Source: Microbotryum violaceum (taxonomy: Eukaryota). Taken from it: a stretch of 64,000 nucleotides of DNA. Below, piece after piece: positions 1 through 64,000 of the stretch. How positions within the stretch are numbered: position 1 is the stretch's first letter; each line of letters opens with the position of its first letter. A program made the position numbers and the translations under genes. The notes beneath the pieces are model-generated. The model had not been told where the DNA came from. It did no database searches and saw nothing but the letters and a program-made list of their open reading frames with translations. The stretch covers positions 2,418,001 to 2,482,000 of the forward strand of contig CDLV01000005.1 in NCBI GenBank assembly GCA_001244265.2. The letters run 5' to 3'.

Positions 1-72
1 GATCAATTTTGGATTCGGCAACCCCCCACATCTTCAGCTGATGCGCAGCGTAACTTGTAATTTCAACCATAG

Positions 73-1086
73 GGCGCTGGTCAGTTGTTCAAAGAGGTCA
101 AGAGACGGTACGGAGAGGACGGTATTGCGTTCCTCTTGGACGAAGGCGGTCTCGGCGTCAGTGCAGATTTCTTCGGGCGACCGATGGCGCTGCCCGGCAC
201 GGGCGAGAAAGGCTACATGGATTTGACCATGACCCTACATACACCCGGTGGTCATTCGAGCATCCCACCTCCGCATACTGGGATCGGTATCATGTCAAGC
301 CTGATTCACAACCTCGAGTCGACCGAATTCGAGCCGCGACTTTCTACGACTTCGCCCATCTTCAACCTGTTGCAATGCGCCGCCGCCCACGGCAAGCTCG
401 ACCAGTCGCTCAAATCGGCCGTACTGGACGGCTCACAGAAGGGGAAGAAGGGGAAGAAAGGCCGGAAGCGTTTGGCCAGCTTGTATGCTGCTCAAGGCCG
501 CGAGTCGAGGTACCTCGTTACGACGAGCCAAGCTGTCGACGTCATCTCGGGTGGGATCAAGGTCAACGCTTTGCCAGAGACGGTCACTGCGGTGGTCAAC
601 TACCGTATCTCGGTCGACGAGTCGACTCAATTCGTCAAAGATCGCCTTCTCAAACATGTAGGACGACTTGCCAAGCTCCACAATCTGGACGTCGAGGCGT
701 TCGGATCGACGTGGCGCAATGCGTCCTCATCTTCGTTGATTGCGAAAGGTGGTCTCTTGCGACTGTCAACGGGCACGACCGAGATCGCTCCTGCTCCGAA
801 CTCGCCGATCGATGGGCCGAGCTGGAAGGTGCTGGCTCAATCGATTCGACAGACCTTCAAGGACAAGTACCCCGACCTGGTCGTCTCCCCTGCGATGGAC
901 ACGGGCAACACCGACAGCAGCTTCTACCTTCGGCTGACGCGCAACGTTTACCGCTTCGGCCCGACCGATCCGAGTGCGAACGAGAGGATCCACACGGTGG
1001 ATGAACATGTCAATATGGATGATCATCTTAACGGGGTCGTGTTTTACCACGAGTTGTTGCGTAATGCGGATGCTGCGGACATGTGA
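73..1086 (+). CDS. M20 family Gly-Xaa carboxypeptidase (carboxypeptidase S-like), last exon only; 5' part lies outside the window
   Basis: LLDEGG, GEKGY, GGHSSIPP, GGIKVNALPE, TGNTDS and IHTVDE motifs typical of M20A/CPS1 peptidases; acceptor ccatag at about 67-72; TGA at 1084-1086. Confidence 0.9.
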   Translation, partial: GAGQLFKEVKRRYGEDGIAFLLDEGGLGVSADFFGRPMALPGTGEKGYMDLTMTLHTPGGHSSIPPPHTGIGIMSSLIHNLESTEFEPRLSTTSPIFNLLQCAAAHGKLDQSLKSAVLDGSQKGKKGKKGRKRLASLYAAQGRESRYLVTTSQAVDVISGGIKVNALPETVTAVVNYRISVDESTQFVKDRLLKHVGRLAKLHNLDVEAFGSTWRNASSSSLIAKGGLLRLSTGTTEIAPAPNSPIDGPSWKVLAQSIRQTFKDKYPDLVVSPAMDTGNTDSSFYLRLTRNVYRFGPTDPSANERIHTVDEHVNMDDHLNGVVFYHELLRNADAADM

Positions 1087-1279
1087 AATTACTGGACCTC
1101 TTCCTTCGAAACGATCCGACAGCTGCTGATGCCTCGAGAGAGGCAAGATCTTGTACTGAACAAGGAGAGTCTACCAGCGATCACTTTGGCACAGTCCTTT
1201 GTCGCACGACCTCGGCTGGGGTCTGGGGCTTGCCAAGTACCACTGGGTCGTTCCCAAGCTTGAGCCGCTTCGAGACCCA

Positions 1280-2856
1280 ATGCGCACACCGCCAGTCACT
1301 ATCCTCCCCGACGAGCTGCTCCATCGCATCTTTTGCTTCGTGCAGTCCGAGCCGCTGTCGACCGCCCCGCTGCCCTCCTCCCGCCGTGCGGGCTCGCTAT
1401 CGACTGCGCCGTCCGCGCCCGCGACTAGTCTCGGCAACGCGATCTCGTTCCAACTGGCGCGCATCCGAGCCTCACTGGAATGCTTGCGCAATCAGAATGG
1501 CCAAGCAGAGCGCATCAGTCAGAGGATGGATCAGATGGGCCTGTATGGACTGTCGACCGATCGGTCGAGTCCCGAGCTGATGGCGAGCAGGGCCCGCGTG
1601 GCCGCGTTACGATCGTTCTCGCTCGTTCATCGTCGATGGACACCGATCGCCCAACGCTTGCTCTTCTCCAGCGTCGCCATCACCCTTGAGCTACAGGCTA
1701 AAGAGATGTTTCACTCTCTTACCCCACGAACGCACAGATTTCAGTCGCTGAGCATCACCGGCGTCAGTAACGGCGCGGTCGAAGCGCTGTTGTCGCGCGT
1801 CCAGGCGGTGGCCCAGCTCAGGCTCGCGCTCGTACAGGAGTCACATAATGCAGTGGGTTTTCAAGGGTCCATATTGCTTTCTCCCGGATTAAAAGGTGGA
1901 TGCTCGTCGTCCACCGTGCTGGGGGATCTTTGGCTGATCTAAAGTTGGGAAACGCTCTCTCCCTTTCTCTCTCTCTCGCGACGCCCCCGCCCCGATCGGA
2001 CTTAGATCTCGACACGCTCGTGCTCGGCGACCCGTTCCGGTTCACCGACTGGCCCGACCCTTGGCCTACGCACCTACGACGCTTGTCCATTACATCGTCC
2101 GCATTCTTCGATTCGAGCGAGCAAGACCATAGTCGGCCAGTCACACGCCACTTGCCTCCCACGCTCTCGGAGCTCCACTTTCGAATGCGCGGTGCGGACC
2201 AGCTTCCTCACCAGCTTCACCTCTTGATCGAGGCGCTGCCGTCGAACTCGGTCGCACCCACTCCTTCCTTACCCGACCAACACCAACTCCAACTCTAATA
2301 CCTAACCCTCACCTTGGACATAGTTCCTGCTCACTATGACTCGACCCACGAACTCGACCAAGAACCCGACGCCGACGATTCACTCGAAACGTCTCGTCGG
2401 ATCGACCACTTTGCACAAGCAGTCACCGACCTCATTCTCTCCGCTCAGTTCCCTACCTCGCTCCAACACCTCAGCATTCAATTCATCATCCCCAACCTGA
2501 ACAAAGTGACGCTTTGGGAGACCGATCTGTTTTGGGGAAGGGGAAGCGAAAACGGTCATTGGGATTGGCGGGTCTATCCGAGTATGAGGGGCTGGGTTCA
2601 TGTGGAGGAAATGTGCGGAGCGAGGGATCGAATTCGAGATGAGCCGCTTCACGAGAGATCACGAAGAAAGGACGTTTTGGATGAACAGGTCGAACAGCTG
2701 AGCACCATGAAATTGGGTGGAGATGTTTTTAATGCGGGGGGTTGGTATTACTGGAAACATGTACACGCGTTTACACAAAAAAGAGATGGGGTAAGGCACG
2801 GAGCAATGTATTATTTTGACGTTCCTGCTATTAGGTTCCAGGTCGTACCGTTTTGA
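1280..2856 (+). pseudogene. F-box-like/LRR-like protein with one in-frame TAA (2296-2298); pseudogene or truncated allele
   Basis: N-terminal LPDELLHRIF F-box-like motif; WTPIAQRLLF; repeated LxxLxI/L segments; probable intron 1896-2005; ORFs 1900-2298 and 2314-2856 are in the same frame separated by a single TAA. Confidence 0.6.
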
Positions 2857-3960
2857 TTTGGAATGTACCTGCACGCATCACACCGCACTACCCCGTCAGT
2901 AACGATTTCCGAAAGAAAGGTTGGTAGAGGACTTGACGTGCATTGGGGTATGCCTGCTGATTCGGCCGAGACTGCGCACGGCACACCGAGGTTGGACAAG
3001 GCGCCTCGGATGATCCCATTCGGGAATGCGAGGAACTGCAGGGAGGGACTGAACTGATCAACTTACGCATTCAGGTGGGGATGAAGGACTCACAAATTTG
3101 ACTCTTCGATTGAGCTCGTGCGCCTGGCCTGGTCCGGGATTCCCACTGAGCCTCAGTAGCGGTTTGAGCCCATTGTCATGTAGAACGTAGACGCCTCGAT
3201 GGTTCGTGCGTAGGTTATCGATCTGCTTGTCGTAGAGTTCAATCCAGAGGTCCTTGCAGATGAACTTGACCGCTTCAAGGGGGTCCGGAATGGGGGCTAG
3301 AGAGAGGACTGAGGCGCCGACGGGGTTCGTGGTGGTGGAGGTTGTGGCTGGTGTGCTGGGGAACCGAGGTCGGTCGCGTGCTAGTCTGGGGCGGAGGGAG
3401 GGAGTAGGATCAGTCGAGGTGCGGGAAAAAAAAAGTGGATCGCTATAGCTCACTTTTCTGCCATGGCCCATCCGACTTTGAAACCCATCTTGTCGAGCCT
3501 GGACCGGACAGCTTCGTCGGCTTCGTCTTGATTCGGTGGGGGGAAGGTGGAGGATTTGGAGGGGACAGAGGGTGCCATCGCCGCGGACGTCTTGCCGTTG
3601 CCGTTGCTGGTATTGAGGGTAACTGAGGAGGTGGCTCGTGCGAGTTTGAGATCGTGTTCGACTTGTCGTTCGTAGGCGATCCGTCGTTCTCGCGCGACGG
3701 ACTCGGAAGTGATGATGGTCCGAATTACCTGGGTGTTTTGCAGCAAGTCCATCAGGTTCAGATAAGCACACACCACAACACGTGAGTTCACTCACCTCTT
3801 GCATCATGTACTCGAACAGGTGCTGGTCTACCATTGTGGGCGGTGGATCGGCGAGCGCGGTCAGCTGCGGGGTGATGAGCGACGTCGAGGACAGGTTCAC
3901 GTTCGTCGTTGAGGAGGTGTTGTGCTGCAAAGAGCCGAGTGCTCTGGAGCGTGAAGCCAT
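2831..3960 (-). CDS. TRS33: TRAPP complex subunit Trs33/TRAPPC6, multi-exon
   Basis: RLDKMGFKVG, KFICKDLW...KQIDNLRTNHRGVYVLHDN, FPNGIIRGAL and C-terminal CTFQIK (via GC-AG intron 2869-2941); TAA at 2831-2833. Confidence 0.93.
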
Positions 3961-4064
3961 GGTGAACAGGCAGGTGCGTTAAATGGATGCTGTATGTAAG
4001 CAGAGGGAGAGAGGGGCGGCTCGGAGGCACACTGGCTGTCAGCTGTCGCAGACTAAGTGCCTGT

Positions 4065-4085
4065 GCTCAGCGCTCAGCGCTCAGC
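4065..4085. promoter_or_regulatory. (GCTCAGC)x3 tandem motif in the TRS33/ARP5 divergent promoter
   Basis: Three direct copies seen in sequence; similar triplet at 31434-31455. Function is inferred only. Confidence 0.4.
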
Positions 4086-4216
4086 TTCCCCCACACGAGT
4101 TGGGCCGGCGCGCTTGAGCTGAGGTGCTGTGCTGACGTGGGCATGGGCTCTCGCTCCTCCCACTTCTCAAGCTTTCGAAACGGAAACAGTGCTTTGTCTC
4201 GGGCCAAGACCCAGAC

Positions 4217-7200
4217 ATGGCCAGGTCCAGAGAGGTGTACCCGATACCGGATCAGCCCTACGCCTCGGGCTCAACCTCGCACCTCGCACCTGCCTCGTCG
4301 CACAACTCGAACTCGCACCCGTCAACGACGCCCATCATCATCGACAATGGCTCCACCACGCTCCGAGCCGGATACGCCGTCGATCCTAACCCAAGTCTGA
4401 TCGTCGACAACCTCAACTCGAGGTACCGCGACCGCAAGACGAATCGGACCATCATGCTCGCCGGCCAGCACGTCTACGCCGATGCCGCCAGTCGCAGCAA
4501 CATAAAGTCACCCCATGAGAACGATGTCGTCGTCAACTTTGATGTCATGGTCAGTTTGCGATGAGACTCACCTCTTCTCGATGCTGCATCTCCCGTGCGC
4601 TCGTGCTCCTGCTGAAACCCCTGTCCTGTCCTGTTCTTCCCCCCAACCCCCCACAGGAGAACATGCTCGACTACGTCTTTCACCAACTCAACATATCCTC
4701 GTCCGACGCCAGCATAGACCATCCTATCATCATGACCGAGGCCTTGGGCAATCCACACTATGCTCGATCACGTACGTCCCCCCCAACTCCGTTCTTGCTA
4801 CCCACACGAGACTGATTTCGATCCATTCCGACACAGTCATGTCCGAACTCTTGTTCGAAGGCTACAACGCACCCTCGGTCGCATATGGTATCGATTCCCT
4901 TTTCGCCTTCCATCAATCCCCTTCTACCACCCAAGACGGACTCGTCATTAGCTCGAGCACAAGTTCGACTCATGTCATTCCCGTTCTCGGAGGCAAGGCG
5001 ATCACCTCTGCCGCCAAAAAGTGAGCCGAAAGCACAAGGGTACAAGCTGCGTCAAGGACCTCATACTCAACTTTTGGTTTTCTTTTGTGACAGACTCAAT
5101 TGGGGTGGATCACATGCGTCCGAATACATGCTCAAGCTCATGCAGCTCAAATACCCCACCTTCCCCGGCAGGTTATCCAGTTTTCAAGCGGGCGTAAGTT
5201 TGCACGTATGACCTTCTCATAGGCGACTGACTGATCTACCATTGTGGTTGAACCTATAGTGTATCTATCGCCAACATTGCTACGTCTCGGAAGATTATCG
5301 CGCCGATCTGCAGGCCATGGCCGACCCTGTCAAAATGGTCGACGTGAATCGGATCGTGCAATTCCCCTTCATTCCTCCGGTACGTAGCTCGGCATAATTC
5401 AGCTCAGCAAAATCATTTCGTCGCCGATTTTTTTCTTTCTCCTTCTAGATCGTCGAGGAGAAGACGGAAGAAGAATTGGCGAAGGCCGCGGACAAGAAGA
5501 AGGAAAGTGGACGACGATTACAAGAGCAAGTGCAAAAGCAGAGATCGGAAAAAGTTCGTTTTTAAAGTTTTGCCCCCCCCCCCCCCCCCACTTGAACGTG
5601 TAGTCTCAACTCACTTTCGTCTGATCCTTTCAAAACAGATGGCACGACAAGAAGAAGAACTTTTGACGTTCGGCGAGTTGCGAGCTTCCAAAGCGAATGG
5701 TCGTCGGGTCGATTTTGAGAAGCGTTTGAAAGCGGCGGGATTCATTTCGGAGGAAGATCTGGACGAGTACCTCAAGAAAGTGGAAAAGAGTTTGACCAAA
5801 GCGAGGAATAAGGATTTGGGAATCGTTGAAGATGATCAGAATAAGGTACGTGAGGAGGAGGTGAAGGGGAAGTGTGAAATGCATATAGGTGGGGAAAGAT
5901 GACCTGATCTCTTTTTTGGACTGTCGAACATGGTACAGGAACCGCCGGTGTTTCCTCTCGTCGATGTGCCCGACCATACGTTGAATGAAGCCGATCTCAA
6001 GGAGAAGCGACGACAACGCTTGATGAAGGCCGGGTACGACGCGAGGATCCGCATGAAGGCTGAGAAAGAGCAGGAGAACTTGATTGAGCAGGAGCGAAGG
6101 AGGTTGGATGACGAGAAACGGATAACGGACTTTGAGGGTTGGATCAGGGGAATGAGGAAGGAACATGAGGTGAGAGAGTCGCTCCCTCATATTAATATTT
6201 GGATGGAAACTTACGGAGTGGATTCATCCCGTTGTGCCTGTGCACAGGACGTGATGAACAAGATCAAAGAAGGCAAGAAGCGAAGGCAACAACTTGGCGA
6301 TCGCAAATCCTTGGCTGCGCAAAACCGGATGAAGAACATCGCCAACCTCGCCAGCGATGCCAACACCCCTGGAGGAGGTGGGGGACCCAAAAAGAGGAAA
6401 AGGACGGAACAGGATGACGGGTTCGGCAAGAACGACGATGATTGGGCCGTGTATCGTGAGATCGTACGTCGCTGGATCATGCAACTTCGAGTCTTCCGTC
6501 TGCATGGAAGCTGATACCGCATGGGTCACCACGTACAGGGACCGGCAGACGACTCGGACGACGAGGAAGACGACCAGATTTTTCTGGACGCGATTGAAGC
6601 CAGGCTTTTGCAACATGATCCCAACTTCAGCCTCGACGATACCGCCGTGCGTCTGGCCCAACGACGTCACCGATTGCTCAATGCGTTCGTTCGAGGTCTC
6701 GCACCCGACGATCCGCTCGACACGTACGATCCTGAATCGATCGAGCACAACTCCCAGTTGCATCTCAACGTCGAGAGGATCCGTGTACCCGAAGTGGTGT
6801 GGCAACCTGGAATGGCGGGCGTCGATCAAGCTGGGCTCGGGGAGATCTTGGAGAATGCGTTGAGGGGTTATCCGCAAGAGGTCAAGGACCGATTGACCAA
6901 TGTGAGTCGGCCGCTGCTCATTGAGGTCATGGTCTTGTCTTGACCGAATGGAGAGACTCTCTTTCATAGAACATTTTCGTGACCGGAGGCAACACTCTTA
7001 CACCGCAATTCGACACCCGCTTACGAACGACCTTACGTCCCATCCTCTCCGTCGCTGCACCACTCAACATCGTTCGAGCTGCACCAGATTCGTTGGACTC
7101 TTGGAGAGGGATGGCCAAATGGAGTCAAGGTGATGGAGGAGGGGATTCGTATGCGAAGGCAAGGATCACGAGGGCGGAATATCAAGAGTATGGCGCGGAC

Positions 7201-7236
7201 TGGTTCAAGGGACATGAGTGGGGGAATTGGCCTTGA
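4217..7236 (+). CDS. ARP5: Actin-related protein 5 (INO80 complex), multi-exon
   Basis: PIIIDNGS...RAGY, MSELLFEGY, LNWGG...LMQLKYPTFP, charged insert EKRRQRLMKAGYDAR, DDGFGKNDDDWAVYREI, LHLNVERIRVPEV, TGGNTL, EYQEYG...HEWGN. Confidence 0.95.
5573..5589 (+). repeat. C17 homopolymer inside an ARP5 intron
   Basis: Run of C seen directly. Confidence 0.85.
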
Positions 7237-8505
7237 GAGGCATTTCAGAGAGGAACACGTAACTTTGTGCGACTGCATGGTGATTAAAATCTACCAAATA
7301 CATTCTGCTGGTGCTTGGAGGCGTCTGTTAGATCAAACTAATCCGTGGTGCATGCGCGACTCGATACGTGCACCCAAAACTACAAAACAGAAAGAGTAAT
7401 ACTAGGGAAACCAGAAACGGTTCACGAGGGAGGCTCAACGTAGGAGTCGGATCTGACTAGGCTACTCAGGCACCCATCACCGGCCACGTAGCACCGCCAA
7501 CGCAGAGCACGGAGATGAAACCAATCCGAAAGCAACCGAACAGAAGAGATAAAGAAATCTTGTCCGACCGAGGTGGGAGAAGACTTGGAGACCGTATGCA
7601 TCGTTACAGAATGAGTCATCTCCTCGATATGACGCCATGCGGTGACGTGCCTCCACCTCTTCACCTCTGCCGAAACCGAGTGCGGCGGTGCTCGCGGCCG
7701 ATCTAAAGCGAGTTCGCGGACAGGGGACCGTGCAACCCCACATCGAGGTCAACAAAAACCTCGGAAAGACCGAATACCTTGTCGATCGAGCTCGGTCAAG
7801 TTTCAGCAAGTAGGATGAGCTCTGAGGGTCACCCCATGATTAAGATCGTAGCGATCGATACAGCGATTGTCGCTCCAGCAGCTTTACTCGTGCTGGGACG
7901 ACCTGAATTTGACCTTGATTCACTGCGAATCCCGAACGCCGGGTCCGCCGCCGGACTGGCATGCGGGGCCGGGTTCACGAGAGAGCTCCCGCGTGGCGAT
8001 TTGACTCCTATACAAGTAGGGTGGGACAAAATTGTTCCTACTCAAAGAAGGAAAAAGATAACATTTACGTCTAAGTTGAACCATTGTTGATCAGAAAATT
8101 GGCAGGGTTCGCTGCCTAGATCGTTGACGCTCAAGCTCTCCACGGCGGTCTTCCGAAAGGAGGCCACCGAATTGACCAGATTAAGTCTGAGAGAAGAATA
8201 AAAACTGAATATGGGGCACATAATATTTTACAGTACAATTTAAACTATCATGATGGGTCTTGATCGCACTACTCTGAGCTTGAACGAACTTTGGCTGGCC
8301 TTGCCCTCGTTTGCTTTTCGGCTGGGAGCGAGCTAGTGGGCAGCGCGGCCTTCTCAACCACCCTCGGTTCTTCGCCTTCTGTGACTGCACCTTGCACCTT
8401 GAACCTACGTACCTCGCCCCTCCCTGGATGACGGTCAAACATGGCTGCGACTGCCTCGGATACGCTTAGAGGTCGTCCCAGGCGCCCTTCTCTCAGGAGA
8501 CGAAC

Positions 8506-9298
8506 TTGCGCAGTGCGCTGATTTCCCTCGTCGGCAAGATCGATGGCAAGTCACTTTCCCAGATCGGCAGAGCGCCTTCGCAGTCCGTATTTACTCCAGA
8601 ATCACTTAACGAGCAAGCCCTAGCTGATTCTCTACGCCGTCAATCACGGCACCCTGTTCAGTCGCTATCGCTTGGAAAACAACGGGCCAAAGCGAGGTCG
8701 GCTGCTCCTCGATGCGATCGTCCGACACCTCGAGGACTTCATGGTTCGCAACAGTAAAATGAACCAAGCCGTCTTCCCATCCATCGTCTTAAGCTCAAGG
8801 AGGAGAATCTGCTCCATCACCGAAATCGCCAGCCATCGATCGAGCGATGAATGGGAGGCTGCATTCTGCGACGGTGGAAAACCATGCAAAGTCGCCACGT
8901 TTTTTGTTGGCTGGTCCGAGCAAAGCTTGCTCGTCATCGCAGCCCGCCAGGCCGATCCCCTCGTCTCGGCGTCTACCAGGCTTGGCCAGATCCGCGACGG
9001 CCCGCCCGATACTAACCGCGTGGTCTTCGTGAGCGCCAATGACTTCTTCGTGCACGGTGACCGAGCAAGCTCGCTCGAGCCGATGGACGTGGACTCTGAC
9101 TCCGCTTTGGCCGTAAACAAATCCCATTCGCGGAACTACCGCATTGCATCAATAAAAATTGATAGGTGAGGCCCTGCGAAGACAGAGGGGGTCGATACAG
9201 GCTCGCAGCTTTCGGGGTTTGGTCGCATCCTCGAGTGAGTTGGAGCGACTTTATCGCGCATGATGTTTCCCAGGTGTCGTTACGGATCAGAACTGTAG
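8506..9298 (+). other. Possible lineage-specific spliced gene or decayed gene remnant
   Basis: ORF 8672-9169 is bracketed by an acceptor (ttcag, about 8661) and a donor (ag|gtgagg, about 9165); a short terminal exon could end at TAG 9296-9298. No recognisable family; 5' end unclear. Confidence 0.3.
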
Positions 9299-10750
9299 AG
9301 CATACTAGCTTCATACGGACAATCATCACGAATACATGTCGTACGGTGGACAATTCACATTGAAGGCTAGGCATCCTACGAGACACTCGATTCACTCCTG
9401 AGCCACTTCAGAGCCGCCCTTGAGCCTGCCCGGAATGCTGCGCCAAGGTCAGGCCCGATCGAGATTCGAAGGGCTCAAGTGTTGATCTGGTCAGATGCTA
9501 CCTGCCTAACCTGCCTAGTAGATATTGAGTTCTTGCGACCATCTCTTGCTTGGTTCGATACCCTAAAAGGCTCTACTACACAAGCACCACTTGCATGAAC
9601 GGACATCGTCGTTAGATCGAAAGTTGGGCCTGCTCCGCTCAGCGGCACTGGCTCATTTTTCGAGCTCGCGTCGGTCGACTAATTATAAATTTGCACTGCC
9701 CCTCGGACGTTTAAGGAGGGAGCAACTTTTGGGACCTGCAATTCCGATCATCGGCTTCAGGATTTCAGAGTCCTTATCGAAGGCTCGTCAACGGCCGGGG
9801 GTCCGACTCGAACGATCACAACTGGGGTACCGACACCTTGCCCCAAGGAATAGGAAAAATTTAACGTTCAAAGAGTGCATTGAAACCGGAGACGCACAGC
9901 AATTCCTGAATCTTGGTTCGGGTGTCGGCGTTCTGTCTCTTCGACCGGCGGCGACCGGCTCGTTGCTAGAGGGGACCCACGGGCGGGCCGAGCAAGCAAG
10001 CCGAGGAGGATGCGCCAACGAGTGCTCGACCAGGCTCGTTGCTTCTACACCAACTTATTCTCGTTCGCAATTAGCCGACTGCTCTCTCTCCGATGATTTA
10101 AATTCTTATTTTTTATGGCTTTTCCGTCCGCTTCCCCAGTTTTGCGTCCCCTTGTTTGAGTCGCTGGCCCGCCGGTTTCTTCGCGGGGCCGTGTCGTGGG
10201 CAAATCTGGCCCCAAGCCTAAACACTTTACTCATTGTTTCATGATATCAACTAAGTGAAAGTTGGCCAGATGATCTCCCAACTGACAATTCTGAGGATAA
10301 TGACTCGCCTCGTCGCTTTCGACGAGTCGAGCGACAAAGCGACCGATCGCTGGGCCTCTCACGGCCTCCGGCGGGCTCGGCTGAAACTGGCTCGGTCGAC
10401 CGATCGGTGCTGATTCGCTTCATCCAGCTGAGCACGACGAGTGACCTAACCCTTCTCCACGCCTATCCAGCCGAAGCCACTGCTCGCTTCCACCGCTCGA
10501 CGTTGGAATCGTTCACCCGGGACATACGGTCTGGTCCAGCCCCTCGACGTGCGTTCGTTCGAGCGAGAACGCGGCGCAGTTGGCGCATCGCACCGTCGCC
10601 GACGACCGAGCGGTCCGGTCTATCTGCGTCCCGGTCGGTCGCACAGCCCTCCACACCCCTGATCCAAGCGGAGGGCTGCCGGTGCCATCCCCATCTACAT
10701 CGTCCGGGTACATCGCAACTCCAATAGGAGTACCATCTCGACGAACAGTG

Positions 10751-13558
10751 ATGTTGCCACCTTGTAATCGAGCCCAGCCCTTCCTCGCGACCGCGAGTTC
10801 GACGTCGGGCTGGCTCGTATCTGGCCTCAGGTGGGTGCTCGTGCTCGCGCTGCACAACGCGGTCAGCGTGCACGCCTTCATCCCCGCCCAGCCGGTCAAC
10901 GATACCAGTTCTTTCAATCAGTCCCAGGATCTCATAACCGTTGCCTTCTACAATGGTGTCTACCAGTCAGTTGCACAGTCTCTGGTCTGTTGCATGGCCA
11001 GCTGCAGCTGCTGACTTTCTTTATTCAACGTCGCTCGCGCCTCCGTGCCTCTCTTTGGTCACGCTTCTCACCAATAACCGCCTGCCCCTGACCATTGCCA
11101 TCGCCAACGATACAACCGCGATCTCTCACAAAGAGCCCCCATCTCGCGACAATTGACGGCCGAAGCATTCGATGATCAGGGCAACTACACCGATATTCCC
11201 ACCATCGTCAGCTGGACCCGCTTCTCAAAGGTACGTCGATCATTTGATTTCGACCCCTTCGACTGACGCGCGCGCGCGCGTTGTCCCTCGTCGGCGTCCG
11301 CGACACTACATTCCCAAATTATAAGGGCCCCCCTGATTCTGGGAATAACGCGCTGACGCTTCTCCACTTCTCGCGCGCAGGGCGTCTTGGTTCATTTCGA
11401 CGAGGCCGATCGGAATCAAGGACCTTCGAACGTGCCTTGGATCGCCATGATTAACTGCGATACCAACGGCACCAGCTACAGTCTTGAGGACGACATTTTT
11501 ACGCTCACCCGTGACCAAGGCGCGCAGGCGGCGCTCCTGTACTCGCTGCATTCCCAGGTCCGTTTGACGGTTACGAGCAAACAGAGAGGACGCAATGCTC
11601 ATCGGGAGGTTGTGACACGTACAGGGGTGCCTAATGAACCAAGAGTATATTCGAAACTTCTCCAAAGTTCTCGACGTATACGCGACGACGACCGTATCGG
11701 CGTCTCGCATCATTGAGAACCAGTTCTTGTAAGTTCGGGGAAAGGTGATGAGAGCATTCTGGCGGTCTCTGACATATTATCCCGTGTCGATGCAATGTTG
11801 CAGCAATCCGGGTATTTCAACTTCGGCTTACAACTTTAACGCCTCCCTGCTCAACACTTCGGTAACGACGATCGACTCTCTACTCAACAGCGCTTCGCTC
11901 TACGTCACGGGAAACGTGCCGACCAACGCGTCGCTGTCCACTTCAGACACGGTCGAATCGGACAACTCGACAGAGGCGACAAAGACGTATTCGATCGACC
12001 CGACCGATTTCACAGATGCGACCGACTCGACGAGTTCCGCAACGCCCTCGGCGACACGGGTTAGCAACGTCGAGTCCGAGATCTTCCAGACCGCGAACTA
12101 CACGGGAGCCACCACTCAGCAGCTTCAAGCGGAACGGCGGCAGCGGATGCACGTGCTGAAACGTGCGACCGCGACGAGGACGAGCTCGATCGCGACTTCG
12201 ACGGGTGCACCAAACTACCTCGCAGCGGTCATGGCTGCGAGCAACAACACCGTCGGTGGGACTTCGATCGCTCAACCCTCCGCCACGGTCACGCCTGCAG
12301 CATCCAAGGGAGACAGGACCGGCACAAGCTTGGCTATGATTGTCAGGGCCAACGGGGATCATTCATGTGCGCACAGAAATACTGACGTACAATGCCTGTT
12401 CCCCCTTAACAGATCCTCTACGCTATCACGGGCATCGTGACGTTCATGTTTTTTGTCGTGATCTTGTCGGGAGCCATCAGAGCAATCCGACACCCCGAAC
12501 GGTATGGCCCTCGTGCGACGATGTACGATGACGATCAGGACGGTGGTGGAGGCGGTTACGCTCAAACGCGGACGCAGGGTCTGACGCGAGCCATTCTTGA
12601 CACGTTTCCTGTGGTCAAGTTTGGTCGTGGGCAGCACACTCGGGTCGAGACGGAAACGAGGGGTGAGCCGCAGAATGATGGCAGTTCCACTTCGCCCCAC
12701 AAGGCCGTGGAAATGGAAGCGGTGCGCAGCGCGCAGAGAGGGGAAGAGCCCATTCTATCGCCGCCGATACATCTCGCGGGCACGACCAGGTTGACGCCGG
12801 CGGAGATCAAGACGCTTCCGTTATCAGGCAGGATTTCCACTTCAAGCGATAGCCGCCAGACCTTGACCCATCGACCGAGCAACGCTTCCGACATGAGCTT
12901 CGTCTGCGCCATGTCGTCCCCCGAGCCTGCTCCTTTAGCCGCTGTTCACACTTCGATCCCCACATCCCCGACCTCAACATCCCCGACCTCTCCAACATCC
13001 CCGACGCCTCCCATCTCGCCCGTCAACAGCAACGCCTTGAGCTCCACTTCGGGACGTGCCGCCTTGCCCATGTCGACGAACCTGGGGGATGTCGATGACA
13101 ACATGACGTGCCCGGTGTGCTTGTGCGAGTTTGACGAAGGTGACGATCTGCGTCTGCTGCCGTGCGATGGCCGACATCGCTTCCACTGCGAATGCATCGA
13201 TCCCTGGCTGCTCAACGTCTCGTCGCATTGTCCCTTGTGTCGGCTCGATCTGAACGGAGCGATCAGAGCCAAGAACGAGCACTCTCGAACTGAGGAAGAG
13301 ACCGAGATGGACGAGGAAGAGGTCGTACGCGCCAATTTACGCGCCATGCTGCCGGCTCGACATCGTTCAGAATCTACGGCGAATCCGTCGTTGGGGACGA
13401 GTGGGGGGTCGAATCCGGCGGGAGGTGGGTCGTCGATCTTGACGGCGAACAAGTTTTTCAGATACGTCGCAAAGAAAAGACAACAAGGGGGTGGTACTGG
13501 GGAGGCGCAAGTTCCCCCGATCTCGCCTTCGAATGTCGAAAGGATCGCACCGCTCTGA
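10751..13558 (+). CDS. Signal peptide, PA-like lumenal domain, TM helix and RING-H2 E3 ubiquitin ligase (RNF13/GRAIL-like architecture), multi-exon
   Basis: Hydrophobic leader ending [15 protein letters not shown] and [10 protein letters not shown]-like segments; [44 protein letters not shown]2 CPVC...[18 protein letters not shown]...CPLC. Confidence 0.88.
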
Positions 13559-13973
13559 TTTCCGCCGCAGCGGGCTACCTCGTTCGGAAGTTGACTTATG
13601 TTCCCGCCTCTTGTCATCTGTTGTTTGTTCTTCCTGGGCCATTTTTGTTGTGTATCTTCTGATGCTCCGTTCCTTTTTGTTGATGATAATCATGGATGAC
13701 CCTCACCCCGGTTTTCGGTTATGACTCAGGGACCTTTCTCACACTCTCGCATGTTAAAGATCGTGGAGCGCTTCTAACGATGAGCCTCTGCAACCTGATC
13801 CGGACCAAAATTCACCTGTTCGACTGAAGTAATTTTGCCGAGATCGATCGAAATGATATGAAGAACAAGCGATGTTGCATCGAATAGGAACCCCGGAAGA
13901 CAGGAGGTGGCTTTTACATAGAGATGAAAGGAACAGGGCTCTGGTGGGCACGGCACGATATAAAACCTTTGAT

Positions 13974-15488
13974 CTACTTTTTGTACGCATCTCCGACCTC
14001 GGCATCGAGTTGTTGGAAGCTGTGAGATGAGAGAGTGGGAGAAGTCAGTTTTGGCTTTGAGTGATGCGGTGCTTGTGGAGGAGATGGCTTACAGGGGAGA
14101 AGCTGGTAGAGAAAAGTTGGGTCGAGCGCGCAAATAGAGGCAGAATGTCAGTGAGTACTTCACGAGCACAAGAAACTTATCACAGAACAAGGACTCACCC
14201 ATGAAGTATCCCGAACGTTCCGAACCGGTCTCTGAAGGTGAAGGCAGCCTCTGAGGTAAAGTACAAGATGACGTGAGGAGTTGGCCGCTCGGCAGGACAA
14301 CACTGCGCCCGAATGACTTACGGGCTTCATCGATGAGAACGGGGGTGCCTGCCGCCTTTGCAAGAAGTGCGACTTGGCACTGAGCCTCGAGCATGACGAA
14401 CCAGTTGAGCGCCGAATCGATCGATTGGCCCGCGGTTAAGATGCCATGATTCTGCAAGATGATGGCCTTATTCTGCCCCAACGTCTTGGCGATCAAGTCC
14501 CCTTCACCTCCCGACACGACGACACCGCCGAATTAGGTTAGGAGAGAGATATGACCGTAGAAGGAGCAGGCGTCTTGGGTTGTGATGGGTAACTCCTCGC
14601 CGAGGGTCGAGAAGGCTTTGCCGTACATCGAGTGAGAGTGAACGATCGCCACGACGTCGGGTCGAGCGCGGTGAATGGCAGAGTGGATCTGCGTTGAATT
14701 GAGCGAACGTCAGCAAGTGGATTTTGGTTTTCTTGGAAACTCGATCCGAGCTGACAAGGAATCCGGCGAGGTTGACGACGCGTCGGCCAGGTTTTCCACC
14801 CCCGATGACCTTGCCCTCATCCGACACCAGAATCAGATCCGACACGGTCATGACTGTTGCAGAGCAGGAGTATAGGGTAAGCACAGGCTCGGAAAAAGAT
14901 CACAACGCCAAGTCGACGCACCACTCATAGCGAGACCGAAGGGGTTGACCTATATCGAAGCCCGCGTGAGGATCAGCAGCGAGCAGTTTCGCCACCGAGA
15001 TCCAAAGTCGAACAAAGTCCACTGTCTGTAACTGACCCAAAAGTTATGAGGGTTCTCGGGATCGCGAACGGTCAAATGTCCAGCTTATCAATGCATGAAT
15101 GAGGTCAGTTACGGTGAAGTGAAGCATTCGATGGCTCAGCGGCTTAGCCTCTGTGCCGGCAAGCACGCCGAGCTCCAGTCGCTCCTCGGCGCGCGATCGG
15201 GGTGGGGTCGAAAAGTGTGGAGTTGGTTTTGGGCCCGGAGCTGAGATTCCGCCACTTGGGAACAGGAAAGGATAGGCCGTGCGGGGGGAAACGCACGACA
15301 TGGTGATCAAAGCCCAATCGTCCAATGATCCTCAAAGCCGCAGCGAGTCGTTCTTTGAGGTACTTCCTCTCGTCCTCGACGTTGTCGAACTTGGGCGGTT
15401 CGGTCAACTCCTTGAGCGAGCCGCCGTAGTCGAACCCCTTTGCGTTCTCCTGCACATGGTCTGAGGATCCGTTGCCGACTTTGGACAT
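13974..15488 (-). pseudogene. Class II aldolase/adducin-domain protein pseudogene
   Basis: Spliced motifs ERKYLKERLAAALR, GHLTVRDP, FWVNPFG, IHSAIHRARPDV, HSHSMYGKAFS, ILQNHGILT; in-frame TAA at 14533-14535 (LLT*FGGVV) and a frameshift near 14230-14236 (AAFTF / ETGSERSGYF). Confidence 0.82.
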
Positions 15489-16676
15489 GGTGAAGATGGA
15501 TTGAGAGTGATGGAGTGCTGTAGTGATGTAGTGAGGATGGGTAGGGCGGTGTTGTAAGTGGTGGCTGGGTGGTTGGAGAGAGGGAGAGGACAAAAGTGTG
15601 GAGACGTCCTCGAGCCCGGCTGTCTTATGGACCGGTGAGCTCTGGTTGCTCGCGCTTGGACCCATCGGGGCGTTCGGCTTCGTCTCGCTGACCATTTTGG
15701 CCAGGTGTCGCCAGATCGAGAACAGCTTTCAAATTCGTCCGCGGTTTCGTGGTAATTGAAAAAAACAATCATCATCCTGGAAATCAGTAGAAAAACGTTG
15801 ACGGGATCTCACTGCGAGACCGACTAGGTTCCTCATCATTGTTTCCATCCAAGCCTGCTGCTTTCAAGTGCCATATGCATATGCAACCCGTTCAAGCACC
15901 GCTGCCACAAACACACCACGGACAAACCACAAATACATTCTGTAGCTCTGTAAAAATCAGCGATACGCACTACTGTTCCTGGAAGGAATTTGCCGCCGAA
16001 CGGGCAGTGCTGCAATTTTAAGCGAGGTATGCGTTCGGGCCAGGGCCATGATCAATTTCAAGCGCTCTGAAGCCGCGGAGGCTGCGGGAAGCCCGGGACG
16101 CATAGCGCTTACCTCTCTCGAGACGTGTTCACGCGTGTGGCGCTTTGTCTTTGATCCAAGTGCCCGTGTACGAACTGTATCAAAGCAACTTTTCTCCCTT
16201 CTTGTGATCGCTCGTCCACCTCGTCGTACAACCTCTCGACCTCGCCTAACCCTACTCTACACCACTCCTCGCGACCTCTTCCAGTCTTAACGCTTCCCTC
16301 CGCAAGCCAGAACCTCGCGCTCCCTCTCCTCTTCCGCAACGTCCCTGTGCCGCGTACCCGAGCCCGTAACGACACCTCGAGCTGTTGCAGACATCGCACA
16401 GTACCTCGTCTGTCTCTGTTGTATTGGACACGTGTGACAAGTGTGAGTCGCGCGGCGCTGGCGACTGGCCAGCTCATTGTCGTTCGCTCCGCTGACCAGA
16501 CTGTAAACCGCACCCTTTTCTCCACCTCGCAATCGATCGTTGTCGTCGTCGGCTCGCCCGAAACTCGTGTCGCCGCCTCTGCCACGACCGATATTCTACT
16601 CGATAAATTATTTTTCAATTTCCCTCATTCATTTCAACCAGTTTGGGTTGTACTCGACCTTGTCTGAACTCGCAAC

Positions 16677-19600
16677 ATGGCGCCTTCACAACCCGCATCG
16701 CCGGCGTCGTCGACCTCGGCTGATGAACCGAGCAACGCTGCTATGGCTTCCTCGCTCGCTGGTCTGCCCGTGCGCACCAACACCACCTCCAACGACCCGA
16801 GCAATGGCGCTAACAACAGCACCGACAATTCGGAAGCCAAGGCCCAATCCGGCCAGCTCAAGGACTTTTTGGACCTCGCCGTACGTCGCTTGTCGCTTAC
16901 CGTTTTCCTTACCGTAATCGCCATCGTTACCACCGGCCGCGCTCTCGCCTTAGCCGCGAGAGCTGGAGCTCGCTGCTCGCCCACACACCCAACCACACTC
17001 GCCCCTCAACCAAACTCGCGGAAGCTCGGACTAGTCCGATCTGTCTCTGATCCCACTTGCGGAAAGCTGACCTGCATTTTTTTTTATTTCCCCCCGTTTC
17101 TTGCTCTGCTTCCACTCTTTGTCTTCACAGACGGCTCGAGGTGGTTCCCAGCAGCCCGCCGATATTGCCGCGGTAAGTTGTAATCTTGCCTACTTGCGTG
17201 CGAGACTCACGAGCGCCATGCGGAGTCGCCGTGCGACATTGCAATCAGGAGAGCCGGTCGGGTCCTCCTGCAAAGCCGACGGCCGATCCGCTCTTTCGAT
17301 GTCCCGCTCGCGCGCCATTTTCTGTCTCACCTTGCTACGGATATGGCGAACTGACCTCTTCCGCCTATTGCGCTCGGTCCTTTTTATATCATGCCTGCAG
17401 CGTCTCGAGCAGAAGCGACTCGAACACGAGAAGCAACGTGAGCTGCAGAAGAAGGCATTCGAACAGCAGGTGCGTCAAACTTCTCTTTCTCCCGTTTTCC
17501 TTGTCGCGGATATGTCCCATCGCGTGTTGCCAAGGTTCGGGCCACGGATTCCTGCTTGCCTGCTCGAAGACCATGGCGGCGAGGCGATCCATGGGATCTC
17601 CTCTCCTCTCGATCGACCTCCTGACGACTGCCACGAAACCCAACGAAAAAGGCCTTTGCTGCGAGGAACACGGTGCGGATATGAACTCATAGAAGGGCTT
17701 GCTGACCTCCCGTTCTTGTGCTTCTTGTCGTCCCTTCCCTCACACGATCGCTCGACTGCGCAGATGAAGCAACTCGAACTCGAGCAAGAGCGGGAAGAGC
17801 GCGAGCTCATGGGCGCCAATGGCACCTCTTCCGGCGCCGCCGCTGAGGACTCTAAGCCAGTTCGTTCCCGGTCGGGCAACGATCTTGCCTCGTTTAACGA
17901 CGGTCGCTCGGACCAGTACGCGAACGCCAAGTCGCTCCCTGCCACTCGTCGTCACTCGGGCGAGGGTAAGCAGGAAAAGGCCGCCGGTGTTGTCGGTTCT
18001 GGTGCAACCGCGCCTGGCGACGGGGCCAAGCCCCCGCGAAAAGGTGCTGAGGGTCAACCGATGCTCAACAGCTTCCTGTTTGACGATGAGCTCGATGCCG
18101 ATCTGCAGAGTGAGTCATAGCTGCGCCGTGAAGCCCTACACTTGGGGAAGAGCTGCCCCCTATTTCTTGCGCTGAAGACGAGGCCGACCTGACACGTCGC
18201 GTTTGCTCCTTCCCTTCTTCCATTCCTTGACCCACACTAGACTCGGCCTGGGGCGGCAAGTACTTGCAGATGAACACCGACGACGACAAGTTCCCCATCC
18301 TCGTCCGTCGCGATTCGTACCCTGGCATCCTTTCGGCCTCTTCCGCTGCACTCGACCTCGCCCCCTTGTCGCAGGCGCCATCGCACGCAACTCGCGCGTT
18401 CGGTCCTGGTGGTCGCGCGGCGCCGTCCGAATGGCCTCAGTTTCAAGGCGGCCAGAACGGCGCCAACAAGGCCGATGGTCAATCAAATGAGGGAGCTGCG
18501 AACGCCTCGACCCCCGGCTTGACGGAACGTCATCGTTCGGTCACAATCGACGCCTCCCCTTCGGGAGCGACATCGTCCTCGACTGGCGCCAGTTCGAACA
18601 GTCCCTTGCCCGTTCGATCGGGCACGGGTCAGTTGCCTCCACCGAGGAGTGGTCTCGGTGCACCCGCGAGTGGAAGAAGCAGTCCCGCCCTTGACAAGAA
18701 GCTTGGAGCGCTAGACGCAATCGGTGCTGGCAAGGCCAACGGGTTTGGCGTTGACCAAATGACGGACAAATTCTCCAACGTGAGTTTTGACTGCTAGCCG
18801 ATGTCTTCCCGAGCGAATGTTTACGCTCGAGCCCGTCACCTTTGTCCACAGTTCAACATCGACACGAACGCTTTCGGGTCCGACCCCACCACGGGCCCGT
18901 TCGGTGGTTACGTTCACGACCACGGCGCCTTCGTCTACGATGGGAGTGCTGGGCAGTACGGCTCGATGGGCGCAAACCGCTTCGCCGGCCTGCGTCTTGA
19001 GGACCTTCAAGGTGACATGCTCCCCTTGTGCAAGGACCAATTCGGCTGCCGCTACCTGCAGAAGAAGCTCGAGGACGGCAACCCGGAACACCGTGACATG
19101 ATCTTCAACGAGATCTTCCCCCACTTCGCCGAGTTGATGACGGATCCGTTCGCCAATTACCTCTCGCAACGTTTGCTCGAGTACGCGACCGACGAGCAGC
19201 GAGACGCCCTGATCGAGTCCATCTCGGGTGAACTAGTGTCGATCTCGCTCAACATGCACGGAACCCGAGCTGTTCAGAAGATGATCGACTACCTCTCGAC
19301 GCAACGCCAAGTCCAGAGCCTCATCCTCGCGCTCAACCTCAACGTCGTGACGCTCATCAAGGACTTGAACGGGAACCACGTCATCCAAAAGTGCCTGAAT
19401 CACTTGCCGCCAGAGGATAACCAGTTCATTTACAACGCCGTTGCGACACACTGTATCGAGGTCGCGACCCATCGTCACGGTTGCTGCGTCCTGCAACGCT
19501 GCATCGACCACGCCTCGGAGTCGCAGAGGATTCAGCTCGTCACTGAGATCACGTACAACTCGCTCACGCTCGTCCAAGATGCGTTCGGCAACTACGTCGT

Positions 19601-20405
19601 GCAGTACGTGCTCGATTTGAACGACAACCGATTCATCGAGGCAATCGTGCGTCAGTTCTTGGGCAACGTCTCTGCCCTATCGGCGCAAAAGTTTTCGTCG
19701 AATGTTGTCGAGAAGTGCATCCGTGTCGCCGATGCGACAGGTCGACGTGCGATCATCGACGAGCTGCTCAACAAGCAACGCCTCGAGCGATTGTTGCGCG
19801 ACTCGTTCGCCAACTACGTTGTCCAGACCGCACTCGACTATGCCGAGCCCGCACAGCGCGCGCAGTTGATCGAGACGATCCGACCGATCTTGCCCATGAT
19901 CCGCAACACGCCCTACGGCAAACGCATCCAGTCCAAGATCCAACGCGAGACGAACGATCACCACATGGGCCGAGGCGGATACCATGGCGGACACCACGGC
20001 GGACACGGTGGCATGCATGGAGGGCACTTTTATGGCGTCCCCCAGGCCATGCATGGCATGCCCCCTCACCTACAGCATGCACAGTTCCAACCTCACCCCC
20101 ACCAAGGCTCGTTCATGGGCCACATGCATGCACCCCCGCACCTCATGTCGCCCGGTGGTATCGAGTCGTTCGGTGGCCCCGCGCCAGGCACGCCCGGTCC
20201 GACGAGTGGACAAGGTCGAGGCTCGCCTTACCTCGGTGGGCCACAGTTCGGCGCTGGCCTCCCGCCGCCTCACATGGGCCACCACCCGCAGAACGGCTCG
20301 CTCAGCTTCCCTGCTGGCGGCCAAGCCGGCTTCGCTCCCTTCCCCGGTCAACCGATGATGGGCGTCGGCGAAGCCTACGGTGCCAACGGCGGAAACTTCA
20401 TGTAA
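16677..20405 (+). CDS. PUF4: Pumilio-family RNA-binding protein, Puf4-type, 6 exons
   Basis: Eight PUF repeats with recognition motifs CRYLQ, NYLSQ, TRAVQ, NHVIQ, CCVLQ, NYVVQ, SNVVE, NYVVQ (Puf4-like code); TPYGKRIQSK; His/Gly/Pro-rich tail. Confidence 0.88.
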
Positions 20406-21357
20406 ATCGGAAAGAACGTATCTGTCTCTGTCTCTCTCGCTCGGCCTCTCAAGAATCAGCATGACCCTCCTCGTCGTTGTCGTTTCAGTTTCCTGCTTCT
20501 CGACATTTGTTCGTGACACCAATTTGCCCCTATCATCAATCATCAATCATCGCAAACCCCACTTGTTCTGTTCCTTCCTCTTTCTCCGTCATCACCGACG
20601 TACCACAACTTGTCTCCCATCCATCACCCTTCATACGAAATCCTCTACTCTTAAAAATTCCGCCTTCACTCTATTTGTGACGAAGAGCATACCAGCATTC
20701 TGCTTCTCCAAGACGGAACTACGATCTATCGGGCCGCGCGCCCTCCCTCGGCCCTTCGCATCTTCTTCGACGACTCGCCTTCCCACACAAGTCCCTCAAG
20801 ATCAACCAAACTCGAGGTCGGATGTCCTTTTTGTTTTGCTTTACGAACCCAAGAGCGGTGTTGTACTTCCCTCCTTCCCCCCATTTCGAGGCCCCAACAA
20901 CCCCTATTCTTGGGTGCCTTCTTCGCCTTGCTCGACATTCGGAAACAAAATCCAAAGGACCTCGACACTCCACTAAAACAAAAGCAAGAAACTCTATTTC
21001 ACAATACTTCTCTCAAGGTTCCCTCCCTAGATATTTCTTTCATGTGTGGACTGGTTTTTGTTGACACCGATTTTTTGTGGGAAGAGGGGGACGAGTTTGA
21101 AGAAAGGAATTGGGGAGAATCAAAGAGGGCGTTCGGTAGTTTTTCGATCCGTATTTTTCTTCTCTTTCTCTTTTTCCTTTTGTCATCGATGTTTATTCTA
21201 CCTTGTGTGCCCCTTCTTAACAGTTCACTTTCGACAGAGTATGGTCCTGATCCCGTGAGCTGCTCGGTAGTCCGCAAAGAGGCTCCTTCGGATCCAAGGT
21301 GCAGAGCGACAAAACCGAGATCGCCATTTCACAAGCCGACGTAGAATTCGTCGTTCG

Positions 21358-24300
21358 TTACTTCTTCGTCGCGGCGCTTCCTTTCCCCTTCTTATTCGCC
21401 CCCGCCGCCTTATTTTTGATCATCTTATCCTTGGTTATATCCATCTCCGACCCCGAATCGTCCCCCTGCTCAGCCTCATCCGAATCGACCACCTCATCAT
21501 ACAAAAGCGCCTCTTCCAAATCCGGCGCCGGTCCAGCATTCGCGATCTTCATAGCTGGTTTACCTACCGAATTATTGTAAAAAGGTACGGGGTGGTCGCT
21601 GGTGTTGTATTTGCGTGTGAAGGCGGCTTTGGCAGCGGCGGGGATCTTCTTGAGCAGTGGTTCACTGGCGTGGTCGCCTACGCCGAGTTCGACGATCGAA
21701 TCCCAATCTTCTTTGGTGAGGTAATAGTCGTCCAAGGTCTCGATGACGGAAGGCACCGCCTCCTAGAGGTCGAGAAGATGCACCTCAGATCAGTAAGCAA
21801 TACCCTGCAGGCCGATGGACCGGTAAGCATGTACTCACGGCACCCCTTTCGAGTATAGGCGTCACGATTTGTTGGAACAAGGTCGGGATGTAGCTCTGAC
21901 GAATCTCGCGACGATCGCCCGAGACGCGAAGTCGCATGTGGATCTGAACATCGCCCAGCAAGCGTCGCATCTTTCTTTGAGCCGAGTTCTTGCCGAGCCA
22001 GCTGTTTGTGACAGTCCGTGACGAAAGGAAAGTGAGTGGAAATTTCAACAGAGGTAGGGGAAGATGCTGAGAGGCTTACGCAGGGAACATCGGATAGCCT
22101 CCACCGCCATGACAGTAGAACGCCGGACGAACGCAAGAGAACATGCCGTGTGTGGGCATTAGAGACCAGTGTTGTTCGCTCCTGCATCGGCCTTCGTCAG
22201 ATGATGAGTCAATTGAACACAATGTCGCGTGACTAACCCATGGATCATCCTATCAATCAAATCCGAATCCGACAACGCATCCGCGGCATTGCACACGAGC
22301 TCCAACTTCTTGAGCTGTTGCTCTTTGCCCGAATACCGACTCGCCGAAGTGAAGTTGCCGCGCAGATAGTTCTCTTGCACGAACAAGGGCATGATGGAAT
22401 GGTCGTGGAAGTAGACCTCGAGCTTCTCGTTGAGCGACATGGCCGAGTTGGGTGCGAACGAGCCGGGGGAGAAGAGCTTGCCGTACAATGTCCAAGGCGT
22501 TTGGATCATGTTCTTTTCGTTCATCTTGGCACTAACCAGAGCCGAAGGGCCGTCAGTATCGATTGCGGCCCCCGCGCACCATCGCTCAAGGCCACAACTC
22601 ACAGTTTCTTGCTATCATCAAAGTCCATCGTCGCCCTCTGGCTCAACTTCCACGTCGACAGCATATTGACGACCTGTCGAATATCCGACTGCGACCCCGC
22701 GATAAGCTGGTCAACTGCATTGACGGGGATTTTGAGCTGCTCTTTGAAAGCGATCGACATGATCCTCGAACGAATCTCCGGGGGCGTCGGCCGACGGAAT
22801 GACATTTGGAAACAGGTCGTCGCGAGCGGCTTCATCTTGGGTGACTTGTTGTCGTTGCAGATGGCGATGATGGGGACTTTGGTCTTGCGAATCAAGGCGT
22901 TGAGCGCACCGACACCACCGCGATCACCGGCGGACATGCCGTCGACCTCGTCCATGATGATGATCGACTTCTTGTTGATGCCAAGGTTATCACCCTGGGC
23001 GACCGAAGTGGCATCGAAGGCGGTCAGTTGGTGACGCCATCCCCACGTATTGCCCACCACCACCCACCTGTTGCGATCCATCGTCTTTCTTGAAAAAGCC
23101 TGAGATGGTCGTGTCCGACGTCTTGGACTTGAAAGCCGACTGGGTGAGTGTGAATGCGCTCGACACTCGAAACGATCAGCCTCGTATGCTCAACCTTTCA
23201 TCCGGTGAGGCCCAACCTACCTCCAACAATTTCTTGCTCCTGACGTCACTTGCGTTCAATTCGAGGATATCGTATCCGAACTGCTTGGCCACGAGATGGG
23301 CCGAGGTCGTCTTGCCCACGCCGGGAGGTCCACTGATGAGCACGGCTCGGAAGACGCCCATCGCGTCTGGTCCCGGTTTCTTGAAGTCGGATTTGAGTGA
23401 TTTGGGCCTGCACGGAACGCAGGAACGCCCATATCGCGTAAGCATCGATGGGACCGAGAGACAGGGTCCGGGGCACGGAAGACTGACCAGGCCTCGAGCC
23501 ACTTGGACAGCTTTTCGACCGTCGACTTGTTGCCGCACACCTCTGACAACTTGGTCGGGGCATACTTGACGGTCCACAATTGGTTGAGCAGTTCACTGTA
23601 AGGTTTTTGCGATCTTTGAAAGCGATCAGCTCCTCCGGTCTACCCTTTTGCAATCGCGTTGGTCACTCACGGCCCGTCCTTCTTCTTGCTCATCTCCTTG
23701 ACCATGTCCTGCACCTTGGCCTCTTCTTTCTTTTGCTGTTCCTTGAACTTGGGATCGGCGGCTCCACTGGGTCGTTTGCCGATTAGCTCGAGGAAGGTGT
23801 CCTCGTTCAACGTCTTGAGCTTGTGCTTTTTGATCATCTCGAGCTTCTTTGGTCCGGCATCTTGGCCGAGGACGACGAAGGATGTCTTGGACGAGGGTGC
23901 TGACGTCACGCGGCTGCATGGTAGTCGTTGAAAGATCAGATATGATCGGGTAACTCGGTGTCGAGCCAGTCGCGCTCACCCTCCGTAGCGCTTGACGAGT
24001 TCCTGCCCCTGCTCGCGCGACAGACTATCCAATTCGCCGGTAAAGACGAAGGTCAACCCGGCGAGACAGTTCTCCGCACCGACGGGTACATCCTTGCTCC
24101 CTGGGATTGTTGTACCTTTTCAGCTTTCTCCCCTTGGGTTTGAGGACACTTGATACCAGTCTGACCGACCCACCTGGCGCAGAAGGCCCCGCTCTCGGTT
24201 TGTACGACCATTTGGGCTTGGGTTTAGCTTCGACCTTGTCCTCGTTATCGTGGTCCTCGACTTTGGCTTTTTTCTGAACAGGTGCGGGCTTGGCTTTAGC

Positions 24301-24669
24301 TTTCCCCTTGCCCTTGACATCATCGTCGTCATCGCTATCGTCATCGGTAGTCGGCACGATGGATTTTCGCTTTGAAGACGACCCTGTAGCGGCCCCATTC
24401 GTTCCTTTCTTCTTCAAACTCGACGTCGAAGGCTTATACTCCTCTTCATCCTCATCCTCATCCATCGCATAATCACCATCACCATCTCGTTTCTTCTTCG
24501 TGGCAGAAGCGGACGTCTTCTTGGCTGGGGTTGATCGCTTGCTCGACGAGGTGGCGATCACGGCCCCCATCTTGGTCGTTGTCTTGGAAGGGATGATGGC
24601 CTTGGTGCCGTCGTCCGAATCGGAGGAGAGCGTGACGCTCGCTGCGACTTTGCCTTTCTTGGCTGACAT
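21358..24669 (-). CDS. RFC1: Replication factor C subunit 1, multi-exon (an upstream in-frame exon from ATG about 24870 is possible)
   Basis: BRCT-like segment ([20 protein letters not shown]), WTVKYAP, Walker [62 protein letters not shown]. Confidence 0.97.
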
Positions 24670-24744
24670 GGGTGCAGAGTCCTCGAGGAGGTGCTGCTGC
24701 TGGTGATGTAAGGGATGCAAGGGATGGTGGGGAAGATGGGATCG

Positions 24745-24925
24745 ACGCGTCCGGGCGAGTTCTGTGGGATGGGATCAAGGTGAATGCCGTTATGAGCAGC
24801 AAGACTTGATAGGACCATACGTTCTGACGACATGATGGTCCAGTCGAGCGAACGCAGCAGCCGGTGCTCATGTTATGCACACAGCGCGTAATGCCGGCAC
24901 GCGTGACGAGCGAGCGGCGACGCGT
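24745..24925. promoter_or_regulatory. Cluster of three MCB-like ACGCGT elements upstream of RFC1
   Basis: ACGCGT at 24745-24750, 24899-24904 and 24920-24925; MCB boxes drive G1/S genes in fungi. Confidence 0.45.
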
Positions 24926-25653
24926 CGACGACGACGATCGGATGTCAATTGGCCGCGCCAGGGAATGGGGAAGCACTGACACAATCAATGTCGTATCGTG
25001 ACAAAAACTTTGACTTGTCAGGGTCTGATTGTTGAGTGGGTGGCGATGAGAGTAGTGAGAGACCGGAGAGCGTAGCCGAGTCAGATCTGAGTGCGAGAGA
25101 AAGAGGAGCAAGGAGCGACGATTGACGGCGGCTACTCGCACGGACCTCCTTGGCCCAGCGTAACTTACCGGCGTGAGTGCAGCGCAAAAGAGGGAACAAG
25201 TCTTAGACATCCGACAGAGTCCTTCAGGTAGTGCCGGTACTTTTATTCCAATCATGCTCTACTTCATTCATTGCCGAACGTCCGAGACATCTCAGATCCT
25301 GATCTACAGGGTCTGTGAAATATCGCAGAGGAGCTCGGCAGTACGGTCCGGACCTGCCTTCTTCGACGACCCCGAATCCCCGTGTCTTTGACAAGAATCT
25401 TGACGGTTGAAAAGCGTGAACCGGTAGGCTCGAGTGGTCGACTCGGTGGTTGTTGGTCGTTCACGCAGGTTCGGAGCTGCCGAGCCGCTCAGGAACCTGT
25501 ACCCGACCGACCGCGTAACTCGTCCTCGAAGGGGCCCTTTGATGAACCGTATCGTAAGAGTGCTGACGTATTCCTGGACGGATTGCTTCCAGTCCACCCC
25601 AGCGTGGCGCGGACCACGTTGGTAACACGCATCTCCATCCCCCGGGAGTTTCT

Positions 25654-27016
25654 TTATCCCCTCTTCCCACCCCAAATCTTGACAGTCGCATCCGCCGAGG
25701 CTGTGATCAGCTCATCCTGTTTCGGATGATGAGCAGTCCACAAGATCGCTCTTTCATGCGCTTTGAAGCTCGAGCCGAGTTGTTTGCCCTGCCCAACCCA
25801 GCCGACCCGGTCATCTCAGAGATCAGTGTGCGGTGCAAATCCCCACCCACTCGGACCGAGACCGGACTGACCGTCTCCACATCCCACGTATAAACTTTCC
25901 CTTCCTCGTCACCGGTCACGACCGTGCGTTCATCTTTCCCAAACGACGACGGCGATCGATAGGATTCATTCTTGTGCCCCTGATACTTGGTGAACATGAC
26001 CCCCGTATCTAAATCAAGGTTCCTAATCGTCGAATCGAGCGAAGTGACGAGCAACATGGCCGAATCGTTCGAGATGCTGATGGAGGTGACGGGGTCTGTG
26101 AGTGCCTCCGTCAGTTGGTCAGTTCAAAAAAGGAAAGGTTGTCATGACTCGTTTTCAGCTGTGGGAACGTACGATCGAAATAATCGGCTCGGAGTTCGCC
26201 CATCCTCAAGTCGTAGGTTCGGACATGGCCATCGACGGATCCGACGCTGATGAGGTGGTTACGGATGCAGATCGAAGTGATGCTATCTTTCGCGTCTTGG
26301 AGGACTTGTAGAGGTATCCGATTCTGTGACCTGTCGTGATGGCCGAGGTGTTAGCTTGGCTCGGTTCCGATCGAGAAGCGGTATCCAAACAAGAGATCCC
26401 ACGTACTTGATGTCCCACAACCGGACCGTCGAATCGAACGAGCCTGTACGTCGTCCGCACGTTTCAGCCTCGACGAGCCGAGATTATGATATGCTTGGGA
26501 TGCACGTTTTAATGACGTACCACTCGCCAAAATGGAAGCATCCTGATTGAAAGCGACGGCATTGACTTTGGCCATATGGCCCGACAAGCGCCGGATCAGT
26601 TCACCGGATGCGACGTCCCAGACGAAAACGCTTCGATCTCCTCCACATGAGGCGAAGCGGGAGTTGTCGTGTGTGCTGTTGTTTTCACGGGAGGAGAGGG
26701 GGGAGCACGGGTTTCGCAACGAGTCGAGGAGAGGGGGGGTAAATGAAAGCATCCAATGAGATATGAGATGGACTGAGCTGGCACAGCCCATACTGGAGAC
26801 GATTACTCACCAATCCAAGCCCAACACCTCATAGCCATGCCCCGCATATGTCTTGACCAGTGTCCCCTTAACTGGGTTCCACAACTTGATCGTGCGATCC
26901 TGGCCAGCGGTGAGCACGTACGAAGCGCCAGAGTTGTACACCGCCGAATTGACGGGTCCTTTATGGCCCGACAGGGTGTGGACTAGATTTGAGAGGGCGG
27001 GGGTGGGAGGCGCCAT
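25654..27016 (-). CDS. WD40 repeat protein, WDR83/MORG1-like, multi-exon
   Basis: GHKGPVNSAVYN...LTAGQDRTIKLWNP...TYAGHGYEVL; DNSRFASCGGDRSVFVWDV; LVTSLDSTIRNLD...YQGHKN; last exon ends ITASADATVKIWGGKRG* (TAA 25654-25656). Confidence 0.88.
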
Positions 27017-27362
27017 CGTAAACGGGTCGCTCGGTCGCGCCGGCCGACGGTAAGGTGGGGGGAGCAGCGCAAGAGTTGACAGGGGGGACGGACATTCGTC
27101 CTCGACTTTTTGCGAGCCATCGAATTTGGGCTCATGGTACTCGAGGAATGGGAGAATGGGAGACCAGCTGGCCCGCTTATCCCAGGAATTGAATGTAGTA
27201 ACTGGATCATGTTCTTTATCGGAAAGGAACCAAGCGGAGCGTTACTTAATATATGCCGATTTTTCATGTGCGCCCGCCGACTTGATCACGTCGAACGCAA
27301 CGGCCGTCGGTCGCTATCAAAGCCTGAGGGTCGACTTTCGCCCCCATCATCGTCGGGACGCC

Positions 27363-28686
27363 ATGCGTTCGACCTTCTTGGTCAGCTTGTTGAGCCTCAT
27401 CGCAACAGCTCACACCAGCTCGCTCGAACCTGGGTTTCGGATACAAGCCGCCGAGCCTCGCCTAGTCATCTCCGCACCGTTCGCCGATCGAGTCTCCCCC
27501 GCCCCACTTGACCGATCGCAATCGACCGTCGACCGTACGGCCCTGAAAACGCTGTCCACACCTTCCTCGGCCGAAGCCGATCACGCACCACGAGTCACGT
27601 ACAACGATCAAGATTTCTATGATCCTAGAAGACGAGGGGGAAGGCTGCTGAACGTGAGTCCAAGAGGAGGCACATCCGTCGCTGCCCGAATCTCCAAGTC
27701 GTGACTCGGAGCTGCGACGAGTCGGTCGTCCTACCTATCGCCTGCACAGCTAAAGGCTCAAAAAACCTCGCACGTGACCGCGGGACCGCTTTCATCTTTG
27801 CACTTTGACGTCGTACTAACGTCTGAACCATCTGTGGTTCAGCGAGTCAATGACTGGAACGGCGAACCCTTGAACATCATCATATCCGCCCGGTCATCCC
27901 CCGACGTGCTACGAGAATCCGGCTTGATCGCCTATTCCAAATCCCTCGGGTTGCGGAAGGAATGCCTCGATATGCATGGTGGGGGTGCACAGTATGCTGA
28001 TCTGGGCGATGGGGGAGGTGAGTAATTCATCCAGAAAAATCGGGTTGGGCACAGGGGGAGGATGCTAATCATGGGTCGAGGACGATGACAGGTTTTCAAC
28101 CCGAGCTTTTCGTGCTGAGGCAAAGCGACTGGCCCTTTGTCGGATCCTGCGTCGAAACAGTCGTCGGTCAGTGTTTCCCCCCAGCACGGTAAGGTGTGGG
28201 TAACATTCTCAGACAACAAATTGCGACTATGTCTTTCAGGTGGTAATCACTTTCGAGCATGGAAACAAAATGGCACCCAGGCAAATTCAGGCGCATGGTT
28301 CCTCTCCGCTTCGAAAGAAATGGTTTGTCTATTTGAGCTCACACCTTCCGGCTTTCAACTTCCTTCGACTGAGGCGTAAATGATCTATCCACATACCACA
28401 GGACATCCGAGGCCGCCACAAGATCATCCCCGATGGGTACAACATTGGGAGAGATTTGATCGTGGCTAAAGCGATCGCTGGGACGAGGTATAGGAGACGG
28501 ATTTGGACCGCCGAAGTCGAGTGGATAGAGGGCTTGCTTGAGCCGGGGAGCGAGGGTGAGGCTGTGTCACGAAGAGATAGTGAATCAGGTCATTCTGTAC
28601 TGATCTGGTCCTCCCTTCGTGCAGGAGTCAATCATGGCATCGCTCAAGATGGCCGAATCGCGTTGCTCACCGTGGCGGAGTTCTAA
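27363..28686 (+). CDS. Secreted protein of unknown function (conserved-looking fungal family), multi-exon
   Basis: Signal peptide MRSTFLVSLLSLIATAHT; spliced core GEPLNIIIS, ECLDMHGG...ADLGDG, GSCVE, GGNHFRAWKQNG...GAWFLSASKE, GYNIGRD, GVNHGIAQDGRIALLTV. Confidence 0.8.
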
Positions 28687-28987
28687 GTCCTGAAACCAAA
28701 GCCTGCAGTATACCCCTAGCCGCACATAGACACACGTGTACCACTGCTTCCCCTTAACGTATCCTTATCTGAATGATGACGAGATCTGTAATGCAGACAT
28801 TTGAAATTGCACGGTTAATCACGACAATAGCATGCTAGCGATCAAAAAAGGAAACGAGACGATGTTAAGATCCGCTGCAATGAGGTAAATGAAGTACAGA
28901 AACGGGTATTGTGATCATACACACACGCGCGCCCTTGCACAACCATCCCCATCCATAAGCGAACTCTCACCAAAAGCCCCACCCCAT

Positions 28988-31362
28988 TCATCTCCACTCC
29001 ACCTCGCCAAAACACCTCCTCCCCCTCCGATCCACGTTCCATTCCCAAACCCTCCCTTCAGTAGCCACCACCAACCTCCCTCCCTCTTCATCCCAATCCA
29101 AGCCCAACAGATCCATCGGGGTACTATCCGTAGGGAAGTACTGGGAAGTAGGTTGATAGCCCGTTCTTCTTGAACCTGCTCGACCAGGGGAGATGAAGGT
29201 CGAGTAGGTCGAAAGGGGCGTGTAGCCTGATAGACCTGGACGCCAGCCTGGAGGTGGGGAACGGCCTGCTGTGGTTGTTGGTGGTTGGAGAAGAAGGAGG
29301 GGCGGGGCGGAACCAAACGTTTGCGTTGAAGATGGTTGTCGGGGATCAGGGAGGAAACGATTCAAAAGGGGCGGAGCGATGTTCGTGGGTGCAGAGGACC
29401 GGATGAAGATTGTTGATGTGTCGGGTGGGCATTCCTCTTCCTCCCCTTCTTCTTCATCATCAACTTCTTCATCTTCGTCTCCCTCCTCTTCTTCATCTTC
29501 TTCATACATCCCCCTTCCTTGACCCGGCCTCCGTCGTGAATGCACGATCGTCGCCGTCGTGCCCTCTTGCTCCGGATTATCAGCCATGCCCCGTTCACGC
29601 AAGCGTTGGCTCACTTCTATCGCTTCGCGAGAAAAAAGGCCCGACGCACCCTGAAGCAACCTCCTGTACGCGACGTCCTGGGTCCCATAACTCGTCGAAG
29701 CGATTGCGTTCCCACTTGCCTGGCCCTCGGCCTGCACGGGTCTTCTCGAAGGAGGGGGCAACGGCACTTCTTGTCCCAACGAATAAACCCCATCCAGATT
29801 CCTCGGAGGCAGTACCTCAACGATCTGAGATTGATCCCACGTCCTCGCATCGACGATATGGACCTTTGAACGGTGTTCCGTAAACGCAAGCAATTCCCCA
29901 TCGACGCGATTGCCGGGACTGAACTTGGCTTTGCGAATCGCTCCTGGAGGTCCCGCTTGGGTCGATTTGATCGTCGCTAATTTTCTGGGTGGGGATTCGG
30001 AAGGACCGGATCCTGATCTAGGCATGTAGCGTACGTCGTAGACGTGGACGTAACCATCTTGACTTGCGACGGCGAACTTGTCTCCCGTTTGGGACCAGTC
30101 GCTCGAGAACGAAGCGTCCTCGGAGGCTTCGAACGAGTGCACAAAGGTATATTCACCCAAAAGGGAGATGTCGTAGAGAAAAATCTCGTTCGTGTCGCCG
30201 ACGGCGACGAGTCGACGACCATCGGGGGAGACGGAAGTGTGGTTGATGGCCGTGTCAAAGTGGAGATCGCGAGAGTGGCCCAGGGGGACGAGGCGGCAAG
30301 TACCCCCAGTATCGTATGTGCCGTGCTCCTCTATGGACTCGTTCGAAGACGAGTCGTTGGATACTTCCTCGGCTCTGTTGGTGCTCTGATCGAGCCATAA
30401 AGGTCTGATCGGAGGGTAGGATGTCGAAGAATCGGACATGGTCGCATCGACTCGGCCCCCCCACTCGGCCCGTCCGACCGGAGTCATGGTCAAGGATCGT
30501 TCCGAGGAGCCACCGAGATTGAACTGCCGCCGGGTGCGCTTTCGTCTCCTAGCTCCCGCTCTGAAGTCGGGTACCTCGCCGGCGACGTCATAGATCTTGA
30601 TGGAGGCGTCATTGTTGCTGACGAGCAGACGGGGTCGATCGGGAAGGAGTGGACTGGGTCCGATGAAGATGGAGTTGTTGATCGAGCCAGCGGGCGAGTC
30701 GATGGTTTGATGTGACCTGTGAAAGAGGTTACTCCAGAGTGAGAACTCGCAAGTGATGGTGTGGCTGTGCCGACTGGGTACTGACCAGGTCGCGTCGGGA
30801 TGGGCGGACCTGAGCGCGAGTTCGGACAGTTGGCCGCCGACGGCGATCAAGCCACAGCCATAGGCCAAGGTCGAAGGGCAGAAGTTGAGCTTGGTCACGA
30901 TCGGATCAACCTGGAAGGGATTGGAACGAGTCAGGTTCAGTTCACGGGTGCAGTCCCAGATCACGAAGGCGAGCGTTGGCGCAGGGTGACGGGATGCCAT
31001 TGTGGGGGCGGCAAGGCCACGTGACGCGTGACGCGCGTGAACGAGCGACGATGACCCGGGCCGTCGACGGGAGACCCAGCAGGGCAGCAACACTGACATT
31101 GTGCAGGAGGGAATGTCGCACGATTCGGTCGTAGCACACCACGACGACGGCGTCTGGGTCCTCGGGTGGACAGACGACGAGGTCGCGTAGTTGTGGGTGC
31201 GACGCTGTAGTGGTCAGCGCGGTCGAATGAACCGCGTGGGGCTGGTCCGGTGGCAGGAGTAGGTGGCTGGTCCTGCAGTGTGAGAGGGGGAAGGTCAGGT
31301 CAGGTTCGGGTTCAGGTTCTTTATCGCGGATGAATGGAATGCGATACTTGCAACCGCATCAT
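28988..31362 (-). CDS. WD40-like protein of DUF2415 type; start approximate
   Basis: HPQLRDL near N-terminus, SINNSI, LLVSNND, AINHTSVSPDGRRLVAVGD, FAVASQDG, GAIRKAKFS, LLAFTEH..VHIVDART, GLDWDEEG; acidic insert. Confidence 0.8.
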
Positions 31363-31433
31363 CGTGTAAAACACCGCTGGGGACGGTGGCGTTGCACAGC
31401 GGGACAGCCGAGACTCGAGCCAAAGTCCGGTCC

Positions 31434-31455
31434 CTCAGCGCCTCAGCGCTCAGCG
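31434..31455. promoter_or_regulatory. (CTCAGCG)x3 motif in the DUF2415/eRF1 divergent promoter
   Basis: Copies at 31434-31440, 31442-31448 and 31449-31455; same core as 4065-4085. Confidence 0.4.
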
Positions 31456-31884
31456 CCTTCCCGGCGTGCCGAGCCGTTGGCAGGCTTTCCCTGCAAGTGC
31501 ACTGCAGTCGAGTTGACCCGTACCGATTCCGTGTAGCGATTTTGGACTTTGCATCATTTGTCCTGCTGTTCCTCGAGTCAGACCTTTATTCTGGAACTTC
31601 GTGCTCGTCAGGCCTTGATTTTTTTTCTGGAAATTCGGCAGTGCTCGTCATTGTCCGGACTTGTGTGTCCACCTCGTGGCCCCTTTCTTGCGTTCTGCGC
31701 GGCCGACTCGCCAGCAGCCGAGCGGTGCCTGCGGTGCCGTCTGTTGCCGTCTGGTGTCGTCGTGCTCGGCTTCGCAGTTGGCGCGCCCGGTCGTCCGCTC
31801 CGTCTCACCCGGCTGCCGCTCACTGCCCTCCTTACCTGCACCTACCTGTTACCTACCAACGAGCCCCCGACTTTCTCGCCCATC

Positions 31885-34156
31885 ATGTCGAGCGCGGCAG
31901 ATATGGCCGAGCAGAACATTGCGGTATGGAAGGTCAAGAAACTCGGTAAGTTGTACGCGGTCGTCGTAGTGCGAACGAGCTCGTGCCAGCGCTGTCGCCG
32001 CCATCAAACCGGTCGTCGCTGCATGTATCGAGCTGGTCTCGGCCGACGCCCCACGAAGAATCAGGTGCTGACGTTCATCGTGATCGGTTTTCCATTCTTT
32101 ACACAGTACAAAGTCTACAGGCCGCCCGAGGAGCTGGCAAGTGATGTCCTTCTGCTCCTTCGTTTCCGCGATGGTGCCGTGGCGCGGCATTCGCTCACAC
32201 GACCCGACCATCTTTGACGCTGACACTCTCGACACCTTGGATCGCCACAGGAACGTCCATGATCTCGCTCATCATCCCACCAAAGTAAGTGGCCCCAATG
32301 GGTTCGTGTTCGTCTGGGGTGGGTGCAGCAGACGACTGAGACGGACCTCTTTGTTCCTCTTCGTGCGAACCAACAGAGCTCAGATCTCCCAGATCTCGGG
32401 TATGCTCACCCAGGAATATGGAACAGGTCAGTTTGCAATTTGCAACCGGCCGCAGGGGGTCTGACGCGTTGGGGATTCACACTCACCCCCCGTACTCCGT
32501 GTACTCCGTACTCCGTGCACAGCTTCCAACATCAAGTCGCGTGTGAACCGACTGTCCGTACTCGCGGCCATCACCTCGACCCAGCAGCGACTCAAGCTCT
32601 ACAACAAGGTGCCCCCGAACGGCCTCATCGTCTACTGCGGCACGATTCTCACCGACGAAGGCAAGGAGAAGAAGGTCAACTTTGACTTTGAGCGTGAGTC
32701 CGATTGTGGTCTAGGAAGGGGGAAAACCCAGCATTGACCACCACCTGGCACATGTCGCGCTCCTTTCCATTGACCCAACCACCCAACCACTCACAGCGTT
32801 CAAACCGATCAACACCTCCCTGTACCTGTGCGACAACAAGTTCCACACCGACGCCCTCGCCGAACTGCTCGAATCCGACGCCAAGTTCGGCTTCATCATC
32901 ATGGACGGAAACGGCGCCCTCTTCGGCACCCTCGCCGGCAACACGCGCGAAGTGATCCACAAATTCTCCGTCGACCTCCCCAAGAAGCACGGACGTGGTG
33001 GACAATCGGCGTTGCGTTTCGCGCGTCTGCGTATGGAGAAGCGACACAATTACGTGCGCAAGGTCGCCGAATTGGCCGTGCAGCATTTCATCACCGATGA
33101 CAAGGTCAACGTCCAGGGCCTCGTCCTGGCCGGTTCGGCCGATTTCAAGACCGAGTTGAACCAGTCCGATATGTTTGATCAACGTTTGGTCGCAAAGGTC
33201 ATCAAGGTCGTTGATGTGTCGTACGGTGGGGAGAACGGTTTCAACCAGGCGATCGAGCTTGCAGCCGAGTCGTTGAGCAATGTCAAATTCGTTCAGGAGA
33301 AAAAGTCAGTTCACCCCACCCCCACACCACGAACTTGATCTGACGGCCAAGTGCTTACCCAAACCCTCCCGACTCTCCCAGACTCATCCAAAAATACTTT
33401 GACGAGATTTCACTCGACACGGGCAAATACTGCTTCGGTGTCGAAGACACCTTGCGCGGTTTAGAAATGGGTGCCGTCGAAACCTTGATCGTATGGGAGA
33501 ACCTCGACGTCACACGCCACGTTCTCCGCGAATCGACGGGGGCCGAACTCGTCGTTCATACCGCCGCTCCACCACCTACCGCATCCAACGCCAAGATCGA
33601 TAATCAAATGTCTGCTACGGGGATCAATGCGCTTTCCGAGGTAGATCGGGCCAAGTTTATCGATAAGCTTACGGGGTTGGAGATGGAGCAGGCGCAAGAA
33701 CCGATGCCGCTGTTGGAATGGTTGTCGGATAACTACAAGACGTTCGGGTGCGAGTTGGAATTTGTTACCAAGTCAGTCAGAAACGGTGATGGACCCACCG
33801 GGTGCAGGGCTGGTTCGCTGACGCTGCTGTTGTTTTCTCGTCTCACCCCACAGCCGTAGTCAGGAAGGATCGCAGTTCGTCAAGGGCTTCGGTGGGATCG
33901 GGTGAGCCGTTATGCTCTGTTTACGGTAACCTCTCTCCACAGAAAAACTCACTCCTCACTTCTCTTTCATCTGTAGTGGCTTGCTCCGATACAAGGTCGA
34001 CTTTGCAGTCATTGCCGACGCATTGGATGTGAGTAATCGACCCAATGCCTGAGAGACCCCAACCTGACGAGCCCAGCTTAACTCATCTGCCTTTATTCAA
34101 TTTCTTTACAGGACTTTGACGACGAGTTCATGTCGGATGACGACGACCCGTACTAG
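31885..34156 (+). CDS. SUP45: Eukaryotic peptide chain release factor 1, about 10 exons
   Basis: [85 protein letters not shown] 34154-34156. Confidence 0.98.
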
Positions 34157-34330
34157 ACGCTTTACATCGACGCTCGTGTAAAAACAAAATCCGCCAAACC
34201 GTTCACTCCTTCTTTCTTTCCATTCTGATGTAATACCACCACCACCATCTTTTACTTTCCAAGCGATACTTTTCTAGGGAGTCTTGACGGATAAGGATAA
34301 GACTACAAGAAGGCCAAGATGTAGCTTTAT

Positions 34331-35364
34331 TCAATAAGGAGGTAACCCCCATTCTTCAGGGACGAAATCTAACAACGAGTTGAGGATCTGCGTCGGGTCT
34401 AGGTCGTGATCACCCATCGTTTTGAGTAATTCCGGATCGGGGACCCAAACCACTGTCAGGTCAAAGGAAAGTGGGAAAGATCAGCTTTCTACCCACCCCG
34501 AGGGCTCATAGAGCACTTTGTTCGTCAAGCTCCGTGAACTGACCTGGCATCCCAGCAGATCTCGCCGCTCTGACCCCCGGTACTCCATCTTCAAATACCA
34601 AGACTCTGGATCTGGACTCGTCGCAATCAAAGTCCAAATGTCGTTTCGCGGCTTCGATAAAGATCGTAGGGTCAGGTTTGCCTTTACCTGATGGGGGAAG
34701 TTGCGGGCGGAACATCAGATCAGGGTTTTTTTTTGGAACGATGTCCGAGAGGGAGGGGTATGGCATACCTTGCAAGCAAGGATCATCGCCCACCATAATT
34801 CTTGTCCCGAAAGAGTTGAAGAGGTCGGGGAGATGGGTGGATTTGATGGCCATGTTTTTGGCTTTGGACCCGGTTGCGATCTAGGACGAGGTGAGAATGG
34901 GTTTGAGTGAAGATTCACGGAATGGGGAGGTAGATGCAGGGGGGTAGTAACTTGCAGCGATGGGAACACCGTGCTTTTCCAGATGTTGCACCTGACAGGT
35001 TGACGAGCGCACGAATTAGCTCCTCCATTACCACTCAAGACGTCAATTCGCAGTCACCTCAACTGACCAACTTGACCGCCCCCGGCAAAGGTTGTACCTT
35101 AGCAAACGCTTCCTGCACCTTGGCATCCATCAGTTCCAACAAGACTTGCGGTTCGACTTCAATCCCCGTCGCTTTGACGAGATAGGTCGCTGCGTCCAAA
35201 GCGGGCCGTCCCATGATCCCAGCTTTGATCTCCCAGGTCATTTCTTTACCGTAAGGAGCGAGGACTTGGTTCGAAACTTGGGTGTAGATACGTTCGGAAT
35301 CGATCAATAGCCCGTCCATGTCGAAGAGGATACCTTTGATTTGTGGAAGAGGTGGGGAAGACAT
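34331..35364 (-). CDS. HAD-family hydrolase, HDHD1/pseudouridine-5'-phosphatase-like
   Basis: LFDMDGLLIDSE, PLPGAVKLV, IATGS, GKGKPDPTIF, VLVFEDGVPGV, VWVPDP, FVPEEWGLPPY*. Confidence 0.9.
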
Positions 35365-36086
35365 GTTGGGTGGAGGAGGTGCGTTGACGGAGCCGTGGAG
35401 AGGTTTGCGAAGTGTGGGGTCTCGAATCAAGTCAATGGGGTGGGGCCGCGCTCTCCCGACTCTCGACCGGCCAAAGACGTCAGCTCCTCAACAAGTGAAC
35501 AGGACTTGCAGTAAGAGTGGCCTTTGATTTTCTGCGGTGTCTATTGAAAACTGCCAGACAACAATAGAGCGCCGGGACGCCCCGAAGAGAGGGGGAGTAG
35601 CCCCTATTTTTCATCGAGCCACAATCGGGCGCTTGATTCCTGGACGAGGAGCTCTTTCTGATCGAGATGTCAATTTTGGCATCTATCAATTGCGAGACGG
35701 TGATCTCGGAATTGACACCCGGCTGGACCAAATTCGCCCCCTGAACAAAGTCGAAGAAACGCTGCGGGTTTCCTCGCAAAAAGGGTAGATACTTCTCGTG
35801 AAACGACTCGACGCAGACTCGACAGTGACTGCTTTGTCAAGCAATAAACTGGATTGCTTACGTATCGTCATGGTCCTGGCATGCTTAAAAACTGACGCCC
35901 TTCAAGGTGGACCCAGAGCGATTGGTCAGCTGACTACAAAGCACGTCATGGCGCCGAGGAACCGGCCGGCTTAGTAAGAGCTGCTTTTTCGCTCAACGAC
36001 TTGCATCTCAACTGTCTCATTCATCCTTCTTCGTCTCTCATTTCACCGCGCATCACACCAGTCTCAAGTCTCTTCCCAACCCAACC

Positions 36087-37295
36087 ATGACCGCCACTCT
36101 ACTCCCTCAGCTCTTGCCAGACTCGGCTCCCCACATCTATGCTGACTTGGCCTACTTCCAACCGCCACCCAATGGAGGTCAGTCACGGCTCTGACGTCTT
36201 GACGCACTCTGGATTGTGACTGATACCAATTTCTGACTTTGCAGAGGTGCCATGGACCACCCAATACCCGGCCCCAGGAGGCAAGAGCCGCCAATCCAAC
36301 GTCACGCCCAAGCACGTGCAATTCCCAATCTACGACTTGCGAGGCGTGGATCCGGCCCAAACCGCGATCGATGTCACGGGGTTCCAAATCGTTCCCGATA
36401 TCGAGGAGAGGAAGACCAAAATGAAGTACGAGGACTGGCAGGATGAGGGCAAGATCGCCGAGGTGTATTATCCCGAGGTCGAGCGGTAGGTCCCGATGAT
36501 GTCATTTCCTCCGAGTCGAGCGAACTTCCCCATACTAATAAGGTATTTGGGTTCATCCCACTCAGCCTGCTCAAGAAGGTGACGGGGGCAAGCAAAGTCA
36601 TCATCTTTGACCACACCGTCCGACGAGCCGAACGAGAAGGCGAAGAGACCCCCGACGAACCGACGAATCGCAAACCCGTACCTTTGGTCCACGTCGATCA
36701 GACTGAACAATCCGGTGCTCGTCGAGTCCTTCGACATGCCGAGTCCAAAGAGGAGGGCGAACGATTACTTCGTGGAAAGGCCAAGCTCGTCAATTTGTGG
36801 CGACCGTTCAAGACTGTGTAAGTAGCAAAATGGATTGGCGAGATCAAATGATGGGAGAGGTCGAAAACTCACCCTCCAACCAATTGTTGCCTACAGATAC
36901 GACATGCCTCTCGCTTACGCGGATGCGAGGACACTTTCAAGGGACGATCTCGTCAAGTCTCGTCTCTTGTACAAGCCACCGACTCCTGAAGGCGAGACTT
37001 ACCAAGTCCAGCTCAACCCGAATCATCGCTTCTACTACCTCTCTGAGATGCAACCCGATGAAGGTGAGCCACCTTAGCGCGGTACAGAATCACTCCGGCT
37101 GCAGCACAGGTCAACTGACATATCCTTTCTCATGCAATTACAGCTGTCATGCTCCAATGCTGGACGAACGACGAATCGGGAGGTCCGATGACGCCTCACA
37201 CGGCGTTCAAGGACGAGCGCTATTTCGGCAAGGAAGGCGTCGAGCTGCGGGAGTCGATCGAGATCCGTTCGCTGCTCTTTTTTGATACCGAGTGA
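36087..37295 (+). CDS. AsaB/CmcJ/NvfI-family putative Fe(II)/2-oxoglutarate oxidoreductase, 5 exons
   Basis: IYDLRG...GFQ, YYPEVE, VIIFDHTVRR, VHVDQT, NLWRP, PLAYADAR, HRFYYLSEMQPDE, TPHTAF, RESIEIR; spliced frame is intact. Confidence 0.85.
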
Positions 37296-37318
37296 GAAAA
37301 GAATGCTTTAGCTTGTAG

Positions 37319-37321
<3 letters not shown>

Positions 37322-37351
<30 letters not shown>
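37322..37351 (-). repeat. T30 (+) / A30 (-) homopolymer between convergent genes
   Basis: Thirty T residues seen; AATAAA on the minus strand at 37373-37368. Confidence 0.9.
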
Positions 37352-37499
37352 CGGCGATGATTTGTAATTTATTTGTTTTTGTCGTATCCGCCTCACTATA
37401 GCGAAAGTCTCGTTAAACAGAAAAGTTCTCCAACACCCCGCCCGACTCGCATCAAATTCTCGCCTCCTAAGACTTCCAAGCCATCATGAGAACACAATC

Positions 37500-39506
37500 T
37501 CACTCCTCCTCGACCATCCCCATCACCTCCTCCACCAAATCCAGTTGACTCTCCGTCAGATACTCCCCCAACGTCTCCATCGCTCCGTCCCCCAATGACC
37601 ACAGTCGATGTACCATCGACCCATCGAACGTGATATGCAGCGGCACCATGCGATCGCACAACAACAACGCCTCCATCAAACTTTGCAGCGCGTGAGAAGT
37701 TTGAAGTAGTTCCGCCGATCGATGGAGGTGATTTAGGGGTGCGGCGGCGGGGAGTTTGATTCGCTCCGAGATGCGATCGTAGGTCGGTTGAAGTTTGACG
37801 ATCACGGCTGTTGCGATGGCCGCGAGGAGGGTGGCTTTGCTCCATTTCGTGGTAGAGTGTCGTTGGAGGTGACGCAGGGCTAGGATGAGGGAGAAGTAAG
37901 GCCAAGCTCTGTTCGAATGAAGAGGTATGGTGCCCTCGTAGCGCAGAAGAGCGCAAAGGAAGCGCACACGCTCGTGCTCGGGGGCCAGAATGATGGGTGA
38001 CGACCACGAGGACTCCAAGTCTTCAACGAGACTACCAAGTCGCGAGATATTGATACGAACAGACTGGAGATAACTGCCCTGACGACAGTACTCTTCGATC
38101 GACGAGCGACCCAACCCAATGGCGTCGTCGAGCACGGCGTAGACCATTTTGCGCAGCGGACGACCCATCGACACTGCCGTCGCAGGCAACTTGGGTTCCT
38201 CGAGGAGGTTGTTGGGGACGGCGATACCGGTCTGCAACGCTTGGAGGGTGAGGGTAGTAAGATTACCGGTGCCCAGTGCCTTTTCGCGGTAGAGCTTGCG
38301 ACACTCGGCTTGGTTGGCGGTGTCCGAAGAGCGAGGCGATAAGAGAAAATCCGGTCCTAGATCCTCGATAGGTTGCAAAGTGTACCCGGCCGCAGAAGTC
38401 GTCAAGTTGGATATGATCTTCTCCAGCAGCATCTTGGTGCCGAGGGTGGTCATCATCATCGATGGTAACACTTGACGCAAAGCGGACTCGTGCGAAGAAG
38501 TAGTGGACCGGACGCAACCAAGACGCGAGGCGATGGCGCGATGATCGACCCAAACCCTGCCGTAGCGCGTCGGAGGACTGGCGAATTTGAAGTGCTTGTA
38601 ATAGTCGGCCAGATCGTTACCAGCCAGTGCAGCGAGAAGGGGTAGACGGTGGAGGGATAGATTCAGACTTGCGGCGATGCGTGCGGGCTGGAATACCTCG
38701 AACTCGAGTCGGGGGCTTGTCGTCGAGTGCGCTGGTTCGAGCAGTGGGGAACGATTGTGACCAAAGCGAATTGAATCGACCGGCACATAGCCTGGCAAAG
38801 AGCAAACCGAGTCGACAATTAGATCGAATCTTTGACCCCGAGAAAAGACTGGGAGCGCTCACCTCTGCATTCCGCCGGAAAGATGAAAAAGTCGCTGTCA
38901 TTCGACACGGCATAACCATTGCGACGTTGGGCCATCTCCGCCGTAGGAGAATCCGCTTCTCCAGACGCAAAGTGGATCTTGACCTTCATCTCGTTCAAAA
39001 CGTAGATGAAAGTCGAACGAGTGAGGAGGGGACTGCCGGTAGCGTTCGAGATCAAGTCAGCCTGCCCGCGGAGGTCGTCGTTGAAGGACATGAATTCGCG
39101 AACGGCGGCAATCTTTTGCTCGGTGCGCTCTTTGATGGTGGAAAGCTTGGAAACACTATGGGCTCCTGTCGAAGGCAAAATTGGATCAGAAAAGGATCGG
39201 TTCCCCCAATAGCCCGTTGATCCGACGGCACTCACCATCCCAGACGAACTCTGGCTCCAGACCGACGGCTCGGATGTACTCGATGATCCTCTTGACATAT
39301 CGACGCATCGCAGTGTAGTTGCCTCCCCGAGCTCCATCGAGGGTGACCGAACCGACCGAGCTATGAAGAATGTAAGCGGTGAAAGCGAGCCCATCAATGA
39401 TGAAAGCCGTCGGAGTTTCTTTCGGGGTTGGAGAGGTGAGAACGTGCGTCTTGCTTAGACGAGGCTGGTGCTTGTTGACAAAGGAGGTGAGACCGTGAAC
39501 GCCCAT
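37500..39506 (-). CDS. Asteroid/FAM120-like XPG-type PIN-domain nuclease, copy 1 (3 exons)
   Basis: MGVHGLTSFV, FIIDG, GGNY, FVWDG, GEAD, VSNDSDFFIF, GYVP, H3TH-like LPLLAALAGND. Confidence 0.85.
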
Positions 39507-39896
39507 GATTGATGTTATGAGCTCGGAGGTGGTGGTATCGGAGGAACAGAGAGTAGCATCGATGCTTGATAAGATATATGCAGGGCCATCAGGGGGGAAC
39601 GAGACGCAGACGAATTTGCCGGAGGGCAGTCGAATGATATTGCGGCGATGTCCGTCTCTGACGCCATCAAGTTTGAACGTCCACTTTCAAATGAACGGCG
39701 AGCTGTCGCGAATCGGCAATATTCCTTTGGGCGAGCAGGGTCGGAATTCGCACGCTGTCGTGTTCGCATCCGCATGGCCGCTTATGCCAGGTCGGCAAAT
39801 AAAATTGAACCGGCAGTACGACGCCTTGGCCGTGCGAGTTTTTGGTGCTCGTGGCTCTTGGATCTACCGACAGGGGCGGCCATTAATAGAGCTTGC

Positions 39897-41898
39897 TTAT
39901 TGTTCCACGAGTTCCAGCAAGCCCAAAACCTCGTTCATCACCTGTTCTCCGGATAATTGACCCAAGAGCTTCTCGACCTCGTCGCCCTCTGCCAGAAAAG
40001 CGTGCAAAACGTCGCCATCAAATAGGAGATGACAAGGGGTCAATTGCTGAGCAAGCAATAACGCCTCGAGCAGTATTTGTAGGTAGTGCAACGTCTGGAC
40101 GAGTTCGACCGAAGTTTGGATGTGTTCGATATTGGCCGCTCGAGGGAGTTGAGTCCCGACTCTGAGTTGGTGGTACCGGCCTGGAGAAGAGAGAGTAACG
40201 GCTGTCGCGAGGGCAGAGATGAGCATTGACCGGGACCAGGGTACTCGAGCGTAAGATTGAATGTGTCGAAGAGCAAGTAAGAGCGGAAGGTAACGGAATG
40301 TGTTATCTCTGGTCGTCGATGAGGGTATCGTGAATTCAAATGCGCCGGCCAGGAAGCGCAGACGCTCGCCGGTTGGGGCGAGCAATAGTGGCGTACGAAT
40401 CGGCGACTTTGAGCATTCCGCGACAGTACGAATGGGGATGAGGGTCGCATGTAGATCATCTTCCCTTCGACAGTACTCGGTAACGTCCGGAGCGCCGATA
40501 CCAATCGCATCGTCGAGTACGGCGTAGATGAGGATTCGCAAGGGACGACCCAGTGTCAAACAGGGCGAACGAAACTCGGGTCGTTCCACCGTAATCTTGG
40601 ACACCACGAGTTGCGCTTGCGTTGCTTGGTAGATGAAATTGGCCGAGTCACCCCGAGCAAAGATCTCATCAAAGTACAACCGTCGGCATTGGGCTTGTTC
40701 GGGGCTGTCGGAAATGTGCGGTTGTAGAGGGAATCCCGGAATGATGGTCTCGATCGACACGAGTTCGTAGGACCGAACCGAAGCAGCAAGCTCTGCAAGC
40801 ATCGTCGTTGAAGGTTGGACATTTCCCAGGAGCTTGGCGAGTGCGATCCGCAGGGTCTCTTCGAGAGTGCAGGTGGATTCGATCGATGCGATGATGCTCG
40901 CCACTTTGTCAATGTCCATTTTGCGCCAAGGGCGAGACCTTGAGTGTTTCCCCTGGCTCGACGTCGAGTGAAAAGTCTTCGTGAGATTGGCTAGATCGTT
41001 CCCCGCCAGGGCAGCAAACACGGGTAGACGTTCAAGGTGGATGCCCAACATGTGTGCGATGCGCGCCGGTTGATAGACCCCTATACGTAGCACGGCTCTC
41101 GAGCCAGGGCGAAGCATCCCGGGTCGTGCCATCCGTCCGGGACCGTATACGATTCTGTCCAGCGGTACATAGCCCCTCGAGATGGCAGGGAGAATGAAGT
41201 AATCGCTGTCTGCAAGCGGACGAACCAAGGTCAGCCTCGCATGCTCTCAGCCCAGCCGGAGGTGGGGGCCCACCTTGGGAGACAGCATAGCCATTGCTGC
41301 GTTGAGCCAACTCGGCCGTCGGAGAATCAGCTTCAGCTTGAGCGGAATGCATCTTGACGTGAAGCTGATGTAGTTCGTAGGTGCACGCCGACCTAGCGAG
41401 CAGGGGCAGTCTAGCCGCTCTAGAGATCACGTGCAAATGAGCTCGCTGGTCGTCGCTGGAGCGCATGAAGTCGTGCGAGGTGCGGATCGCTTGTCTTCCC
41501 CGGCGGAGGATCGTTTCCGTCTTGCTGGTTCCATAAGGTCCTGCAAGCAAAAAAGATACGCACTAGCCAACTTGAGCTCACGAGCTCACGGCACTGGTAG
41601 GCGTAGAGGGCTTCTTACCGTCCCAGACGATCTCGGGTTCAAGTCCCACCGCGCGGTAGTAGTCGATGCATTCCCGAAGGAGGCGTCGCAACTCGAGGTA
41701 GTTTCCGCCTCGTATAGGATCGACGATGGCGAGGTTGTTGAGGCGGAAGAGGTACGACAGGAAAGCGAGCCCGTCGATGATGAACGGGATCGCGGCACTG
41801 CCAGACCGGGCGCTGGCAGCATCATCGGATGACAGTTCGTGGTATTCGCATAGGGTCGTATGCTGGTCAACCCAGGTCGTCAGACCCTGGACGCCCAT
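39897..41898 (-). CDS. Asteroid/FAM120-like XPG-type PIN-domain nuclease, copy 2 (3 exons)
   Basis: MGVQGLTTWV, FIIDG, GGNY, IVWDG, AEAD, VSQDSDYFIL, GYVP, LPVFAALAGND; collinear with copy 1 to the C-terminus. Confidence 0.85.
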
Positions 41899-42365
41899 GG
41901 AATGTGGAACAAGTGTGGCATCAAGGTGCAGCGATGGCCATAGCAAGAGCCGGTTCGTCGCCACGACGCGACGAGCAAAGGCTTTTCTGCTTAGCTGGCA
42001 ATAAGCAGGTCAAAACGATCTCAGCGGCACTCGCCCTGTTGAAACATATTCTCGACATCATTATGCATGAAAATTCAACGAGGGCTTCTGAATTCACCTA
42101 CGAGATGCTTGTTTATGCGGTGGCAGACACGGAAAACGATGAAGCCTGTACAGAAACTCCCACTGATTGGCGCATGCTCAGCTATCGGCATATCGGCACT
42201 TGAAATCCCAATTTCAGTGTGCCGCTCGGACCAGCTCGGACCGTGATCGAAACGCTTCGCAGCGTCGCAGCCTCGCCGTGCCGCGCGCGACGATTCTCGG
42301 CTTCCCTTGCCCACTCTCAAACACACATCGCACAAGCACCATCCTCCCACAACTCTACTGAAGCG

Positions 42366-43693
42366 ATGTACAAACACGTTGCCAAAGCGCGCAGACTGGC
42401 GGCTTCGAACAAGGAGGCCGTCATGTCGGATGAATCCGAGTCGGAGGATGATTTGGAGCAAGACGTCTCGTCGCAAGCATCAGGATCAGGATCGGGATCG
42501 GAGGAGGGATCTGAGGACGAGGAAGAGGGGAGTGACGAGGACGAGGGGGAGGGTAGTGATGACGATGACGAGCAGGACGAGGCAGAAGCTCTGACACCTC
42601 CACCGCTCGGATACCCAACTGCGGAAGAAGCGGGAAAGGACCCGATCGTCACTGTACCAAGGGAAGCAGGGGACACGGCAGCAGATGCAGAGGTGGGAGA
42701 GGACAAGATGTTGTGCGTCGTTTGTCCGACCAAGAAGATCAAGAAGGGGAGGATGTTGGAGGTTCATTTGGCTTCAAAGGTGGGTAGCTGTTTCTACAAT
42801 CGCACGAGCACGGCCCACTCATAAAGATGTTGTAATTAACTGATGTCGTCCTTTTTGTTGCTCATCAGGACCATAAGCGAAGGCTCGAGCGTTTTCAAGC
42901 ACACATCGCCAAAGCCGACTTCCCGGCATCCTCCCTCGCCGTCGACGCACGCCAAATTTCGGCCCAAATCGACAACCTCCTCATCCAACGCCTAACCCTC
43001 CAAACCCTCACCGGCGGTCCGACACCGGCAGAACAATCCAAAAAGGATAAGGAAGCCGCCGCATCGAAACCGAAATCGAAAGCTGCGGAGGAGAATGCGA
43101 GGATCAAGACTCAGGCAGAGCTAGAGGAGATCTCAAAGAGGGAGGCCATCAGGGCCGTCAAGAGGGAGAAGCATGCCAAGCTGAGGCAGGCCAAGGCGGA
43201 GAAGAGGGCGAGGAAGAGGGCTGCCAAGAAGGAGAAGGCGATCAAGAAGACCATGACGTGAGTCGCGGCGCACGCCGTTCGGTTCGTTGGTCAAGAAGCT
43301 GACTTTTGTCGCGTTTCTTTGAAAAGAGCGAAAGAGTTGAAGCAACCCAAGAACAAGGAAAAGTACAAGCCCAAGCCCAAACCATCGCCCGAGGAGATCC
43401 AACAAAGGCAGGCGTTGAAGAAGGTCAAGAGGGACGCCGATGTGCTCGCGGCAAAGAATGTGCCCAAGGACGAGGTCGCCTTAAAGAAGGAGGAACCGGT
43501 CAAGTCGGCGGCTAAGAAGAGGGCAAGGGACGAGCCCCACAAGGAACAACCCAAGACGAAGGAGGCGTCCAAGAAGGAAACATCCAAAAATGAGCAGCCC
43601 AAGCCGGTCAAGGCAGCTCCGGCACCCGTGGTTGAGGAGAAGAAGGCCAAAAAGCCCAAGAAGGCGAAGATGGCCAGTGCGAGTGAAGCATAG
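42366..43693 (+). CDS. Hypothetical nuclear protein: acidic N-terminus, single C2H2-like zinc finger, Lys-rich C-terminus (3 exons)
   Basis: CVVC...HLASK|DHKRR spliced across intron 42780-42868; second intron about 43258-43326; KE-rich tail. Confidence 0.7.
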
Positions 43694-44273
43694 GCCCGCG
43701 GGGAGGTAGAATGATGCAATGTAGTATTTGGCGTAATGCTTGACTGAGGGTCGATCCAAGATGATGCGTTGCGGCCGTGGCTAATGTTGAGAGAGCCAGA
43801 GCAGCACTTCCCCCACTTTAAATCTTTCGCAAGTCACGTGCGGGCAGCTCGTGCGGACCGCGGCGGTTCTGGCCGCGTAAAGCGATGCGCTGGGTCCTCT
43901 CCCTTCGCCTCCGGTCAAAACAGCACTTCGCTTTTTCAACGTCTGCCGTGGAGGAAGACCCGAGACTAGCGTCCATCACCATCGCGGCAGCTTGTGGCGG
44001 TCAATAGCTTCCCCTGTAGTCCCAAGCGTAACTCGACAAGGCTCCACAGCCCACCAAGGCATCGCGTACATGTCGTCGCGCGTTTGAATACCCCTGGTCG
44101 ATTAGTGTGTGTGCTTCAAGTGGTCGTAGTTGGCATTTGTTGGGATCGAGTGCAGTGCCGGTGAGAACAGAGTGTATGCCTGCAACGATCGATGCCTCCG
44201 CAGAGCTGACCAAGTGCTGCAATGGCTAAACCGGTTCCTTTGACAGCCGCGGTCGTAGCTGCTCGTCTACACA

Positions 44274-45743
44274 ATGTCGACGAGTCCCACGTCGCCAACC
44301 TTCGCCTCCCAGCGTATGACGGCGGACATCCGTACCCGTTCCGCGATCGCTGCCTCGACGGCAGCATCCGCCCCTCGGCCGATCACGACCCCTGTCCCTC
44401 TGCACCAGCGCATTCTGTACCCCTCGCCTTCGCCTCATGGGCCCCGACCACCCCGGATTCTTCACGCTGCAGCACACACTGAACTCGATCCTCTGATCCT
44501 TGACTTGATCGCTCTCATCTGCCGCGAACACGTGCTCTCATGGTACTCGTCCATCTCTCGCGATCCCGAACGCGCCTTCGTGCAACAGGTCACCTCGATC
44601 CTGGTTCATGTCATCCAGGCGCTCGAAGTGAGGCTAGCCCACGTCGATTGTGTCCAATTGCTCGCCGTCGATCTTCCGGCCTTGTTGGAGACCCATGTCA
44701 GGGATTGGGATCAAGCCACGGAGAAAGCCCACACGGGGCATGCACACAATTTTGATCGCGACAACGTTTTCCACCTCTTGCAACCCCACATCGCTGTCAC
44801 TTTGCAAACAACATCGGGGACAGGGAAAGGTACGACCCAAGTCCGGGTCGATCCGACTTATCTCCGAGCGCTTGTCGATCATCTGTTGAGGTTGCTTTTA
44901 CCCCCCGAGGATTATCGCGCCGAGACGGAGCGAGCGATCACGAGGGAGATTATCGTTAATGTCATCTTGGGCAACGTTTTCAATCGGGTCGCACAACCAT
45001 GGTTCGTTTATTCGGCCATCACTAAAATCATCGTCGCTCAGAAATCGTCACACGTCGCCACGCGCGCTCCGGACAAACCACCGATCACGACCCCTTCGCT
45101 CCCCGATCGCATCCTTACGACAATCTCCTCGATACCACCCGTCTTCCGAGCACTTTCGACTTCCCTCTCGACACTGTACCATACTACCGTATCATCCCCC
45201 GTCCCACCGCACTACCGCCATCAACCCCCTCTGGCCTCACCCTGGATCTCATTTCTCCTCGTCCTCTTACCCTCCTCACCTCTCCTCGCCCAAGTGACGC
45301 ATTACCTCTCCCTCCTGCTCTCCCTCTTCTCCTCCTTCATCGCCTCCTTAACCTTCTATCTCATAAACAATAAACTGTGCACGGGGGATCTGGTCAAGAC
45401 AGTCTTGGAGTCGACGACCCAAGCTCTCTTCCCGAATGGGCATTCCCCACCCAAGGAACCTGATCCAAACGAGGCGCAACAAGAGGAGATCAAGAAAGGC
45501 TGCGAAGAGGCAATCGCGGGGGTGTTGCCCAAGGTGGCGGTGAGGATGTTGGTCCCTCTTTCCGGGGTAGGGGCGGACAAATCTTCTTCGGCCGAGGATG
45601 AGCTTGCGAGAGCAAGAGCGTTGGCGCGTCATTTGATGAGGTCCTTGGATTCGCACGTCGCGAATGTTCATCTGTTCGTGTTGGTGCTTGATCTTATCGT
45701 CGGGAGGGTGTTTCCGGAATTGGTGGTACCGACGGAAGAGTGA
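44274..45743 (+). CDS. PXA-domain protein, single exon
   Basis: LIALICREHVLSWYSSISRD, FHLLQPHIA, YLRALVDHLLRLLLPPEDY...ERAITREII; C-terminal ANVHL...LDLIVGRVFPEL. Confidence 0.85.
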   Translation: MSTSPTSPTFASQRMTADIRTRSAIAASTAASAPRPITTPVPLHQRILYPSPSPHGPRPPRILHAAAHTELDPLILDLIALICREHVLSWYSSISRDPERAFVQQVTSILVHVIQALEVRLAHVDCVQLLAVDLPALLETHVRDWDQATEKAHTGHAHNFDRDNVFHLLQPHIAVTLQTTSGTGKGTTQVRVDPTYLRALVDHLLRLLLPPEDYRAETERAITREIIVNVILGNVFNRVAQPWFVYSAITKIIVAQKSSHVATRAPDKPPITTPSLPDRILTTISSIPPVFRALSTSLSTLYHTTVSSPVPPHYRHQPPLASPWISFLLVLLPSSPLLAQVTHYLSLLLSLFSSFIASLTFYLINNKLCTGDLVKTVLESTTQALFPNGHSPPKEPDPNEAQQEEIKKGCEEAIAGVLPKVAVRMLVPLSGVGADKSSSAEDELARARALARHLMRSLDSHVANVHLFVLVLDLIVGRVFPELVVPTEE

Positions 45744-46061
45744 GGCAGCTTTCTCAGTGATCGGGGCTGGGTTCTACACTGCGGTCGATTCGTCGATTTC
45801 GATTGGTTAGGGTATTTTGGGTTGATTGGCGGGTTCGGGGTCAGTTCCTTGTTGTTATATTATTTTGCTTTCTCTAAAAACGTGGACATGTTCCTCCCGG
45901 GACATGTTCCCCCGAGGTGGATTTGCATCTGACCAAAAACTTGTGAGCTCGGCCGGGATCGAAAATCGCTCCGTTCACAGCCTCGACGGGTGAAGCGCTC
46001 TTATCCTCCTCCCTTCATCCCGCGCAGCGACTCATCACCTGATCCGCCTCTTGTATACACC

Positions 46062-47145
46062 ATGGTCAGCCATCGATACGCGCAAGAAGTTTACATGCAC
46101 TGACTTTTCTTGATGCGATACATGAGAATCTGACAGGCAGCAAACGCAGCGACGGGTAATCGTTGGCAACAGCGCAATCGAGGCTCGTTCGTGCCTCGGA
46201 GTGAGGTCAGTTCCAAACCTTGCACGTATTCTAAACCTTCGTAGCTGACCTGACGCTCTCTGTACTCGTAGCTGAGCTCAGAACAACTAGCCATCTTGGC
46301 CGCCGTGCCCGTGCGTAGACATGTCCACTCCCAACAGGGGGACAGCAGTCCATACTCATCCTCGTCGAGTCCACTCTCTACGCCACAGACCTTCAAAAGA
46401 ACGTGGGTGCGACCGTCTTTCCTCAAACCTCATCAACGGCCCAACTACAAGAGTCAGTCCCCAATCAAGGAGCCGGGTCGCGCGTTCCTCTTTCCCCCGA
46501 ATGCTGATTTTCGATCCTGATTTTCGATCCTGATTTTCGATCCTTTCGCGCACAGTCTGCAAATGGGTGATCGACACGACCCCTTCGACGAGGATGGAGT
46601 TCGAGAACGACACGACGAGTGAAAGAGGTGCGGTCCAGACGATGGGGACGTCGACCGTACAGAATTCGACGCCGACGCCAGTCCTTACCTCGGCGGTCAT
46701 TGATCTGACTGGAGGAGCGACGACCCCCATACCCGTAGCTACACCCGTACCTACATCCGTACCTACACCTGCATCTGCACCTTCACCTGCACCTGCACCT
46801 GCACCTGCATCTGCATCTGCACCTCTCGTAGTTTTCCAAACCTCTGCCGAAGCGGAACACACTCCCATCCCCGCCCCCATCACGACCCACGACCGACCCG
46901 TCCCTTCCGTCCCCTCAGCTTCCAAACCCGCCCAAGGCACCCCTTCCTCTGAACCTACGGCTCATCAACAAATCATCGAAGCAGTAAAGGACGTCCAAGG
47001 GAATGAAGTGCAGAAGATTGAACAAGCCGCGGTGGAGGATGTGGAGATGAAGGACGGGGCTGGTGGTCGAGAAAACGGTCCTACGAAGGAGTTTGTGGAG
47101 GATGGGTTGCAAGTTGCGAATGAGACGACGGAGCGGATCATGTAG
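46062..47145 (+). CDS. Small 5-exon protein with an N-terminal BCL7-like W..KW motif and a Pro/Ala-rich disordered tail
   Basis: Exons 46062-46064, 46137-46205, 46272-46310, 46389-46452 and 46556-47145 with canonical GT-AG give ...AILAAVPTFKRTWVRP...NYKICKWVID. The gene model is firmer than the family call. Confidence 0.6.
46504..46542 (+). repeat. 13-bp tandem repeat (CTGATTTTCGATC)x3 in an intron
   Basis: Three exact copies seen. Confidence 0.9.
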
Positions 47146-47332
47146 GGCTGCAGGAGAGGGATTAGGGAAGGAGTTCAGCGTGTGTTGATTTCTATGTTGC
47201 TTGGAACGATTGGTGTTGTACCATCTGCTTTGGACTCGGGCGGGGTCCGAGCGAACGAGGCATGGCTAGAGAGAGACAGAGGGAAAATCTGCTTCCCGAG
47301 ATTTTTAGCACAATAAATCTGATTCCTACACT

Positions 47333-49253
47333 CTACATCCTCCCCAACGCTTCAACTTCCTCGTACCCATCCATCTCCCCATCGCTGACCGCCTTCCACC
47401 CCTCGACATCCGAAGCCCAATCATCATCACTCCCCACCCCCTCCTCACCCACCTTATCCGTCTCCTCATCCTCCAAGTCCATCAACCCCTTCTTCACCCT
47501 GTTCACGCCCGCTGAAGGACCTTTCAACAAGTCATCGACCGTTCGGTCCCTTGCCAACATGCGTTTGGAGGCTGTCTTCTTCATGGGTGAAGATCGGAGG
47601 GAGAGTATCGAGGCCAAGTCTTCGGGTAGGGCTTCGTTGGCTTGGTCTTGATTGTGCCAGGTCGGAGCGTCTTCATCCATCGATGTGGTCGGAATCGATG
47701 ATGACGGTGGTGGTGTGCGCCTCGCATAAATCAAGGACCCTGTCGCAAGCACCAACTCATCCTCTTCCCCCTCCTCCATCTTGCTCGTCCCCGCTCCGCC
47801 GACCCCCTCCCCAGTCGACCTAATCACAATCCTGTGTTGTTCCTCGTCGTCCAAATCGATAATCAACATCGAACCGACTCTGCTCATTTTGCCGATCCGA
47901 TCCGAAACTGCTTCGTCGGAATCGCCGTCGTCGGAATCGACCGCCATTGTCGTCGAACCTTTCTTGGGAGGAGCTTTGCCGCCAAGTATTTTCTTATACC
48001 TCAGCCCTGCCGGCGCACGTTTAGGCTTCTTGTTGCCCTTCTGACCATTCGTACCGGCGGAACCACGTTCCCCCTTATCCCCGCCGTCCTCATCCTCGTC
48101 GTCCTCCACCAATTCGGCTCCTTCGTACCCCGTCCTCTTGACCGCCTTCAGCGTCGGATGCACCGCCTTCCTCAACCACCCATCCATCGCTCCTCCCTTC
48201 TTCCCCGGTTCATCGTCCTCCTTCTTTTTCCGTTTGCCGTTCCGTTTGCCATCCGCGCCAGAGGCAAGGAAAGGATTCTTCATACTCGCCTCGTGCTCTT
48301 CATCTTCGTCGTGATCGAACAAGGGAACGAACGATTTGCGCTTGGTCGCATCGTTCTTGACGGGACTTTCTCCCAACATCTCTTGATCTTCGTCGTCGTC
48401 GTCTTCTACTAGCCCACCCGACTTTCTTCTCGCCGCACCGAACAACTGCCCTAACCGGACATTGCTCCTCTTGAACGCTTCCTCCCCGCCGCTCAACTTG
48501 ATCCTTTTAGTAGGTGAAGCGGTCGTACCCTCCCTAGCGAACGGGTTATACTTTCTCGGACTCTCCAACTTTGTCTGAGCGAATAAATCTTGCGCGAAAG
48601 TTGTTTCCTTCTTCGATTGTGACTGACGATGGTTTGGTGAACGACGAGGGGAGAACGAAGCGGCTAAATCGCGCATCTTGTTCGGCGAGTGCGCGTGGAC
48701 ATAATTTGGATGATTCGAATTGGTGGTTGTTGTTGTTGTGATTGGTGCAAAGCTCAAGTTGGGGGTTGCAGGACGAGTTGATTGGTTTCGTTGAGGAGTG
48801 ATGGAGGAGGGCGTGGTTGTGGATGGACGAGGTTTTTGGGGGGTTTGAAAGAGGGTTTCTCCGCTGGTGGTTGGAAAAGTGGAGGTGGTGGGCGATCTTT
48901 TAGAGGTATTCGAGGAGGAGGAGGCAGTGGTGGTGGTGGTGGGGTTGGGTTGGGTCTTGAGCTTTTGGTACAACTTGTATTTCGCCGCTGAGCAAGACGA
49001 AAAAAAAAGTCAGTTTTTGGAGTTTGGACCCGGCATCAGAGACGATCACAGCAGGAAGAGAGCCACACGCCCTAGATGGCAGCCAAGAGAGGAGCTGCTT
49101 TCACTCACCTATCGCAATATCGTTCTTGATATCCTGTTTGGTGGGATCGGTTCCGTTGTGGGTACGACGGAATTGGTTCTCCCATGCTTTGAGCTCGAGC
49201 TTGAGCGAGGCCCGCGCGGAGTCACGCGCAGAGTCGGAGGAGGTGGGAGGCAG
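47333..49253 (-). CDS. SLD2: DNA replication regulator Sld2/Drc1; no in-frame ATG found, CTG start proposed
   Basis: LKLELKAWENQFRRTH...PTKQDIK...IA|AKYKLYQKLK across intron 48988-49108 (Sld2/RECQL4 N-terminal motif); many S/T-P CDK sites; LGESPVK. Confidence 0.8.
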
Positions 49254-49450
49254 GTTGGGCAGAGGGGGAGGGGGAGGGGGAGGGGGAGATGGAGGGTTGG
49301 GAAAGGGGTGGGTCGGAGTATGGAGTGGGGCGGTGGATGTGGAGAGAAGCAGCAGACGAGCGGGTCGACGCGGCCGGGGAATGGGAATTGGAATCGGCGA
49401 TCGCTTGCGCTTTCGCTCATGTCTTGGCGTCGGTTACAGTCGATCCCGGA

Positions 49451-50700
49451 ATGGGGTGAGTGTGTCCTACATGGTCAGCTCTCGCTTCGTACTGCATCTA
49501 ATCCTGTCTACCGTGTGCCACTCTGGATACCGGTCACAGCGCGTCGAAAGCTTTTGTGGAGCGCGTATGGCAGGTCAGTGAACGATCCACCGTCCCAGTG
49601 AATCAGTTGATCCGACATCTCCTACTCTGTACCCTTCCCCACAGAGCTTCCTCAAGAACGCCGGCCACGACGCCAACTCGTTCGGACACCTCAAGGTGAC
49701 CCAGGTCCCTAAACCGGGCGTCGTCGAGGCCGAGATGGTGGTGAAGCAGCATCAGAGTCAGTTTCACTAGACAGCTTCACCAATCAATTTGAGGCTGATC
49801 CAGGCTGCTCTCTTGTTTTCTTTTTTGGGGGTCCTATCTGTCGTGCGATGGTCTCGTTCGCGGCTTCACCTTTCACCCCCACATCCCCCCCCCCACCTTT
49901 TCAATCCTCCGTCTCGGCTGGCATCCCCACGTTACTGATCCCGCCTTCCATACCCGTGGGATAGTCAACCGAGTCGGCGTCAGTGATCGATCCCACCATC
50001 GAATCTGCGGGTAAAATCCACTCATCCCCTACCAAGCTTCTACCGTTCACCACAGTCCCTCCACGGTGGTCTCACCTCGTCCCTGGTCGATTCGATGGGT
50101 TCCCTCGCGCTTTCAAGCAGGGGGTTATGGATGACCGGCGTTAGTACGGATATCAACGTCACGTGAGTCGCAAGCACACCTTGGAGCGTTAGGGAATTTG
50201 GTTCTTTTGAGGAATGTAAAAGAGTTGGGGTGGGCAGCTGATGGGAAAAGAAAACCTTTTCTCCCGACACCCCTCACTGCAGGTTCGTCCGCGCCGCTCC
50301 GTTAGGTGAAACGGTCAGATTACAAGCTCAAGTGATCGGACAAGGTAAACCCACCATACCAACTTTTCTTCCCCACCTCCCACCTCCCACCTCCCACCTC
50401 CCACCTCCCACCTCTAATTTCCTCCCGCGTCCCACCTCTAATTTCCTCCCGCGTCCCGTACGTTGACAGGTAAAACACTCGCCTACACGCGCGTCGAAAT
50501 GTTCTCCACCAAGACGGGCAAGTTGCTCGCCTACGGTACGTCGATTCTATAACATCTTTGAAGGAGCAAACAAGCCTGATCATATCGACTTTCTGATTCT
50601 GATCATATCCCCAGGCTCACATACGAAATACATCGCTTTGGCGTTAAAGTCCGAGCAAAACGTCAAGTTTTCGGAGGATGGGGAGACACAAGTAGAGTAA
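49451..50700 (+). CDS. Hotdog-fold acyl-CoA thioesterase (ACOT13/THEM2, PaaI-like), many short exons
   Basis: NRVG|SLHGGLTSSLVDSMGSLA, TGVSTDINVT|FVRAA, GKTLAYTRVE, GSHTKY; TAA 50698-50700. Confidence 0.88.
50372..50454 (+). repeat. (CCCACCT)x6 overlapping a 24-bp duplication in a thioesterase intron
   Basis: 7-mer array 50372-50413; CCCACCTCTAATTTCCTCCCGCGT at 50407-50430 and 50431-50454. Confidence 0.9.
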
Positions 50701-51079
50701 GGAAAGGGGTAGATGCGACAAACCTGTTTTCTCCAATCCTGTAATGGTATGATGCAACGCATAGAAGCCAGGAAGTCCTTGGCTCGAACGAGTTGGAGAA
50801 TCAGGACCGGGACGTGGAGTTTTCTTTGGGGGAGGGGTGGTAGTAGGGGGTTAATTTCATTACTTCACATATACACACAAGTGTCCTTCGTGCATCATCA
50901 TCCAAGGAAATTCCGTTGCAGAGATGACCATCTCTGTGTTGTGCTAATTCTTCTTCCATTCGTACAAACGTCGTCATCTCCCCGCCATCATCGCCGAAAT
51001 CGAGACGATGGTTTTTCGTTACTCCTTCAGTCGTGCGGACCCAACCCGCATCATTCTTCTGGGATATCTCCCGATTTTA

Positions 51080-52020
51080 TTATGAGGATTCTCCAGCGAC
51101 TACGCCGACCTTGGCTGGTCGCAAAAGGCGATCCTTGATCATATCTGCAAATGAGTTCGTAAGGGGCTCGAAGTGAGATTTTCGACTCCCCTCGACTAGA
51201 GAATCCATCTCCTCCCTGGGGGCACTCACATCCAATTTCCTGACATTCCAAGACCGTGCCCGGTTCCTTGCCCGGCACAGGCGCCTGATACAACGCCTCG
51301 TGTCGATTCGGATCAAAGATTTCCCCCGTCGGATCGAACGCCTTGACCCCATTCCTCTCCAACGTTTTGAGGATCGAATCCTTGGTCAACGAAACGCCCT
51401 GATGTAAATCGATCAAATCCTTGGAAGCGCCTTGGGAAGGATCGAGTTTAGTCGGAGGTAGCGAACGAAGCGCGAGGACTAGGATGTCGATCGAGGAGAT
51501 GAGGTCCTTGGCGAACGACTGAAGGGCAAAGTCTTTGGCTTGAGCTTTTTCTCTGGTCGAAATCTTTTGTAGGTTCTCATAGTCCGCGAGAGTACGCAAG
51601 CGGGCGTCCTGTGGCGACACGATTACGAGAGGTAAAGAGATGCTGGTAAAAGAAACGTAAGCCTTCCACAAGACTGACCTTGAGCTCGGCGATGATCTTG
51701 TTCTTTTCCTCGAGTTGCTGCGTCAGTTCGGCGGTCTTGTCCGTCGGTGCTGCCGTAGCCGTAGCCGTAGCGGAAGCGGCGCCCTCTTCTGCTTCACTGG
51801 TCTCTGCTTTGGGTGTCTCAGAGCGGGATGGTCGGGTGGTGAAGAAGGATCGCAGGTAGGGGGAAGGGAACGACGAAGCGGGAGTGGGAGTGGGAGTGGG
51901 AGTGGGAATAGTGGCGCCGAGGACGACACTCCGGAACGCTGGTCGAGCGGCGACGTTCATTGAGGACGAAGCGGACGATGGAGCCGATCGTAAGAGCGTT
52001 CGACCAGCCGATTGGAACAT
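51080..52020 (-). CDS. MGE1: Mitochondrial GrpE nucleotide exchange factor
   Basis: Arg/Ser-rich presequence; LRTLADYENLQK, FALQSFAKDL, FDPTGEIFDPNRHEALYQ, RLLRPAKVGV. Confidence 0.96.
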
Positions 52021-52393
52021 GGTCGTAGCGAGGTGGAGAGAGAGTGTAGTGAGGAGGGAGAGAGAGCGGAAAGGAGGAGATGCGAGCGCGGTTCCAAAGT
52101 GCCGGGCGCGAATTCGATTTTGGGTCGCGTGTGTGCGAAATGCGCGAAATGACGACGTCGGCCGGGGGAGGTTACTTACTAATCGGCTAATACGTTCCAA
52201 AGCTAATGCTCGGTTTGGGTGGAAACGTGGAGGTCGTTCGTCAGGCGCGTCAGGCGTCACTCTGGTCAGCCACACCTCCGCTGGCAGGCTGACTGTACAC
52301 CTCGCCTCGAACTGGCGCGCATCGCATGGTATCAGTCCCCTTCCCCTCGTTTGACCTCGCCACCAGCACCTTGTAGAATCGACTAGAGCCAAC

Positions 52394-55300
52394 ATGCCAC
52401 CGCCCGCACACACGCCCGTCGCGCCTCCGCGAGAACGTCCCGGCCCGGCCGAACTGCCTACCGAACTGCTCCAACTCGTCGATTCGCTCTCCGTCCGTTT
52501 CGACGACTTGTTCCAATTCCAACTGCCCCAATTGAGTCATTGCGATGGGCCGATGCAGCAGCATGAGGCGCTCGTCGCCGGCTTGAGGAACGAGTTGAAT
52601 GCGATCAAGAGGGATGTCGAGGTCCGTCATCGGGTTCGAGTCTGACTATCGTACATGCTTTAACCTCGACTCTTTTCCTAACCGAAATGCACCGCTTTGT
52701 CCGACGTGCACACACTCGCTCAGGAACTCAAACTTCAAGTCGACGACCTCGACAGGGCACGCGATCGAAGGGCCGGATTGCAACATGTTCAACACGTACA
52801 ACAACTATTCGACGCGTACGTACCCACCTTCACTCTGCACAGAACTCTCTCTCTAACTCTCCCTTTCCAACTCCCCCCCCCCACCCCATCCACCATCACA
52901 GCGTCTCGAAGCAATACCGAGCCGCCGTACTCGCGTCCAAGAAACTGATCGACCAAGCTCGACCCATGACGGGCAGGGAAGAATTGTTCGCTTCGACGAA
53001 CAGCAAAGCCGCATACCCCACTCGGAGTCAAGGCTTGCAGCCCAAGTCTCCGATGATGGGACAGGGGAGGGGAGCGGCCGATCAATCGTCAGTTCTTCGT
53101 TGGGGAACCTGATCTTAGTTCCTGTGCTCATTCTGATTCCTTCCCCACCCAGTGCCGACGACGCCCTCATGTCCGCCACCTCGGACGTGACCGAAGGGCT
53201 GCGTCGCACTCTCCAACTGATGCAAACCGAAGTCGACCGTTCGGTCCTGACCAACGAAGCCCTAGAACAACAAACCTCGACCTTGCAAATGACCAACGAA
53301 TCCTACTCGACCTTATCGTCCCTGCTGAACGTCTCCAAAGCCTTGATTACCTCCTTGGAGAAGGCCGATTTCTTGGATAGGTTGATCCTCTTGGCCGCGT
53401 TGGTGTTCTTCGGCTTGTGTTGCGCTTACGTTTTCAAACGAAGGGTCGTCGATAAAGGTGTTCGAGTCGCCGGTTTGATGGGTCAAATCGTAGGGAGAAC
53501 CAGTCAAATTTCGGGCAAGCTGTTGGAGAGAGTCGTCCCCGGTGGTGCAGACAGTTTGGATAAATGGCTACCCTCGACCTCGACGGGTGGGAACGGGGGA
53601 GAAGAAGGTACGATCGCCCAAGTTGTCGACAAGGTCGGTCCTATGGTCAAGAAGGTCGGGCAATTGGTCAAGAGGCATGGGAGTGAAGTCGTGATGACGA
53701 TCATCACCACCGTCGGGGCTCTGGCAACGCAGGGGCAGAACTTTGTGATCGCGAAAATGAACAACGGGACGATGGCCGCCGATGACGATGACGATGACGA
53801 TGATGATGATGACGACGATGATGAGGAGGATGAGGAGGAAGAGGACGCATCGGTCGTCAACACGATATTGCACAAGGGTGACAAGGAGAACAAAACGGCC
53901 GAACCTGTTTTAACAATCAAGGAGGAAGTCGAACCTCAGACCGAGCAATGGGTTAGTAAGGAGGAGGCGCCTGCAGCGATCGTCGTTGAGGAGGCGAACG
54001 TACCCAAGGAGGCTGTCTCGATCCCTCCTTCCGAAGTGGAGGTGGAGAACAAGGTGGAGGAGGTCAAGGAACCGGATCCGGAGCCCGAGAAGGTCGTCGT
54101 TCCTCAACAATCTGAGGACGACGACGAGGACGATGATGACGACGATAACGACGACGAGTTTGAACAAGAGGACATTGTCTTTGCGACGCTGGTCGAATCC
54201 GAACTCGTCAAGGATGACTCTGACTCGCCCCTTGAGGTCGAAACTCATGTCGAAGAGTCGAAGGATGTCCCCGTTTCGGACAACACGAACGCTCTACTCG
54301 AAGAGGAGATCACATCCGTCGAAGTGGCACCATCCGCGAAGGAGGACATTAACGAACAAGCGGAAGCACCTACAACGCCCGAGGTCAAAAAATCACTTTC
54401 TCAAGACGAAGAAGCCCTCGGCACCGCACCCGTCTCCGAAGCACCCGAACTCGTACCGGAAGAAACGACCCCCGTCGATGCGCCCATCGAAGCTTTCGAC
54501 GTTTCTCCTCCGACCGAAGTCGAGCTTGAACAACCCTTCGATCATGCATTCCCAGAGGTCGATGCGACGCCCATCACTGAAGTCGTAGAAGAAGCTCTTT
54601 CCCAAGATGAAGAAGCCCTCGACACCGCACCTGTCTCCGAAGCACCCGAACTCGTACTGGAAGAAACGACCCCCGTTGATGCGCCCGTCGAAGCTTTCGA
54701 CGTTTCCCCTCCGACCGAAGTCGAGCTTGAACAACCCTTCGATCATGCACCCCCAGAGATCGACGCGACGCTCATCACTGAAGTCGTAGAAGAAGCTCGA
54801 GCGCCTATCGAAGAATCCGAGGTCATGGAGGACATCGTTGATGGACGTGTGGAGATCGTCGAGCGTGTTCCGGTCGACGAGACGGCGACGATGGCGAGTG
54901 AATACCCACCTGCTCCTACGCCCGCTCAAGAACCTGTACTCGGTGCGACGACTGAGGAACCGGTTCATTTCGAAGCGACGCCTACACCACCACCTAAATC
55001 CGTCGTCGACGACGCGACCCAGCTTGAGGAGGAGACCGTCGATATCGATGCTACTGCCACCGCTCCCGCCCAAGCCGAGATTGAAGTCGAAGCTTGTTTG
55101 CCACTCGAGACTGGAACACTCAAAGCCGCCGCCGTGACCAGTGAGGAAGCGATGGACGACGCGTTCGACCTTCCTGGTGGCTCGGGGGAGTTTGGACATA
55201 ATGTGATGGGGGCCTATCAGAATGCGACTACGAATGCGGCGCCTGAACCTGAGATTGAGATTGAGGAGGCGGAGGAGGCGGAGGAGGCGGAGAAGGCGGA

Positions 55301-56054
55301 GCCGGTCGTCGTGGAGAAGTCGACATTATTCGATGCGGGTACTCAGGCCGCTGAGGTGGAGAAGGAGAAGGTCGAGGAAGCGCCTTCGCAACTCGACGAG
55401 GTCGTACCCACTCCTGGACCTGCTTCCGAAGTTATCGAGGAGGCCCCATCACCCGAAGAACAGTCCGAGAAGGTCTTTGATCCTCTCGAGCATCAAACCC
55501 CCCATCGACCTACTCGACACGTTGAAGATGCTCAACAACAGATCGAGGAGAACGTTGTCACTTTGGACGAGCCTCAAACAGAGGCTGAGGAAGCGGACGA
55601 CGATGACGAGGACGATAAAGAATCGGATCTTCTCAACTTAAATCTCGACGATGATGCCGATTTAGAAGCGATACTTGCACCTCCTATGACACCTTCGTCG
55701 ACGACAGCTTCGGAGGAACCCGCCATTGCTGAACCTGTACCCGCCGAGGCGGCTGTACCCAATGTTAAAGAGGCGGAGGAAGCGGCGGAAAAACCTGCTG
55801 CTCCGGGCTTTGTGGCTCTCCCTGTCGAGGATGTTGAGGTTGATGAGGCGCTCTTGCAAGCTGAGGAGACTGCGTCGGCCGAGGAGCACAAGCTGGCCCC
55901 GGAGGAAGCAGACCAAGACACGCTTGTGACGCCCACGACAACGACAGAAGAAGCCGAGCCTGCCGAGCCTGCACCTGCGGCAACAGTTGCTGAGGAATCT
56001 TCCACCGTGATCGAAGACGAGGAAGATGTGGACAGGGTCAAGGATGAGTTGTAG
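52394..56054 (+). CDS. SEC20: ER SNARE Sec20 with a very long acidic C-terminal extension ending KDEL
   Basis: REELF; SNARE-like ATSDVTEGLRRTLQLMQTEVDRS...LEQQTSTL...SKALITSLEKADFLDRLIL; TM followed by KRR; terminal KDEL. Confidence 0.85.
54396..54797 (+). repeat. 201-bp (67-aa) in-frame tandem duplication within the SEC20 tail
   Basis: Units 54396-54596 and 54597-54797, LSQDEEAL...TEVVEEA, with few substitutions. Confidence 0.92.
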
Positions 56055-56157
56055 GTGATTGGGCAGTGGAAGTCATATCTTATAACGTAAAAACTCTCGT
56101 TGCTTTTTTTTGGAATGTGTAACAGCTTGGTTTTGCTTTCTGCGTAAACCACGAATC

Positions 56158-56932
56158 TCAGGCTACAAACCCTCGCAATTTGGACCCTTCCAATATGTCT
56201 GCCTCGACCAGATGAGGCGCGTTGGAGATCTGTAGATCCAAACAAGAGGTGAGCACGTTTAGCCAACTATCCGGAGAACAGGTCTCTCGGAACGAACCTT
56301 ATCTTCGATGGAGGGAGATTCTTGAACCGTTACATTGTCTGATGTACTCGCTTCGACCTTGATCAATGTCGGAAGACGTTGGACATTCCATGGCTTTTGA
56401 CGCCATACGTTGTCTGGCTTTGTCCACCTGTCGAGGGAACGGCATAATTCGGATCTCGGTCAGCCCGAAGCGCACGTGACGTCGATAAGGATCAACTCCT
56501 CGGAGAGCCTGATGTCCAGTGGGGCGCTGGGTATGATGGTCCTGAACTTACTCCTCCCTCGACCCCACCCAAATGACCGTGGAGTTCTTCTCGTCGAGAT
56601 ATTTGACGATCAAAGGTTCAGCCGCTTCGCAGTCCCTATGAGTGGAGAGGTAGCATGTAAGCCTCGCGAATCAGCGAGCCGACACTGCCTTCCCCGTGAT
56701 TGTGTCTAGCGTGTGATTATAGTGGGGAAGTCATCAACTCGATAGAGGAGTTTGGATTCATCCGAATCGTTCTCCGTCTCCACTAAGAATCGACGCAACG
56801 AACTGACCTGCACCAAGGTCGTCCCCTCTCCTCGTGCGAAGCGAGAAAGACGAGCATGTGTCGTTTCGAATCCCGAGGGAGGGAAGCCAACACGGACGCC
56901 GCGTCCTGAGTGGGGGGAGGGAAGAGGGACAT
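56158..56932 (-). CDS. Thioredoxin-like protein, TRP14/TXNDC17 (DUF953) family; not in the ORF track
   Basis: Spliced: MSLFPP...LVFLASHERGRPWCR|DCEAAEPLI...VGSREE|WTKPDNVWRQKPWNVQRLPTLIK...|ISNAPHLVEADIL...LRGFVA*. Confidence 0.85.
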
Positions 56933-57386
56933 AGTGGATCGAGGGGTCGGAAGTGGTGTGGGATGAAGTTAAGGGTTGCAGGGACGTGTAGATGGGTAAG
57001 AAACCTACGACTCGCGTGTCGGAGGAGGTGGGAGTAGAGAAGGAACGCTCGCGACTCGGCTGGGTCAGGCTTTGCTCTTGATCACGTCACACCTAGTCAC
57101 GCTTGCCCGAGATGGCGATTCGAGAGCGCGGGCCGGTTAAAATGCTCCCCAAACGGGCTTGCGTAGAAACAGGCGTGAAAGAGTACGAAGTGCCTTTTGA
57201 GAATGAATGTTGCAACGAGTGTTTAATTTTCACCTTGGTGCAGGAGAAAAGTTGAAAATCTTGGCACCCATCGATTTTCCCAGAAAACAGTGTAAATCGT
57301 CCGTTCCCGCGCTGACCTCCATCTAAATTCGAAAAAGTGCCCACCGGTGCACCTATGACACAGCGACCACTAGAAATCGAACTGCA

Positions 57387-59726
57387 TCATGTTCGCATAA
57401 TCATCAGTACGGATCGCGCCTGTCCTCCTTCGACAAAGTCTCCTGCACTCACAGCACTATCATCCTTTGGCGGGGTAAGGTACTTATCCAACGACGGCCA
57501 CTTCTTCGGCATCCTACCATGCACAGAATTACCACTACAAACCTCACCGCACCTCGGCTCCAACTTCAAGTCTCTGCACAAGTTGATTCGATTTACCGGT
57601 CCTGCACCTCTCCAAGCACGCCAGGGCGCGGCGGCGTTTGGTTCGAAACCTACGAGAACGACCCGAGGGGAGTTGGAGTAGACGGACGATTTGAGACGTT
57701 TGATGATTTCATCAACGCCGATCATGTAGCGGATGTCTAGTGAGAGGTAGAGGTGAAGTGAGTACACCTCAAGGTTGGTATTTGAATACTCAGCTTACCT
57801 AGCTCCACTTCCTGTATGGTATTTAAACGTCCGGATCGTATCAGTCAGCGCCGGCAAAACACAGGGGCTCGGCTCGAATACCCGCTCGCACTCACGGTGC
57901 GGTCTTCGACTACCGCATCATCGACACCCTCGGTCTTGAGACGATACTTCATGGCGTGAGAATCGAATCCTGGCTCGTGGATGCGTATCCTCATCGGTCC
58001 GTCGATGAGTGACAATGGGAGCGCGCGCCAGACGGGTAAGGTCGCATCGACTGAGTCGGTGAACCTATCTTTTGATAGAGGTAGGATGTAGGCCCATTCT
58101 CAGAAAGAGTTGGGTTTACAGATTGGCCTCAGTCTAATAACTTACGTCACCGTTTCTGGTAGTTGGAACGCCCGTCCCGTGTACTTGCATAAGGTGAGCA
58201 TGATGCGCAATTGTATCGCCAACGCCCCCCTCGAGCCCGTCATGCTCTTGAAACGCAAGGAACGTGCCGGTTTCGAATAGTAAGCACCGACATCGGGCCA
58301 CATGCCATGATACTTCGCAAAGAAGGACCTCAACCCTCCTCCATCGACACACGGCATGAGAATGATCGACGCATCGGCGTAAACATCGTCGAGGGAGTTG
58401 ATGTCCTTGAGATCGAGAAGATAATTGAAAGCGGCGATTTCGGGGTGTTCCTCGCCGAGAGCATGAACACGAAGGCCGTTGCCGGTGTTGAAGTTGCGTC
58501 GTAGGCGCACTTCGGAGAACTCATCCGTGACTCGAAGTTCGGTCGAATGCAGAACCTGGGCGGGTCAGAGATGTCTCGTCAAGTGGTTTTCTCCCAGGGG
58601 TGATGTAACACATGGGGAGACGCACCTCATTGAAAGCTTCCTGCAGCGTGAGCACCGTCCATACTTCTGCAGCCGCGTCCGGTGTGGTAAGCTCCCCGGC
58701 CTCAGGGGTTTCAATCAGATTATGCGAAAGCGTGGCGTTCGCTATCCGCTCCAACACATCGTACCACAACTCGATCGTTTCAGGTACGCTCCTCATCCAA
58801 ATCAAACTTGTACTGAGGTGCCCCGAGTCCGTACCGGTTACATTCTCGGCGATGATGACGTCCGAGATGGGGAAATATCGCTCCAATCGAGGAAAGGGAT
58901 CTTTGCGAAGGACGAGCTCGGAGCCGAGTAACACGTTGCGACCCGATTCGAGGACATCACGAGCACCTGTAATGCAATATGTTCAGACTGAAATCACCGC
59001 CAGCCGTATCAAGCGCTATCGCGTCGACGCACCGCAAGCTTTCGTCCAGTCGAGCGCATCCCAGTGCTCCGGCACGTCTAGTGCGAACCCACCATAGCAA
59101 AGCATTTCATGCTCGACCTTTTTACATTTTCTCAAGCAATCCGGATCCGAGCATAGTGTCACGACATGGACGATTTTGTCCCCTGCTGCCGCCCTTGCCT
59201 CATTCTCCAATCTCCAAAAGTGGGTCAAACTCCTCGCTTCCACGAACGAGTACCGATTCACCGCCGTCAGCCAAATATGGTAAGGCTGTGGCAGAGGGGG
59301 CGGTGGGACGCCTGTCTCCAAACTGGTCGAAAATAAAATGTGGGCCGCTTTCTCTTCCTGGGTCAAGTTGAGCGGCAAGTAGTAGTCGAGGTATTCTTCG
59401 AGCGTCCATCCCTCGCCGGACGAGGCGCGCGACCGTTCCGGCAACCCTATGAGATGCCTTCGCAAGAAACCCCAACCGAACCCGAATCCGCCCGACGAAT
59501 CACCATTTGTCCCCGAAAAAGCGAAGAAGTTTCTTAAGAAGAAAACAACACAGATCCCAAAGAGTGCACGGGCCATGAGGGTACGTAACCGTGATGGGCG
59601 ATTGCACAGCCGTGCCACGCCGCCGCGACGAGTGTAGCGAGGCTTGAAGGCACTGGGGGCCGGTACTGACGGGCCCGCCTTCGCAGGTCCATTCGCGTTC
59701 ACGTCGAACACGTTCGGCACACTCAT
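57387..59726 (-). CDS. Type II membrane nucleotide-diphospho-sugar transferase-like (GT77-like) protein, multi-exon
   Basis: N-terminal TM ALFGICVVFFL; HIWLT, LCSDPDC...CYGG, WTK, DVLESGRNVLL...KDPFP, LSTSLIWMRS...LW, QEAFNEVL, MPC; 13-nt micro-exon near 57800-57812. Confidence 0.65.
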
Positions 59727-60554
59727 CGCACGCTGTCGTAGTCGATTCCGGTCGGCCGGTCGAATGATTACTTGCGTCATCGTGTCGGCTTCCCAGAGTG
59801 GTGCTCGTGGGAGAATAATAAAGGCAGCCTTGCGAAAGGTTGGTGACGTGGTGGGCCTGTGAGCGCTCGTCTCTTGCTTAATCCGCGACAGGAGGCTAAC
59901 AGAAGCGAGACACGCGCCAGGTGAGGTCGCGCGGGTGCCAGAAATCGACGATGACGAGGCGACGCCGGACTAGTCTGGGCAGGGCTCAGGGGCCCGAGCC
60001 ACAGGAGCGTCGACGGAAGAGCGTCCGAGTATGTATCGCGCGACGCGCAGAGGCGGTGTAGCGTGCGTTCGAACAGTGCAAAGTCCCTTTCCAGAGCAGT
60101 GAATCCTCCCAAAGTGTCGATAAAGCTCTAGAGGGACTGAAGTCGAAGCGTCCGTGACTTTCGGGGGACGTCACTAAAGACGGCCTGAGCACGGGCCGCC
60201 GCACAGACCCGGGTTCGCTTCCACGTTTCCCGCAAGTCACTTGGGCGGGGCACCTTGCGGCAGTCGGCGGCCTGTCTCGATTTCTGTCTTTCGGTTTTCT
60301 GTACTAACGCTCCATCAAATCATATGCTGAAAACACCTGTATGGCGATCCGAGGACCGCCGCTTTTTCAAAGATCAGCTGCACTCCGCTTAACTACGAGC
60401 TAGGCGCTCGTCGGCGCTAACTTGCTGTACGCGGTAAGGGGCCGGACGCGGCTTGCAACTGTCACAGGAACTCATCACCAGCAGGTATGAACAATGCGTA
60501 GTGTTTCAGTTGCAGTCAAGGCCATTCCCTACTGTGGACTCGAAAAGCCGGCAG

Positions 60555-63507
60555 TCAGGCAGAGTCCGTCTTGGTCCGCTTGCCTCGACCACCGACATCA
60601 CCGGCCTTGCGCTTCACCGATTCGACGAGTTGTTGCAAGTTATCCAACTCCTTGGACTGCTTGCTCGCCTGCTTGACCGATTCCAAAGGCGGTGCACTGA
60701 CGGGAGCTCGTGCATCGAGCTTGTTGGATCGACGCTTCCTTCCTTCGGTCAACAGTGCGTCCATGTTGCGGGTCTTCTGGAACCTCGGGTTGGTCGGGTC
60801 GATCGCAAACTCGTGGTCTTCGTGCAGACTCTTGAATCGATCATCCTTCAGGTCGATCTTGAAAGAGTCCTCGACCTGCGGCTCCTCCGCAGCACCCTTC
60901 TTACCCTTCTTCTTGTGCCGGTTGCGTTTTCCCGACGTCTTCTCGGCCTTGATGATGTTGCGCATGTCAAAGTGCTTAGCCCCGTCCTCGTCGTTGTCCG
61001 ATGCGACAAGCAGCTCGAGCGACGCTTGTGACTTCTTTGCTTCTTCCTCTTCGCGCTGTTTCGCCTCTCGTTTCTCCCGCTTCGAAATTTTTCGGTTCGC
61101 CTCATCCTTGCCTTTGCCTTTAGCGTTCTTCGGTTGTCCAATCTCGTCTCCACTCTCCATACCTTCATCATAGGCAGCGAAGGGGTCTTTCCCGCCATCG
61201 GCGAAAAAGTCGTCGTCGAATCCACCAGGTCCAGTGTTCTTGCCACCAATCTCAGGGCCTTCCTCGCCCTCGGCAGGAAGCGTAACCCCATCGCGCTTAG
61301 CCTTGCGTTCGAGTCGCTTGCGCTCGCGACGCTCCTTCTCCTTGCGCTTGTACGTCTCGATCGCGGTTTCTTCTACTCGTCCATCCTGTTCGTCATCGCT
61401 ATCATCCTGTCCCTTCTTACCCTTCTTGGTTGACAACGCAGAGGCGAATGTGATCTGCATCTCCCCATCCGCACCCTTCTTGCTCGTACCACGACCACCA
61501 TCCCACGTCTGTTCCTCCAATTGGCCGTCAAGCCCGAACAAACTCCTCAACTTGCTCCTCTTGTCCTCACCTTGCTTCTTGTCGCCACCATCGGCCTCGA
61601 AGAAATCGTCGACCTCCTCTGCCTCCTCGCCTTCCCCATCGTCATCAGACGAGCTGGCCAAGTATGCCCTGACACCCTCATCGTTGGCGAGGCCCTTGCC
61701 CTTGCCTTTGGGGTCCATAGCAGCTGCGAGGTAGGACTGGATCTTGGTCTTACGGTGCGGATCGTCAGCGTCCCATGTCAACTTGACTTTTGAATGTCGC
61801 AATGCCTGATGAGAACCGAACATAAATGCGATCAATTCACCGCTTTCTGTACTTTAACGTGCTTTGTGACGGGGAAGCCACTCACATCCGTAACAAAATT
61901 GATGCCGGTGTATGAGGTACCCTCGGAAGCAACGGTCGCTTCTGTCGCTTCATCATGGACCGGATCGTCCTCGAAGGATGTCTCGTCAGGGACGTATCTG
62001 GAGACGAAACCTATCTATCAGCAAAGGCGCGAGAGACGTTCGGGGAAAGAGCGTTCTTACTGAAGATCGAAAAAGTTCGCCGTGTGCTCAAATTCGGTGC
62101 CGAGGATTTGGTCGTGAACATGAGCCGCCGAAGTGGCCGAGTCAAACGTGGCGATGGCATAGTAGTATCTGTGATTGCGATCAAGAACGCCACGCTTGTT
62201 GAGCTCACAGGGCGTGCGCCGTAGTTATTTGAGACGCAACTCACCTCAGCCTCTCGAGTTGGTACTTGCGCAGCGCCTCATGGTCATACTCCTCCTCCCC
62301 ATCCTCAACCTGGTCCCGCACAACGTCTTGTTCGGTGATCGCCACATCGTCTTCGCTCTCGTCGTCGCTGTTGTCACCCCGTCGCTTCTTGCTCTTCATG
62401 GCCTTTGTCTTGCCCTTGTTCTTCTGCCTCCCCAGCACGAGCAACTCCCCTTCACCTTCGTCATTGTCACTTGCAGCGGCTTGAGCGGCCTTGAACACTT
62501 CTGTCGGAGGACCCTCCCTCGCCTCTCGCTCCATTCGTTCTCGACCGAACTGGGATGGGTAAATCCTCAGATGCAACAAACGACCGGGTGCAACGACCAG
62601 CCTCGAGCTAGGCTTAAACCCTTCGACCTCTTCCCCTCGCTCGTCGAACTTTTTCGCTGCTCCGGCAGTAGCTCGGCCGCCTGATGCGGTGGACGTTTCA
62701 GCAATCGAAGCGGCGGTCGCCGACAGAGGGGAAGCGAGAACTCGATAGAGATCCACGGCTCGGATGTTGTCCCAATCCATGTTGACGACGGCCAACCTTT
62801 TCGTTGGATTAGGGTCGTCCTCTTTATCGTCCTCGCCTTCTTCGACTTCGTTATCCGACCCGGCGACGGCGTGTTCTGTTTCTGAAAGGTCGATCGATGG
62901 CGATCTTGGTCGTCGTCTGAGACCCGACTTGGTGATGCCGCCGAACGTGACTGACCCTTCGTCGCCCGAAGATCCTACTTCGGAATCGGAATCGGAATCG
63001 CCTTCGTCTTGATCGTCTTTGTCGTTCTTGTCTCCTTCTTCGTCCGAGGACTCCATCAATACCTGACCACGGGCGAGATCAACGAACGGTTTGGCTGCAA
63101 CACCTGTCTTCTCCTCGTCTGACTCGCTCTCATCACCCTCATCCCCATCCTCTTGCTCTTCCACAACGTCTTTCTTGGTAAAAGAAGGCTTTTGGTCACG
63201 CTGGTCTTCCTCATCTTCCATCCTGTAGTACCTCTTGAGTTCCAGAGTCTTGTTATCCTTCTCGACCTTTCGGCCGTACTTGTCGACCTTTCGCTGCCGC
63301 TTCGAGCCTGAAGCAGCGTCGTTGACCAATATCAGCTCACGATCACAAGGCCAAAGCCGCGGTAGGCGACCAACAAGACGTACCCTCATCCTCATCTTTG
63401 AAAATAGACTCGAACCGCTTGTCAACGACGATCTTGTTCTTGGCCGCTTTGGGTCGCACGAACCGCGGGTCGGTATGTAACCGCGCGAAACGTGGGTCGC
63501 TCGACAT
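60555..63507 (-). CDS. ESF1: Pre-rRNA processing protein Esf1
   Basis: DPRF...DPRF, DKRF, VDKYGR, DLARG, TKRLAVVNMDWDNIRAVDL, IYPSQFGRERM, LRKYQLERLR, ALRHSKVKLTWD, NUC153-like DDRFKSL...FAIDPTNPRF. Confidence 0.96.
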
Positions 63508-64000
63508 GCTGTACGAGGTCCGACTTTCGACTTTGTTCACGATAAGGGAAGGATATCCCGGTGCGGAGGTTGAGGCTGTGAAATGTAGTGCGAGGTCGGG
63601 ATGAGCTCGGGAGGAGCGGCAGGTAGTCCCTCGATCCAGGTGCGCGAAGGGGTTGCGAAGTCAACGTCTTTTGAGCTTGGACCCTCTCTGCGCGACCGAT
63701 CGATCGCCGAGACGAGGCGAGATCGATCGCCTATCGTGAAATGCAAACCATGTTCATGGCCTCAAGAACGTCCAGATAATACTTTGCTTCCATTTTCACC
63801 TACTACGCTCAACTATCTGGCCCTCGGTCACGCCCCGCATCATCTAGTACTGCTCCGCCATGACTGTGAAACGGCGTCCATCCCGTCTAACATGAGCGAA
63901 CAGGCCTTACGAAACCACGACCTAGTCCTTGATCGACGCCCGACTTACTCAAAACGATCAGACTGGACCATCCAGTAAACGGATAGCTCCGCTGGCCTTT

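What the first reader, a model, noticed from the sequence alone, without database searches (positions are those of the whole stretch)
49109..49420. SLD2 appears to lack an in-frame AUG: candidate CUG initiation
Seen: the Sld2 frame (..SARASLKLELKAWE..) runs upstream without any ATG until a TAA near 49435. A CTG at 49253-49251 sits in the context cccaacCTGcct, matching real starts in this window (gccaacATGcca for SEC20, ccaacATGtct for the HAD gene), and would give MPPTSSDSARDSARASLK. The only nearby ATG (49420) is out of frame and about 30 bp from the divergent thioesterase start. Known: Sld2 is a limiting replication-initiation factor in yeast. Inference: near-cognate initiation may keep its level low.
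Basis: partly seen in the sequence, partly recalled or inferred. Interest (0 to 1): 0.7.

Follow-up and report, generated by a model that had tools for sequence, protein, structure and literature searches.

The report
Replication gene starting without AUG
In an anther-smut fungus the single gene for the DNA-replication starter protein Sld2 has no normal AUG start codon in front of its most conserved part and most likely starts translation at a CUG codon instead, which would explain why database versions of the protein are cut short.

Summary
The window is from a Microbotryum anther-smut genome. Its single SLD2 has a spliced first exon carrying the Pfam Drc1-Sld2 domain, but no in-frame AUG until codon 153. 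That domain is as conserved as in relatives (0.60 identity versus 0.61-0.65 among relatives), so it is almost certainly translated. All 26 annotated Microbotryomycete outgroups and 2 of 2 metagenomic loci start with Met just before the domain, whereas the records of 4 of 4 Microbotryum species start at the internal Met, where most outgroups have Leu. CUG 49253 is the only one of 11 in-frame near-cognate codons with a purine at -3, has a top-scoring start context (8 of 1792 CTGs; shuffle P 0.02-0.05) and is followed 14 nt later by a hairpin. Best reading: CUG is the start of full-length Sld2 (0.62). Not shown: the base at 49253 itself (masked in the read tool), the CUG in other species' DNA, the transcription start, translation. 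Rivals: an AUG micro-exon through a non-YAG acceptor, or an error or private allele. 'Keeps Sld2 low' is untested. New member of a known kind; I found no paper on it.

The parts
49251..49253 (-). Proposed CUG start codon of SLD2 (gives a 599-aa product)
   Evidence: only 1 of 11 in-frame near-cognates with a purine at -3; score 4.95. Base 49253 not verified by reads.
49254..49259 (-). Start context (-6..-1: cccaac)
   Evidence: 12 of 13 reference AUG starts have A at -3; this hexamer outscores all 13 leave-one-out reference scores; matched by 8 of 1792 CTGs.
49254..49345 (-). C-rich, unstructured leader with no AG and no ATG; includes the low-complexity tract masked by the read tool
   Evidence: 59 C of 92 nt; 203 nt without AG from 49404 to 49202; 0 kcal/mol.
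49206..49236 (-). Hairpin beginning 14 nt (inner 8-bp stem 18 nt) after the CUG; built from CGCG motifs
   Evidence: -14 kcal/mol, stronger than at 13 of 13 AUG starts, matched by 68 of 1787 CTGs; only z = -1.5 against its own shuffles.
49109..49253 (-). SLD2 coding exon 1 with the Drc1-Sld2 N-terminal domain
   Evidence: PF11719 32.3 bits (cut-off 28), E 1.2e-7; 71% identical to Pseudohyphozyma Sld2 over the matched stretch.
48988..49108 (-). GT-AG intron, 121 nt, phase 1
   Evidence: Spliced in run X15 (joint 48987-49109); intron at the same place in loci L022 and L023.
47333..48987 (-). SLD2 coding exon 2
   Evidence: covered without letter differences by X5 and X15.
48674..48676 (-). First in-frame AUG (Met153), the start used by database models
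   Evidence: Leu at this place in 23 of 26 outgroups, Met in none; weak context, score -1.5.
49183..49185 (-). First AUG downstream of the CUG: out of frame, good context, 54-codon ORF; would catch ribosomes that scan past the CUG
   Evidence: score 2.6.
49109..49420 (-). Out-of-frame AUG 49420 and its 103-codon ORF overlapping the CUG; a repressive uORF only if the transcript starts above 49420
   Evidence: no Pfam hit; not in the protein collection.
49434..49436 (-). In-frame TAA that closes the Sld2 frame upstream
49467..49472 (-).
49423..49497 (-). Rival: ATG 49497 as a 5-nt exon, GT donor 49492, AAG acceptor 49423 (70-nt intron); would join in frame
   Evidence: not seen as a joint; comparable joins arise in 12-30% of 1000 shuffles.
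49451..49756 (+). 5' part of the divergent thioesterase-like gene (ATG 49451, predicted intron 49456-49539, spliced intron 49574-49644)
   Evidence: only a weak 4HBT hit on a later exon (E 0.074, below cut-off), so the name is likely but not proven.

Best explanation
Microbotryum has lost the ancestral AUG that sits 2-6 codons before the Sld2 N-terminal domain in its relatives, and full-length Sld2 (599 aa) is initiated at CUG 49253, 16 codons before the domain motif. Inferred mechanism: the scanning 43S complex crosses an unstructured C-rich leader, meets a CUG in a near-ideal context, is slowed by a hairpin that starts 14-18 nt downstream, and initiates with Met-tRNAi at lower efficiency than an AUG. 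Ribosomes that miss it meet the out-of-frame AUG 49185 first, so little protein should come from the internal Met153. Shown: no in-frame AUG, spliced and transcribed exon 1, conserved domain, single copy, strong context, hairpin position. Inferred: that the CUG is used, that it is shared across the genus, its efficiency, and any purpose.
For: Pfam Drc1-Sld2 hits only exon 1, above the cut-off, and this is the only match in the genome. Intron spliced and exon 1 contiguous from 49109 to 49252 in RNA-like run X15. N-domain identity to 26 outgroups 0.60, against 0.65 among outgroups and 0.61 between orders; it is the most conserved segment of the protein (C-terminal block 0.42); the 152 residues before the first Met score 105.7 bits on an outgroup-only profile. 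26 of 26 annotated outgroups begin with Met 2-6 residues before the motif, and 2 of 2 metagenomic loci have ATG there and the same intron. Records of 4 of 4 Microbotryum species begin at the internal Met, including M. intermedium at 58% identity and a model from a 454 assembly annotated with strand-specific RNA-seq (PMC4469406, passages). No database protein of 85-2000 aa holding exon 1 was found. Context statistics, hairpin, no YAG acceptor after the TAA, no in-frame AUA for A-to-I editing.
Against: Base 49253 and the C-tract were masked, so an error or private allele is not excluded directly; the strong context fits a miscalled ATG equally well. No DNA of another Microbotryum species was obtained. 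The four truncated annotations may share a blind spot and are not four independent tests. The hairpin is not unusual against its own shuffles (z -1.5, 15 of 200), and I chose the fold window after seeing it. CGCG clusters also lie just before the ATG in L022 and L023, so the stem may be a leftover promoter motif. The context matrix rests on 13 hand-picked, highly expressed genes. RNA contigs are unstranded, give no start site, and also fail to show the predicted thioesterase intron 1, so missing joints upstream of 49300 mean little. A codon model did not separate leader from coding sequence here.
Confidence: 0.62

Rival explanations
1. A long leader carries an upstream AUG micro-exon that is spliced in frame through a non-YAG acceptor (best case: ATG 49497, donor 49492, AAG acceptor 49423), giving a roughly 75-aa Arg/Pro-rich extension. 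The reader's GC-AG variant from ATG 49420 to acceptor 49200 is a weaker form of this.
For: The join is in frame, removes both in-frame stops, has a plausible GT donor, a branch-like motif and a usual length of 70 nt. AUG micro-exons occur in this genome (L044; the predicted thioesterase exon 1). Mean 5' UTR is 183 nt in this species (PMC4469406, passage), so long overlapping leaders are possible. RNA cover is continuous over 49299-49570.
Against: Every join listed needs an AAG or GAG acceptor; comparable joins appear in 30% (12% with a branch-like motif) of 1000 shuffles. No such joint. No outgroup has more than 6 residues before the motif (26 of 26). Joins to 49200 or 49194 are contradicted by the contiguous X15 contig and would delete the Leu-Lys pair matched in 26 of 26 outgroups. 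It leaves the CUG's context as coincidence.
Confidence: 0.12
2. The CTG is an assembly error or a strain-private allele of an ordinary ATG.
For: The context is that of a good AUG start; the base was not verified; it borders a low-complexity tract where DNA contigs break (X5).
Against: Four species' annotations from other assemblies, one identical to the window over its first 291 residues, all miss exon 1, whereas 26 of 26 outgroup annotations found it. A hairpin stronger than at 13 of 13 AUG starts is not needed by an AUG. No database protein holds exon 1.
Confidence: 0.1
3. A one-base error in the C-tract hides an in-frame ATG 49420, or ribosomes from ATG 49420 shift -1 at a C CCU UUC heptamer (49307) into the Sld2 frame.
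For: The tract 49253-49298 is unverified; ATG 49420 has G at -3; two XXXYYYZ heptamers lie in the right phase (49307, 49304).
Against: X5 and X15 match the window without gaps from 49312 and 49299 upward; the same error would have to hide the gene start in four species; the 56-residue extension has no counterpart in outgroups and no Pfam hit; no stimulatory structure follows the heptamer.
Confidence: 0.07
4. The database models are right: Sld2 starts at the internal Met153 and the N-terminal domain is no longer made.
For: Four annotations use it; Microbotryum alone has Met at this position.
Against: The upstream domain is as conserved as in relatives, the frame is open for 152 codons across an in-phase spliced intron, the Met cuts through a conserved motif, has weak context (-1.5) and lies behind two out-of-frame AUGs.
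Confidence: 0.04
5. Initiation is non-AUG but at another codon (CUG 49262, 49352, 49355 or ACG 49430), or spread over several.
For: 11 in-frame near-cognate codons lie between the TAA and the domain.
Against: The other 10 all have C at -3 and scores of -0.8 to -6.5 against 5.0.
Confidence: 0.05

Closest known systems
Genes whose main product starts only at a non-AUG codon: eIF4G2/DAP5 (GUG) and TEAD1 (AUU) (PMC5666671, passages); Podospora IDI-4 (CUG, proposed, conserved in Neurospora; PMC5487733, passage)
   Same: No in-frame AUG before the conserved N-terminal part; a near-cognate codon in strong context; regulatory proteins.
   Different: Those starts are experimentally shown or conserved across species. 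Here the start is inferred, lineage-specific (relatives in the same class use AUG), and the gene is a core replication-initiation factor.
Fungal near-cognate N-terminal extensions: Neurospora cpc-1 (PMC5487733, passages), Cryptococcus LeuRS, ArgRS and eIF5 (PMC7049704, passages), yeast GRS1 and ALA1 (PMC5666671, passage), Ustilago 6-phosphogluconate dehydrogenase (PMC7214817, search listing only)
   Same: Near-cognate initiation in good context in fungi, basidiomycetes included.
   Different: There the non-AUG codon adds an extension or targeting signal to a complete AUG-started protein; here the AUG-started product would lack the family's signature domain.
Hairpin-assisted non-AUG initiation (Kozak 14-nt rule; PTEN-beta with a hairpin 18 nt downstream; PMC5666671, passage)
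   Same: Stem starts 14 nt (outer) and 18 nt (inner) after the codon.
   Different: Stability is moderate (-14 kcal/mol), not significant against shuffles, and its conservation is untested.
Sld2/Drc1 family (Pfam PF11719; RecQL4 N-terminus)
   Same: N-terminal domain above the Pfam cut-off, shared intron position, shared internal and C-terminal motifs with Microbotryomycete orthologues, many S/T-P sites, single copy.
   Different: 10-14 extra N-terminal residues and no AUG; Leu-to-Met change in a conserved motif; function not tested.

Membership tests
Sld2/Drc1 (PF11719) | N-terminal Drc1-Sld2 domain above the curated cut-off | tested here: met
   32.3 bits against cut-off 28; only match in the genome.
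Sld2/Drc1 (PF11719) | Orthology over the whole length with annotated family members | tested here: met
   shared N-domain, internal motifs, C-terminal block; intron at the same place in L022 and L023.
Sld2/Drc1 (PF11719) | Clustered CDK-type S/T-P sites | tested here: met
   6 sites before Met153 and 7 after; phosphorylation itself not tested.
Sld2/Drc1 (PF11719) | Binds Dpb11 after CDK phosphorylation and is needed for origin firing | not testable with these tools
   Known for budding yeast (PMC3116906, PMC13421386, passages).
Genes started solely at a non-AUG codon | No in-frame AUG between the upstream stop and the conserved coding region | tested here: met
Genes started solely at a non-AUG codon | Coding conservation upstream of the first AUG | tested here: met
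   (protein level, against 26 outgroups); no codon-level test was possible.
Genes started solely at a non-AUG codon | Near-cognate codon in strong start context | tested here: met
Genes started solely at a non-AUG codon | No spliced-in upstream AUG exon | tested here: inconclusive
   No joint and no YAG acceptor, but contigs drop rare forms and non-YAG joins exist on paper.
Genes started solely at a non-AUG codon | The codon is real (not an assembly error) and conserved in related species | tested here: inconclusive
   Base masked; no congeneric DNA found; only indirect support from truncated annotations.
Genes started solely at a non-AUG codon | Initiation shown by ribosome profiling, N-terminal peptide or mutagenesis | not testable with these tools
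Hairpin-assisted non-AUG start | Stable stem 14-18 nt downstream of the codon | tested here: inconclusive
   Position met; stronger than 13 of 13 AUG starts and matched by 68 of 1787 CTGs, but z = -1.5 against shuffles.

The most novel reading that the evidence does not exclude
The whole genus Microbotryum replaced the AUG of its only SLD2 by a CUG plus a downstream hairpin recruited from former leader sequence, as a selected device that caps the dose of a rate-limiting origin-firing factor and ties it to start-codon stringency; a longer transcript that includes the overlapping AUG 49420 ORF would switch it off further in non-dividing stages.
Probability: 0.22. Interest if true: 0.78.

Novelty: new member of a known kind. 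Interest (0 to 1): 0.56.

Why it matters
Genes whose full-length product depends on a non-AUG start are rare and poorly catalogued in fungi. A recent, lineage-specific switch from AUG to CUG in a single-copy replication-initiation gene would be a natural experiment on how such starts arise, because close relatives keep the AUG. It also offers a direct test of whether translation initiation can set the level of a factor that is limiting in budding yeast, where excess Sld2 raises chromosome rearrangement (PMC3116906, passages). Practically, the database proteins of four Microbotryum species lack the first 152 residues or so and with them the Pfam domain, so domain surveys would score the genus as lacking Sld2.

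Tried and rejected
Direct check of base 49253 by reads: the tool masked 49253-49298; no verdict. The run search listed no holder on record as RNA; X15 is called RNA-like only because its contigs are spliced. X16 and X18 do not cover the CUG region. DNA of other Microbotryum species: none found in metagenome contigs (the second gave 2 more distant loci), prokaryote genome contigs or viral contigs. Exon-1 query against longer proteins: 0 of 162 candidates scored (weak negative). Exact look-up of 6 window translations: 0 of 6 in the collection, so Logan-type gene calls of this organism are not there and the blank says little. Two ab initio attempts to collect true starts from 264 kb failed as too noisy (11 and 20 candidates without a -3 purine bias) and were not used; the Markov codon model did not resolve the leader-coding boundary. 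The genome-wide count of the AUG version of the context (86 against 65 for the reversed control) is uninformative. A regex census of acceptor types was noise and was dropped. A-to-I editing as the source of an AUG: no in-frame AUA exists; the Microbotryum editing paper mentions Sld2 only in a reference, and its one supplement held no match to the gene ids. A second SLD2 copy: none. Solved-structure search: RecQ4 N-terminus 2KMU only at E 1, not significant. No structure or complex was predicted, as neither bears on the start codon. Earlier scan findings were not available.

Full report
What the locus is. The window lies in a 33-Mb, 20-contig fungal genome. The product from the first in-frame Met is identical over its first 291 residues to Microbotryum lychnidis-dioicae MVLG_00359 (whose record then shifts frame) and differs at 5 of 447 positions from the M. 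silenes-dioicae record, so this is an anther-smut Microbotryum. The gene on the - strand has a first coding exon ending at 49109, a 121-nt GT-AG intron (49108-48988) and a second exon to the stop at 47333. Pfam Drc1-Sld2 hits exon 1 only (32.3 bits, cut-off 28) and none of the three Microbotryum database proteins scanned. It is the only match in the genome. The intron is spliced in run X15, whose contigs behave like RNA.

The observation. From TAA 49436 to the domain the frame holds no ATG; the first in-frame Met is codon 153 counted from CTG 49253. Missed were an in-frame ATG-TAG at 49472, an ATG at 49497, and an out-of-frame ATG at 49185 inside exon 1.

Is the part before the Met translated? 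Almost certainly. Against 26 annotated full-length Microbotryomycete orthologues (26 of the 29 hits; the 3 left out are exon-2-only calls from unannotated contigs), the N-terminal domain of the window is 0.60 identical, against 0.65 among the outgroups and 0.61 between orders; it is the best conserved segment (middle 0.27, C-terminal block 0.42). The 152 residues before the Met score 105.7 bits on a profile built from outgroups alone. The linker is less conserved than among outgroups (0.25 against 0.35-0.38). The internal Met falls inside a conserved motif where 23 of 26 outgroups have Leu and none has Met.

What do relatives do? 26 of 26 outgroups begin with Met 2-6 residues before the domain motif, and 2 of 2 metagenomic loci have an ATG there and the intron at the same place. 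In contrast the records of M. lychnidis-dioicae, M. silenes-dioicae, M. saponariae and M. intermedium (4 of 4 species found) all start at the internal Met. The first came from a 454 assembly annotated with strand-specific RNA-seq given the highest weight (PMC4469406, passages). This suggests a genus-wide loss of the AUG, but it is indirect: I saw none of their DNA, and the pipelines may share a blind spot.

Which codon? Of 11 in-frame near-cognate codons, only CTG 49253 has a purine at -3. I built a context matrix from 13 starts of histone and proteasome-alpha genes of this genome, picked by eye from 22 loci by N-termini that I recognised from memory (dropped: 4 duplicates and 5 with unclear starts); 12 of 13 have A at -3. 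The CUG scores 4.95, above all 13 leave-one-out scores, matched by 8 of 1792 CTGs of the window, and by 1.7-4.7% of 5000 leader shuffles. A purine at -3 is also the main feature in Cryptococcus (PMC7049704, section 15). The leader is unstructured, and a stem starts 14 nt after the codon (inner stem 18 nt), the spacing that favours non-AUG starts (PMC5666671, passage). It is stronger than at 13 of 13 AUG starts and matched by 68 of 1787 CTGs, but not unusual against its own shuffles (z -1.5; 15 of 200), and CGCG clusters also precede the ATG in both outgroup loci, so it may be an old promoter motif now inside the reading frame.

How it most likely works. Scanning ribosomes initiate at the CUG with Met-tRNAi (the usual case according to PMC5666671, passage), at reduced efficiency, giving a 599-aa protein with 16 residues before the motif. 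Those that pass meet the out-of-frame AUG 49185 (score 2.6, 54 codons) and another at 48702 before Met153 (score -1.5), so a short isoform should be minor. All of this is inference from sequence.

Results against this reading. The read tool masked 49253-49298, so the decisive base is unverified: X5 and X15 match without differences up to 49252 and again from 49312 and 49299. A good context fits a miscalled ATG equally well. Contigs are unstranded and give no start site; DNA contigs break in the same tract, so the break is technical. The X15 contig over 49299-49570 does not show the predicted thioesterase intron 1 either, so absent joints there are weak evidence. An in-frame join from ATG 49497 exists on paper (GT donor 49492, AAG acceptor 49423). 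All joins listed need AAG or GAG acceptors, no YAG follows the TAA, and similar joins arise in 12-30% of 1000 shuffles, but it is not excluded.

Purpose. In budding yeast Sld2 is limiting and its excess raises chromosome rearrangements (PMC3116906, passages); it is essential for helicase activation (PMC13421386, abstract and passages; I found no passage there on deleting its N-terminal domain). A weak start would fit, but so would drift in a gene needed at low level. Nothing here separates the two.

Comparison and novelty. It works like eIF4G2, TEAD1 or Podospora IDI-4 (sole non-AUG start), not like the common fungal case of an added targeting extension. As Sld2 it meets the sequence tests; as a sole non-AUG gene it meets three tests, two are inconclusive and one cannot be run here. 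In the library of open PMC papers and bioRxiv, 'Sld2' with 'non-AUG' gave 0 papers; none of the 25 papers listed for Microbotryum with non-AUG terms contained 'Microbotryum'; one search listed one Microbotryum paper with Sld2, in a reference only; searches gave nothing on this gene. Subscription journals are largely outside this library, and supplements were searched for one paper only.

Verdict. A real feature, probably a lineage-specific CUG start (0.62; any non-AUG start 0.67), new member of a known kind. Interest 0.56.

Noticed in passing
Database records P0001, P0002, P0003, P0005: All four Microbotryum Sld2 records lack the N-terminal domain; MVLG_00359 also ends early (314 aa) through a frameshift at a G run that is intact in the window, probably a 454 homopolymer error.
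   Followed up: partly
window 49456-49539 (+): Predicted first intron of the thioesterase-like gene (good donor, branch and CAG; 5-nt coding first exon) is unspliced in the RNA-like X15 contig although its second intron is spliced: intron retention, a very short first exon, or an overlapping antisense SLD2 leader.
   Followed up: partly
window about 49965-49978 (+): A micro-exon of about 14 nt of the thioesterase-like gene appears in the X15 loose end, joined to the exon near 50056 (read by eye).
   Followed up: no
window 49211-49230 (-); L022 3090-3115; L023 450-462: CGCG/ACGCG clusters, resembling MCB cell-cycle boxes (label recalled), lie just upstream of the Sld2 domain in all three; in the outgroups they precede the ATG, in the window they would be coding and form the hairpin.
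   Followed up: partly
window 49225 (-): An out-of-frame GTG aligns with the ATG of L022 in a three-way DNA alignment; possibly a relic of the ancestral start, possibly chance.
   Followed up: no
window 49253-49451: SLD2 and the thioesterase-like gene are head to head with under 200 bp between starts, about one mean 5' UTR (183 nt), so their leaders probably overlap.
   Followed up: partly
window 50360-50460: Short tandem repeats (7-nt units and a duplicated 25-nt unit) inside an intron of the thioesterase-like gene.
   Followed up: no
window 52857-56054 (+): The Sec20 domain (Pfam) is followed by about 800 residues of acidic, repetitive sequence in one open frame of 1065 codons, which looks unusually long for Sec20 (typical size recalled).
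   Followed up: no
P0006 and similar hits: Unnamed long proteins with up to 11 tandem copies of a motif like the Sld2/RecQ4 N-terminal domain.
   Followed up: no
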